60,253 nt of DNA. Source: Octopus bimaculoides. Taxonomy: Eukaryota. Where the stretch lies: contig NC_068981.1 of the NCBI RefSeq assembly GCF_001194135.2, positions 171,145,424 through 171,205,676 of the forward strand, written 5' to 3'. This document shows, one piece after another, positions 1 to 60,253 of the stretch. The translations under genes were made by a program, and so were the position numbers. Each line of letters begins with the position of its first letter. The stretch's first letter is position 1. The notes under the pieces are model-generated. The model was not told the DNA's origin, ran no database searches, and saw only the letters and a program-made list of their open reading frames with translations.

Positions 1-338
1 AACTTTCAAAATACAAAGACCTGGAAATAGAGATAACTCGAATGTGGAATCTAAAAACAGAAACAATTCCTATCATAGTAGGTGCCTTAGGTATAATAAA
101 AAAATATTCAGACAAATACATAACAAAAATAGCAGGACTTACAAATATATATAACATACAGAAAATTGCACTACTGGGTACTGCACACATCCTACGCAAA
201 ACACTTTCAATACAGTAAACATAAGAGCACCACAGCAAACCACAGCACATACCCAAGGCGCACAGAGCTGCGCTCGGTAGTGAAGTGAAAGCACGTTATA
301 AAAATAAAACTACTGAATAATAATAATAATAATAATAA
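1..338 (+). mobile_element. R4/Dong-type (RLE) non-LTR retrotransposon 3' end: ORF C-terminus, 3' UTR and (TAA)n tail
   Basis: Frame 3..218 reads LSKYKDLEIEITRMWNLKTETIPIIVGALGIIKKYSDKYITKIAGLTNIYNIQKIALLGTAHILRKTLSIQ*, the typical end of an R4-clade RLE domain. A 3' UTR of about 100 bp and a (TAA)n tail follow. Confidence 0.85.
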
Positions 339-500
339 GTATTGCACACATTCTACGCAAAATACTTTCAATACAGTAAACTTAAGAGCACCACAGCAAA
401 CCACAGCACATACCCAAGGCGCACAGAGCTGCGCTCGGTAGTGAAGTGAAAGCACGTTATAAAAATAAAACTACTGAACAATAATAATAATAATAATAAT
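339..500 (+). mobile_element. Second, 5'-truncated copy of the same Dong-type 3' end, in tandem
   Basis: Near-identical repeat of about 178-320 (gcacacat.ctacgcaaaa...aaaactactgaa). It begins right after the (TAA)n tail of copy 1 and ends in its own (AAT)n/(GAT)n tract. Confidence 0.85.
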
Positions 501-509
501 GATAATGAC

Positions 510-541
<32 letters not shown>

Positions 542-560
542 CGATGATGATGATGATGAT
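480..560 (+). repeat. (AAT)n/(GAT)n compound microsatellite
   Basis: Directly visible. Confidence 0.95.
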
Positions 561-685
561 GGAGCTCGCCACCGGACGTGACAGCGGCTGGACATGTTCT
601 TCGCTGCTCTGACCTTTCAGCAGTCGAAGACACAGAAACACTAATACAACCCAGAGGGACAACTGTCAGTTTCCTGTGAGGAACT

Positions 686-1830
686 TACATATCTACAATT
701 TTCGAACAAATAAACAATCAGCTTTAAAACCTTTAATATCTACACCTTCTGTGAATACCTATCATTTCCTTTCCCCCTGAGTATTCGAAAATGTAAACAT
801 CCTCTTTATTCCAAGAACACTACAGTTTTCTCTGTTCTGATAGAGAGAAGATCATCTCTAGTAAATTTTCAACAAAATCTTCATATCTACAATATTCTGT
901 GAACAAATTTTAACTTCCTTTTCTTTCCATTCCTTTTTCCCTGAATATTCGGAAATGTAAACATCCTTTTAATTGTAAAAAAAACAACAAAAACAAAAAT
1001 ACCACAGTTTTTTTCTGAACGGACATACAAACGAACATCTCAAAAAATTTAGAAACTTTAATATCTCTAATTTTGTGTGAACTTTTGTCTTCCTTTCTTC
1101 CCTGACCAACAGAATATGTAAACATGCCTTTTATTGTAACAGCACAATTAAGTGCACGATAAAAATTTAAGGAAGTAAGCACCTGCCTATATATACATAC
1201 TGCACAACTACAAAAACTGTAAACCACAGCAAAACTTTTAAAAAGAAATGAAAAAGTCCAAAAGAAAACGGAAAAAAATTCAGAAATTCAAAATTCCAAC
1301 ACGATGAACATCACTTTCTCCTACTATTCCCCAAAACTGGAATATCTACAATTTCCTGTGAATATTTTAAATCTCCCTCAAAATAAAATAAATTAGGAAA
1401 CTTACAGCATTCGAACACACAAACGATCAGATTTAAGAAAAAAAAAAGTTTAATATTTACAACTACTGTGTGAATACTTATCCTTTCCTCTGTTTCTGAG
1501 TTTTCGAAAATGTAAACATCATCCTCCTTTTTATTCTAAGAACACTACCATTTCTTTCTGTGCGGTTATACAAAAGACCATATTTAGTAAATCTTAAAAC
1601 TTTACTATCTACAACTCGTTTTCTTTTCTTTTTGACTCTCCCTCGGTATTCGAAAATGTAAACATCCTTTTCATTGCAAAAGTCCCACTGTATTCTCCAA
1701 CTGCACAGACAAACGAACATCTCAAGAAAATTTTAAAACTTTAATATATAAACCCAAATACGTAAACACACCTTTTATTGCAACAACACAATTGAATTCA
1801 GAAATTCAAAAATTCAACGCAGTCTCAACA
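686..1830. repeat. Degenerate tandem repeat with ~100-165 bp monomers arranged as two blocks of three
   Basis: (t/c)gtaaaca cores at 792, 956, 1117 and 1511, 1657, 1761. acaaacgaacatctcaa recurs at 1027 and 1709. Confidence 0.7.
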
Positions 1831-2870
1831 GACTCTCTAAATATGTTTTTTACTTTGTCTCCTGAAAACCCCATCACTCGAACTATTGTCGTTATTGAAT
1901 GTGCTCTTTCCCCTCTGTGATAACAATACAGAGAAATACTGTCGCACTGTGTACATGATGTCTGAAGACTCAAACGTTGCAGTATTTCAACCTCTAGGTG
2001 GTGTTTGATCCGTCCAAGTGATGAGAAATTATTCTTATATCCCCATTTCAATTATTCCCTCGACTGATTTCCATGTAGAACATGCAGATGCAAGTCCTGA
2101 CATTGTAGCCCTTGATGACATTATCTCCAAACTCATTATACAGCTCTACAGACCAATTTGTATTATTAAAACACAGATTAAAGCATAAAATTGTTTCCGT
2201 TTCCCAGGCATGTGAGTAAGAGCTACTTGTGAGCGTCTGCTCCACTCACTGTAGTGTAACTGTTTCTGTGGCTTGCCGTTCCATGACATCCGTTACACCA
2301 TTAAATCTCTTAAGATCGTCAGAATTACGGGCTACATCATCGTGTAGTAATATGTATATCCGTCAAAGCAGTACATTATGCATTCACAAGAAGCGATATT
2401 TTCTTTGAAATTTACTTAATGAGGATTATTGTGAACGGGCATTCAGAATGACATCTCAAATAATCATCTATTATTTTGAAGATGATCATCTTTTCGGTGT
2501 TGCAGATTTCACCTAAATGCATCCCTTCTATTAACATTTACTCGCTCCTCATTTTCATTTCGTTTCTCCTCGTTGTTCTCTCACTTTCTCTAGCTATTAA
2601 TGACACTAATGCTCACTCAATTGGGACTTGTTTGGCAATAACGGATATGCTTTACACAACGCAGATCTAGTCAATAAATCATATAGCGTTTCAAATAAAT
2701 TTACTTAGAATGCTCAATTTATACAGCTTAAAAAGGAGAGAGAGCATACATACTGAACATGTGAGTCAATCAACATAGGAGACAGAAGGGAAAATAAAAT
2801 GAGAGAATAGTCGGCATATATATAAATATATGTGCATCTGTGTAAGAACACACACATGTTATCATGTATG

Positions 2871-2874
<4 letters not shown>

Positions 2875-2946
<72 letters not shown>
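2875..2946. repeat. (TA)n microsatellite
   Basis: Directly visible. Confidence 0.95.
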
Positions 2947-2949
<3 letters not shown>

Positions 2950-3020
2950 GGGGGTAGGGCATAGCAAAGTAATAACAAAATAACGAGTAGTGAGTTTGTA
3001 TTATTACTTACAACAAAAGC

Positions 3021-3220
3021 AATGGAGCTGGCAGAATCGTTAGTAAACTGGGCTAAATGCTTAGCGGCATTCCATCCATCCTTATGTTCCGAGTTCAAAT
3101 TCTGCAGAGGTCGATTTTACCTTTCATCCTTTCGGGGGTCAATGAAATGAGTACCAGTAATCAACTAGCCCCCCTTCCGCCAAACTTTTAGGACTTGTGT
3201 CTATAGCAGAAAGGATTATT
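3021..3220 (+). mobile_element. SINE family A (tRNA-like head plus conserved central domain, Meta/MESC-like)
   Basis: Head gagctggcagaatcgttag...gagttcaaatt and core gtcgattttacctttcatcctttcgggggtcaatgaaatgagtaccag. The same structure occurs at 6843, 11475, 31845 and 39470. The domain name is from recollection. Confidence 0.8.
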
Positions 3221-3337
3221 ACCTACTACATGATAAGGGGTGGAGGTAAATAAAAATAAAAACAAAACGCCTCCTAGAATTGTATAAAACACTGAGTAAT
3301 GGTATTCTACATATTGGAACAATATTTTTATATGCAA

Positions 3338-3371
<34 letters not shown>

Positions 3372-3383
3372 AGNNNNNNNNNN

Positions 3384-3434
<51 letters not shown>

Positions 3435-4340
3435 ATATATTGATACATACACACACACACTCACACACGTATATAAATTTACATATATGTGTGTGCGCAT
3501 GTGTGTGCGCATGTGTGTGTGCGTGTGAATATGGGTTTCTGCGTTTCATCCTACACTCCACGTTTTTCTACAACCGCGTTGATTTTGTTGCCAAAATACA
3601 TGTACAATATATGTGGTTTCCTGAAAATTTCAGAACGTAAATATTGCCCAATTTTACTCAAGGTAATTATAAAGTGTGATGTTGAAGAAGAAAATACAAT
3701 TTGTTACACCTATTGCATCATTAACATTTATATTACACTTCATTTTTATTTTCTATGTAGCCAACTCCAAAAATTACTTGCCACCCATAGATATTAGAGA
3801 CACAATTTCTTATGAAAAATGAATAAATAATAATTTTGGTAGAAGGGAATGATATAAACGATAGTGCACAATTTTGTGTCTTTCCTTATTTCCTTATTAT
3901 TTCTGATGATGTTTTTCGACGTTGGCTTCATGCCATTAGGTGTATATATGTGATATTCATATACATATATATATANNNNNNNNNNNNNNNNNNNNNNNNN
4001 NNNNNNNNNNNNNNNNNNNNNNNNNNNNNNNNNNNNNNNNNNNNNNNNNNNNNNNNNNNNNNNNNNNNNNNNNNNNNNNNNNNNNNNNNNNNNNNNNNNN
4101 NNNNNNNNNNNNNNNNNNNNNNNNNNNNNNNNNNNNNNNNNNNNNNNNNNNNNNNNNNNNNNNNNNNNNNNNNNNNNNNNNNNNNNNNNNNNNNNNNNNN
4201 NNNNNNNNNNNNNNNNNNNNNNNNNNNNNNNNNNNNNNNNNNNNNNNNNNNNNNNNNNNNNNNNNNNNNNNNNNNNNNNNNNNNNNNNNNNNNNNNNNNN
4301 NNNNNNNNNNNNNNNNNNNNNNNNNNNNNNNNNNNNNNNN

Positions 4341-4377
<37 letters not shown>

Positions 4378-4699
4378 TCTTGTTTTGAATTTCTGAAGGC
4401 AGAGTGCCGAATACTAGAGTAGAGATTAATAATATTTTCATATTTTGGGTTGTCTCACTCATTTAATTCTTTGTAGTCTTGTCTATGTGATAGCCTTGAA
4501 TAATGTAACCCCTGCACATTGAGGTGTATTTATTTAACCTTTAGTACTCTGCATTTTCTCCCGTGTTGTTTCCCCTGATACTGCCCTATTCGTACAGGGG
4601 AGAAAACGCATACAGTGCACCTACAGTATAGCAACAGCTACAGAGCAACTAGCTACCAAGCTCTCTTTCTCAAAGATAATATATAAAAAAAATAATAAA

Positions 4700-4945
4700 G
4701 TTCATTTCCGTATCATACAGACACATAAGGCTGGTTTCACGGTTTCCATGGCGTATATCTTCACCACCTGGACGGGACACCGGTCCGTCACAGGATTACT
4801 CATTTTTGCCAGTTGAATGGACTGGAGCAACGTGAAATGAAGTGTCTTGCTCAAGAACACAACGCGTCACTCAGTTCAGGAATCGAAACCACAATCTTAT
4901 GTTCATGATTCCCCCAAGCTAACCGCTAAATCACGCAACTCTACC
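4700..4945 (-). mobile_element. SINE family C (tRNA-like head, CORE-like gtgttcttgagcaagacac), tail variant 1
   Basis: Shares ctcatttttgccag.tga.tggactggagcaac and the gtgtcttgctcaagaacacaac core with the copies at 10070 and 43790. The B-box-like gtttcgattcc is on the minus strand. Confidence 0.75.
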
Positions 4946-5332
4946 AAAGATAATATGCTTTTGTTAAGTGTTGTATACATTGAGATAAAGTGCAAGAGGG
5001 TTATATACTGTAGATACCGCACCACCGTGACTATTTTAATGTGCAGCGATTTATACCTATTCGGTATAAATGTAAGGTAAATAGATCATCTTCATACTTT
5101 GTGGTTTTTCTAATGTACTCTGTGATTATAATGCACCAAAAATAACTGGTAGTCTACATCGGATTTATAAATCATATCTATCACGAGAAATGAATAACCA
5201 CATTTACAGAATACAGTGGTTGCAGCAGGACTATTTGGTTAGCCGGGTTTTAATTCCACAGAATGCTTAATTCCACAGAATTCGCCTTAGTTTTCGGAAT
5301 ACCTATTTTCCTTCGAGTATATATATATATAT

Positions 5333-5553
5333 ATATATAAAATATACAAGAATAAGGGCAGGGAATCGTCAATTAATAATAGAATTAACAATTAACAATT
5401 TTGCCAAGTATTTCAGTATGAAAAAACCTTTATCGGTAAAACCATTTATCATCATAAATATACAGGGATTAGCATTGAGTTGCTTCTCCAACATACTGCT
5501 ATTTCTAAATTTTCAGTATGTTGGAGAAGCAACTCAATGCTAATCCCTGTATA
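5333..5553 (-). mobile_element. PLE-type short terminal fragment with degenerate hammerhead-like motif (5399-5441) and a fold-back inverted repeat
   Basis: The minus strand reads ttttacc gataaa ggt..act gaaa tactt ggcaaaa and ends cccttattcttgtatattt next to (TA)n. The 40-bp inverted repeat at 5459-5553 lies at its 5' side. Confidence 0.4.
5459..5553. repeat. Perfect 40-bp inverted repeat with 15-nt loop
   Basis: 5459-5498 tatacagggattagcattgagttgcttctccaacatactg is the exact reverse complement of 5514-5553. It abuts an N gap. Confidence 0.9.
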
Positions 5554-5719
5554 NNNNNNNNNNNNNNNNNNNNNNNNNNNNNNNNNNNNNNNNNNNNNNN
5601 NNNNNNNNNNNNNNNNNNNNNNNNNNNNNNNNNNNNNNNNNNNNNNNNNNNNNNNNNNNNNNNNNNNNNNNNNNNNNNNNNNNNNNNNNNNNNNNNNNNN
5701 NNNNNNNNNNNNNNNATCT

Positions 5720-5950
5720 TATATATCGTTAATGTAAACAAGAACAAACAAGAACAAACAAGAAAAACATGAAAAAAAACAACGCAAGGACGTGGAAAAA
5801 GTACAGTGTTATTGGACGCTCAGGAAAAGAAAGAAAAGAAAGAGGATTCAACGTTTCGATCGGAGATCTTTGTCAGAAATATAGGAAAAGTCCAAAGATG
5901 GGAAGACGGAGAAAGAAAGTTGCCAAATTTGTACACGCGGTCACATATTG
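5720..5950 (-). mobile_element. PLE-type terminal repeat (pseudo-LTR) fragment
   Basis: Carries a minimal hammerhead-like motif. Its layout (acaac...gaggac...gacgctc.ggaa...aacgtttcga) parallels 59905-60253. Confidence 0.55.
5846..5880 (-). ncRNA. Minimal type I hammerhead ribozyme-like motif (G8 mutated)
   Basis: Minus strand: attt CTGACAA a gatc-tcc-gatc GAAAC GTT gaat. Stem I attt/gaat, stem II gatc/gatc, palindromic AACGTT at stem III. Confidence 0.6.
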
Positions 5951-6309
5951 GAATATATATATATATATATATACAGATATATTGGGCATTTGCTTTTGTT
6001 ACAGACAGTCTAACTATCCGCACCCTATAAGTATATCTTCATGTTGCATTGCTGAGTTGTTTTTGGTGCGTGCTTTGAACGCTATTAATGTAAACACCAA
6101 CTTGATCCACATGACCATCAGCTGTTTTAAATCAGGATTTCAACTTTCTCAAAAATGATTTATCATTAGTTACTGACCTAACAGTGGAACATCTACGTAG
6201 TTGCATGCTCTGCTAGACGTACTAATCAAATCCTCTTATGACACAAAACCTAAACTTGTTTCAGAAGCAAACATTATTGTGACGAATCTAGCCCTCCACC
6301 ACAAGGTCC

Positions 6310-6765
6310 AGTCCTTTTCATGATGTGGTGGCTTGTGTGCGTCAATGACCCTCTGAGAACTATGCCAGCGAAGCGTAAAGTTTCAGTAGGACTTCTAATT
6401 CAGGAGAGAGGTGAGACTAATATGGACCAACTATTCCCAGAAATTAAAATGGCTTTACAATAGAGCTACAAACTGACTTACAAAAGTAAAGTTTCTGAAG
6501 CATAGATGACAATTCTAAACGAACAGTACTTGTGGGAGAAAGGCCTGACCTGAGAAAAGAAAGTGACACGGTACAGCAAAATCCGAAAGGATGGATAGAC
6601 TACACATTAAAGAAACCAGAATCAGGCCCTGACCTAAAAGCTGCAGGGAATGCAAAGAAAGGACGCTCAAAAATTTGTTGTAGGCGTCCAAGGTAGCCCA
6701 GAACAATGGAAGAAATTCGTCGATATCCTCAACAGGGAGCGAAGAGCTTAAGTGAGCTAGCCCTA
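6310..6765 (+). mobile_element. Heavily deleted RTE-clade LINE remnant
   Basis: RTE-like 5' UTR (gtggtggcttgtgtgcgtcaatgaccct...ctatgccagc) followed by decayed C-terminal motifs ILNEQYLWE...WIDYTLKKPES...QWKKFVDI...GSEELK*. Confidence 0.5.
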
Positions 6766-6842
6766 TATATACAGTATAATTAGTAAATTGGGCAGAATGG
6801 CCAGAGCGTCAGATAGAATGATCATAATAAGAGTTTCTGGTA

Positions 6843-7047
6843 AGGCGGCAAGCTGGCGGACACGTTCGCACGCCGGACTAAATGCTTAGCAGTATTTCGC
6901 CTGTCTTTACGATCTGAGTTCAAATTTCGCAGAGGTCGACTTTGCCTTTCATCCTTTCGGGGTCGATAAATTAAGTACCAGTTGTGTACTGAGGTCGATC
7001 TAATTGACTGGTCCCCTCCCTCAAAATTTCGGGCCTTCTGCTTAGAG
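6843..7047 (+). mobile_element. SINE family A, full length
   Basis: ggcggcaagctggcgg...ctgagttcaaatt...gtcgactttgcctttcatcctttcggggtcgataaattaagtaccag...ggccttctgcttagag. Confidence 0.85.
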
Positions 7048-8046
7048 TTTCTAGTCTTTACACTTTATGTTCAAATCCCTTCTACTTCAACTTTGCTTTT
7101 CATCATCTACTAGTTGATAAATAAAGTACCAGCAAGTGCTGAAGTCGATTCTTTTACCGATCTCACTTTATTTTTCTATATATCTGTTTTGTCACACTCT
7201 GTCTCTTCTCTCAGTTTCTCTCTCACTCTCTCTTCTTCTTCTTCTTCTTCTTCCCGTCTCACTCATTGTTTGTATTTACAAGAAATCTGCTGTAATTAAA
7301 CTGGCAGAATGATGCATGCAGCCGACTTTATGTAAGCAAGATGCGCTGTATTTGACGACTGTGCTCAACTCTCTCGGGAATTGAGGGCTCCAAAAATGAT
7401 GGAAGATTTATAATTCCGGAAGAAAAAACAGAGGTGTCATAACTGGTAACATTTTTATTATAGTCCCGTACTATAAAGACTCGCCTATAATTAAACAACT
7501 ATCTTGAAATCGTCGTTTCTATTACATCCACACATTTTAAATCTAAAAATGTATTAATATATTCCATGAGGTTTTCTATATCAAATTACACATTCGTTCT
7601 CCCTTCTGATATGTATTCCCTAGAAATCACCTATTACCAAACTAAACAGGTAGTAATTTATGTATAGAAAAGTACAAAAATGATATAGGCAGCATAACAA
7701 TACAGCAAGATATAAATAGAAAGCCTGTTGCGAATCTCTTTACTCTCCGTGATAAAAAGAAAATGCCCCAGTATTATATCATGCATTATCACCATATTTA
7801 ATGCAAGCAAAATTGAGATTTGTCTCGTAACACATTCCAGGTTGGCTAATAGTAATTTCTTAAGAATTTTGTGTTTTGATCATGTTACTCGGCTGTTTAT
7901 TTTCCGACGTGTTTTATCGATAAGCCGCGTCTACCACATTTATGAAATACGACCAAACCATTATATTATTCTTTGAATTCTTACTCGATCTTGTTATCTC
8001 CTCTGAAGATTCTTCGTTGTCATTCAACACTGATATATGCGTGCGA

Positions 8047-8088
<42 letters not shown>

Positions 8089-8247
8089 GTTTGCGCGCGT
8101 ATATGCGTACAATGTGCGTGTATGCACGTAAGTACATGTACATTGTACGTAAATACCCAAGTATTGAAATTAATAATAAACATTGATATTAAAATACATT
8201 TATACATATGTGGTCATGTATATGTGTGTGTGGGTTTGTGTGTGTAG

Positions 8248-8306
<59 letters not shown>

Positions 8307-8971
8307 GAGAGAGAGAGAATGAGAAAAAGAAACATAGATAAACAGATAGATAGAGAAATACGCAATTGATACTTATACTTGCTTACATTTAACTAAAGTA
8401 TGCGTGAAACAGATACGATAGATTATACAATACTCTCCCGCAATTTTCAGGTTTCCAATCGCATGGAGAAAGGACATTCATTTCCNNNNNNNNNNNNNNN
8501 NNNNNNNNNNNNNNNNNNNNNNNNNNNNNNNNNNNNNNNNNNNNNNNNNNNCAAAATGTTGCTATGCTTGTTTAGAGTATTGCGTATGTGGATACCTCCC
8601 TATCTATCTACCAACCTACCTATCTACCTACCTACTTACTTGCCTACCTACCTACCATCCTACACACATACATACATACATACATACATACCTATCTACT
8701 TACATACATACATACNNNNNNNNNNTTTAACTAAAGTATGCGTGAAACAGATACGATAGATTATACAATACTCTCCCGCAATTTTCAGGTTTCCAATCGC
8801 ATGGAGAAAGGACATTCATTTCCACCGTTCGCATGTTTTATTTCTAGTTTCAAAATGTTGCTATGCTTGTTTAGAGTATTGCGTATGTGGATACCTCCCT
8901 ATCTATCTACCAACCTACCTATCTACCTACCTACTTACTTGCCTACCTACCTACCATCCTANNNNNNNNNN

Positions 8972-9010
<39 letters not shown>

Positions 9011-9982
9011 ACGCATACACAGATACTCATACTCATATGTATATAGATAGATGTATAAATATGCACATACACATAAACATACGTATATGCATAAATATAC
9101 ACATACACATTAAACATACATACATACACACATACATATATACATACATACATACATCCATGAATGCATTCATACATACATACATACATCCATACATTTA
9201 TACATACATACATGCATACATACATACATACATAAATACATAAATACATACATACATACATAGAAGGATAGGTAGATATGTGTATATACATACATGCATG
9301 TGTGCATGTGCGCGCGTGTTTTATTTGATATTAAATTTACGATAGTGGTACCTGTGTTGTTTACCGTCTTATTTTCAATATCTCGAGAAGCCGTGTATCG
9401 AATCTCACCCCATAGATCATTCTCAGCATATATCAGCCGGGAAGCCGTACCTCCTTGACAGAATCTTATATCAAAGATGCCCTTCTCTGAGATTAAATAT
9501 TATTTATCTTTTATCTTGCTTCTTTACTTCTTATTTGCTTGGATTGATGGTACTACCTTTTAGAATAGCTAAACCAAATTGTCTGAAACATGTCTGCCTT
9601 GTTTCGGAATATCAATGCAGTTTGATGTGAGCAAATGATCAACCAGTGCCAAATAACCTATATCTATTTGTGTATTTATACATCTATGACAGTTGGAGCG
9701 GCCTTTATATGTGAGTGTTTGTCAGTGGGAAATCCTATACAAGAGTAATTATAAACTACTTCAATCAAGAGAATCCGAAAAGTCACGCCCAGCTGTTTGA
9801 ATGCGATAAGTATACGATTGATGTGAATTCAAACGGAAAGGCATTTGAAAAAAAATACCGCTTAATATAAAACATCACCACTGTGTTATAAAAATGGTGC
9901 GGATGATTTTGATTAAGTTTTACACGTTTGATATTATACGTGTGTGTCTGGTGTGCGTGTGTGTAGGCGTTTGTATGTGCAT

Positions 9983-10017
<35 letters not shown>

Positions 10018-10033
10018 CGCGCGTGCGTGTGTG

Positions 10034-10069
<36 letters not shown>

Positions 10070-10345
10070 GAGCACTCAGTCGGTTACGACGACGAGAATC
10101 CCAGCTGATACGATCAACGGGACAGCTTGCTCATGAAATTAAATGGCAAGTGGCTGAGCACTCCACAGACACGTGTACCCTTAACGTATTTCTCAGGGAG
10201 ATTCAGCGTGACACAGAGTGTGAAATACAGGTACTACTCATTTTTGCCAGCTGAGTGGACTGGAGCAACGGGAAATAGAGTATCTTGGTCAAGTGCACAA
10301 CGATCGTGAGCCGAAGGCCCTAACCCCTAAGCCATGCGCTTTCAC
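10070..10345 (-). mobile_element. SINE family C, tail variant 2
   Basis: Head and core as at 4700 and 43790. The tail (gacgacgag...gatcaacgg...gattcagcgtgacacagagtgtga) is shared with the SINE at 12174. Confidence 0.8.
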
Positions 10346-11200
10346 ACCTATATATAGGCACTTGTTCTTCAGAAGACAGCTGTCCAATAATCTAAAATTC
10401 AGCAAGTGCTGTCTGAGAGACAATATGCAACTTTGGAAGGCTGCCTGCACAAGCTCAACACTGCTATTGTGGAATTTTCTATTTGATATAGGGATCTCCC
10501 GGGCTTTAACGTCTATGGAGTGAATTTCCTCAATAGATGAGTCAAGTATCTCAGCAGTTGGAATTATCACTGGTACTGCAAATGAAGTGTGAGATATTGT
10601 CTTGTAAGAGGAGAATTCTGAATTTCATATTTTTGTGTGTCTGGTATGATATTGTCAGGTCACTCTATCTTTATTCAAAGAAAGTTCGTATATGTTTTTA
10701 TCCATGCCCTAGTATTTGAAGCATTCTTTTAGTGGAACAGGAGAGATAATGTGACCGTTGATGCATGGGTTTTGTGTCTGGGAACTGATTTTCCACGTTC
10801 AGCAATCAAATGTGAACATTTCTTTTGGCTAAATATCATTCCTATGTCAGCCAAAAATTCCAGCTGTTTTTTGGCATTGGTAACACTTTTAGCATAAATT
10901 TTGATGTCATTCACGAAGTAATTATGGGTTATCCTAATATCTGTAGCAGTTGTCATTTGACTTTTGTAGCAGGAATGATAATGGATTTAATGCCAAAATG
11001 AATACAATTACAGAAAGACTATCTCCTTGGAATATTCACTCAGAAATATTGATAACATTGGAGACAACCATTCTGCTCTCTGCATGCATATATGTTTGTA
11101 ATGAACGTTTTCTAAGAGATTTTTTGCTCCTATATCCTTGGTTTTATTTGCCAAAAACTAAAGAAAAACTATTAGACATGGAGATTTATAGCACGCTACA
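10346..11200 (-). pseudogene. Decayed R4/Dong-type reverse transcriptase fragment
   Basis: The minus strand gives IFQGDSLSVIVFILALNPLSFLL (RT motif near 11040-10970), then ITHNYFVNDIKIYAKS...DIGMIFSQKKCSHL (degenerate FMDD region), then EIHSIDVKAREI...FH. Stops and frameshifts are present. Confidence 0.75.
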
Positions 11201-11214
11201 AACCAACGTAACTT

Positions 11215-11375
11215 TATTTTTATTATCATCGTTATTCAGAAGTCTTATTTTCATTACGTGCTTTCACTGCACTACCGAGCGCAGCTTTGTGTGCCTTGTG
11301 TATGTGCTTTAGTTTGTTGTGATGCTCTTATTTTTACGTAGAATGTGAGCTGTGTCTAGTAACGCTATCTTATGT
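11215..11375 (-). mobile_element. Third copy of the Dong-type 3' UTR seen at 1-500
   Basis: The reverse complement contains cacattctacg...aagagcatcacaacaaac...gctgcgctcggtagtgcagtgaaagcacgt...gaataacgatgataataa, matching 219-320. Confidence 0.85.
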
Positions 11376-11409
11376 ATGTTATATATACTTGTTAGTATTT
11401 TTTGTAATG

Positions 11410-11412
<3 letters not shown>

Positions 11413-11474
<62 letters not shown>
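11413..11474. repeat. (ATT)n microsatellite
   Basis: Directly visible. Confidence 0.95.
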
Positions 11475-11476
<2 letters not shown>

Positions 11477-11669
11477 GGTGGTGAGCTGGTAGAATCGTTA
11501 GCGCGCCGGACGAAATGCATAGCGATATTTCGTCTGTAGCTACGTTCTGAGTTCAAATTCCGCCGAGGTCGAGTTCACATTTCATTCTTTCAGGGGTCGA
11601 AAAAATAAGTACCAGTTGAACACTCAATGCCTCCTCAAAAATTGCTGCCCTTCTGGCAAAATTTGAAAC
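11475..11669 (+). mobile_element. SINE family A
   Basis: ggtggtgagctggtagaatcgttagc...ctgagttcaaattccgccgaggtcga...ttcaggggtcgaaaaaataagtaccag. Confidence 0.85.
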
Positions 11670-12173
11670 GCTCAGATACCTGCAGACTTTCAGAGCCCAA
11701 CATTGCAGACGGGTGATTTAATGTTTTGCAAAACTATCAAGACCGTTGAGAAGACTATTAATAGATTGAAAAACGTTACTAGGGTTAGGCTGTCTAAATT
11801 ACACTCACCAGAAACAAAATGCCTAATAAAAGATATTCCAAAATTCGAATTTAAAAAAGAATACTACAATACTGAAGTACATTTAATATGAGAGAGGGTA
11901 ATATTTGAAACCCTGCCCCCGGAAGTAAAATATGAAGATTTAGAACCTTGTTTTATAGACTAGGTAAGATTAGTGTCGATAAAAATAACCGATAATGAAT
12001 TGATATAGACTGTAGAAACGCGATTGCTTGAGGGTGGGGCTCAAGTAAGGACGTCCATCCTCATTTGTACATATATTCCTTCACATTCATCATTTTATGT
12101 GTTATGTTCCCACATGTACCGTCCTCTCTGTGTTTTAGGCGTTGTGCCCAATAACGAATTAAACTGATCATTT
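11670..12173 (+). mobile_element. Unassigned element 3' end, copy 1 (protein C-terminus plus 3' UTR)
   Basis: Reads ...TVEKTINRLKNVTRVRLSKLHSPETKCLIKDIPKFEFKKEYYNTEVHLI*ERVIFETLPPEVKYEDLEPCFID*. It is homologous in frame to copy 2, and the following non-coding part is also homologous. Confidence 0.5.
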
Positions 12174-12558
12174 GTTGGCACTACGTCGGTTACCACGACG
12201 AGGGTTCCAGTTGATCCGATCAACAGAACAGCCTGCTCGTGAAATTAACGTGCAAGTGGCTGAGAACTCCACAGATACGTGTACACATAACGTAGTTCTC
12301 GGGGAAGATTCAGCGTGACACAGAGTGTGATAAGACTGGCCCTTTGAAATTCAGGTACAACAGAAATAGGAAGAAAGAGTGAGGAGAAAGTTGTGGTGAA
12401 AGAGTACAGCAGGGTTCGCCACCATCCTCTGCCGGAGCCTCGTGAGGCTTTAGGTGTTTTCGCTCAATAAACACTCACAACGCCCGGTCTGGGAATCGAA
12501 ACCGCGATCCTACGACCGCGAGTACGCTACCCTAACCACTGGGCTATTGCGTCTCCAC
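12174..12558 (-). mobile_element. SINE family D (different tRNA-like head, same tail as the 10070 SINE) with 14-bp target site duplication
   Basis: Head on the minus strand: gtggagacgcaatagcccagtggttagggt...gtttcgattcccag. Direct repeat taaactgatcattt at 12160-12173 and 12559-12572. Confidence 0.9.
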
Positions 12559-12584
12559 TAAACTGATCATTTAGTGACTTATAT

Positions 12585-13030
12585 AACTAGTAAACCCATT
12601 GAAAAAACTATTAATAAATTTCAAAACATCACGAGGGTGAAGCTTTCCAAAATGCACCCACCTGAAAGAAAATGCATTATATTAGATAGACCAAGATTCG
12701 AAACATTACAAAAATATTACAAAACCGAGGTATATTTGGTAGGAGAGAGGGTAAGGTTTGAAACCCTGCCCCCGGAAATAAAATATGAGTATTTAGGTAT
12801 TTATTTTATTGACTATTAAGATTTGTTTCGATAACATAAGAAGTAATGAACTGAAATGAACAGTACAAACGCGATTGTTTGAGGGTGGGGATCAGGCAAG
12901 GACGTATTTATTTTCATTCATCGTTTTTATGTTTTATGTCTCCACGTGTACTGTCTTTGTCTGTCCTTGTACCGTCCCCTCTGTATTTCAGGCCTCGTGC
13001 CAAATAAAGAATTCAACTTTAATTATAATT
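12585..13030 (+). mobile_element. Unassigned element 3' end, copy 2
   Basis: PIEKTINKFQNITRVKLSKMHPPERKCIILDRPRFETLQKYYKTEVYLVGERVRFETLPPEIKYEYLGIYFIDY*, followed by about 200 bp containing aaacgcgattg.ttgagggtgggg...aaggacgt and AATAAA. Confidence 0.5.
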
Positions 13031-13549
13031 TTATCATCTGCATGAATAGCATAGTCCGACAAAGCATTCATTTTTTTTTTAATTCTCAAACCTTTCATGT
13101 CTTTAAAAATTTTAACAACTCTTTGAATCTCTTACCTCTGATGAGAGAAGTATAGATAATTGTTATGGTTGGAGTTCGCTCGTCCATACCAACCTATATC
13201 TTCCCCAAACGGCCGTCAGACGTTGCACTTATTCAGGATTCCTCCTAAATCCTTTTATACTAACTTTCTCATCTACCCTCCTCATTGATTCTAATAGGGA
13301 CATTCAACCTCACAAGTACATCTATGTATTTATATTTATGTGTTTATATGTTTATAAATTTTTATATATTTATGAATCTTCGTATATTGATATATTTATA
13401 AATTCTTATGAATTTTTATCATGTCTTATATATGTGAAGGAATCTCTGTATATTGTGGAGAATTTTAACATTTTGAAATGGATTGAATAAATATTACCAC
13501 CGACTCTTCAAATTTGTTTCTCCCCTTAATTTTAGATAGATAGATAAAC

Positions 13550-13590
<41 letters not shown>

Positions 13591-14131
13591 TGTACATGCA
13601 TATATATATGTATATATATTAGTATATACATATGTATGTATATATATAAATATATATACATGTACATATGTATATATATAAATATATATGTATATATATA
13701 TATATATATATATACAGATATATATATATTAAAATGAAATACATACTCGTACACAGATGCACGCATGCATGTATACACATATGCAGACATTGGTGTTAAT
13801 AGCTAATTAAAAGAAATGCTATTGACAAAAGTAGTGTGCATTCAATTGATTTGGCTTCTGCAGATGACTATTCCCTGTAGATTCTCGTTGTCAAATGGAG
13901 AGAAATAACTTGGAATAATGTGGAAAACTACCGCTACGAATACTAGTAAGTACTAAGTAGTCGTTTTCTTCTGAGTTTGATCGGTTCAGAGAGTTCACCA
14001 TAGAAATACATTCTAAGAGTTTATATGTCCTTTTAGTAGAGTACTGAAAAAAGCTTCACATAGATGTGGGTGTTAGTCTGCTTGTGTAAAAATGTTTAAT
14101 AAAGGTTACACACACACACACAAACAAACAC

Positions 14132-14165
<34 letters not shown>

Positions 14166-17100
14166 TTATATATATATGTATATATACACATATATTGTGT
14201 GTGTATGTATGTATGTATGTGTGTGTATGAATGTGCGTATGTATAGGTGTAATTTTTTATATTTATGTAATTTATGTATACACACATGCTTAAGTGTGTG
14301 GTGTATATATATATATATATATGTGTGTGTATATATATGTATGTTTTTATATATATATATTATCGGTAAACATTATCGTAATATATGTATATGTATGTGT
14401 GTGTGTGTGTGTGTGTATTTGTGTGTGTGTGTGTATTTGTGTGTGTGTGTGCGTGTGTGTGTGTGTGTGTGTGTTAATAAATATATTTGGTATACCTGAA
14501 AGATATGTGTAGATTCTCAGCGAGTAAACGTTCCTTCGTGGCAATTTAGATTACCAAATCATGCCTATGTACATGCTTCAACCTTTCGCAAACTGACAAC
14601 TTTCCATTATTTATAGTTTCTAAAATAAATCCATTCTCATGTATGTTATTTTTAAGCAGGTTACCATAAAGATAGTTTTAGATTTGATTGCATGCATTTA
14701 TGTACATATCTGATCACAACACAACAAATATTATTCATGTGGGATAAAAAAAATGAATAAACCCCGGTAAGACATATCAAGAAATATTAGAACACAGTAG
14801 GATTTTAACTTGCATGTTTACACTGCATTCTAACCAAATATTAAATACGTGATACTTTTAAAAACTAATGTCGATTTTGTTTTTAGATTCAATGATGCAG
14901 ACTTCTTGACTGCTATGAAAAATTATCAATAATTGCAATGAAACTAGATATGTTTCTTTTACTATATTGTTCATTAGTTCATCGGTAGTTTTCTATTACA
15001 CCATTGAACCGTTGTTGCAAGTTACTTCAGTAGAATAAACTGTTGAATTGCTTTTCACAAAACTACTCTGAGACATAAAACACAATTTGTCTCTTTTTCA
15101 TTCAACACCTTAGTCATACCTGTTTCAATAATATATCAGTCACGAAATGAAAGTTAATCATATAGCAGAGTCATAGAACTAAAACTTCACTTACGGACTA
15201 CATGATTAACTTCCATATGAATAACAGAACTTCAGTTCGTTAGCCTTTTTGGAAAGTTGTTATATATTTATGGGTTTTTATCTACTGAAGTTTTCCGTTA
15301 TAGATTTTGTCGCGAAATTGAGAAAACGGGAGCTTTGAAGCCTGAAAATATATGTAGTATATCTAGTAAATTTAAATATGGCCTCCTTGTGAAAATATAC
15401 TTTAAACACATCACAGAGTTTCGTATATCTATTAAAGAAAGATCAGATTCGCTAACACATGTTTTGCCTACACAGACCTTTTGATCGTAACCTTCTGTTT
15501 TCTCTCCTAAATTACAAAAAAAAAAAGGAAAAGATGAGAAAATCTAGGATTTTTATTAATAGTAATAGTTTAAATACGTTTATCGTACGATCATTTACTG
15601 TTTAGAAATAATTCGCCTTTTGAGTGTTGAACCAAAGTATTCCAGTTAGACTTCAAATGATGAAGCAGATGTTGGAGTGTTTCTTTACTTTCAGCAATGA
15701 CTTACAATATATCTATACAGCAGCAATTAATAAGTTTAATAAAACATTGCTTGCACCTAAATCTTTAAAGGCCAGTGTAGCCATCATCTAAACTCTTTTA
15801 GATCAGGGACAGTGTAGACAGTAGGCTACTCTTCATTTCCCTGGTTTTACGTAGAATACAAATTCGATCATCCCAGTAATGTGCTACAGCATTTCCGATG
15901 TTGAGATATCTACAAAGGCAATGGCTGTAAAAGTAACTTTAATCATGCATTGTGTATGACACAGTTATAAAATTATCGCCAAATAAAGTCCTTTATAGGA
16001 AAAAAGAAAATAAATAAACACTCTACAAAATATTTCGAATTGTAAAAATATTGCAAGAATATCGCAGTTGTCAGGGTGCAACTTTTACGTTTTACAGGAC
16101 ATTATTTATCTGTAGATGTGAATTTCTTAACTATTTACAGTGTCTAAGAAATGCACCATCAGAATGTGAAAGCATCCACTTGTTTTTCTCTCTTTTTTTT
16201 TGTGTTGGTATTTTTCATTACATTGCCTTTGTTATATGCACGTCAGTGAAGACTTTAAGTCTGTACAACAAACCGCACAAGTGATCATCAAAAAATAAAA
16301 CAGTGATATGTAGTATCATTCACGCAAATTCCATTCAGCACTCTTATTAATATTATACCACTACACGTATTAGTCATCAGCATGATGGGAAATTTATCCA
16401 TATAAAGCATAAGCGCTACAAACGTCACTTGAAACATGCATATTTTAGTTACATATATGTAATAGCACTTAAAGTAGCATTTCATTAAATAACGTATTTG
16501 ATTTGTGGCGTTTAATTGCCAAACTGATGTAGTATAAATTCTAACGGGAAGGTGTTTTTCGAGTATCTGAATGTTATTCCGACTTCTCTTCGTTCTCTCC
16601 TTTCAACTGATTTTTTTAGAATCGTGCATTTAAATGCATAAACATACACCCACGTATTTATTATATCCTATTCCATTTCTGCGTTCCAATTTGTGCATAT
16701 TCAATGTTTGCACTAGATTCGACAATTTTTACAATTCTTGTGTAGGGTTCGGACTACTGGGTGACAGTACTTGTGAGTAGTAGTTCAATCTGCTTAATTT
16801 TAAGCGATTTTCAGAATTTAAACAAAACACTTCTAGTTTTCTCTTATTGATATCACACAATATCTATTAACTGAGCCCACGGCAACATTTCAGGGCCATG
16901 TATAGCTTATCTTTTATCTATCACATGTTTCAGTATTAGACTACGACAATGCTGGGGCACCGACTTGATATCTGTATATGCAATTATAGTTACGTCCAGA
17001 TTAGGAATGGATTCGGTGTATTTAATAGTTTCTTTATACGGAGAGAGTTGAGACATTCGCCTGAAGATTGTATAAGTGACCCTGAATGAAATGCTCTTGT

Positions 17101-17754
17101 ATAAGTGACTTTGAATGAAATGCTCTTGTTTTTATCTCAACTGTGCGGCTTATATTTACCGCCTGCAACGCATAATTTTTCACTAGAATTGGTTTCCAAA
17201 GATACTTTAGTAACAACGAAAGAGATGCAAAGTATGTCGCCTTCCTGCTTTTGTCAATATCGGAAAATAGATGGAAACCAACGATAGTGCATTGTGGAGT
17301 TCTATCTGTAAGCGAAGCCTTCGTCTTACATATAATGCCAACCTTCTGAAACTTGCTGCATAAAATAGTTTTCTTTTTTATCAACGACTGAGACTGTATC
17401 AAGATGTGCACAGTAGCCTCTTGATCAAGATAAACAGGCTTTACAGGTTTTCATTGTAATATGCTTGTTAGATATTTTCGAAAGAGAAATGGTTATTCTT
17501 GTTGCTAAAACAGTTCTGGCGTCCTTGTCCTGAAGCCTTATTCCTCCCACATAAAGATGTTATATGAGAGATATGATTGAATAGATGCCTGTTAGTACTC
17601 TATTTCCTACTTTATGTAAGTACAAACACACATATGCACATACCTATAGAGGGATAGACAGATAGTCTGACAGATAGTCTGACAGACAGACAGACAGATA
17701 GATAGACAGACAGACAGACATACAGATATTCACACACACGTATCTCTCTCTCTT

Positions 17755-17975
17755 TTTACTCTTTTACATGTTTCAGTCATTTGACTGCGGCCATGCTGGA
17801 GCACCGCCTTTAGTCGAGAAAAGCGACCCCAGCATTTATTCTTTGTAAGCCTAGTACTTATTCTATCGGTCTCTTTTGCCGAACCGCTAAGTTACGGGGA
17901 CGTAAACACACCAGCATCGGTTATCAAGCGATGGTGGGAGAACAAACACAGACACACAAACACACACACACACAN
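17755..17975 (-). mobile_element. SINE family B, 3' half (head lost in gap)
   Basis: cttttacatgtttcagtcatttgactgcggccatgctggagcaccgcc...gaaccgctaagttacggggacgtaaacacaccagcatcgg. Same as at 27783, 31275, 46305 and 51883. Confidence 0.85.
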
Positions 17976-18295
17976 NNNNNNNNNNNNNNNNNNNNNNNNN
18001 NNNNNNNNNNNNNNNNNNNNNNNNNNNNNNNNNNNNNNNNNNNNNNNNNNNNNNNNNNNNNNNNNNNNNNNNNNNNNNNNNNNNNNNNNNNNNNNNNNNN
18101 NNNNNNNNNNNNNNNNNNNNNNNNNNNNNNNNNNNNNNNNNNNNNNNNNNNNNNNNNNNNNNNNNNNNNNNNNNNNNNNNNNNNNNNNNNNNNNNNNNNN
18201 NNNNNNNNNNNNNNNNNNNNNNNNNNNNNNNNNNNNNNNNNNNNNNNNNNNNNNNNNNNNNNNNNNNNNNNNNNNNNNNNNNNATATATAGCTAG

Positions 18296-18348
18296 TTAGA
18301 CAGACAGACGGACAGCCGGACGGACGGATAGACAGACAGACAGACAGG

Positions 18349-18425
<77 letters not shown>
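18296..18425. repeat. (GACA/GATA)n tetranucleotide array
   Basis: Directly visible. Confidence 0.95.
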
Positions 18426-18426
<1 letters not shown>

Positions 18427-20129
18427 CTGGATCATATCTTCACATTAACTTCTTGGATTTTAGAGAAACCGATTTTCACCTGACTTCTGAATTGGTTGTC
18501 ATTCTAGTCATACTTCAGAATTATTCAAAATGGTTTATCTTAAAAAAAAAACTTGAATATATACGATATTTGAAAGAACTTCCATTAATTTACCAACACA
18601 TTACTTACTGTCCAGGCAGATATAATTTATTAATTTCTGTCTATTCCTAAATTGAAATTCAACATAGGAGGTCATTTGTTATGTGTGGTGATGTATGTGA
18701 AATATCTAGAAGTTCATCTGACGTATAACATTCAGGTGATATGTTGTTAATTTTATCGGTAGAGAAGATTTGTAAACACCCTGGCAACGTCTAATGGATA
18801 ATGCTATAGATCTATAGCAATCTATTTTATAGCGTGACATGGTTTTCAACAAAGACTGGTTTCCTGTGATTTCCTACGCGAAATCATTCAGTGAAAACAA
18901 TTTCCCGAAGTAAGGTTAGCTATGCTTACCAAATCAACACTTTTGTATCATGATCCATTTCGGTTCAATTTCCTCGTTTCTCCTTGTCTTTCTCTCTATG
19001 TTTTTCTACGTCTCTTCCTCTCTCTCTATCTCTCTTTCTCTCTCTCTATCTATCTATCTCTCTGTCTCTGTCTCTCTTTCTCCATTCTCACTCAGATACA
19101 AAGAAGCGACTGACTTATATATGAAGATACTCTCGTGCATACGTTTCGAAGTTAAGTACATATATGCATGTGTGTCTGTGTGTATATGTGTGAGTAATTC
19201 TGCGCACTCACACACACACACACATTCACGAAGAAACACATTAGCAGAGATACATTAGTTAGAAACTAACATTTCTTAAAGCTATCACATCATTATTTCA
19301 ATACCTTCCTCGTCTTATCTTTAGTACACACTTATTTCAGTCGTGATTAGTATTGCCGTTTGGTTCTCGCAAGAAGCATGAGCATACTGTTTCGATCGTA
19401 TTTATTTCTTTCTCGCATCACATTTTCTGGTCGTTAACGTCACACATGTTTTAAAAACAAGGAAACAGCTTCCCCGTAATGGCTGATGTCGGTTAAAGAT
19501 TTAGTATATATAGTGTGAGATTTGCAATAAATGTGTCTATTGATATCGTTTCCGTAACAAATCTTCTGTTTTTCATCAATTGAGATTTATGAAACTTGTA
19601 TTATTTAATAATATTTTCTTTCTATATAATTTCGCTTTGTGTTGTCTAATATATGTTGTAATGGCTTCTTCTCTTAGGTATATCAACAGATGAAAGTCTT
19701 GTAGTTTTATGCGTAATGTTACTGAATAAGTATTCAGATTCTATTATTGCATATGAATACATACATTACATCAGCCATCTGATCTTCATCTTGATGTCTG
19801 CTGGCTTGAAGAATATAAGATATCTTCACAAAAGAATTTGAAGGATAGATTATGCAAAAAGAAACTTTTCGGTAGGGTTTAATCAAGCGTTTTGCAAGCT
19901 GAAATTCAAAAGAAGTTTTATATTTTACTGGAATGGTTCATATTTGATTACTGAATTAATTATGAGTTGGTATAAAATCGCATTAGGTTATTTCTCACGT
20001 GAAAGCGCTGATGTTTTTGTTGTTTATTTACTTTTGAAAGGTCTTGGAAAAGAGTTATGTTCCCAGCCCTCCGAGACGGGCCACACCGAAGCAGTTAATG
20101 CTCCAATTAAAATGCTGTCACTCAACACA

Positions 20130-20648
20130 TCCAGGTGAACATAAGCAGAGATAGAGTCTCAGATAAGCTCATAAAATAAAAAGATTTGCTAAACGAAATC
20201 GAAAAGATGTGGCATCTCAAAACGGTTGCAATAGCAGTGATTGTAGGAGCACTTGGAACGGAAAATTATTTAAGAATGATCCTTGGCTTACCATCCATGC
20301 AGGAAGTGCAAAAGACTGTCTTAACTGCTACGTCACATGCATTGAGAAGAGTATTGTTGCTGTAAATATTCTTTCCTTTGTCCCCTTTTATTGTATTTGT
20401 TTACCTTTCTATTTTTTAATGTTTCCTTTTTCTCTCTGCCTTCCACCTTTTCTCTATCATATGACTCTGTAAATGAACAATCTGGTGTGCTTAGTTTAAT
20501 GTCCTACCAAAGTATGCAGTACGTTTCGCTGCCCTCGGTGTCAGGCAGACAGCTCGGCAAGAAATGGAAATAGAACTGAAAGATGCTCATGAAAATAATA
20601 ATAATAATAATAATAATAATATTAATAATAATAATAATAATAATAATA

Positions 20649-20683
<35 letters not shown>

Positions 20684-20700
20684 AATGATGATGATGATAA
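20130..20700 (+). mobile_element. R4/Dong-type 3' end (second subfamily) with (AAT)n(GAT)n tail
   Basis: K*KDLLNEIEKMWHLKTVAIAVIVGALGTENYLRMILGLPSMQEVQKTVLTATSHALRRVLLL* at about 20175-20365. A distinct 3' UTR ends at the microsatellite starting near 20593. Confidence 0.8.
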
Positions 20701-21239
20701 CACACACACATAATCATGAACACTAACTCAATTAGAATAAATTTACAAAATAAACTGATGACGTCATTGTAAAGGCGAGAAAACGTAGTATACATAATAT
20801 CATACTTCCTTCCTAGGAGCTGCGGATCTTTAGAAATTTCTGTTAAATATTCCTACTCTTCAAAGTAAACAAATCTCTACAAAAAACAGTAATAAAGAAT
20901 GTAAAATGTCTAATGTTTACTCATGTGCCAGAGGATCTCTTAAATTGAAAAAGTATGCGAAAGTAAATAAGTATTTTGTTTGAATGCGTTCTTGTGGTAT
21001 GGAAAGAAGAATATGTTTTTTTTCTGGGCTACCGCATCTTCCGAAAGAGAGAAACAAACAGTTTTTCTTTTTCTCAAATGAAAGGGAAACAACGAAACAA
21101 GAGATTCCTGTTCTCTACACAGTATGTGAACTTGAATGAACTTGTAAACTTCTGTACATTTTGTGTCGACGCGACTGTACAGTTCTTTGATCAAAAGCAT
21201 TTCACAACTATATGTTCCGATCTATTTTATCATATACTG

Positions 21240-21780
21240 CTCGCTGAACCCTATTACTTGATATGTTGTCAGAGATGTGCACAGAGCAACAAAACTGTAC
21301 TGCACATAATCTTCCACTGCCCAAACATTACTGACTTGCGAAGTTGTGGTCGAATACCTACTGTCACATGTAAGATAGATCCAATTATCCGCGAAATCCA
21401 TTGTAAAGATCATCTAGCCACCTCACTCAGGCAAGGAAGGACAAGCGGTGTTTATCCGATGATGGATTTGGAGGAAGAGGTTGTGTAGAGGGCCAGATTG
21501 AAAGGGTTGAAAAGTAAAGTGTAGGTAGAGAGGGAAGTGCTGCTTTCTTGCAAATTTTTTGAAAGATGAGAATGGTCCCAGTGAACGGGTAAGATTTTGT
21601 ATGTACCTGTAGAAAATACCAAGGAGAGGACACTTCCCTTACTGTTCTAGGTGACCGTGTTTTTGTGGAATTTCCACGAGTAGCCTTCAAAGGTCTTCCA
21701 TCCTTTTGGGGAATTATTTCTTTTTTGAATTTTTTTTGCTTCCTAATTACATTTTCCAACACTCTTCTACATAATCGCCC
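21240..21780 (+). mobile_element. L1/Tx1-like non-LTR 3' fragment with CCHC zinc knuckle
   Basis: CQRCAQSNKTVLHIIFHCP is C-x2-C-x8-H-x4-C. Downstream LKSKV*VEREVLLSCKFFER* resembles Tx1-type ORF2 ends. The clade assignment is from pattern recall. Confidence 0.5.
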
Positions 21781-21832
21781 TCTCTCATCCCCAATGTTTC
21801 TATCAATCCTTTATGGTTAGTAAAGAAATTAT

Positions 21833-21922
<90 letters not shown>

Positions 21923-21948
21923 CATCATCATCATCAGCATCATCATTA
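21833..21948. repeat. (ATC)n(ATT)n(ATC)n compound microsatellite
   Basis: Directly visible. Confidence 0.95.
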
Positions 21949-22066
21949 CATCGAGGTCGACTTTGCCTTTCATGCTTTCGGGGTCGATGAAATAAAGATT
22001 TTCATTAGAATACGAAGAGGGTTTATTTTTGTTTAAACTTGGTTGCTTCATTATTTGAGGTGGATT

Positions 22067-22214
22067 GAAGGAATGAATGGAAAACGTGGCCAACACTATC
22101 AGAAGGAATGAATGGAAAACGTGGCCAACACTATCAGAAGGAATGAATGGAAAACGTGGCCAACACTATCAGAAGGAATGAATGGAAAACGTGGCCAACA
22201 CTATCAGAAGGAAT
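22067..22214 (+). repeat. 35-bp minisatellite, 4 perfect units plus a partial unit, running into an N gap
   Basis: Unit gaaggaatgaatggaaaacgtggccaacactatca at 22067, 22102, 22137 and 22172. Confidence 0.95.
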
Positions 22215-24302
22215 NNNNNNNNNNNNNNNNNNNNNNNNNNNNNNNNNNNNNNNNNNNNNNNNNNNNNNNNNNNNNNNNNNNNNNNNNNNNNNNNNNNNNN
22301 NNNNNNNNNNNNNNNNNNNNNNNNNNNNNNNNNNNNNNNNNNNNNNNNNNNNNNNNNNNNNNNNNNNNNNNNNNNNNNNNNNNNNNNNNNNNNNNNNNNN
22401 NNNNNNNNNNNNNNNNNNNNNNNNNNNNNNNNNNNNNNNNNNNNNNNNNNNNNNNNNNNNNNNNNNNNNNNNNNNNNNNNNNNNNNNNNNNNNNNNNNNN
22501 NNNNNNNNNNNNNNNNNNNNNNNNNNNNNNNNNNNNNNNNNNNNNNNNNNNNNNNNNNNNNNNNNNNNNNNNNNNNNNNNNNNNNNNNNNNNNNNNNNNN
22601 NNNNNNNNNNNNNNNNNNNNNNNNNNNNNNNNNNNNNNNNNNNNNNNNNNNNNNNNNNNNNNNNNNNNNNNNNNNNNNNNNNNNNNNNNNNNNNNNNNNN
22701 NNNNNNNNNNNNNNNNNNNNNNNNNNNNNNNNNNNNNNNNNNNNNNNNNNNNNNNNNNNNNNNNNNNNNNNNNNNNNNNNNNNNNNNNNNNNNNNNNNNN
22801 NNNNNNNNNNNNNNNNNNNNNNNNNNNNNNNNNNNNNNNNNNNNNNNNNNNNNNNNNNNNNNNNNNNNNNNNNNTTCACTGAAGAAACATGTCTCGTCCT
22901 TAAGTAAAGCTGCTCATCAAGCATTGGGATTATAGCTATCAAACGATTTACAAATGAAGAGATGGTCATTAACAGACACGATGGACAGACTTAAGCTATT
23001 TATGTAGAGCGTGATAATGTGCATGTGTTGCTCTGTGTATGCAACCGTTTATACGCGCGTCTGCATTATATAAGCATTTTGTTGATAGATGTTTCTATAA
23101 AAACTTTATTTATCATACTGTCAGAAAGAGCTATTATTATAACTGAGAATGCATATTCCTATTTTATATCGTGAAGTCTTGCTTCACACCTGTGAATAAT
23201 GCATAAGCTATTTCATAAATAACTTTCGAAATAAAATACAAACGAAAATATATTTAGAATTTTTTCTATGTGTGAGTATGTATGTGTGATTGTGCGTACC
23301 ATGCCTTATCGTTGTCTATTTAATATCATTCTTTCGAATCCAAGACATACATTTATAAAAAATATTATATTTACACTTTATCATAATTACAACTCTGAAA
23401 TTACATTTTTTATGGTGAAATATGACTTTATGAGTTCATATTTCATTTTGGAAATAAAATAAAGGGAAAACGGTTTTTATACGTAATATTGTTTTCAATC
23501 TTAATTGGGTTTTGTTTTTGTTTTTTTATAAAATATTTATATTATTTTTCAGTTCTTGTTATTTTACGCTCACTGGCTAATACACGATAATTACACAAAA
23601 TATGCCATTATTCTTGGCACAGACCCGAATAATCAAAAGTTGTAAATATTGAAGCAACTGTAAATTCAATTATTGTTATAATTTTTCGCAATAAAAACAG
23701 ATTCTTTAGCTTGCAATGATCTGAAAATATTCCTCTTTAGTTTAAATTTAATTATTTAAAAAAATGTGCATTTTAAATTACTTTACTGAATCAATATTCT
23801 GTTCTGGATAATAATTCTCAACAGATTCTACATTTTCAACAGTCAAAATAAGGTGTTCTGTTTATTTTTATTCAGTTTCAAAGAACAATCCTCGTGTTCT
23901 AATTTTCAGTCTTCATTAATACAGATCGATGTTGGATATTTTTTTCAAGTTTTCATTATTACGTTCCGTATTAAATAGATTTTTGGCACATTTTATAAAT
24001 GCTATTCATTTGATATGCACTGCATTTAAAATGATTCTCAGAACTGAAATCAAGCTTACATTTCGATAAAATGTTGAGCTTCATTGTTTCTTCATGGAAC
24101 TCTGGAAGTTAATTTTTCCGCTTACGACAAAACAGGAGTAAATAAAAATAATCCATAGGAGGTCTTATTCATTATAATACTTTTAAAATATAAGAAAGGC
24201 AACTCATATGAATATTTTCAGTATAACAATATAGCTAATTAACTAATGACAGTGTTGGTTCCGTTCATCGACTTCAGAAAATTCACCCAATTTTTCATTT
24301 TT

Positions 24303-24600
24303 CATTATTATTGTTTTACTTCTCAGAATGCTCGGTCTTGCTTGCTCTGGTTGATTCTGTGAGAATAGATAGTAGCCTGTTCTCAGGGGTCTCACAGGGT
24401 CTCTTTCTGGGCATTATAAGCTTTGATGACTGGTTGTTAATTATCCTGAAAGACACTTAACATACAGCCATCATTCTCAGAATCCTAACTGTCCCCAGCA
24501 GTGCAGTTTTTTTTCTTCTGATCTCATGTAAATTCCGACTTCTCTGACATATGTCTCGAACGTGGTTGTTTGTGATCCTAGTACACGATCGTAATCTTTT
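24303..24600 (-). mobile_element. R4/Dong-type 3' end (third subfamily) with short (AAT)n tail
   Basis: The minus strand reads GSQTTTFETYVREVGIYMRSE..KTALLGTVRILRMMAVC*, then a UTR ending aacaataataatg. Confidence 0.7.
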
Positions 24601-24699
24601 CATCCTAGGTTTATGGTTTTACTGCTGACTTAGCGTTGTCTAGCAATAGCAACAAAAAAACGAAAAATACTCAACGCACAATTTGAGGATTTTATATTA

Positions 24700-25345
24700 T
24701 TTATGATGAGGAAGTAAAAGATTAAATTATAGTAATTGTGACATTTTCAGCTCACACGTGCAGGTAACATTGATGTATTTGAAATTCAGTAGGTCGGTAT
24801 CTTAACATCGGCAGATAAAATTTGTGCTTTGAGAGACATGATAACAATTTGGAAATGCAAAGTAAAAGAAAGAAATTTTGATATGCGCTTTCCAAAACTT
24901 GTGCGTGCGAGCTAAAATGTGAGATCAACTCATTAATTGCTGACCATTTAACATTGCTTAGAGAAAAAAAATTGATTATTATTATCGAAATATTGAAATC
25001 CAAAACTACGATTGGATCAGAAATCCATTTCTAGCAACTGTAACGATTGATTTTTTCACTTACCAAAGAAGAACTAGCCGAAATCAAAAATGATCGGTGT
25101 CTGTTATTGATTTACGAAGAGGGGAACTTACAGAACGTTTAGATTCGTGTCTCAAAGAAGGGTTCAAACCTAGCTAAAAAACTTCACAAATTCTTTTACA
25201 GTTTTCTACTACGGTATCTTTTTCAGCTATGCTACACTTTATAAAGACATCGAAACGTAGAAACTTGAAAATGCTCGATAGCGAAATGCGAGTGTCATTA
25301 TCTACTATTCCACCTAATACCCAAATTCTCAGTTCTTCCCATCAC
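24700..25345 (+). pseudogene. hAT (Buster/Charlie-type) transposase C-terminal remnant
   Basis: Frameshifted motifs SADKICALRDMITIWKCKVKERNFDMRFPKL, YDWIRNPF, KEELAEIKND, FSTT, TSKRRNL, DSEMRVSLSTIPP and terminal ...SH*. Confidence 0.65.
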
Positions 25346-25824
25346 TGAAATAGTAATATATAATAGTTATTTTTTTAAAATAATCTTTGCACATATTTAC
25401 AGATTATTATCGATAAATGATAACTCACATTTCTCTTGAAAACATTTTATTTTGTTTACAAATTATATATTTGTAAAATAAATGTGAATGAAAAGTTTTC
25501 TCGATATGTTCCGCTATTGAAATTAATTTATGCATCAGCATCTTATAGCTATAGTAGAACATTAAAATTAAAATAATTTACGTTAGGTTTATGTAAANNN
25601 NNNNNNNNNNNNNNNNNNNNNNNNNNNNNNNNNNNNNNNNNNNNNNNNNNNNNNNNNNNNNNNNNNNNNNNNNNNNNNNNNNNNNNNNNNNNNNNNNNNN
25701 NNNNNNNNNNNNNNNNNNNNNNNNNNNNNNNNNNNNNNNNNNNNNNNNNNNNNNNNNNNNNNNNNNNNNNNNNNNNNNNNNNNNNNNNNNNNNNNNNNNN
25801 NNNNNNNNNNNNNNNNNNNNNNNN

Positions 25825-25865
<41 letters not shown>

Positions 25866-25884
25866 ATATATATATATATATATA

Positions 25885-26770
25885 CAGGGGTTGGACAAAA
25901 TAATGGAAACACCTTAAAATTTCAAACAAATTAATTTTAATATGGGGTAGGACCGCCTGTGGTAGTAACTACATCTTGAATGCTACGAGATATGGACACA
26001 TACAAAGTTTGAATTGTTTGTCCATTCTTCAGCTAAAACTATCTCCAGTTCTTGTAGTGATGATGGTGGAGTATATCGACTCCTTATTTGTTTTTGTAAA
26101 ATGCACCATAAATGTTCTATAATAGTGAGATCTGGGGAGTGTGATGGCCAGATAAGATATTCAACTTCACTAGAACGTTTCCCGTGCCCTTCGTAACCAC
26201 TTTAGCTGTGTGAATTGGTGCATTATCATCCTGAAAGGTTATGTGCCTTTCTGGAGATAGTTCCGCAACCATAGGATGAATTTGATCAGTTAAAATGCTT
26301 AAATAGTCTTAAATCTTAATTCTGCCGTGAAGGGAAACTATTGGGCTGGTGGATTTCCAAGATATAGCACCCCCCCCCCTCCTCCATGTTTAACAGTTGG
26401 AAAAAGGCTGTCTGGGTCAAATGTTTCTTTTGGCTGTCTCCACACGGATAGTCATCTGGTGGTCGGAAATAAGGTAAAGCATGACTCGTCCGAGAAAATA
26501 ACATTCTTGCAGTGTTCTAGGGATCAATTCTGTAGGTTTTTACTCCACTCTAAACGCTTTGCAACATTTGTTTTCTGATAGCAGCCTTCCCATCATATCC
26601 GGCTTTGTGCAGCTCCCGGCGAACAGTTTTTATGGAAACTCGGTTCTCGAGGTGGTCATTAAGCTCTGCAGTAATTTTGAGAGCTGTATCTTTGAGAGCT
26701 GTATCCTTTCTAACAATTGGGGTAAGGGTCCGATAGTCCCTATCTGAAAGTTTTCGTTTTCTTCCGGTGC
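25885..26770 (-). mobile_element. Tc1-family DNA transposon, one TIR present, transposase pseudogene (25937-26768)
   Basis: TIR caggggttggacaaaataatggaaacacc follows TA in a (TA)n tract. The minus strand gives GRKRKLSDRD...TVRRELHKAG, VIFSDES, KHGGG, FQDDNAPIH, WPSHSPDLTIIEHLW and GGPTPY*. Confidence 0.9.
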
Positions 26771-26904
26771 GTGTGTATATATATAGAATAAGGTAGGGAA
26801 ATGGAAATCTTGTGTTATTTATTCTCCATTGCACGTGTTTCATTTGAAAATATAAATTACAAAGATTTGCTTGTTAGATAGTCAGGTAAAGCATTTTCAA
26901 TTAA

Positions 26905-26993
26905 AAACTCATCAGATAGAGAATAATTATAATAATTATAATAATTATAAACAATAAGTATAATATTATAATTATTCTCTATCTGATGAGTTT
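26905..26993. repeat. Perfect 30-bp inverted repeat with 29-nt spacer; right arm contains CTGATGAG
   Basis: 26905-26934 aaactcatcagatagagaataattataata is the exact reverse complement of 26964-26993. Confidence 0.9.
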
Positions 26994-27299
26994 CTAATAG
27001 GAAATTCTTTACATGTCTATCTAACGTGTAAATCTTTGTAATTCCTATTAACAAATGGAATACGTATAATGGAGATTAAATAATCTCACGGGATTTCCAC
27101 TTACCTGTTTTATTATAAATTAACTCTGCTAATAGTTTTTCCATAATTCTCAATTTTAATATGTATTTTAACTCATATATAGCACAAAACTATGGATACA
27201 TATTGCTTGTAATACTGGAATAAGTAAATGTGTTTCAAGAGGAAACAGCGGGGATTTACCCTAACTAACTATATATATAAACGTGCTTGCGTTTATATA

Positions 27300-27765
27300 A
27301 GGCACAGGAGTGTCTATTGCGTAAGAAGACACGGGAGTGTTTATGTAACAAGAAGCTTGCTTCCCATACACATTGTTCCGGGTTCAGTACCACTGAATGG
27401 CATTAAAGCCTTGTGAGTGTATTTGGTAGAGGGAAACTGAAAAAGACTGTCGAATATATATATATATATATATATATATCGGTAGATATATACATACATA
27501 CATAAATACATACATACATACTTACATACATACATACATACATACATACGTACATATGTGTGGCGTCGTTGCGTCTGTGTTTGTCACCATCCAGTGTTGG
27601 TGCTTGCGGCACCTAACTTAGCGGTTCGCCAAAAGATCCCTATATAATAAGTACCAAGTTTAAAAAATCAAAAAAATCGTGGGGTCGATTCATTCGACTA
27701 AAATTTCAAGGCGGCGCCCCAGCACGACCACAGTCTACTGACTGAAACAAGTAAAAGGTAAAATC
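27300..27765 (+). mobile_element. SINE family B with internal (TA)/(TACA) microsatellite
   Basis: Head gttccgggttcagtaccactg, middle aaagccttgtgagtg.atttggtaga.ggaaactgaaa, tail aaggcggcgccccagcacgaccacagtc..tgactgaaacaagtaaaag. Confidence 0.8.
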
Positions 27766-27782
27766 TAATATACGCGTGTATA

Positions 27783-28011
27783 TACTCTTTTACTTGTTTC
27801 AGTCATTTTTACTGCGGCCATACTGGAGCACCACCTTTAGTCGAGCAAATCGACACCAGGACTTATCCTTTGTAAGCCTGGTATTTATTCTACTGGTCTC
27901 CTTTCCCGAACCGCCAAGTTACGGGGACGCAAACACACCAGCGTCGGTTGTCAAGCGGTGTTGGGTTGACAAACACAGACACACACACACACACGCATAT
28001 ACATACATACA

Positions 28012-28050
<39 letters not shown>

Positions 28051-28095
28051 GACGGGCTTCTTTCAGTTTCGGTCTACCAAATCCACTCACAAGGC
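27783..28095 (-). mobile_element. SINE family B, head-truncated, tail-to-tail with the previous copy
   Basis: cttttacttgtttcagtcattttactgcggccatactggagcacc...ttcagtttcggtctaccaaatccactcacaaggct. Confidence 0.85.
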
Positions 28096-29662
28096 TATAT
28101 TTATATATAAGATAAGGAAAATGGGGGACTCATTCAGTAGATAGCAAAGCGAAGATCAGAGTGTGAATAGTAATAATTGTAAGTTTAGTAGAATTTACAG
28201 CTGAAAAATACAATCGATTAAAATTAAAAAGGGAGATATCCAAATTATTCTATTCAACAAGCATTTGTTGATTACTAATTTCAAAAAGTACTTTTAGTTA
28301 CTTGGTTACTTCGGCTACTTATTTGATTTGATAAACTAAAGTAATTGACCATCAGTCTACGAAATATTTAAAGTACACAATGTCTGGACATAATGCAGAT
28401 GTGTGATAGAGGCAGATTAATTGTAATTCAAGATATAATGAAATCACTGAACGATTGCTTGCAGATTACAAACTTACCATTCTCCCTGGCATATATTGTC
28501 TTCATAATTTCCCGTATAAATGTGATATGTGCACGTGTGTAAAATCAATAAATATAACATACGCCTCTCATTACCTGTTTTGCTCACATAGATTACGAGA
28601 AAAGAACTGGGCAGTGTTGAATTTTGTATATACTTTACATTGTAATTTTACAGAATACAATGTATTTACTAACTGGTGATTACCAAAGCATCCATAATAA
28701 TCGTTTAAACAAACACTTAGTAATTGCTTTAACTACTTGATATAGCAGCCAATATCATTTAAAGCCGCAAAAAGCCTCGCTTAACCACCTTAAATAAAGG
28801 ACACATCAGACAATCTCTCAATGCTTCTCTTCTTTGTTCTCTTCTAAGGCCTCTCAGCTGCATCTAAACAACATCAACAAGATTAATTAAGCAAGTATTA
28901 CAAGATGTCCGACAACAATTATTATCTCTGATATTGCTTCATGCTTTGTGTGTTGGATAATGAGACTATGGAGAATATTTCTTATCCTCAATTTACCCTC
29001 AGAGTGATTTGGATTCAAGACTTCCGATCAACGAACGATTTGCCAAAATGTTGTAATGCCGTGTCCCTCATGCGGCATCAATCTGTACTTAGAGCTAAAC
29101 AAACTGAACCATTTCACACTTCTGTGCATTAATCATGCCCTCACATAATCACACGTAAAGATTTATCTGCGTATTTACTCTCTAGCTAGCTATCTTTCTA
29201 CCTACCTTTCTATCTATCTCTCTGTCTGTCTATGTGTATGTATGTATCAAGAGAACGAAAAAATGTAGTAGTAGTAGTAGTAGTAGTAGTTGTTGCTGTT
29301 GTTGTTGTTGTTGTTGTAACATCACCTGAGGCTTCAGAAGTCGCTTTTGCTTTATAAACCATTTAGGTGTTTTAAAGCGCCATCGAAAACTTGATTAAAA
29401 ATTGTTACTTAAATTAAGCAGCTAAGGCTAAAAATACCAGCGGCAAACATGTTGTCTTTTAGTATTGCGTTGTGGACAGGTAGATCAGGAAGGAATTGTT
29501 CTTTATACATGTTATTTATAGAGATCGAGAAATGGTTATTGTATCGTTAAGAGTTTAGATGCAATAATTTTGCGTAAAATATTTAGTAATGACTTCTACA
29601 TTAGCTTCAGCGAGACCAAAGTACTGTGAGCAAAATTTGCTAGTGCACCGTATTTATATATA

Positions 29663-29702
<40 letters not shown>

Positions 29703-31096
29703 TTTTGGCAGAGTATGTCAATGAGGGAGGAATCACCGGCGAAATGACAATGTTTTCCTAACGACAGACATTGCGTTAACAAAGTCACCTGCAGTAAGTT
29801 TCAAATGCACTTTTTGTCATTCTTCCTCTCAATTTGTATTGAACCTGTGACAGGCTCATTGAATTGATACGACCAACCAAAGGATTATATCGCTCACCAA
29901 CAGCTATATGCGTCATCGAAAAGTAAAACTCAGCTTCCCGAGAGCTGAAGACAACCGTATTGCCTTTGTTCTCGCATGAATTACAAAATGAGATAGAATA
30001 GTGCACTTATTAGAACATACAAACCTGTCAAACATGAAATAAACGAAACACTTTGGAGAATTGCAGTTTGTTTTATTAGTTGGAGCATCATTATACAGAA
30101 CAGAAATGCTTCCTTTGCAATCTGAAATAGTTGCTTTCTGAAGATGGCTTGGTTGACACTATAAACAAACTCGAAAGGTTCTGCCACTAAGCATAAACAT
30201 AAAAGTTAGAAGATAAACATAACATGGTTATTCATTACGTACTTGTTGACTCCTTTCCGTAAGTAAACGAAATGTTGGATTTTTACGATCATTATTTTCT
30301 TTTTCAGCAACTATGTTGAATTTCTGTTTTATGTTCGACTTCTCTCTCTCATTATATTATTATTTGTCTTTATTTATTACCTCATATAGCTCACGTGAAT
30401 ATATCTAACACTAACACTGGTGTTCTGTTAATGTAAAAGCAATATCGTTTATCTATTGAAAATTGTGTGCAACGTAGATGGTTGAGGTAAATCATTACTC
30501 GACTTGATATTCTAACGTAAATTGTCTGGTACATCACATTACTGTTCAGAACATAAGAGCGAGCGAGTTGAATTTACATTTCAATAGGTAATGATCAATG
30601 AAACAGTTGTTTCTTTGTTTAGACAAATAAACCGTTACCACACGTTTCACAGTATGTGACTTTTCTAATTTCCTTGACAGGCAAATAAAAATCCCATCTT
30701 CAAATCGTTCTTTCCTTAAGATGCATGGATCTTATTAATTTTCGGAATGTAATATAGTTGTTGCTAAGTTGCATATATTGTCACAGTGGTCATTTACCTG
30801 CTGACTACTTCTGATTGCCACCTAGGTGATTAGATGCCAAGTTCTCCACTATGAAAACGGAGGAAGGAATTACTGTAAAATTCATAAGCATATTCTTGAC
30901 TGTTTGCGCACTACTTCTGCCGATTTTGCAAATATTACGTATTACTGAGTCTCCAGAAACAGTCGTAAGACCTGAAATACTATGCTCAGTCCCCTTAGTT
31001 TCATGATGTTTTGTACTCCATCTAAACCTGGTATGTTAGTATATACCTATTTATACACATATACATGAATGTTCACCTTCTGAATGTGTCAGGTTT

Positions 31097-31186
<90 letters not shown>

Positions 31187-31500
31187 GCAGGCGTGTCTCT
31201 GTAGTAATAGGCTTGATTCCCAACCACATGGTTCCAGATTCAATCTCACTGCATTGCACCTTGGGCAATGCTTTTTAATTGTTTCAGTCGTTTGATTGTG
31301 GCCATACTGGAGCACCGCCTGAAACGGTGTTAGTGAAAGAAATTGACCTCAAGACTTATTCTTTGTAATCCTGGTACTTATTCTATCGGTCTCTTTTGCC
31401 GAACCGCTCACTTACTTGAACGTGAACGCACCACCATTGGTCGTCAAGTGATGGCGGGGTGACAAACACAAATACACACACACACACACAAATACATGAA
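31187..31500. mobile_element. SINE family B head (+, about 31187-31272) fused to a family B tail (-, about 31275-31500)
   Basis: gcaggcgtg...ccaaccacatggttccagattcaatctcactgcattgcaccttgggcaa is followed directly by tgtttcagtcgtttgattgtggccatactggagcaccgcc. Confidence 0.7.
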
Positions 31501-31506
31501 TACATG

Positions 31507-31541
<35 letters not shown>

Positions 31542-31844
31542 NNNNNNNNNNNNNNNNNNNNNNNNNNNNNNNNNNNNNNNNNNNNNNNNNNNNNNNNNNN
31601 NNNNNNNNNNNNNNNNNNNNNNNNNNNNNNNNNNNNNNNNNNNNNNNNNNNNNNNNNNNNNNNNNNNNNNNNNNNNNNNNNNNNNNNNNNNNNNNNNNNN
31701 NNNNNNNNNNNNNNNNNNNNNNNNNNNNNNNNNNNNNNNNNNNNNNNNNNNNNNNNNNATATATATATATATATAGTTTGCTGAAACAAATTGATAGGTC
31801 CACATGTAACATCGAAAGGTACATCTTTTTTTTTTGTGATGAAA

Positions 31845-31960
31845 TTATATCGACCCCGAAATAATGAAAGTGAAAGTCGATCTCGCAAGAATTTGAACTC
31901 AGATTAAATGGACGGGCAAAATACCACTAAGCATTTTGCACGATAGGCTAAAGACGCCTT
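31845..31960 (-). mobile_element. SINE family A, 5' part
   Basis: tatcgaccccgaaa..atgaaag..aaagtcga...gaatttgaactcaga...ctaagcattt. Confidence 0.75.
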
Positions 31961-32505
31961 AACAACAACATATTAGATATTGAGCGCTTAAATATAGAAA
32001 TTTCAATATGTTACATTTAGTATATACATATGTGTGCAATGATATATTCTCTTATCGTGAACGACAAATATGGCGCAGTAAAATAAAGCAATAATCATGT
32101 TCTATGGACACGAAGGTGTCTATTGACACACACACACACACACATGAACACATACACATACACACATACACACTCATATGTGCGTGAGTATGTGTGTGTT
32201 GTAAATAATAGCATGTAAATTTGGGATGAAAAATCCTTTTGGATAGAAAAAGTAGGAGGTTGTCCGTAGCACTCAAACTTACATCACATGAGACAGAGAC
32301 ACACACACACGCACGCACGCATACGCACGCGCATACATGCACACACACACATACATACATGCATTCATATATATACGGTATGATCAATAAGTATCCGTAC
32401 TGTTGCCATAGTAACGAGGCTAAAGCACGCAGAGTAAAGCCGCTTGGCACAAATTGACTGTGATTCTAAGTTCGATTCCAGACAGTGACCTGAAAAATAT
32501 TGATG

Positions 32506-32571
<66 letters not shown>

Positions 32572-32590
32572 GCAACAACAACAACAAAAC
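32506..32590. repeat. (AAT)n(AAC)n microsatellite
   Basis: Directly visible. Confidence 0.95.
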
Positions 32591-32594
32591 AACA

Positions 32595-32755
32595 ATATCG
32601 AAAAAATACCTTAGGAATAAGAGTACAGATTCGAATTTTCCTTAAGACACCTGAAGAAGGATGGAGGGTTTATCAGCCGAAACGATGTGTTAACAACAAA
32701 CAAAATGAGGACAAATATCCGTGAAATGTAAATAATGTAAATAATATAAATAATG
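32595..32755 (+). mobile_element. PLE-type short terminal element carrying a hammerhead-like motif
   Basis: Sits between microsatellites. It contains the motif at 32646-32691 and ends in (aaatgtaaataat)-like repeats. Confidence 0.55.
32646..32691 (+). ncRNA. Minimal type I hammerhead ribozyme-like motif (core intact, cleavage triplet altered)
   Basis: gacac CTGAAGA a ggatg-gagggtttat-cagcc GAAAC gat gtgtt. Stem I gacac/gtgtt, stem II 4 of 5 pairs, both conserved boxes intact. GAT replaces the expected GUH. Confidence 0.7.
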
Positions 32756-32791
32756 TCAGGATACTTACTGGCCAGACTTCTTATACACACA

Positions 32792-32865
<74 letters not shown>

Positions 32866-33764
32866 CCGGTTCGTCAGTGTTTGCATATACAAAATTCCAC
32901 ATATAGGAAGTAAGAGTCTTAATCGCAATGCAATGCTTGTGCTCATACAAAATGATTATTTGGCAAGCAGTTCAAACGCAGTTTAAAACTTGCTATGGAA
33001 AATAACGACACTGGAATTGCTATCTAAAATATGAGACCGGTACTTCAATGCCGGTATTAAATTAAATAATTAAATTTGTAGATATCATGACGTGATCAAG
33101 ATTCAAGTGTATTCTGGAGATATAAAATATAGAATTTGTTCCTTCAAGATGTAATAAGTTGCCATTTGGAAACTCATATTGTTATGACCTAACATTTCTG
33201 GATATTTAAATAGACTAGTAATTGTTGTTTCTTTATTTCTTTGATTGTAGGTGGGGGTTTTTTTTTTCGTTTTTGCGTTCGTGTTTTCTTTTTTTCTTTT
33301 GGAGGACAGGAATGAGGGTGTCAGTAACAGAGCGAGGAAAGTAAAATATTATTTCTGGAAACCATCTCAAATTTCAAATAAATCAATGGGTTAATATATA
33401 AAGACAGAATGTTGACGCTGGTAGATGTCAGAATCGTCAGAGTTTTGGAGAAAATTAGCAGTATTTCTATCGGATCTTTATGCTTTTTGTTCAAATTTTG
33501 CCGAAGACAGCTTTGCCATTTATACTCCTGCCGTCAAAAAAATAATGGAGCAGACGAGTTTTAATCTTGAAACTTTCTCTCAAAACTTCTACTAAATAGA
33601 GGCAATGTGAGGAAAGTGGTTCTAATCTTTCTAAAAAGGTATTAGGTATTATACACTATTGTGATATAAGATGTAGCGAGTATGTGTGTCTGTGTGAGTG
33701 GAGAGAGAAAGGTGTAACGTTGGGTAAAAATGAAAGACAGAGGCATGAAGAGATGAACTGTGGG

Positions 33765-34003
33765 CAAGGATTATGGCGGCATTCATTAACTTAAACAAGG
33801 AGACCGTCCAGAAAAGTTGCAGGAGATTCCGAAGACGTCTGGGGGCCGTGGTTGAAGCCAATGGTGATTTTGTTGAATAAATTTACTCTTTACTATTTCA
33901 GGATATTTGTATGTAATTTTGGTACATATACCTGTTAAAATGAGATTTCAGTGTTATTTTCATTTTTGTGTAATTTAGACGACAATATATTCACCGCACC
34001 TTG
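33765..34003 (+). mobile_element. maT/DD37D mariner-like transposon 3' end with TIR
   Basis: Closely matches 51425-51664 (RIMAAFINLNKETVQKSCRRFRRRLGAVVEANGDFVE*) and ends ttcaccgcacc. Confidence 0.85.
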
Positions 34004-34202
34004 TGTGTAATCTTCGAAACGTCTAGTTAGAATAGAGACAGCTGATGAAGGGATATTCCAAGTGGCTTTCCGTTTTCCTATGTGTTCGTTCCGTTGTCTG
34101 TAGTTCATTGTTCTAACGTCCTGTACCCTGATATGCATATATATACACATGTAGATGTAAGTATGTACATATATGTGTGTATACATGTATATATATTCTT
34201 TG

Positions 34203-34276
<74 letters not shown>

Positions 34277-35088
34277 AGTCTTATGCTCAGACACTTTATT
34301 CCTTGTACATATGTGCATTCGTAACAGTATATGTGCTATTGTTTGTTCCCTTAAATATCATGTAAAACAAAAATACAAGGCCCTATACGTTTGAAGGCAA
34401 TGAAATGTGTAGTAACAGAATATTAGGATTATTCATAATGTCCCCTGGGGAGATTACTTGAGTGCTGCCATTATATGCGTATTCATATTTTTAGTTTATA
34501 TTTAATTAGCTGGCTGCCGAACAGAAATCGAAACTGCATCACAAGCTACAGTTGCCAGAAGCCATCGTTTTTTTCTTAAGAGTGCATGACACACTTAACT
34601 CTTGATATAATTTTATTCCAGTGCTTCAGGTGTTTCTGCCTTGAAGCTATTTTAAAGACGAGTCATATTTTCGTTGCTTCAAAACGTATTCTTTCATCTA
34701 ATCGTGTGTATATGAAGCTACAGTTTTATATATAATTTCCTTTTTATATTAACTGTTTTCATTTCTGTCCCCATTCAGCATAATGAGAGTTTTAAGGATG
34801 TGCCATTTGTGTATAAGTACATACGTATATATTATGTATGTTTTATTGGTCATGTATGTGTGTGTGTAGGTATATATGTATATATGTATGGCAATGTATA
34901 TATATGTATTGCATCAAAGAGAAATTACGAAAATTTGGAACTCAAAATTCAGTACTTTCGTCTAAAACTTACATCAAATGTGAATTACGCTTCACCACTT
35001 GCTTTAATTGCATACAACATATACACACATCATTCACACAGATTGTGTGCGTACACAAGATCAGAAACACCCTTTTCCTCTCTCCATT

Positions 35089-35134
<46 letters not shown>

Positions 35135-35568
35135 TGGTACACAGAAACACACACACACACACACATACACAGACGCACACACGCATACGCATACACACNN
35201 NNNNNNNNNNNNNNNNNNNNNNNNNNNNNNNNNNNNNNNNNNNNNNNNNNNNNNNNNNNNNNNNNNNNNNNNNNNNNNNNNNNNNNNNNNNNNNNNNNNN
35301 NNNNNNNNNNNNNNNNNNNNNNNNNNNNNNNNNNNNNNNNNNNNNNNNNNNNNNNNNNNNNNNNNNNNNNNNNNNNNNNNNNNNNNNNNNNNNNNNNNNN
35401 NNNNNNNNNNNNNNNNNNNNNNNNNNNNNNNNNNNNNNNNNNNNNNNNNNNNNNNNNNNNNNNNNNNNNNNNNNNNNNNNNNNNNNNNNNNNNNNNNNNN
35501 NNNNNNNNNNNNNNNNNNNNNNNNNNNNNNNNNNNNNNNNNNNNNNNNNNNNNNNNNNNNNNNNNNNN

Positions 35569-35599
35569 CATAAGATAAATATAATATATTTATCTTATG
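35569..35599. repeat. Perfect 15-bp inverted repeat at a gap edge
   Basis: cataagataaatata-a-tatatttatcttatg. Confidence 0.8.
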
Positions 35600-35819
35600 A
35601 TATTTATTTTACTTTATATTATACTCATTTATTGTGCTTTTAATTATTAATTTTTCTATATGTGATAGTGGATTTTCATTGATGAGTTCTTGAAAATTGG
35701 TTATTTTCCCTAAAACTATATATTTTATATATACTTTATCTATAAGGCTCAATTTAATTTTAATTTTTTATAAATTGATTTTAATTGAGTTTTTTACCTG
35801 TAATTTTGGATTTTGTCGC

Positions 35820-35851
<32 letters not shown>

Positions 35852-37024
35852 AACAATAAATTAAATAGAGGGATACAATTGAAAATCCAATAATTTATTC
35901 ATATTATAACGTAACATAATATGCTATGAATATAATATAATATAACATAAATAATAGAAATATTAAAGGATAAAATAGATGAGGTATTCTTAGTTATTAT
36001 ATGTTGACTGGTATTTCACTAAACAACAACGTCAGTAACTGTTTTATGTTTAATTATTAACATATGCACTCAGAAAGGGATTATTTTCTTATTATATTGT
36101 AACTATTCATTCCTTGAAGCGTACTAGTGATTAAGAAATTCTGTTTATCAGAAACACGAACAAGCGATTTTTGGTTTTATTTCGGCTAATTGGTGAATGA
36201 CTTTCTTTTTTAATTAACAGAAGATAAAAAGGTAAAAGCGCGTGCTTATAAACGTATGTATGTGCATAAGCGGACGTTAGAAATAGCTATTTGCGGTATC
36301 AGATTTACCGTTCCCATAAACATATACTTCTACATGATTCAAATAAAAACCTTCCTTTGCTTAAGCTGTTAGATTGTAAAGTAAAAAAAAAACAAAACGT
36401 ACTGAATATATTGGACGATAAACTAAGAGGAAAATATATACTGTTAATAAAAAACATTGTTTATGTATCAAGTTATTGCTTCAAATGTTTATATTGCTCT
36501 TTCATTGATACATGCAAGATTTCATGCTTCATAATTTGCTAATCCAACTCTTGTGTTTAATGGATGTAGATATTGCTACATATTGTAGATCTAGTGGTCT
36601 ATATGCACCCACTTACGCTTAACCAGAATTTCATGAGACTTTTACTGCGCTTTAAATTTATATGACTCCATCGTGATCATTATATTTAGTGAACGATACC
36701 TATAATCTGTGTTTTGATCCTGAATCACGCCGAAAGATCAAGTCAAAAGAGACTGGGAATCAGAATTTTAGTCCCTGGCTTTTAAAAAATTCGTTATCGG
36801 GGAAAGATTTCAAGTGCATTCTATTAAGGAATACCCCAGTAGATTACTGGTTAATTAAAGAACGAACCAACTGTATATGACTAGACGGGAGTTAGTTATT
36901 GTTGTTACTTTTTTTTTACTGCCCTTGCTGCGTTTGTGTTTGCTTACCTACAGGTCATACTCTACGTGAACAGACCTACTGCCGGTGATTATAGAACCAA
37001 GTGAATTCCATCCTTTTCAGGTAT

Positions 37025-37765
37025 AGTACATCGTAGTCGTTGACGATGAGATCAACACCAGACTCGCCAAAGCAAGTGCTGCCTTCGGCAGACTCCACAA
37101 GAATGTATGGGACAGAAGAGGCATCACCTCCATGACAAAGATCAAGGTCTACAAAGCTGTCGTACTCACCACCCTACTCTATGGATGTGAGTCGTGGACC
37201 GTCTACCAACGCCACGCCAAAAGACTAAATCACTTCCACACCACCAGGCTGAGGAAACTACTTGGCATAAGCTGGCAGGAAATGATACCAGACACAGAAG
37301 TCGTCACTCGTGCCGGGCTCCCAAGCATCTCTACCATCCTGATGAAAACTCAGCTTCGCTGGACTGGTCATGTAGCCCGCATGCCAGACTACAGAATACC
37401 CAAGAAGCTTCTGTTTGGTGAGCTCCAGCACGGCAAGCGCACTCATAGCGGCCGGAGGAAATGGTTTAAAGGCAACCTAAATGTATCACTGAAGGCCTTC
37501 AACATTGACCCGTCATCATGGGAGCAGACAGCTTTAGATAGGATCAAGTGGCGGGCCGCTGTTCCCAACGGTGCCCGCCAATATGAAAGTGACAGGAAAG
37601 CTGCTGCAGAGAAGCGCAGGCAGAACAGAAAGAACAATGCTTTGAAGCCCCCGGCACCTGCTACCATTCCCTGCCATCTCCGCATACACCGATGATGACC
37701 TCCCCACTCCCCTCTAGGATGATCAGTTGGTCCTCGTTGTTCCGACGGACGAAAAACACACCGTA
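37025..37765 (+). mobile_element. RTE (BovB-like) LINE, 5'-truncated; open C-terminal ORF2 fragment 37036-37695
   Basis: VVDDEINTRLAKASAAFGRL...KIKVYKAVVLTTLLYGCESWT...QLRWTGHVARMPDYRIPKKLLFGEL...DRIKWRAAV is the classic RTE post-RT region. A short 3' UTR ends cgacggacgaa. Confidence 0.92.
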
Positions 37766-38587
37766 AACTACATTATCAAATACACGATTCAATTTCTGTT
37801 AGTAGTAAAACATCATTTAAGAAATTATTGGCAGCAACTTCTAACAGACACTGATGATAAACTTCGACTCGCAAGACTTTCTGGATGTCACACCTAATGA
37901 AAAATGACTTTGAATAATTTTTGAAGTGCGGCTCACTTGGTTATGTCTCATGCTGCCCAATGATCAGACATGCTTAACACAGAGGTTCTCTCCTTCGCTA
38001 AAGTAGGGAGATGTTCTCAGTTAAGTCTAGTCTCAGTTAGTTGAAATTCAATTGAAATAGCAAGTGCTAAATATCGTAGAAGAAAACACGGTGTTGACAG
38101 ATCCGATGGCCGCATAGCAGACGATAACTATTCGTTCGTGTGTTACATCGGTTTATGGCTTAACCATCGATTTATTTCAGTAACACAAGATGTCAGAAAT
38201 ATAGGGAATAAATAGGGAAGAATAAAAAACGAAATAAGTATACAAAAAAATTAAACGTCAAATTGTGCATTGAAAATAAAGTGAACAATATTAATATGTT
38301 CAGTTCATGAGAGAAAGCAAGAAATTCAAGTTGACAGTTTTATGGAGAATTGCAAACTTGACACAAACTTAATCAACAAACACGTCTGTTTTAAGAGTTT
38401 TATGGAAGACGGTTTCAATTTCAGAATGTATTGAATTTAATTCATAATAAAATATAAAAGCCAGAAAGTGTTATTTATTGCCTCATATATTATTTATGTA
38501 TACAAACACGTAAACGCCAACTCGAACACTCATATATGCCCATGTTCCTAGAAAGCTTACATATGGAGAGGAATGCGCGCGCGTGTT

Positions 38588-38644
<57 letters not shown>

Positions 38645-39469
38645 TAACAGACCGATATCGAAGCATAATTGCAGGGAAAAGGTATAAAAGAAATTATGCT
38701 CTGAATTTTCAACTGATATTATCTAATTCTAGTTAAAGTTCTCAGAATTAGTAAATCACGGAATTTGCAATATATGGGCACACATACATATAATGTCTGC
38801 TTTTATACATCATTTATGGTTTGTTTATAAATATATGCGCACACACATACACACAGATATATATATATGTATATATATNNNNNNNNNNNNNNNNNNNNNN
38901 NNNNNNNNNNNNNNNNNNNNNNNNNNNNNNNNNNNNNNNNNNNNNNNNNNNNNNNNNNNNNNNNNNNNNNNNNNNNNNNNNNNNNNNNNNNNNNNNNNNN
39001 NNNATATATATATATATATATATACGAACTTGGGAAATTGCTGTCATACGAATTCCACTTCACATAAATTTGAAATATTTCAATGATATTTTCTGTAGTA
39101 AATATGCCTACAGGCGTCAATGAAACAAAGAATTAATATAAAATTTACATTAAACTTTTTTTCTGCAACAATCGTATACGGTGAGGAATTGATTAATGAA
39201 TAAATTAACCAATTCATATGCTCGTATTGTTTTCCAAATATATATGCATATGCGTGCATGTGGATGTATGTGTATTCTTCTCCCACTGTGCAAATCATCG
39301 TCATCATACACATCATCATCATCATCATCATCATATACATCATCATCATTACTGTCGTAGTCGTCATAATTATCTTAATTATTATCATTAACGATAATAA
39401 TAATAACAGCAATCAAAATAACTGCAACAGTAACGGTAATAACAACAACAATAACAATAATAATTATAA

Positions 39470-39597
39470 TCCTTTCTACTATTGGAACTAGGCCTGAAAT
39501 TTGGACGAGGGTATAATCGTTTACATCGATCCCATTATTCAGCTGGTGCCAATTTTATCGAACCCGAAACAGGAAAGGCAAGGTAGACCTCGGCGGA
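39470..39597 (-). mobile_element. SINE family A, 3' part
   Basis: ctaggcctgaaattt...ttttatcgaacccgaaacaggaaaggcaaggtagacctcggcggaat. Confidence 0.75.
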
Positions 39598-39632
39598 ATA
39601 ATAATGATAATAATAATAGTAATAATAATAAT

Positions 39633-40015
39633 CGCAGGACCAAGCTCTGACCACGAACTGCAGGGGTAACTTGAGGAATGAGCAAGTGTCTCCGCTATGC
39701 CGCATCTGCAATAGAGTGAATGAAATCATTGCTCATATCACGTACAGATGCCCTAGACTTGCCCCAAACCACTACAAATTATGGTGACACGACCAGGTAG
39801 CGAAAGTATAACACTAGAAAGTGTGCAAAAAGTGGAGGCTAGAGAGAGGCAAGACGTGATATGAGCAGAAAGCACAGATAGTAGCGGAGTCGGAGACTAG
39901 CAAAATCCACTGAGATTTCCCAGTCCAAACAGATCAGGTGCTAGAGCATAACAGACCGGACCTAGTGGTGGTGGACAAGGTGTACCACATATGCTATATA
40001 GTTTACGTTGGGAAC
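39633..40015 (+). pseudogene. R4/Dong-type zinc knuckle plus RLE fragment, starting right after (TAA)n
   Basis: QDQALTTN...PLCRICNRVNEIIAHITYRCP (CCHC)...HDQVAK...DFPVQTDQVLEHNRPDLVVVDK. Several stops are present. Confidence 0.85.
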
Positions 40016-40019
40016 CAAT

Positions 40020-40285
40020 GCTTTCGAGATGCATGTGGCAATGTTTCTAATTACACCTGAAAGATGTTTGGAAAGCCTATGAACATCAATATTGTCCTTG
40101 TATGGCTTTTGGCTTGTAGAGTATCTGCTTGTCTTTCATTCCAGGTTGATTCGCAGAGAGTCAATGTCTGTTAATGGTGACTGCTGTATTTTAGGCCAAA
40201 TTCTTTGAAGATATTTATAAGATTCTTCTTTATTTCCATGATGTGTCTGTTCTTATAATTTGTGAATGATGCTACAATATCTGCA
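40020..40285 (-). pseudogene. Penelope-like element reverse transcriptase fragment
   Basis: The minus strand gives DIVASFTNYKNRHIMEIKKNLINIFKEFGLK, then after a frameshift NLE*KTSRYSTSQKPYKDNIDVHRLSKHLSGVIRNIATCISK. This resembles the PLE region after the DD motif (IKK.I..IFK..GL ... KP....YIH..SNHP..II.NI...ISKR). Confidence 0.6.
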
Positions 40286-40942
40286 CCCGGAGAAATAACT
40301 AGTCAAAGTAAAAATTGTGTCACACCTCCGTATCACCCTATTGAAACATCGAACGCTATGCATGCAAAATATCTATGTATGTGTATATGTATATATATGT
40401 ATGTAATAGGCAACCAAAGAGAAAGAGTATAAGAATGGGTGAGAGACAGAGCTTGTATTTTCTACTTCTTACGAAAGACAAAATTACAACTGTTCCCCAG
40501 ACATTGGATGTTGTTGCTATTACTTTTATTTCCACCGATGTGTCATCACTGACTGAGATTTGTGATTGGTTCCTGACTCATTCCAGGCAATAATGTATAT
40601 TGATTTTACTGCTAATTTGTCATTACTATATCTAGTAATTGTTTGAAAAAGATATACGTCATTCCCAGTACTTGAAGGAATACCATTTGATATATTCGAT
40701 AATGTCGCATTAGATTCATGATAACTGGGATAACTTATATGAAAATAGCGAATCGTCAAGTCTGAAATGTTGTTTCAGGACGCTTTTGCTAAAAGCGTAA
40801 TTATTTTTTACAGAGGATCCTAATTACATAAGTCGTTAGAACAAATGAAAACCGAGGCATCATTATTTTAGCAATTTACATGGCATATGTGCTTGAGATA
40901 AGAGTCAAATCTCCTTCAACTCATTTCCCAAAGCTTTTAAAC

Positions 40943-40979
<37 letters not shown>

Positions 40980-41022
40980 CATACATACATACATACATAC
41001 ATACATACATACATACATAGAC

Positions 41023-41083
<61 letters not shown>

Positions 41084-41400
41084 CATTTCTTTTATTAGNN
41101 NNNNNNNNNNNNNNNNNNNNNNNNNNNNNNNNNNNNNNNNNNNNNNNNNNNNNNNNNNNNNNNNNNNNNNNNNNNNNNNNNNNNNNNNNNNNNNNNNNNN
41201 NNNNNNNNNNNNNNNNNNNNNNNNNNNNNNNNNNNNNNNNNNNNNNNNNNNNNNNNNNNNGGACGGACGGACGGACGGACGGACGGACGGACGGACGGAC
41301 GGACGGACGGACGGACGGACGGATGGACGGACGGACGGACGGACGGATGGACGAATAGATGGATGGATGGACGAATGAATGGATGGATGGAAAGAAATGT
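40943..41400. repeat. (GATA)/(CATA)/(GGAC)/(GGAT) tetranucleotide arrays around a gap
   Basis: Directly visible. Confidence 0.9.
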
Positions 41401-42350
41401 ATAATGTCTTGTTAGGTCATACTTTATCCTGATTTCCTTCGCGCATTTCTGAATGAGAGTATAATACTTCACACTACAGATGCAGAGTCAAAAATATCTC
41501 TATACAAAATGGGGTGATAACAACCTGGACCATTGTATGTCTTCTTAATCGAGATATGTCGAGATTCAAGCAATAATAACCAACAGAGCGATGTGTAACA
41601 TGAGAGAGAAATGAAAAATTACGAACTGATGAGTCACATATAGTCTCTAGAGTTACGTCAACACTGATGCAGGCAGTAAGTGCAAGTGATTTCATTTGTG
41701 GAGACAGCTGTAATAATGTATTAGTCCTTAGATATTTCTCTCAGATGTAATATCTATGGCAAGCATGGGAATTTCCTCTGAACAGAACAAAGCATATATT
41801 TGTGAAATCAAAGATTTACCACTATTCATTAGCTTCTATAATCTTGAAATTTATCGATATTCACAAGTTCTTCTTAAGCGTCTTAATCGTATGATCAGCA
41901 ATTAGCGAACTAAACTTTCAATTTATATATTACTTTGCATTTTATGTGGCATTTGGTTAAAGGTTCTTAACTCACTTTGAATTTCTGACAACGGGAGTTA
42001 AAGAAGGTTGCCTGAAACTCGGTGCTAAACAAATATCGACCTCGAAACCTTACAGCATATACAGCGAGTGTAAACAATTTATAATACTATTTTGAAAGAC
42101 GTATGAACAAAACTAATGTGATGTGCAAGAAATAGTAACCAAACTACTTTTAAATAATCCATTCTACTCTGGGTACAAGGTTATAAATTGCTCTTAGATA
42201 ATATCGTATCACCATAAAAGAGATATCTACTAATATCTGGCGTAAAAGCAAGTTGGTCACATGGCTAGAACATTATTTGTTATACGAATTTTAAATCAGA
42301 GTGGAGCTGTGGATAAAAACTATAAACGACATTTCTCAGGGAGCTTCAAA

Positions 42351-42397
<47 letters not shown>

Positions 42398-42398
<1 letters not shown>

Positions 42399-43620
42399 GA
42401 CTGTTACTTAAGTCGAAATTAAACGGACTGAATACGATTGAATCTATCAACACCTGGGCGGCTTCACTACTTACATATGTAGCAGGGGTAATCGCATGGG
42501 CAGCAGACGAACTAAACAGCTTAGACAGAAAGACAAGGAGATTGCTAACTAGATATGGGATACTCCACCCGAAAATTGACACAGAAAGACTATGTACCAA
42601 AAAAAAAAAAAGAGGGAAGAGGACTGATTGAATGCGAACACAGCATTAGAGCAGACGAAAACAACATAGCATGGTATGTAAACAATGCCACAGGACCACT
42701 ATTGTTGAAAGTAAGAAAGTCAGGTTGGTGTAGGATGGAAGATTGTAAAGATAAAGCACTGTACAAGCACTTGAGAATGAATGAAACTGAAAATAGGTGG
42801 ATAAAGAAAATAATGCATGGATAATTTCATAAGCATATTGTAGATAAGACAAACAGAGAAAAAATCGCTGTGGATGACTAAAAGTGATTTAAAACCGGAA
42901 ACGGAGCCTCTAATTTGTGCTGCTCAAGCGCAAACATTAAGAACGAATTACATGAAATACAGAATAGACAACACATCAGAAAGTGATAAATGCAGAATTT
43001 GAGGACAAAATGGTGAAACCGCATGGCATATTACCAGTTAATGTACGCCAGCAGCCCAGAAACAATATAAGGGACGTCCTGACAATATAGCAAAGATTGT
43101 NNNNNNNNNNGGACTTGACAAAGCAAACAAGTGGTACGAACATAAACCGGAAGGCATCATCGAAAATGATAATGCAAAGATCCTATGGGGTTTTATGAGC
43201 CAATGAGACCATGAGATAGAGAATAGGAAACCAGACGTAGTATTAATTTAGAAAGAAAGCAAACGATGCCGGATTGTAGATATAGCATGTCCAGCTGACA
43301 ACAAGATATACAATAAGGAAGAAAGAAAAGTCGATAGATATAACAGGTTAGCTTGGGAGGTTAAGCAGTTGTGATCGATGAAAAAGATGGGAAAGTACCA
43401 GTAATTGTCGGAGGCCTGAGAACAGTGAGTAAAAATATTGAGAAGTACATGGAACAAATGGGAGCTGCAATAAGGGTGGAGCACTTGCAGAAAACAGCAC
43501 TGCTTGGAACTGTTCGAATACTGCAGATGGTGCTCGAAAATTAAGGGGTGTTACAATAGTTCGCTGGTAGTAAGCATCTGGCACCGTAGTACATCTCCAG
43601 CGTTAGAAGCTGTGCGAAAA
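42398..43620 (+). mobile_element. R4/Dong-type non-LTR element, 5'-truncated, about 1.2 kb, between (GAT)n and (AAT)n(GAT)n
   Basis: RLLLKSKLNGLNTIESINTWA...LDRKTRRLL...LHPKIDTERL...GRGL; ETEPLICAAQAQTLRTN; degenerate CCHC DKCRI*GQNGETAWHITS*C; RKPDVVLI; QKTALLGTVRIL. A 3' UTR follows. Confidence 0.92.
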
Positions 43621-43784
<164 letters not shown>

Positions 43785-43789
43785 TAAAA

Positions 43790-44115
43790 TGTTAAAAATT
43801 CCCTTCGATCATGAATGATTATGGGAATGCATGTAGAAAGTTAGAAAGTTCGCCTCCGAAGCATAAGTCCGGGCAAGGTTGTTTATGAAAGACCAGCAAA
43901 CCAGCCTCTCCTCTCCGATGTTATCCAAGGGAAAAAAAACAACCGATACTGCCTGGCACTAGTGACGTCGCAACTCATTTTTGACAACTGAGTAACTGGA
44001 TCGACGTGAAATAAAGTGTCTTGCTCAAGAACACAACACACATCCCGGTTGGGGAAGCGAACTCACGACCTCATGATTAGAATTCTGATGCTCTAACCAC
44101 CGAGCTATGCGACTT
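43790..44115 (-). mobile_element. SINE family C, tail variant 3
   Basis: Head and core caactcatttt...gtgaaataaagtgtcttgctcaagaacacaac...gaactcacgacc...ctctaaccac. The tail (gcataagtccgggcaaggttgtttatg...) differs from those at 4700 and 10070. Confidence 0.8.
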
Positions 44116-44489
44116 CGATATATGAGTGCTTGAAGGAGAGGATTCAAAAAAGAAAAAAATGAGAAAAGGAAAAAAAATATAAAATATAAAGAAAATACAG
44201 CTTTAAAAGTAAAAGAATAACGTATCTGCATCTATTTGCGATGGAATTGTGAATGTAATTTGAGTTCAGGTATGGATTTTCCTATGAAGTTACACTGAAG
44301 GTACAATGATGATTTTAATTTTGCCTGGGATTGCAGAAATCTGTCTGTTGATTGCAGGATATATAATTCTTTTATTGTACTGTTTCTTCAACTCAAATAC
44401 TTTTGACATATTATTTCATATTTTACATCATGCATGTCGATTTAGGTAATAACTTTTCCAAGATGTCAAATTAAGCTGTAGAGACTTTA

Positions 44490-45260
44490 CTGTTTGTTTC
44501 TACTTATCCTTATATCTAAGGACGGGCCTTCCTTTACTGCGGTGAACCTCTACTTTTGGCCATACAAAAGAATTTTAGGAATGCATTACTCTTCCTTCCG
44601 AATAACACGGCTTACCCATCAGAACCGAATTCTCATCAGCATGTTTTTGATACTGAAGTTATCACATTTTCTAAGATTTTGACATTTGGATATCTTATCT
44701 TGTCATTTAATGTTGCAGGTATTGCAATAGACAACACATTGGGACTGTTTCAAGTTTCATTATATGTCTGTAATAGGCCGCAGTCAAATGATTGAAACAG
44801 TTAAGACAGTCTATATATATATAACAAATTAAAAAGGTGGCTTATTAGCAATTAGAGGTTAAAAGCAAAATTAACAGAGGTCACAAATGTGACAGAGGGT
44901 ACTCACTGGCACCGCTTTTGCTAAAAGTGTTAAAACAAGAGTGTAAGCAAAATACAAGATTTTTATACACTTATTTTATCCCACAAACGATGGGGAACTT
45001 TTCCTAAGCATTTTTAGCCTTAGATATTCTAATATTCATTTCGTCAGCAAGAGTAGTCTTAAAGCTTACTGTACTTCCAAGATATTTAAATGACCTAACC
45101 CATTTGAATGGCTTATTGTCAATCATCAAATTTGAATCTTGAGTATGTTTTGCCTCAGGCTTTGGTTGGAATAAAACATCAGTGTTCATGATGCTGATAG
45201 TCAGGTTAAATGCACGAGCTGCCGCAGCAGACCTGTCGAATGTTTCCGTAAAGGGACGAT
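44490..45260 (-). pseudogene. Decayed, interrupted RTE LINE
   Basis: Minus strand 45260-45004: FDRSAAAARAFNLTISIMNTDVLFQP...FKYLGSTVS...DEMNIRISKAKNA. Minus strand 44765-44495: NIK*QDKIS...RF*WVSRV...IPKILLYG...RSKGRPVLRYKD. Confidence 0.75.
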
Positions 45261-45647
45261 AAAATTGATTTCATATTTCATACAATGTTATAAAATATTA
45301 TCTATGATCGTGCATTCAAATTATGACATTCGAAGTTAATGAACTGTGGTAACATTAACGTATTTCGAATATGTCACTATGACTTCTTATTTCTTCATCT
45401 AAATTATTTCTTTTATTATTCACTGTGTAGGGCTTATATTAAGCTTACTGGATCTTACCTTGGAGTTGTGAAGTACTCCCTTTAGTATTAACCGAAGTCT
45501 TATGGATTTCCTTTTGATTTTAGAATACTACGCTGGTCATGATCCTACTTGATGTGCTAATGAGCCGATACCCAAGATTATAATTATCTATTCAATCTTT
45601 CTCTTGCTCTTCCACCCCACCCCAGTCTCCCGCTCCTTCTGTCTTTC

Positions 45648-45693
<46 letters not shown>

Positions 45694-46304
45694 NNNNNNN
45701 NNNNNNNNNNNNNNNNNNNNNNNNNNNNNNNNNNNNNNNNNNNNNNNNNNNNNNNNNNNNNNNNNNNNNNNNNNNNNNNNNNNNNNNNNNNNNNNNNNNN
45801 NNNNNNNNNNNNNNNNNNNNNNNNNNNNNNNNNNNNNNNNNNNNNNNNNNNNNNNNNNNNNNNNNNNNNNNNNNNNNNNNNNNNNNNNNNNNNNNNNNNN
45901 NNNNNNNNNNNNNNNNNNNNNNNNNNNNNNNNNNNNNNNNNNNNNNNNNNNNNNNNNNNNNNNNNNNNNNNNNNNNNNNNNNNNNNNNNNNNNNNNNNNN
46001 NNNNNNNNNNNNNNNNNNNNNNNNNNNNNNNNNNNNNNNNNNNNNNNNNNNNNNNNNNNNNNNNNNNNNNNNNNNNNNNNNNNNNNNNNNNNNNNNNNNN
46101 NNNNNNNNNNNNNNNNNNNNNNNNNNNNNNNNNNNNNNNNNNNNNNNNNNNNNNNNNNNNNNNNNNNNNNNNNNNNNNNNNNNNNNNNNNNNNNNNNNNN
46201 NNNNNNNNNNNNNNNNNNNNNNNNNNNNNNNNNNNNNNNNNNNNNNNNNNNNNNNNNNNNNNTATATATATATATATATATATATATGCATATCACTTAT
46301 CTAT

Positions 46305-46505
46305 TACTTATTTCAGTCATTAAACTACAGCCATGCTGGGGCGCCACGCTGAAGAATTTTTAAACCTGATATTTATTCTATCGGTCTTTGTTGCCGAACT
46401 ACTAAGATAACGGTGATGTAATCACACGAAGACACGCACAGATGCGTACAAACACACTCACAAATACACACACACACATAAACAGACACACAAACACACA
46501 CACAA
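46305..46505 (-). mobile_element. SINE family B, 3' part, diverged
   Basis: tttcagtcattaaactacagccatgctggggcgccac...ttctatcggtctttgttgccgaactactaag. Confidence 0.7.
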
Positions 46506-46654
46506 ATACAAAAAATGTCACACTCAAGAGATTCCAAAGAATTCATTAAAAAACAGCCCCAATCACTGTTATAATCCATAACGAGTCACTTTAGAGTCAC
46601 TAAACCATTTAACACCTTACTACTAGCATACCACCTACATTCCTTCTTATTCTC

Positions 46655-46852
46655 CCTTCTCTTTCTTTTTCTTCTTCATCTTCTTCTTCTTCTTCTTCTT
46701 CTTCTTCTTCTTCTTCTTCTTCTTCTTCTTCTTCTTCCNNNNNNNNNNTACTTCTTCTTCTACTTCTTCTTCTTCTTCTTTCCTCCTCCTCCTCCTCCTC
46801 CTCCTCTTCTTCTTCTTCTTCTTCTTCTTCTTCTTTTTCTTCTTCTTCTTCC
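46655..46852. repeat. (TTC)n/(TCC)n microsatellite
   Basis: Directly visible. Confidence 0.95.
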
Positions 46853-47180
46853 CTACCGAGAATTCACAACGACTTCCAACACACAAGAGTAAACAACAAA
46901 GACAGAAACAAGCGGTAACAAGGAATATGCCACTTGCAGTTGAACACTATGCAAATATTCTTTTAAAAAAAACTTTTCTTTTAATTTTCCCAAAGCTTAA
47001 TTGTTTTCTACACTTACAGCTGAAAAAGTACAAACGTACTACGGTTGGCATTGTTACTAATATCAAACTTGCACAAATACACTTATACAGATGTGTGCCG
47101 TTCATACACTTTGCATAGTTGTACATGTTGCATACGTTTAGGTTTTTAACCTATGTGTTTGTGTGTGTGTGTGTGTGTGC

Positions 47181-47233
<53 letters not shown>

Positions 47234-47726
47234 NNNNNNNNNNNNNNNNNNNNNNNNNNNNNNNNNNNNNNNNNNNNNNNNNNNNNNNNNNNNNNNNNNN
47301 NNNNNNNNNNNNNNNNNNNNNNNNNNNNNNNNNNNNNNNNNNNNNNNNNNNNNNNNNNNNNNNNNNNNNNNNNNNNNNNNNNNNNNNNNNNNNNNNNNNN
47401 NNNNNNNNNNNNNNNNNNNNNNNNNNNNNNNNNNNNNNNNNNNNNNNNNNNNNNNNNNNNNNNNNNNNNNNNNNNNNNNNNNNNNNNNNNNNNNNNNNNN
47501 NNNNNNNNNNNNNNNNNNNNNNNNNNNNNNNNNNNNNNNNNNNNNNNNNNNNNNNNNNNNNNNNNNNNNNNNNNNNNNNNNNNNNNNNNNNNNNNNNNNN
47601 NNNNNNNNNNNNNNNNNNNNNNNNNNNNNNNNNNNNNNNNNNNNNNNNNNNNNNNNNNNNNNNNNNNNNNNNNNNNNNNNNNNNNNNNNNNNNNNNNNNN
47701 NNNNNNNNNNNNNNNNNNNNNNNNNN

Positions 47727-47781
<55 letters not shown>

Positions 47782-47783
<2 letters not shown>

Positions 47784-48498
47784 CTACCAACACACTCAAG
47801 CAGAACATGGAAGCTCGATTAATAGCATCGAGTTTAAAGTTTAATCAACGCATAGAACTGACACGATTCTTAGACAGATCACAGAGGCTACACTCATAGC
47901 AGTAGACAGAGCGAGCCTCAATAGAAAACACGAATGGAACACTACCACCCACCACCACACTACATGACTAAAGACAGACGGGAGGAGAAGTGAGAGGGAA
48001 AAATAATAGATAAAACACATATACAAACAGGGTAATACACACACAATAGACATATATGTACATACCTGTGATACATATAAGAAATAGAAATATATAGCAC
48101 TGTGGGCAAAATTTTCGGGTCCTTGGACAGCAGCATTGACAACGGGGAGAGAATATCGGGCTAAGGGAAAGGTCATACAGCTAATAAGAACAATGACACA
48201 CACAGGCATACACATCACATACATATACACACATGCACACACACCTACAAACATGGACTCAAACGCATGCGCACATAAGGATACGCATCAGAGAAGAGCA
48301 GTATGAAATAAGTGGAGCAAGAGGACACACGAAGACAAGAACTGTCGCTGAAGAGGTCACAGATGTGTGACGAAAGATTTCCGGACAACGAACATGAGTT
48401 TCCGGACGAAGAACAGTAAAAAAAACGAGTTAAGAACAAATATATAGTGCGTGTGTTAATTTGGCAAAAGAAAAATGACCATCTCGAAATACAACAGT
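47782..48498 (+). mobile_element. Penelope-like element 3' end: GIY-YIG endonuclease C-terminus, 3' UTR and hammerhead-bearing terminus
   Basis: One frame, 47782-47967: LYQHTQAEHGSSINSIEFKV*STHRTDTILRQITEATLIAVDRASLNRKHEWNT, matching the H...H...R.I.EA.LI.....LN end of PLE GIY-YIG domains. A hammerhead-like motif lies at 48343. Confidence 0.7.
48343..48387 (+). ncRNA. Type I hammerhead ribozyme-like motif
   Basis: tgtcg CTGAAGA g gtcac-agatgt-gtgac GAAA gatt TC cggaca. Stem II is a perfect 5 bp, stem I is tgtcg/cg(g)aca, and stem III is one change from the palindrome AGATCT. Confidence 0.65.
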
Positions 48499-49322
48499 NN
48501 NNNNNNNNNNNNNNNNNNNNNNNNNNNNNNNNNNNNNNNNNNNNNNNNNNNNNNNNNNNNNNNNNNNNNNNNNNNNNNNNNNNNNNNNNNNNNNNNNNNN
48601 NNNNNNNNNNNNNNNNNNNNNNNNNNNNNNNNNNNNNNNNNNNNNNNNNNNNNNNNNNNNNNNNNNNNNNNNNNNNNNNNNNNNNNNNNNNNNNNNNNNN
48701 NNNNNNNNNNNNNNNNNNNNNNNNNNNNNNNNNNNNNNNNNNNNNNNNNNNNNNNNNNNNNNNNNNNNNNNNNNNNNNNNNNNNNNNNNNNNNNNNNNNN
48801 NNNNNNNNNNNNNNNNNNNNNNNNNNNNNNNNNNNNNNNNNNNNNNNNNNNNNNNNNNNNNNNNNNNNNNNNNNNNNNNNNNNNNNNNNNNNNNNNNNNN
48901 NNNNNNNNNNNNNNNNNNNNNNNNNNNNNNNNNNNNNNNATATATATATATATATATATATATACATACGCTCCTACCTTCGCAGCTACAAGTGTTACAG
49001 TTCTTTATTTCTCTGACTCATGTTATTTTAAGAGAAGGTTAACCTTCGTAAACAAGTCCCAGATGTTATAGTCAGTAGCTTTACAGCGAAGATACGCAAG
49101 TGACTGATGTACGTCTTCGTTTATATACGTTCAAGTTTCAGATTTATGCAGGTGCATACATACTGTAGAGGTGAGGAATGATTCAGTTAAATAAAGGGAG
49201 TCGACCATATAATCTGTCTGATATCAGGCGAGGCGCTAAGCAAGTGACGATAAGTAAATATATACATACACATGCACACACATGTACATATATGTATATG
49301 TGTGTCTATGTATGTGCTTTCG

Positions 49323-49369
<47 letters not shown>

Positions 49370-49439
49370 NNNNNNNNNNNNNNNNNNNNNNNNNNNNNNN
49401 NNNNNNNNNNNNNNNNNNNNNNNNNNNNNNNNNNNNNNN

Positions 49440-49472
<33 letters not shown>

Positions 49473-49574
49473 AAGAGAGAGGGTGAGAGAGAGATACAGA
49501 CAGAGAGAGAGAGAGAGAAAGTGATGGACAAATAGATAGATAGATAGATAGATAGATAGATTTGACTTAGTGTC

Positions 49575-49915
49575 TATGTCCGTCTGAGTGGTAAGAAGCT
49601 TGCCTCACAACTTCACAAGAATGGGTTCAGGCACACTACGTGGCGCCTTATGCCAGTGTCTTTACTATAGCCTCGTAGAGACCAATGTCTTGTCACTGAA
49701 ATTGTCAAACAGAAACTGAAAGAAGCCTTTCGTATATGTCAGTGTGTGTTAGTGAGTCTTTGTGCCTGTCCTCTACCACCGCTTGAAAACCGGTGCTGGT
49801 TTGCTTATGTCCCCAAAAGAAACCAACAGAATAAGTACTAGTCCTAAAAAATATGAGTAAACCTCTGAAAGTGGTGCCCCAGCATGTAAAATGACTGACA
49901 CTAAAATGTAGAGAA
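49575..49915 (+). mobile_element. SINE family B, diverged, near full length
   Basis: gtggtaagaagcttgc...gggttcagg..cactacgtggcgcctt...ctactatagcctcg...gaaactgaaagaagcc...gtggtgccccagcatg. Confidence 0.75.
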
Positions 49916-51049
49916 GTATATAAATATATGATTCGACTCCTAAAGAAAGCAACTGACAGAAATCTGAAGTTAACAATTCCACAACCGCAAGTATACGATT
50001 TTATGTGTTACTAATAAAGTTATGTGCTTATTAGCACAATACTTCTACACAAGGTGCTCTCTCCATATGAATACTGTAGTTTCCTGGCTTTTTGCATTGT
50101 GTCCACGTTAAATAATATACACAGAATTCTATTTTGAACTAATACTGAACCTCTCGCTAATAACAAATTTTTTTCTGCCTACCGGTTAATTGCGACACCA
50201 GTGATTTGCTAATCATTTTTTTAAGTTATACCAGTAGAGGGTGACTTTCTCTAAGCTTGTTATTGCTCCAACGTACTTGTTACTGATGGCAGATAGAGAA
50301 ACAGAAATCTGAATTTAGCATTTCCACCGCCACTATTTGACTCTGTTACTGATGCCACACAAAGAAGCAGAAATCTGAATTTAGCATTACCAGAACCGCT
50401 ATTAGACGCTGTTCGTTTGCTACTGATAGGCTTCTGTAACTTTTAGCACTATACTTACGTGCGAGATGACTACTGCAGTTATGCATTTATGAATTAAAAG
50501 CAGTGCTACTGTTGTTACAATATCGACCGGACATACTCAATAAATTTGATTAGCATGTTTGCCGGCATGTTGCGAATTAGTGCAGTGGGGAAGACTCCCT
50601 CAAAGATCTGGGTGTTGAAACACGTTAAAGTCATAGTCAATCGAAACAACCAGCCCCTAATGCCATTCAGGAGGGATCAATATCGATATTTCGCCGTTTT
50701 TGTGACTCATCATCATCACGTACCCGAATCGAATCGGAGTGGGTAGGGAATCACCAGCCTATGACTATATGCATATACTGCTTATTCAACCAACCGGCTA
50801 ATTGCAACATCACCGATTTTTCAACCATTCATTTCCTATATCAGTCTTCGTACACAGTTGACAGCGAGTACAGAAATGTACATTTAGCCTTCACACCATG
50901 GATGCTGGATAGTTACCTGCTACAGATTTGTTTTGTGTTATTTATGATAGTACGGCTATACGAGATACGATCACCAGACGAATAATTTCGCAAATAATTT
51001 CGGGATCTCCAATACGAACATTTCTGTCTTTGCTTGTGTATTAGAGATT

Positions 51050-51664
51050 TACTGAGAATGAGAAAAATCCAAAATCCAGTCAACATCAAAGTGTTTGGAA
51101 TGATCACTAGTGATAGCGACGTTATGCTTCCATTCATCTTCCCACACGGCCTCAGACTCAACACGGGAGCCTACATCAAGTGCTTGGAGGAGGTAGTGCT
51201 GCCCTGGGTCAAGAGGGTGGCTGCTGGAAGACCCTATGTAAGGCAACAGGACTCTGCACCATGACACGCACGCAGAAGAACCCAATCATGACTATCAGAC
51301 AATTTCTGCGACCACATGACCCCTAACATCTGGCCACCTAACTCCCCACACTGCAACCCTCTTGATTATAATGTGTGGAGCGCAGTTGCCCGAGAGACCA
51401 ACAAAACTCATTGATAAACTAAAGGCAAGAATTATGGCAGCATTCACCAACTTAAACAAGGAGAATGTCCAGAAGAGTTGCAGGAGATTTCTAAGTCGTC
51501 TGAAGGCCGTGGTTGAAGCCAATGGCGAATTTATTGAATAAATTTACTCTTTAGTATTTCAAGATATTTTTATGTAGTTTTGGTACGTATATCTGTTAGG
51601 ATGAGATGTCAGTGTTATTTTCATTTTTGCGTAATTTAGACGACAGTTTATTCACCGCACCCTG
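51050..51664 (+). mobile_element. maT/DD37D mariner-like transposase pseudogene with right TIR
   Basis: QQDSAP*H...WPPNSPHCNPLDY has 37 residues between the two aspartates. It ends LKAVVEANGEFIE*, and the TIR ...ttcaccgcaccctg is followed by TA (51665-51666). Confidence 0.9.
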
Positions 51665-51882
51665 TACGTTCCACATTCTTTGTTTCTCTGCGTTTCTCTG
51701 TCTGTCTTTGTTGGTCTGTCTGCCTTTCTGTCTGTCTTTCTCTCTCTCTCTCCCTTCTCTCTCCCTCCTCTCTCTCTCTCCCTCCCTCTCTCCTCTCTCT
51801 CTCTCTCCCTCTCTCTTTATATGTACACCCACGCATACACAAACACACACACTCACACACACATATATATACTCATTTTTTT

Positions 51883-52254
51883 TTACTTGTTTCAGTCATT
51901 TGATTGCTGGAGCACCGCCTTTAGTCGAGCAAATCGACTCAAGACATTCTTTGTAAGCTTAGTACTTACTCTATCGGTCTGTTTTGCCGAACCGCTAAGT
52001 TACGGGGGCGTAACCACACCACCATCAGTTATCAAGCGATGTTGGGGGGACAAACACAGACACAAGCATATACACACATACACATATATATATACATATA
52101 TACGACGGGCTTCTTTTCAGTTTCCGTCAACCAAATCCACTCACAAGGTTTTAGTCGGCCCGAGGCTATAGTAGAAGACACTTGCCGAAAGTGCCACGCA
52201 GTGGGACTGAACCCGGTGGTTGGTAAGCAAGCTACTTACCACGCAGCCACTCCA

Positions 52255-52256
<2 letters not shown>
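51883..52256 (-). mobile_element. SINE family B, full length
   Basis: The minus strand starts ggagtggctgcgtggtaagtagcttgc...gggttcagtcccactgcgtggcac and ends ggcggtgctccagc...tgactgaaacaagtaaaa. Confidence 0.9.
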
Positions 52257-52258
<2 letters not shown>

Positions 52259-52328
<70 letters not shown>

Positions 52329-52377
52329 GTATATAGGCAGTACATGCAGACATCCGTACATGCATGCATACATACAT

Positions 52378-52444
<67 letters not shown>
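52259..52444. repeat. (GATA)n and (GACA)n arrays
   Basis: Directly visible. Confidence 0.95.
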
Positions 52445-52966
52445 TGTATGGAAGCTGTAACTAACCCAGATAAAACAAGCCCAAAACTATGGAATAGAGG
52501 GAAAACTTCATATTACAATTTTTCGATTCCCGAACTACTATATTGTCCAATTAGACGCGTGCAACTATTCTCTGTCATTGATAAAGTGATTTCCTTTATA
52601 AGTATTAACTTCTTATCTTCAAATACCCAAGCATAAGATATATGATACCTCACAGCCGTATGGGTTTATTATGTGGCAATATTCATCTAGGTCGATTGGT
52701 GCTTTGTTCCGTCTCTAACCTTCTGTTCTTGATAAATGTGGTTGCATCTCGGCAATATGTACGTATAAGGACGATGTAATAGTGTGAACCAATGTATTTG
52801 CTTTTGCTTTTCCTTGCCCAACTGTGGTTTTACTAATAACCTGTAGTGGTTTCATAAAAGCATTTACACTTCTCATTTTATTCCTCTATGTTTGGTAGAA
52901 ACTAGGCTATTGTGTGTGTGTGTTTGTGCGTATGTGAGTTGGTATATATCCACGCTTAGATATATA

Positions 52967-53015
<49 letters not shown>

Positions 53016-56000
53016 TTATTTATATTTATAAGTATTTGTATATAATAATAATTGCAACATGTATGTATGTATGTGATCATAGCATACACATATATGTGTG
53101 CCTAAATATATGTACATTCATGTACATACGTATACATATACATACGTATATACAGGCACATTCGTTTCGTGATCTTGCAATTGTGCGTGTTTGTATGAAA
53201 TTTTACATACAAATATTCATATGCGATTATATTATGTCTATGATTTTGTGTGTATCATAGTGTTACCTCAAAGCAAGAAAAACTTACCTATATTTACACT
53301 CTAACCCGTGTACGTAGCTTTATGTGTGTATATGTGAGTACACGCAGTCGCAAAAATAGCATACACACATATATACTTGTATACACACACACATACAGAC
53401 ACACACACACACACATCTACATTTGCATATATATGTATACACACTCACACACACACAATCATTTATATATTTATATATATATATTATATGAATACCAGTG
53501 ATATTAAACATAATTTTGATTAAAACAAGAATGGAACGTTCCTTGATAATAGGAAATATTGAAATGAAGCTAAGACGAATGAAAATAATTTCATTTTCAA
53601 CAATAAGGTAAATATTAACGCTATTTTCATTTTGTCGTGTTTGTACTTTCTATTGCTTTATGGCTTAGATATATTAAACTGTACATTTCTTCAGGGTAAT
53701 GGTTCATAATAAACATTATTTCATATTAATTCATACATACCCAATCACTCTGTGAAGTATATTTGAAAATTGCTGTAAGAATTTACATTGGTTTTGGCTC
53801 TGTTTATAAATATGTATATATATCTTTATAGTTCAATTTTAATCTATTTTAGCCCATTATCATATTATTTTCTAGCAACTATTTTCTTTATCACAATACC
53901 ACAATTTTGAAACTCATAACATATGCTCGATATTGCTTATATTTTATTTTATTTTCATTTTTAACACAGGGGAGATTATCTTTCCGTGGGTATTCTATAA
54001 CTGACATGCTACCTTGCATTAAATTCTGTCTAGATCTTACATTATGTCCCATTATTTCCAAAATCGCTTTGACAAGTTTCAAAGTTTGTTCATCCGAAAT
54101 AGCTCCACGTATTAGGCATGAAAGAGATATTATGATTATGAAGTTGTTGAAGTGCTCGTCTCGACTTAAGCTGCCTGTACTTTTCCATAATAGTTGTGCA
54201 CCTAGCGAGTTTAATTTTATACAAATTACATAGGTAAACACTTTCTAGATGTGTATGTTTGAGTTTGTATGTGTAGGTTCCTTAATTATAAATTTGTTGG
54301 TTTATCATAAATTTTGAAGTAAATGGGAAGAAAATATCGAAGGAATCTTTTTCTTTCTGCCGCGGGCCAGTCTACTCTCCCAAACTTACATCTTAGAATC
54401 TTAAAATAAGTACTTTGGTTAATGCAAACATAGATGCGCTAAGATTGACAAAAGATAAAATTTGAGTAAAAGTCTTAGCAGAAACAAAAGCTGAAAAAGT
54501 TATCATTCACGTTAGTACGTATGCTTCCTTAACCTATATGTCTATAAACAATATGACGTTATAATTGGAAAGTGGCAATCAAATGCTGTATCTCGTGTTA
54601 AAGCAACAAGAGGTTCTTGGGTTACTCTCTTTAGACTCATAGATTGTAAATGTTCTTGCTTTGTGACTTATAAATCAATTTCCTTTCCCTAGAACGGAGA
54701 AACGGCGTTAACTTGACTTCAATACCTCGAAGCTAAAGAGTGTAAGCAAAATCAACTCTGATGAACGACAAAACTGATATATTTTCAAGTTTTGATGTAT
54801 TTCTTCACGCTGGCGGAAAGATTTTTTATCCTTATTCACGACTTTTGAAACTAATCTTCCATAAAGTGATTATAGCGATTATGAACATCTTATAAGAACT
54901 GTGTTTCTTTATATCGAGGATTAAGCCTAAGCGTGTTAAACCATTAAACGTTCTCCGCTGTGCTTTCACCTACGTTTCTTATATCTTCATATCAAAAGTT
55001 CCTTTTATTCAAATTTGTAAATTATGTTTTATTAGAATAAGAAATTTGATCTTTAGAAATTATTTAAGATATATAATTGTTGCTGCAATTGATCATTAGC
55101 TTTATGTTGGCACTGGTCTTTCATGTCTATAGTCAAATGCTCTTCCTCACACAACTTTATTATGCACTTCATTTTAAAGATATTCAGGGAGATATTCTGG
55201 GAGATTTCTAGTGCTATGCATTTTTACCAATTATTCAGAAGAGACGGCAGTTCTTATGACTCCTTTAAAACACCCAGCTATGGCAGGTAAGAGGAGGAAA
55301 TATCTCCTGAAACCAGAGATGTGATCTTAGATACATGAAATAGAGAATTTCATTGAAGTCCCGAAGGGTCAGGTGGTGGTGCTCAAATGGACGACGGATT
55401 AAGTTAGGGATAATCTTAAACAGTGGGATTTTGAATCCAAAAGCAAAGTGCTAGAATAAATACCATAAATCATTCCGTCCCACTCTCAAACAAATCAACT
55501 GATCCATATCTCTACACTAATATTTAATCAAAACGCAAAATTACTCTCTGTACAAACTGGATTCGGAAGGCAAGCTGGAATAAATATCACAAGGCATTTT
55601 GTACGATGCAATTGTCCACATCACAGCAAATGATGAAATAAACCAAATCAGTCAATACTAAAACCCTCCTCCAAAATGTAACTATGGACTGTTCTGGAGC
55701 ATTTATATGAAAACAACCCTTACTTTGTATACTCTGCAGAAGACGGTAGTATGCACAGAATGTGTTGTCAAATTTTGGAGATAAAGGCAAATGTAGCATA
55801 AGCATTGCATGGGGATCAGTTGACAGAAATGACATCAGACTCTTGGCAAAAAAAAAACAAAAAAAACAGTATGATCAGTAGAGTCAGAAGGAATAATTCT
55901 AAAATGATATATATACCGCTTCCAAAGCGGCTGACAAAAACGAAAGACGAAAGATAAAACAAACAGCAAATAATGAAGAAAACAGAGAGTAAACAATTAT

Positions 56001-57341
56001 TATCTGGGTTTATAGTTTTATATGTAACACGACATGGACTACTGTCGGGAGAGGAGAGAGAAAGACAAGGAAATTGAAATTGAGCAATCTTCCTTGAACT
56101 GTTTGCTAAATATGTGAGCGTCACCGCTAGATTTAGAGTTGATCTCATCTAAAAAGAAACTGCACGCGTCACTGGACTCGAATCTTATTTAGAATGACGT
56201 ATTCGTCTGAGGCTACATATGTAAGAAAATCAATATTAAATGAAATCTAGCTAGCAACTACATCATCATTTCTTATAGCTGAAGCGACAGGTATTTCCCA
56301 CACTGAACAGGTTGCTATGTGTAAACACTGTGTCAGATATTGAAATCCGCGAACGTTTTACTGTATCATAGTATATAGATTCTACATAGTTAAAGAGCTG
56401 AAGTGAATAACCTTATATAATTGTTGGGAAGTAAATGGTTTACAGATACAAATCATGAAGATTACAACTAAGACAGAGGCGTTAAAATCAATAGATCGTG
56501 CAAAGGACTTTAATCGATCATCCTTTTCCCCAATGTCAATATGTGCACCACATAAACTGTGCTTGAACGTTGTATTTATTTTCTTTATACTTTAAAGTAG
56601 CAGTCCTGTTATATTGATTCATTTTAATGTAATACAATCTGCATTATTTTTTTCTTACATGAACTCAACACCTCATGCGAATTGAGTTAGTCAGGATTGG
56701 AGAATAATCTCTGACGCAAGTTGAGATTTCGGAGGAACACATCCGGGAAACTTATGGTAAGCTCTTATAACTTTTATACAATCTCTGATCAAAATTCGCA
56801 GATGTTGTCAAACAGATTCAGCCATAAAGTTACATTAATACTGTTACGTAACATCATCTTTGAGTCTTTTATTTGCCTTGAAACTGACGCAACATTTATT
56901 ATAGAGACACCTACTGCATCAAGTGCTCTTCAGCAGAAAGACCGCTGTTTACGATACCCATGTAGAATTAATAAAAATGATATAGGTTTGTAAATTTAAT
57001 TAAGTTAAGGAGTACAAAAGAATTCAAAATGATATAATAAAAGGTAACACAAAAGTATAAAATGCGAATAGCATTTTTCTATGAAATTCATAGTTGAGGA
57101 AAGAAACAAAGTGGTATGCAAGAACCGAATATGTAGGTATATCAGCAACAACAGAGTATTCTTCACACTTTTTACAGATTTTTGTCAAATTTAAATTTAG
57201 TGAGAATCTCAATAAAACTCCTATGGAAGACATTAGAAATGGTTATCAAAGAATCAATGTATATAAACTTAAAAATAAAAAAAAAACTTTCACAGCAATG
57301 CTAATTCTACTATTTCAACTACACATACATATATGCCAACA

Positions 57342-57388
<47 letters not shown>

Positions 57389-57444
57389 TCAGTTTATCAT
57401 ATAACCGACGATTTTCTAGGGCGATAATTTAATAAAACTAACAA

Positions 57445-59700
57445 TATATGCTTCGCAGAAGACTACAGATACGCAAGCTACTAGAGGCACCCAACTCCTC
57501 TCCGGCCTGGACGTTCACAATGCTGATGGGAACAAAACTGGTCTGCCAGTCGCTATAGAGTAGACATTGACTTTAAACTACAACACTTTAACGATCATGC
57601 ATGACATCTGCACTAAGTTTGTTCCTGCAGAAAAATACAAAACCCAGGGATTCTAATGAGACGACAAGCAAAAATCTCAAATCGTCTAAATAGGCCACTA
57701 AAGGATAACAAACGATCCTACATCAAACGACCATTGCTGGAGATTTAAAATGAACACTTCCATGGAAAGGAAAGGGCAGAATAGGAGGCCAGGGCTGTCA
57801 AAATATTATGACATATGACAAAATAATCTGCTTCAGCACGGTAGAAAATAGGGGCAGTATGTGAAGGAAATGGCTCACTGGCTGCAGCCCCCACCCAGAG
57901 AATCAGTGAAATATTGAATGTGCAATACAAGAGTGCTTTCACCACTCTACTGGAACACTTGCAAGTAGCTATGCTTGATGAGTTGTTTGGTTCCACAGAT
58001 CTACACAACGAAATGGCAGTTATTGATAGCATCAACATAGAGGAAACTGATGTGATATTAGCCATTGATGAGATGAGCGTAAACAAGCCCTGATGGATTC
58101 TCAACAATCCTCCTAAAGAAATGCAATGGGGCTCTAGCTAGACCACTACAGATTCTCTTCCAGTGCTTACTCACAACAGGGAAACTTCCGTAAAAGTTAA
58201 AGGGTAGCATAATATGCCCTATCCATGAGGGAGGTAACAGACCAGATGCTAAGAATTATAGTCCTGTCTCACTAACATCCCGTGTCAGCAAAGGCATGGA
58301 GCACATCGCCAGGAAGAAACTAATTGCGTTCCTTACAGATAATGACTAGCTTTCTGACACCCAGCATGGCTTTCGCTCAGTAAGAAACTGTCTTACACAG
58401 CTTTTGCAACAGTATGACTGCATGTTGAAACAATTAACGACTCATACAAACGTGGATGTGATATATCTCGACTTTGCAAAGGCCTTTGATAAGACTGATC
58501 ATGGGATGATATGTCACAAACTACGGTGACTCAGCATAACTGGAAAAATCGGAGAGTGGTTGCATCAATTCTTAAAAGACAGATGCCAGGCTGTAGTAAC
58601 CAACGGAGCCCTCTCCACGGAGACATTATTAGAAATTGGAGTGCCTCAGGGAACTGTATTGGGTCCGTTGCTCTTCGTGGTAGCTCTTTTAGACATGCCA
58701 TTAGTTACACAGACAGCCACACTTACTAGCAGTGCCGATGACACAAAAGTAGGACAAACAGTCAAGGAAACTTCTGACGCTAATCTTCTGCAGAAAGACC
58801 TAGATGCCATATATAAACGGGCTGAGAACAACAACATGCAATTTGATGCAGGAAAATTCCAAGCCCTCTTCTACCAGATAATTGGTGATCAGACGTTACC
58901 ACGGTACTTTGGACCAAAGGTAGTGACAATCCTAAAATCACATACAGTACGTGATCTTGGGAGCAACGATGCCTCGTTTCACATGCATATCACCAAGATT
59001 GTGGCAGTGTGCAGGCAAATGGCCGGGTGGATTCTGAGAACCTTCAGGACAAGGGACCGGGAAACTATGCTGGTCCTATACAGGACATTTGTTCTCAGCC
59101 CTCTAGATTATTGCTGTCAACTGTGATCACCTTACAGTGTAGGATTAATGGCAGAACTTGAGGCGGTTCAGCGATACTACACGAGAAAAATTGCATCAAT
59201 GGAACAGCTGAGATGCTGGGAGAAATTGAAAGATCTACGACTCTAATCCCAGGAGCGAAGATGGGAGGGGTATATAGTGATATATGTATGGAAGATACTG
59301 GCGGAGCTGGCACCAAACTTTGGAATTGAGTTATACCAGACCTTGAATTGGACGTCACTGCACTGTTACAAAAGAACCAGCTGTCTCATCTAAGGTGAGG
59401 ACCATGTACTGCAATAGCTTGGGATTCAAGGGCCTACAGCTATTTAACTCCTTGCTAAAACATCTGAGAGATCTCCATGGAGTGGGGGTAGATGTTTTCA
59501 AGAAACAACTTGACTTCTTGCTATTCAAGATCCCAAAATCAATATGAAGGCAGGAAACTCAAAAGAGAGCAGCGGTATCGAGCTCCTTCCTTCACCAAAA
59601 GCCAATCCCATAGAATTGGCCAATCAAAATGTCATTACACTGGTGGTGTCCCAGCATGACCACAGCCTCAGGGCTGAAACATATAAAAGAATAAAAGAAT
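57445..59700 (+). mobile_element. CR1-like LINE, 5'-truncated, decayed ORF2 with RT domain and 3' tail
   Basis: KNYSPVSLTS..SKGME; QHGFR; VDVIYLDFAKAFDK; GVPQGTVLGPLLF; SADDTK; LQKDLDAIY..AENNNMQFDAGK; GWILRTFRTRD; LDYCCQL. It ends in (aaagaat) repeats at 59700. Confidence 0.92.
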
Positions 59701-59904
59701 ACATATGAAATATATATTCTGAATAATGTTGTTCTTTCAAATGACATAGCATAACGTTTAACCGATGCTTGGAACTCACATAAATCCAGGTTTATCTAAA
59801 AGACAATCAAAACTTGTTGTTTTGTTACGTTTTTTATATGCACTATATATATTATACACACACCAAAAACATACACACATAAACATACATATATATGTAT
59901 ATAT

Positions 59905-60253
59905 ATGGGAGAATGTACGAAAAAAACAACAACAGACGAGGACAGGTGGTGTAAACAACAAAAGTATATATTAGTATGACGCTCGGGAATACGGAAAGTC
60001 TTTAACGTTTCGAGCTACGTTCTTCACCAGAGAGAATACGGAGACAAGGAGAAAAACACGGAGAAAAAAAAATGAATAGTGTCCAGTCAGCGGTCAATCA
60101 TAGTAATGGCTAATCATAGTAATGGCTGACCGGAAGTTAGAGATATTTTTTCACAGAAGAGCTAAGAAAAGGGGGAGAAAGAACGGTGATCGAAGAACGA
60201 GGGGTTGTGTGTGTGGAAGATAGAATGCTGGTGATCTTGACGTATTCTCTCTG
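59905..60253 (-). mobile_element. PLE-type terminal repeat and 3' UTR fragment
   Basis: Same layout as 5720-5950, with a hammerhead-like motif at 59999-60035. It runs off the window end. Confidence 0.55.
59999..60035 (-). ncRNA. Minimal type I hammerhead ribozyme-like motif (degenerate)
   Basis: Minus strand: tctct CTGGTGA a gaac-gta-gctc GAAAC GTT aaaga. Each of the core, stem I and stem II has one mismatch. Confidence 0.55.

What the first reader, a model, noticed from the sequence alone, without database searches (positions are those of the whole stretch)
11670..13030. Two head-to-tail copies of an unassigned protein C-terminus diverged under coding constraint
Seen: two units of about 450-500 bp align without frameshift over about 75 codons. 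Many changes are synonymous (gag/gaa, aag/aaa, act/acg, tct/tcc, cca/cct) or conservative (R/K, V/I, L/M). Both end at nearly the same stop, followed by a shared UTR containing aaacgcgattg.ttgagggtgggg...aaggacgt and aataa(a/c)gaatt. Removing the TSD-flanked SINE leaves copy 1 joined almost directly to a 5'-truncated copy 2. Inference: these are two subfamilies of one mobile element inserted in tandem, not a neutral local duplication. I cannot assign the peptide to a known family. Candidates are an unclassified non-LTR 3' end with self-targeting, or an LTR-element pol end with a polypurine tract and short LTR.
Basis: partly seen in the sequence, partly recalled or inferred. Interest (0 to 1): 0.7.

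Follow-up and report, generated by a model that had tools for sequence, protein, structure and literature searches.

The report
Tandem fragments of gag-only octopus retroposon
The two repeats are real: they are 5'-truncated tail ends of an octopus-specific retroposon that carries only a gag-like (ORF1-type) gene and shares its last ~65 bases with a common SINE and with an L1/Tx1-type LINE, so this is an ordinary but apparently undescribed kind of junk DNA rather than a new system.

Summary
Two units, 11715-12165 and 12568-13018, are 73% identical over 455 nt and share one reading frame with no indels. A SINE with a perfect 14-bp target-site duplication sits exactly at their junction.

The peptide can now be placed. 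It is the C-terminal ~85-residue domain of a protein family found only in Octopus bimaculoides and O. sinensis. The family has RRM-like domain(s), a CCHC zinc knuckle, a K/E-rich linker and this domain. That matches a Type-I ORF1p/gag-like protein, not a pol end.

Related loci show a ~1.9-kb unit: a 160-nt 5'UTR, one ORF and a ~230-nt 3'UTR, with no reverse transcriptase. Copies share a fixed 3' end, vary in 5' truncation and lack poly(A). In O. bimaculoides, diverged units lie in precise head-to-tail arrays next to a LINE with APE and zf-RVT domains. The last ~65 nt are homologous to the tails of that LINE and of a SINE.

I read the units as an ORF1-only, HAL1-like non-autonomous retroposon mobilised in trans. 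The LTR alternative is rejected.

Coding constraint between the two window copies is only modestly supported (dN/dS 0.34, P about 0.015-0.04). Both copies start at the same codon, so duplication of one dead fragment is not excluded.

The parts
11413..11475 (.). (TTA)21 microsatellite directly upstream of the stacked block. The far flank after unit 2 is also TTA-like (TTAATTATAA at 13019-13028).
   Evidence: Tandem Repeats Finder; sequence read.
11477..11698 (+). SINE-A copy, a short interspersed repeat. Its 3' region belongs to the same tail family as the units. The 3' end coordinate is approximate.
   Evidence: 82% identical to a TSD-flanked full SINE-A in O. sinensis (L001 6447-6675) over positions 1-137. 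Other copies lie at window 6847-7009 and 3025-3158.
11699..11714 (.). 16-nt spacer between the SINE-A end and the start of unit 1.
   Evidence: Alignment of SINE-A copies. There is no homology to family proteins upstream of 11715.
11715..11963 (+). Unit 1 coding remnant: the C-terminal domain of the gag-like ORF, 82 codons. It has an internal TGA at 11889-11891 and the terminal TAG at 11961-11963.
   Evidence: Translation. Aligns to the C-termini of P0002, P0003, P0005 and P0009.
11964..12165 (+). Unit 1 3'UTR. It contains the conserved block AAACGCGATTGCTTGAGGGTGGGG, the tail at about 12100-12165, AATAAC at 12150-12155 and the element end ...GAATTAAACT.
   Evidence: nhmmer tail model hit at 12086-12165, E 5e-16.
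12160..12173 (.). Left copy of the 14-bp target-site duplication TAAACTGATCATTT of SINE-B. It spans the unit 1 / unit 2 junction.
   Evidence: the repeat finder family D12, 100% identity.
12174..12558 (-). SINE-B insertion (385 nt), inserted after the tandem had formed.
   Evidence: Perfect TSD. Relatives at window 10072-10223 (86%) and at O. sinensis L001 10562-10735 (88%). 3' end defined by alignment.
12559..12572 (.). Right copy of the SINE-B target-site duplication.
12568..12819 (+). Unit 2 coding remnant: the intact C-terminal domain frame (HLVTYITSKPIEK...FIDY) with stop TAA at 12817-12819.
   Evidence: BLASTP to O. sinensis XP_036360159.1: 40% identity over 77 aa, E 5e-13. Profile search E 2.2e-4 against 1.84 billion proteins.
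12820..13018 (+). Unit 2 3'UTR. It contains the conserved block AAACGCGATTGTTTGAGGGTGGGG, the tail at about 12950-13018, AATAAA at 13003-13008 and the element end ...GAATTCAACT. No poly(A) follows.
   Evidence: nhmmer tail model hit at 12956-13017, E 1e-16. A tail model built from the window copies alone finds the unit tails in L002 and L004 (E about 1e-7) and the SINE-A tail (E 2.4e-3).

Best explanation
The two units are 5'-truncated 3' ends of a non-autonomous, ORF1-only non-LTR retroposon of octopuses. Each holds the last ~83 codons plus a ~200-nt 3'UTR.

Shown:
- The full unit is about 1.9 kb: a 160-nt 5'UTR, one gag-like ORF of about 445 codons and a ~230-nt 3'UTR.
- The ORF encodes RRM-like domain(s), a CCHC zinc knuckle, a K/E-rich linker and the C-terminal domain seen in the window.
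- The unit has no endonuclease or reverse transcriptase. Its 3'UTR ends in a fixed, poly(A)-less terminus just after an AATAAA.
- Its last ~65 nt are homologous to the tails of SINE-A and of an L1/Tx1-type LINE.

Inferred mechanism:
- The LINE's ORF2 protein recognises this tail and copies the RNA into the genome by target-primed reverse transcription. This gives the common 3' ends and variable 5' truncations.
- New copies tend to land directly against an existing copy of the same tail family, producing head-to-tail stacks.
- In the window the stack is SINE-A | unit 1 | unit 2. A different SINE (SINE-B) later hit the same junction.
- The two units most likely descend from two diverged source elements. 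The alternative is that one dead fragment was duplicated.
For: Family and architecture:
- A profile of the two window peptides finds one genuine relative among 1.84 billion proteins, O. sinensis XP_036360159.1 (pairwise E 5e-13). The only other protein listed, P0001, is a repetitive-protein artefact.
- Iterating gives 9 Octopus-only proteins that share a CCHC knuckle (Pfam PF00098) and the same C-terminus.
- The gene model's 'intron' in L001 is a SINE-A insertion with a 13-bp TSD, so these 'genes' are repeat copies.
- In L002 and L003 the ORF reads through the supposed gap in P0003. There is no intron and the unit contains no RT.

Termini: four copies at other loci end at the homologous position, AATA(A/C)AGAA... 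These are L001 about 7726, L002 9118 and 11007, and L004 9301. 5' truncation varies: L001 about 5810, L004 about 7917, L002 and L003 full length.

Tail:
- A unit-only tail HMM hits the SINE-A tail at E 2.9e-7.
- The SINE-A tail matches the LINE tail at 91% over 33 nt.
- The LINE has Exo_endo_phos (8.8e-9) and zf-RVT (4.8e-10) domains.

Stacking:
- In L002, units A|B|C and the LINE each end directly on the motif GTTGAGCAGCAG (5 hits covering all 4 junctions, none elsewhere in L002).
- A and B are about 90% identical at the DNA level. C is only 40-46% identical to A/B in protein.
- The window also has a SINE-A | 5'-truncated SINE-A tandem at 6847 to about 7160.

Fold:
- The AlphaFold2 C-terminal domain model has pLDDT about 80 and b-a-b-b-a-b topology.
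- For the P0003 model, the best Foldseek matches are RRM domains at probability about 1, E 0.007-0.08.

Two-source reading: dN/dS is 0.34 with P 0.015. Raw divergence is pS 0.43, pN 0.19 and 3'UTR 0.195. Differences avoid conserved residues, P 0.036.
Against: - No target-site duplication could be shown for any unit copy. Only the SINEs have them.
- No intact full-length LINE joining this ORF1 type to the ORF2 was recovered. The RT region in L002 lies in an assembly gap, and the link between ORF1-like unit D and the APE domain is broken.
- Both window units begin at the same codon. Two independent 5' truncations would coincide within a few nt only about 0.3% of the time (my estimate from unit length), so this favours a local duplication or a special mechanism.
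- The constraint statistics are weak (P 0.015-0.04) and not independent. One stop across the two copies is compatible with neutral decay. An apparent rate heterogeneity proved to be an alignment artefact.
- Copy number in the genome is unknown, because no cephalopod genome could be searched.
- Rfam and ARAGORN do not recognise tRNA heads in the SINEs.
Confidence: 0.72

Rival explanations
1. One 5'-truncated retroposon fragment was inserted once. It was then duplicated locally, by unequal exchange or slippage between its short flanking repeats, and the two dead copies decayed neutrally to 73% identity. The family assignment stays the same. Only the origin of the pair differs.
For: - Both units start at the same codon and end at the same base, with a period of 454 nt once SINE-B is removed.
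- They are each other's closest relatives among all sequences available: 62% amino-acid identity to each other against 34-45% to the rest.
- With a gap-tolerant alignment, the 3'UTR (80.5%) is no less conserved than the CDS (75-77%), and mismatch density is homogeneous, P 0.58.
- One stop codon across the two copies fits neutral decay (my Poisson estimate gives P about 0.18).
- McGurk & Barbash 2018 (PMC5932611) document expansion of TE dimers by unequal exchange.
Against: - dN/dS is 0.34 in the true frame only, permutation P 0.015.
- Synonymous sites are about twice as diverged as non-synonymous and UTR sites.
- Differences avoid family-conserved residues, P 0.036.
- There are no indels in 76 codons but six or more gaps in the 200-nt UTR.
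- The duplication boundaries would have to coincide exactly with the element's boundaries.
Confidence: 0.3
2. The stack was made in one retrotransposition event by template jumping. The reverse transcriptase copied one RNA from its tail, switched to the 3' end of a second tail-bearing RNA and then a third (unit 2, then unit 1, then SINE-A). The whole concatemer was integrated into a TTA-rich site.
For: - Three elements with homologous tails lie head-to-tail with 0-17 nt between them.
- The outer flanks of the whole block are both TTA-rich: (TTA)21 upstream and TTAATTATAA downstream.
- Diverged subfamily members abut precisely in L002.
- A conserved stall site at the boundary between the A-rich linker and the C-terminal domain could explain the identical 5' ends.
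- End-to-end template jumping is established for non-LTR reverse transcriptases (my own knowledge: R2 RT, Bibillo & Eickbush 2002; not checked here).
Against: - There is no direct evidence.
- The flanking 'TSD' is low-complexity and could be chance.
- The other 5'-truncated copies (L001, L004) are cut at different positions, so a strong stall site is not evident.
Confidence: 0.12
3. The units are remnants of a tandemly duplicated host gene family: a domesticated CCHC/gag-derived gene with its own 3'UTR and poly(A) signal. The tail similarity to SINE-A would reflect a SINE fragment in the UTR.
For: - NCBI and UniProt list family members as predicted proteins.
- Units sit in tandem clusters.
- An AATAAA lies near the end of the 3'UTR.
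- A TATA-like box lies 27 nt upstream of the first unit in L002.
Against: - Successive units abut with no intergenic spacer.
- Dispersed copies on different chromosomes share the exact 3' end and are 5'-truncated at different points.
- The copies examined at DNA level (L001-L004) carry frameshifts, stops or SINE insertions, or are interrupted by assembly gaps.
- There are no introns.
- The tail is also the 3' end of a LINE with APE and zf-RVT domains.
Confidence: 0.08
4. The units are the end of an LTR-retrotransposon gag/pol gene followed by a polypurine tract and a short LTR.
For: A CCHC knuckle also occurs in retroviral-type Gag. Tandem units sharing one terminal repeat are known for LTR elements (PMC5932611).
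Against: - The first unit of the L002 array is not preceded by the '3'UTR/tail' sequence.
- Isolated copies are not followed by the '5'UTR' sequence.
- No protease, RT or integrase is present in any unit.
- The tail is shared with a SINE and with an APE-type LINE.
Confidence: 0.02

Closest known systems
HAL1 ('half-L1') elements of mammals
   Same: Both are non-autonomous derivatives of an L1-group LINE that keep only the ORF1 gene and depend on the LINE's ORF2 protein. HAL1 is described this way in PMC5753468. Here the unit has one gag-like ORF, no RT, and the same 3' tail as a LINE with APE and zf-RVT domains.
   Different: - The ORF is Type-I-like (RRM-like plus CCHC plus an extra C-terminal domain), not the Transposase_22 type.
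- There is no poly(A) tail.
- The tail is shared with a SINE, which is the 'stringent' type of recognition.
- Units form precise head-to-tail arrays.
- Derivation from the LINE by loss of ORF2 is inferred, not shown.
Type I ORF1p of L1/Tx1-group LINEs (Khazina & Weichenrieder classification)
   Same: At least one RRM followed by a CCHC knuckle, as defined in PMC5203782. Here there is a Pfam zf-CCHC hit, and the AlphaFold2 model shows a b-a-b-b-a unit before the knuckle with best Foldseek matches to RRMs.
   Different: An 85-residue ferredoxin/RRM-like domain follows a long K/E-rich linker after the knuckle. This domain has no Pfam family and no significant PDB match. The RRM assignment rests on low-confidence models.
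Tx1-clade target-specific LINEs and the SINEs they mobilise (Keno, Kibi, Koshi, Tx1-Mar/SINEU)
   Same: Elements of the L1-group Tx1 clade with sequence-preferring insertion that also mobilise SINEs (PMC4494074). Here all four element junctions in L002 fall on the same 12-nt motif, and a SINE carries the LINE tail.
   Different: Clade membership is untested, because the RT lies in an assembly gap. The apparent 'target' is the element's own 5' end. The window copies are not on that motif.
TE tandem dimers from double insertion (R1 arrays; 'tail-to-internal' non-LTR tandems in Drosophila)
   Same: [quoted passage not shown] The window junction is exactly such a tail-to-internal junction.
   Different: In Drosophila, distinct truncation points proved independent events. 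Here the two truncation points are identical, and no target duplication is recognisable in the junction.
HeT-A telomeric retroposon of Drosophila
   Same: A gag-only non-LTR element that relies on another element's RT and builds head-to-tail arrays (arrays mentioned; gag-only nature from my own knowledge).
   Different: The octopus arrays are internal (51 Mb into a 94.6-Mb chromosome). Nothing indicates a telomere role. The proteins show no detected sequence relationship.

Membership tests
Non-LTR retroposon copy made by target-primed reverse transcription | Common, precisely defined 3' end with variable 5' truncation among dispersed copies | tested here: met
   Six copies (two in the window, L001, L002 A and B, L004) end at the homologous AATA(A/C)AGAA... 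position. 5' ends differ: full length in L002 and L003, about aa 40-70 in L001 and L004, aa about 275 in the window.
Non-LTR retroposon copy made by target-primed reverse transcription | Target-site duplication flanking the copy | tested here: inconclusive
   No convincing TSD was found for any unit. Clear TSDs exist only for SINE-A in L001 (13 bp) and SINE-B in the window (14 bp).
SINE/LINE partner pair with shared 3' tail | Homologous, co-terminal 3' tail in the non-autonomous element and in an autonomous LINE | tested here: met
   A tail HMM built from units only hits the SINE-A tail at E 2.9e-7 and the LINE tail at E 0.06. The SINE-A tail matches the LINE tail at 91% over 33 nt, E 2.8e-7. 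The LINE carries Exo_endo_phos and zf-RVT domains.
SINE/LINE partner pair with shared 3' tail | The LINE's reverse transcriptase actually mobilises tail-bearing RNAs | not testable with these tools
   This needs a retrotransposition assay.
ORF1-only LINE derivative (HAL1-like) | The unit encodes an ORF1-type protein and lacks ORF2, while keeping the LINE-type 3' end | tested here: met
   Units A and B of L002 run 5'UTR, single ORF, 3'UTR, then the next unit within about 1.8-1.9 kb. No EN or RT similarity is present.
ORF1-only LINE derivative (HAL1-like) | The ORF is homologous to ORF1 of the partner LINE | tested here: inconclusive
   A diverged gag-like N-terminus (unit D, L002 12689-13015; 39% identical to unit C) lies directly upstream of the LINE's APE domain in the same orientation. 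The junction is broken and 5'-truncated, so one intact ORF1-ORF2 element was not seen.
Type I ORF1p (RRM + CCHC) | CCHC zinc knuckle | tested here: met
   Pfam PF00098: 21.4 and 20.9 bits against a cut-off of 20.8 in P0002 and P0003. The motif CF(A/L)CG(E/K)KGHMKARC is conserved in the alignment.
Type I ORF1p (RRM + CCHC) | At least one RRM domain | tested here: inconclusive
   There is no Pfam RRM hit. The AlphaFold2 models show b-a-b-b-a(-b) units, and the best Foldseek matches are RRMs at E 0.007-0.08, with none at or below 0.001. Model pLDDT is only 50-65.
L1 group / Tx1 clade LINE | APE endonuclease plus an RT that groups with L1/Tx1 in phylogeny | tested here: inconclusive
   APE and zf-RVT domains were found in L002. 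The RT itself lies in an assembly gap, so no phylogeny was possible.
LTR retrotransposon | Identical long terminal repeats on both sides of the internal region | tested here: not met
   No tail sequence lies upstream of the first array unit (L002 7329). No 5'UTR sequence lies downstream of the isolated copies in the window, L001 or L004.
tRNA-derived SINE (for the two flanking/inserted short repeats) | Recognisable tRNA-related head | tested here: not met
   ARAGORN found none. Rfam found none at gathering threshold or at E <= 1. They are called SINEs here on the basis of length, copy number, TSDs and a LINE-type tail only. The tRNA origin of octopus SINEs is recalled from the literature, not shown here.

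The most novel reading that the evidence does not exclude
Octopuses harbour a gag-only retroposon whose own 5' terminal motif (GTTGAGCAGCAG) is the preferred landing site of the partner LINE machinery. Units, LINEs and SINEs of one tail family would then stack into internal head-to-tail arrays, a non-telomeric analogue of HeT-A/TART arrays. Under this reading, the window pair represents a distinct short subfamily that starts exactly at the C-terminal RRM-like domain. Its coding sequence would still have been under selection, meaning a free-standing 82-residue domain with a function in trans.
Probability: 0.12. Interest if true: 0.6.

Novelty: new member of a known kind. Interest (0 to 1): 0.3.

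Why it matters
- It assigns a previously unplaceable peptide, and a set of 'uncharacterized protein' or 'CCHC-type domain-containing protein' gene models in two Octopus genomes, to a retroposon family. Those models should be treated as repeats, not genes. One model splices out a SINE as an intron.
- It links an abundant octopus SINE to a candidate partner LINE through a shared tail. That is useful for annotating the very repeat-rich cephalopod genomes.
- It gives an invertebrate parallel to the mammalian half-L1 elements.
- The precise head-to-tail stacking on one motif is a testable hint of target preference.
- None of this changes general understanding of retrotransposition.

Tried and rejected
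- **Pfam on the two window peptides:** no hit.
- **Word-index homologue search with unit 2:** nothing. The relative appeared only with the full HMMER scan.
- **P0001 from that scan:** a repetitive protein matched 11 times over a 16-residue stretch. I rejected it as an artefact.
- **Exact-protein look-ups of window ORFs, to identify the genome:** not on record.
- **Metagenome scan for the 21-mer TTTGAAACCCTGCCCCCGGAA:** no match.
- **SINE-B tail against unit tail:** no similarity. The tail partner is SINE-A, not the inserted SINE-B.
- **Mismatch-clustering test:** it looked highly significant on the MAFFT alignment. It vanished (P 0.58) once two UTR indels of 16 and 21 nt were allowed, so I retract it as evidence of constraint.
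- **Absence of stops in unit 2:** the permutation P of 0.027 is not a fair test. A two-lineage Poisson estimate gives about 0.18.
- **Supposed intron between residues 57 and 59 of P0003:** the ORF reads through it in L002 and L003, so it is no argument for a host gene.
- **Foldseek of the C-terminal domain:** only generic ferredoxin-like matches, E >= 0.07.
- **TSD searches around units in the window, L001 and L004:** nothing convincing.
- **tRNA detection in the SINEs:** negative.
- **Bacterial promoter/terminator scans:** not run, because they are irrelevant to a eukaryotic window.
Full report
**1. The observation**

The window is AT-rich eukaryotic draft sequence with N gaps, many microsatellites and short interspersed repeats.

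Units 11716-12165 and 12569-13018 are 73% identical over 455 nt (E 5e-68). Nothing else in the 60 kb resembles them. They lie 853 nt apart, start to start.

Between them sits a 385-nt repeat (12174-12558, minus orientation). It is flanked by a perfect 14-bp direct repeat TAAACTGATCATTT. Relatives exist at 10072-10223 and in Octopus sinensis. With that insert removed, unit 2 starts 0-4 nt after unit 1 ends, giving a period of 454 nt.

One frame is shared and free of indels for 76 codons.
- Unit 2 is open from 12568 to TAA at 12817-12819.
- Unit 1 has one TGA (11889-11891) and ends in TAG at 11961-11963.

One correction is needed. The frame upstream of about 11715 in unit 1 runs through a 16-nt spacer into the 3' part of another short repeat, SINE-A at 11477 to about 11698. 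Both units therefore begin at the same codon.

**2. Is there coding constraint?**

Evidence in favour:
- Nei-Gojobori dN/dS is 0.34 in the shared frame (and its antisense mirror) and 1.15-1.5 in the other frames.
- I placed the observed substitutions at random on bases of the same type. This gives 35.2 +/- 2.7 amino-acid differences against 29 observed, P 0.015.
- Raw divergence is 0.43 at synonymous sites, 0.19 at non-synonymous sites and 0.195 in the 3'UTR.
- Differences between the two copies are rarer at residues conserved in outgroup family members: 10 of 36 against 22 of 44, P 0.036.

Evidence that did not hold up:
- One stop across the two copies fits neutral decay.
- A striking clustering of mismatches disappeared once two UTR indels were allowed.

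Constraint is therefore supported, but only modestly.

**3. What the peptide is**

Pfam and the word-index search found nothing. A profile of the two peptides run against 1.84 billion representative proteins found one real relative. It is O. sinensis XP_036360159.1 (E 2.2e-4; pairwise 40% over 77 aa, E 5e-13).

Iteration produced nine proteins, all from O. bimaculoides or O. sinensis where a source organism is given (one, P0010, has none). They align as follows:
- an N-terminal region;
- a CCHC zinc knuckle (Pfam PF00098 just above threshold);
- a K/E-rich linker;
- the ~85-residue C-terminal domain, which ends at the same place as the window peptides.

The structure models are only partly informative.
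- The AlphaFold2 model of the C-terminal domain has pLDDT about 80 and b-a-b-b-a-b topology. Foldseek gives only generic ferredoxin-like matches.
- The full-protein model is poor (pLDDT 50). It places a b-a-b-b-a unit before the knuckle, and its best PDB matches are RRM domains at E 0.007-0.08.

This architecture fits Type I ORF1p, defined as an RRM plus a CCHC knuckle and found in L1/Tx1-like elements of non-mammalian animals (PMC5203782). The C-terminal domain itself remains unassigned.

**4. What the unit is**

Four loci were fetched.

*L001 (O. sinensis).*
- The gene model's 'intron' is a SINE-A insertion with a 13-bp TSD.
- Its 3'UTR is interrupted by another SINE and then continues with the same UTR as the window units.

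*L002 (O. bimaculoides).*
- At least three units lie head to tail.
- Units A (about 7329-9118) and B (about 9119-11007) are about 90% identical.
- Unit C (from 11008) is only 40-46% identical to A/B in protein.
- Each unit has a 160-nt leader, one ORF that reads straight through the supposed gap in P0003, and a ~230-nt 3'UTR.
- No unit shows EN or RT similarity.

*3' ends.* All copies end at a homologous AATA(A/C)AGAA... terminus without poly(A). Their 5' ends differ.

*The LINE.*
- Downstream of unit C lies a further gag-like N-terminus.
- After it comes a LINE ORF2 with Exo_endo_phos and zf-RVT domains. The RT region falls in an assembly gap.
- The LINE's 3'UTR ends in the same tail.

*Tail statistics.*
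- A model built only from unit tails finds the SINE-A tail at E 2.9e-7.
- A model built only from the two window tails finds the other units at E about 1e-7 and SINE-A at E 2.4e-3.
- The SINE-A tail matches the LINE tail at 91% over 33 nt.

*Junction motif.* Every element junction in L002 falls on GTTGAGCAGCAG (with up to two mismatches). That motif occurs nowhere else in L002.

**5. Mechanism**

Shown:
- a gag-only ~1.9-kb repeat family with a fixed 3' end and variable 5' truncation;
- a tail shared with a SINE and with a LINE of APE/zf-RVT type;
- precise head-to-tail stacks.

Inferred:
- The LINE's ORF2 protein recognises the tail and copies these RNAs by target-primed reverse transcription, as in other tail-sharing LINE/SINE pairs (PMC4494074).
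- The family is an ORF1-only derivative, like the mammalian HAL1 (PMC5753468).
- Stacks arise by repeated insertion at one place. This is the 'tail-to-internal' tandem described for Drosophila non-LTR elements (PMC5932611).

The window shows such a stack: SINE-A | unit 1 | unit 2. SINE-B was added later at the same junction. A second example is a SINE-A | truncated SINE-A pair at 6847 to about 7160.

**6. The open point**

Two independent truncations at the same codon are very unlikely. Three explanations remain:
- one fragment was duplicated and decayed (about 0.3);
- the same site and microhomology, or a stall point at the boundary between the A-rich linker and the domain, produced the same end twice;
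- one template-jumping event produced the whole stack.

The constraint statistics favour two source lineages but do not settle it. A genome-wide census of 5' ends and subfamilies would.

**7. Comparison and verdict**

The LTR reading is rejected, because no repeat is shared by both ends. The host-gene reading is unlikely:
- successive units have no spacer between them;
- there are no introns;
- truncated copies are dispersed across chromosomes;
- the copies examined at DNA level carry frameshifts, stops or SINE insertions, or are interrupted by assembly gaps.

I file this as a new member of a known kind: an ORF1-only non-autonomous LINE derivative sharing a tail with a SINE. I could not check Repbase or a cephalopod genome, so it may already be catalogued there. 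Interest is low to moderate.

The organism is inferred to be an octopod. Both SINEs and all protein relatives are from Octopus. The species was not identified.

Noticed in passing
window 6847-7160: A SINE-A copy is followed directly by a 5'-truncated second SINE-A (positions about 72-163 of the consensus). This is another tail-to-internal tandem of the same tail family.
   Followed up: partly
L001 6001-7007 (O. sinensis CM016864.1): The RefSeq gene model XP_036360159.1 removes a TSD-flanked SINE-A insertion (6447-6675) as an 'intron'. The upstream frame continues beyond its annotated Met. The 'gene' is a decayed repeat copy.
   Followed up: yes
L002 7329, 9116, 11008, 16072, 16083: The 12-nt motif GTTGAGCAGCAG (up to 2 mismatches) directly follows every element 3' end in this O. 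bimaculoides array. After the LINE it occurs twice in tandem with no gag ORF behind it. It may be a target sequence rather than only an element 5' end.
   Followed up: partly
L002 7296-7303: A TATAAATA box lies 27 nt upstream of the first base of the first unit of the array. Downstream units have only the preceding unit's AAATAAAG about 10 nt upstream.
   Followed up: no
L002 3268-3740: An ORF fragment with a motif pattern that recalls the GIY-YIG nuclease of Penelope-like elements lies upstream of the array. This was judged by eye only.
   Followed up: no
window 37132-37695 and 58560-59126: Two other retroelement ORF fragments. The second hits RVT_1 below threshold (26.7 against 29.6 bits). 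The first has no Pfam hit but looks like a LINE ORF2 C-terminal region. Neither resembles the L002 LINE pieces.
   Followed up: partly
window 12055-12070 and 12950-12970: Each unit carries its own UTR deletion relative to the family. Unit 2 lacks 16 nt that are present in unit 1 and L001. Unit 1 lacks the 21-nt TGTCTTTGTCTGTCCTTGT segment that is present in unit 2, L002, L004, SINE-A and the LINE.
   Followed up: partly
window 10072-10223: A 5'-truncated SINE-B copy whose 3' end abuts a (TA)n microsatellite.
   Followed up: no
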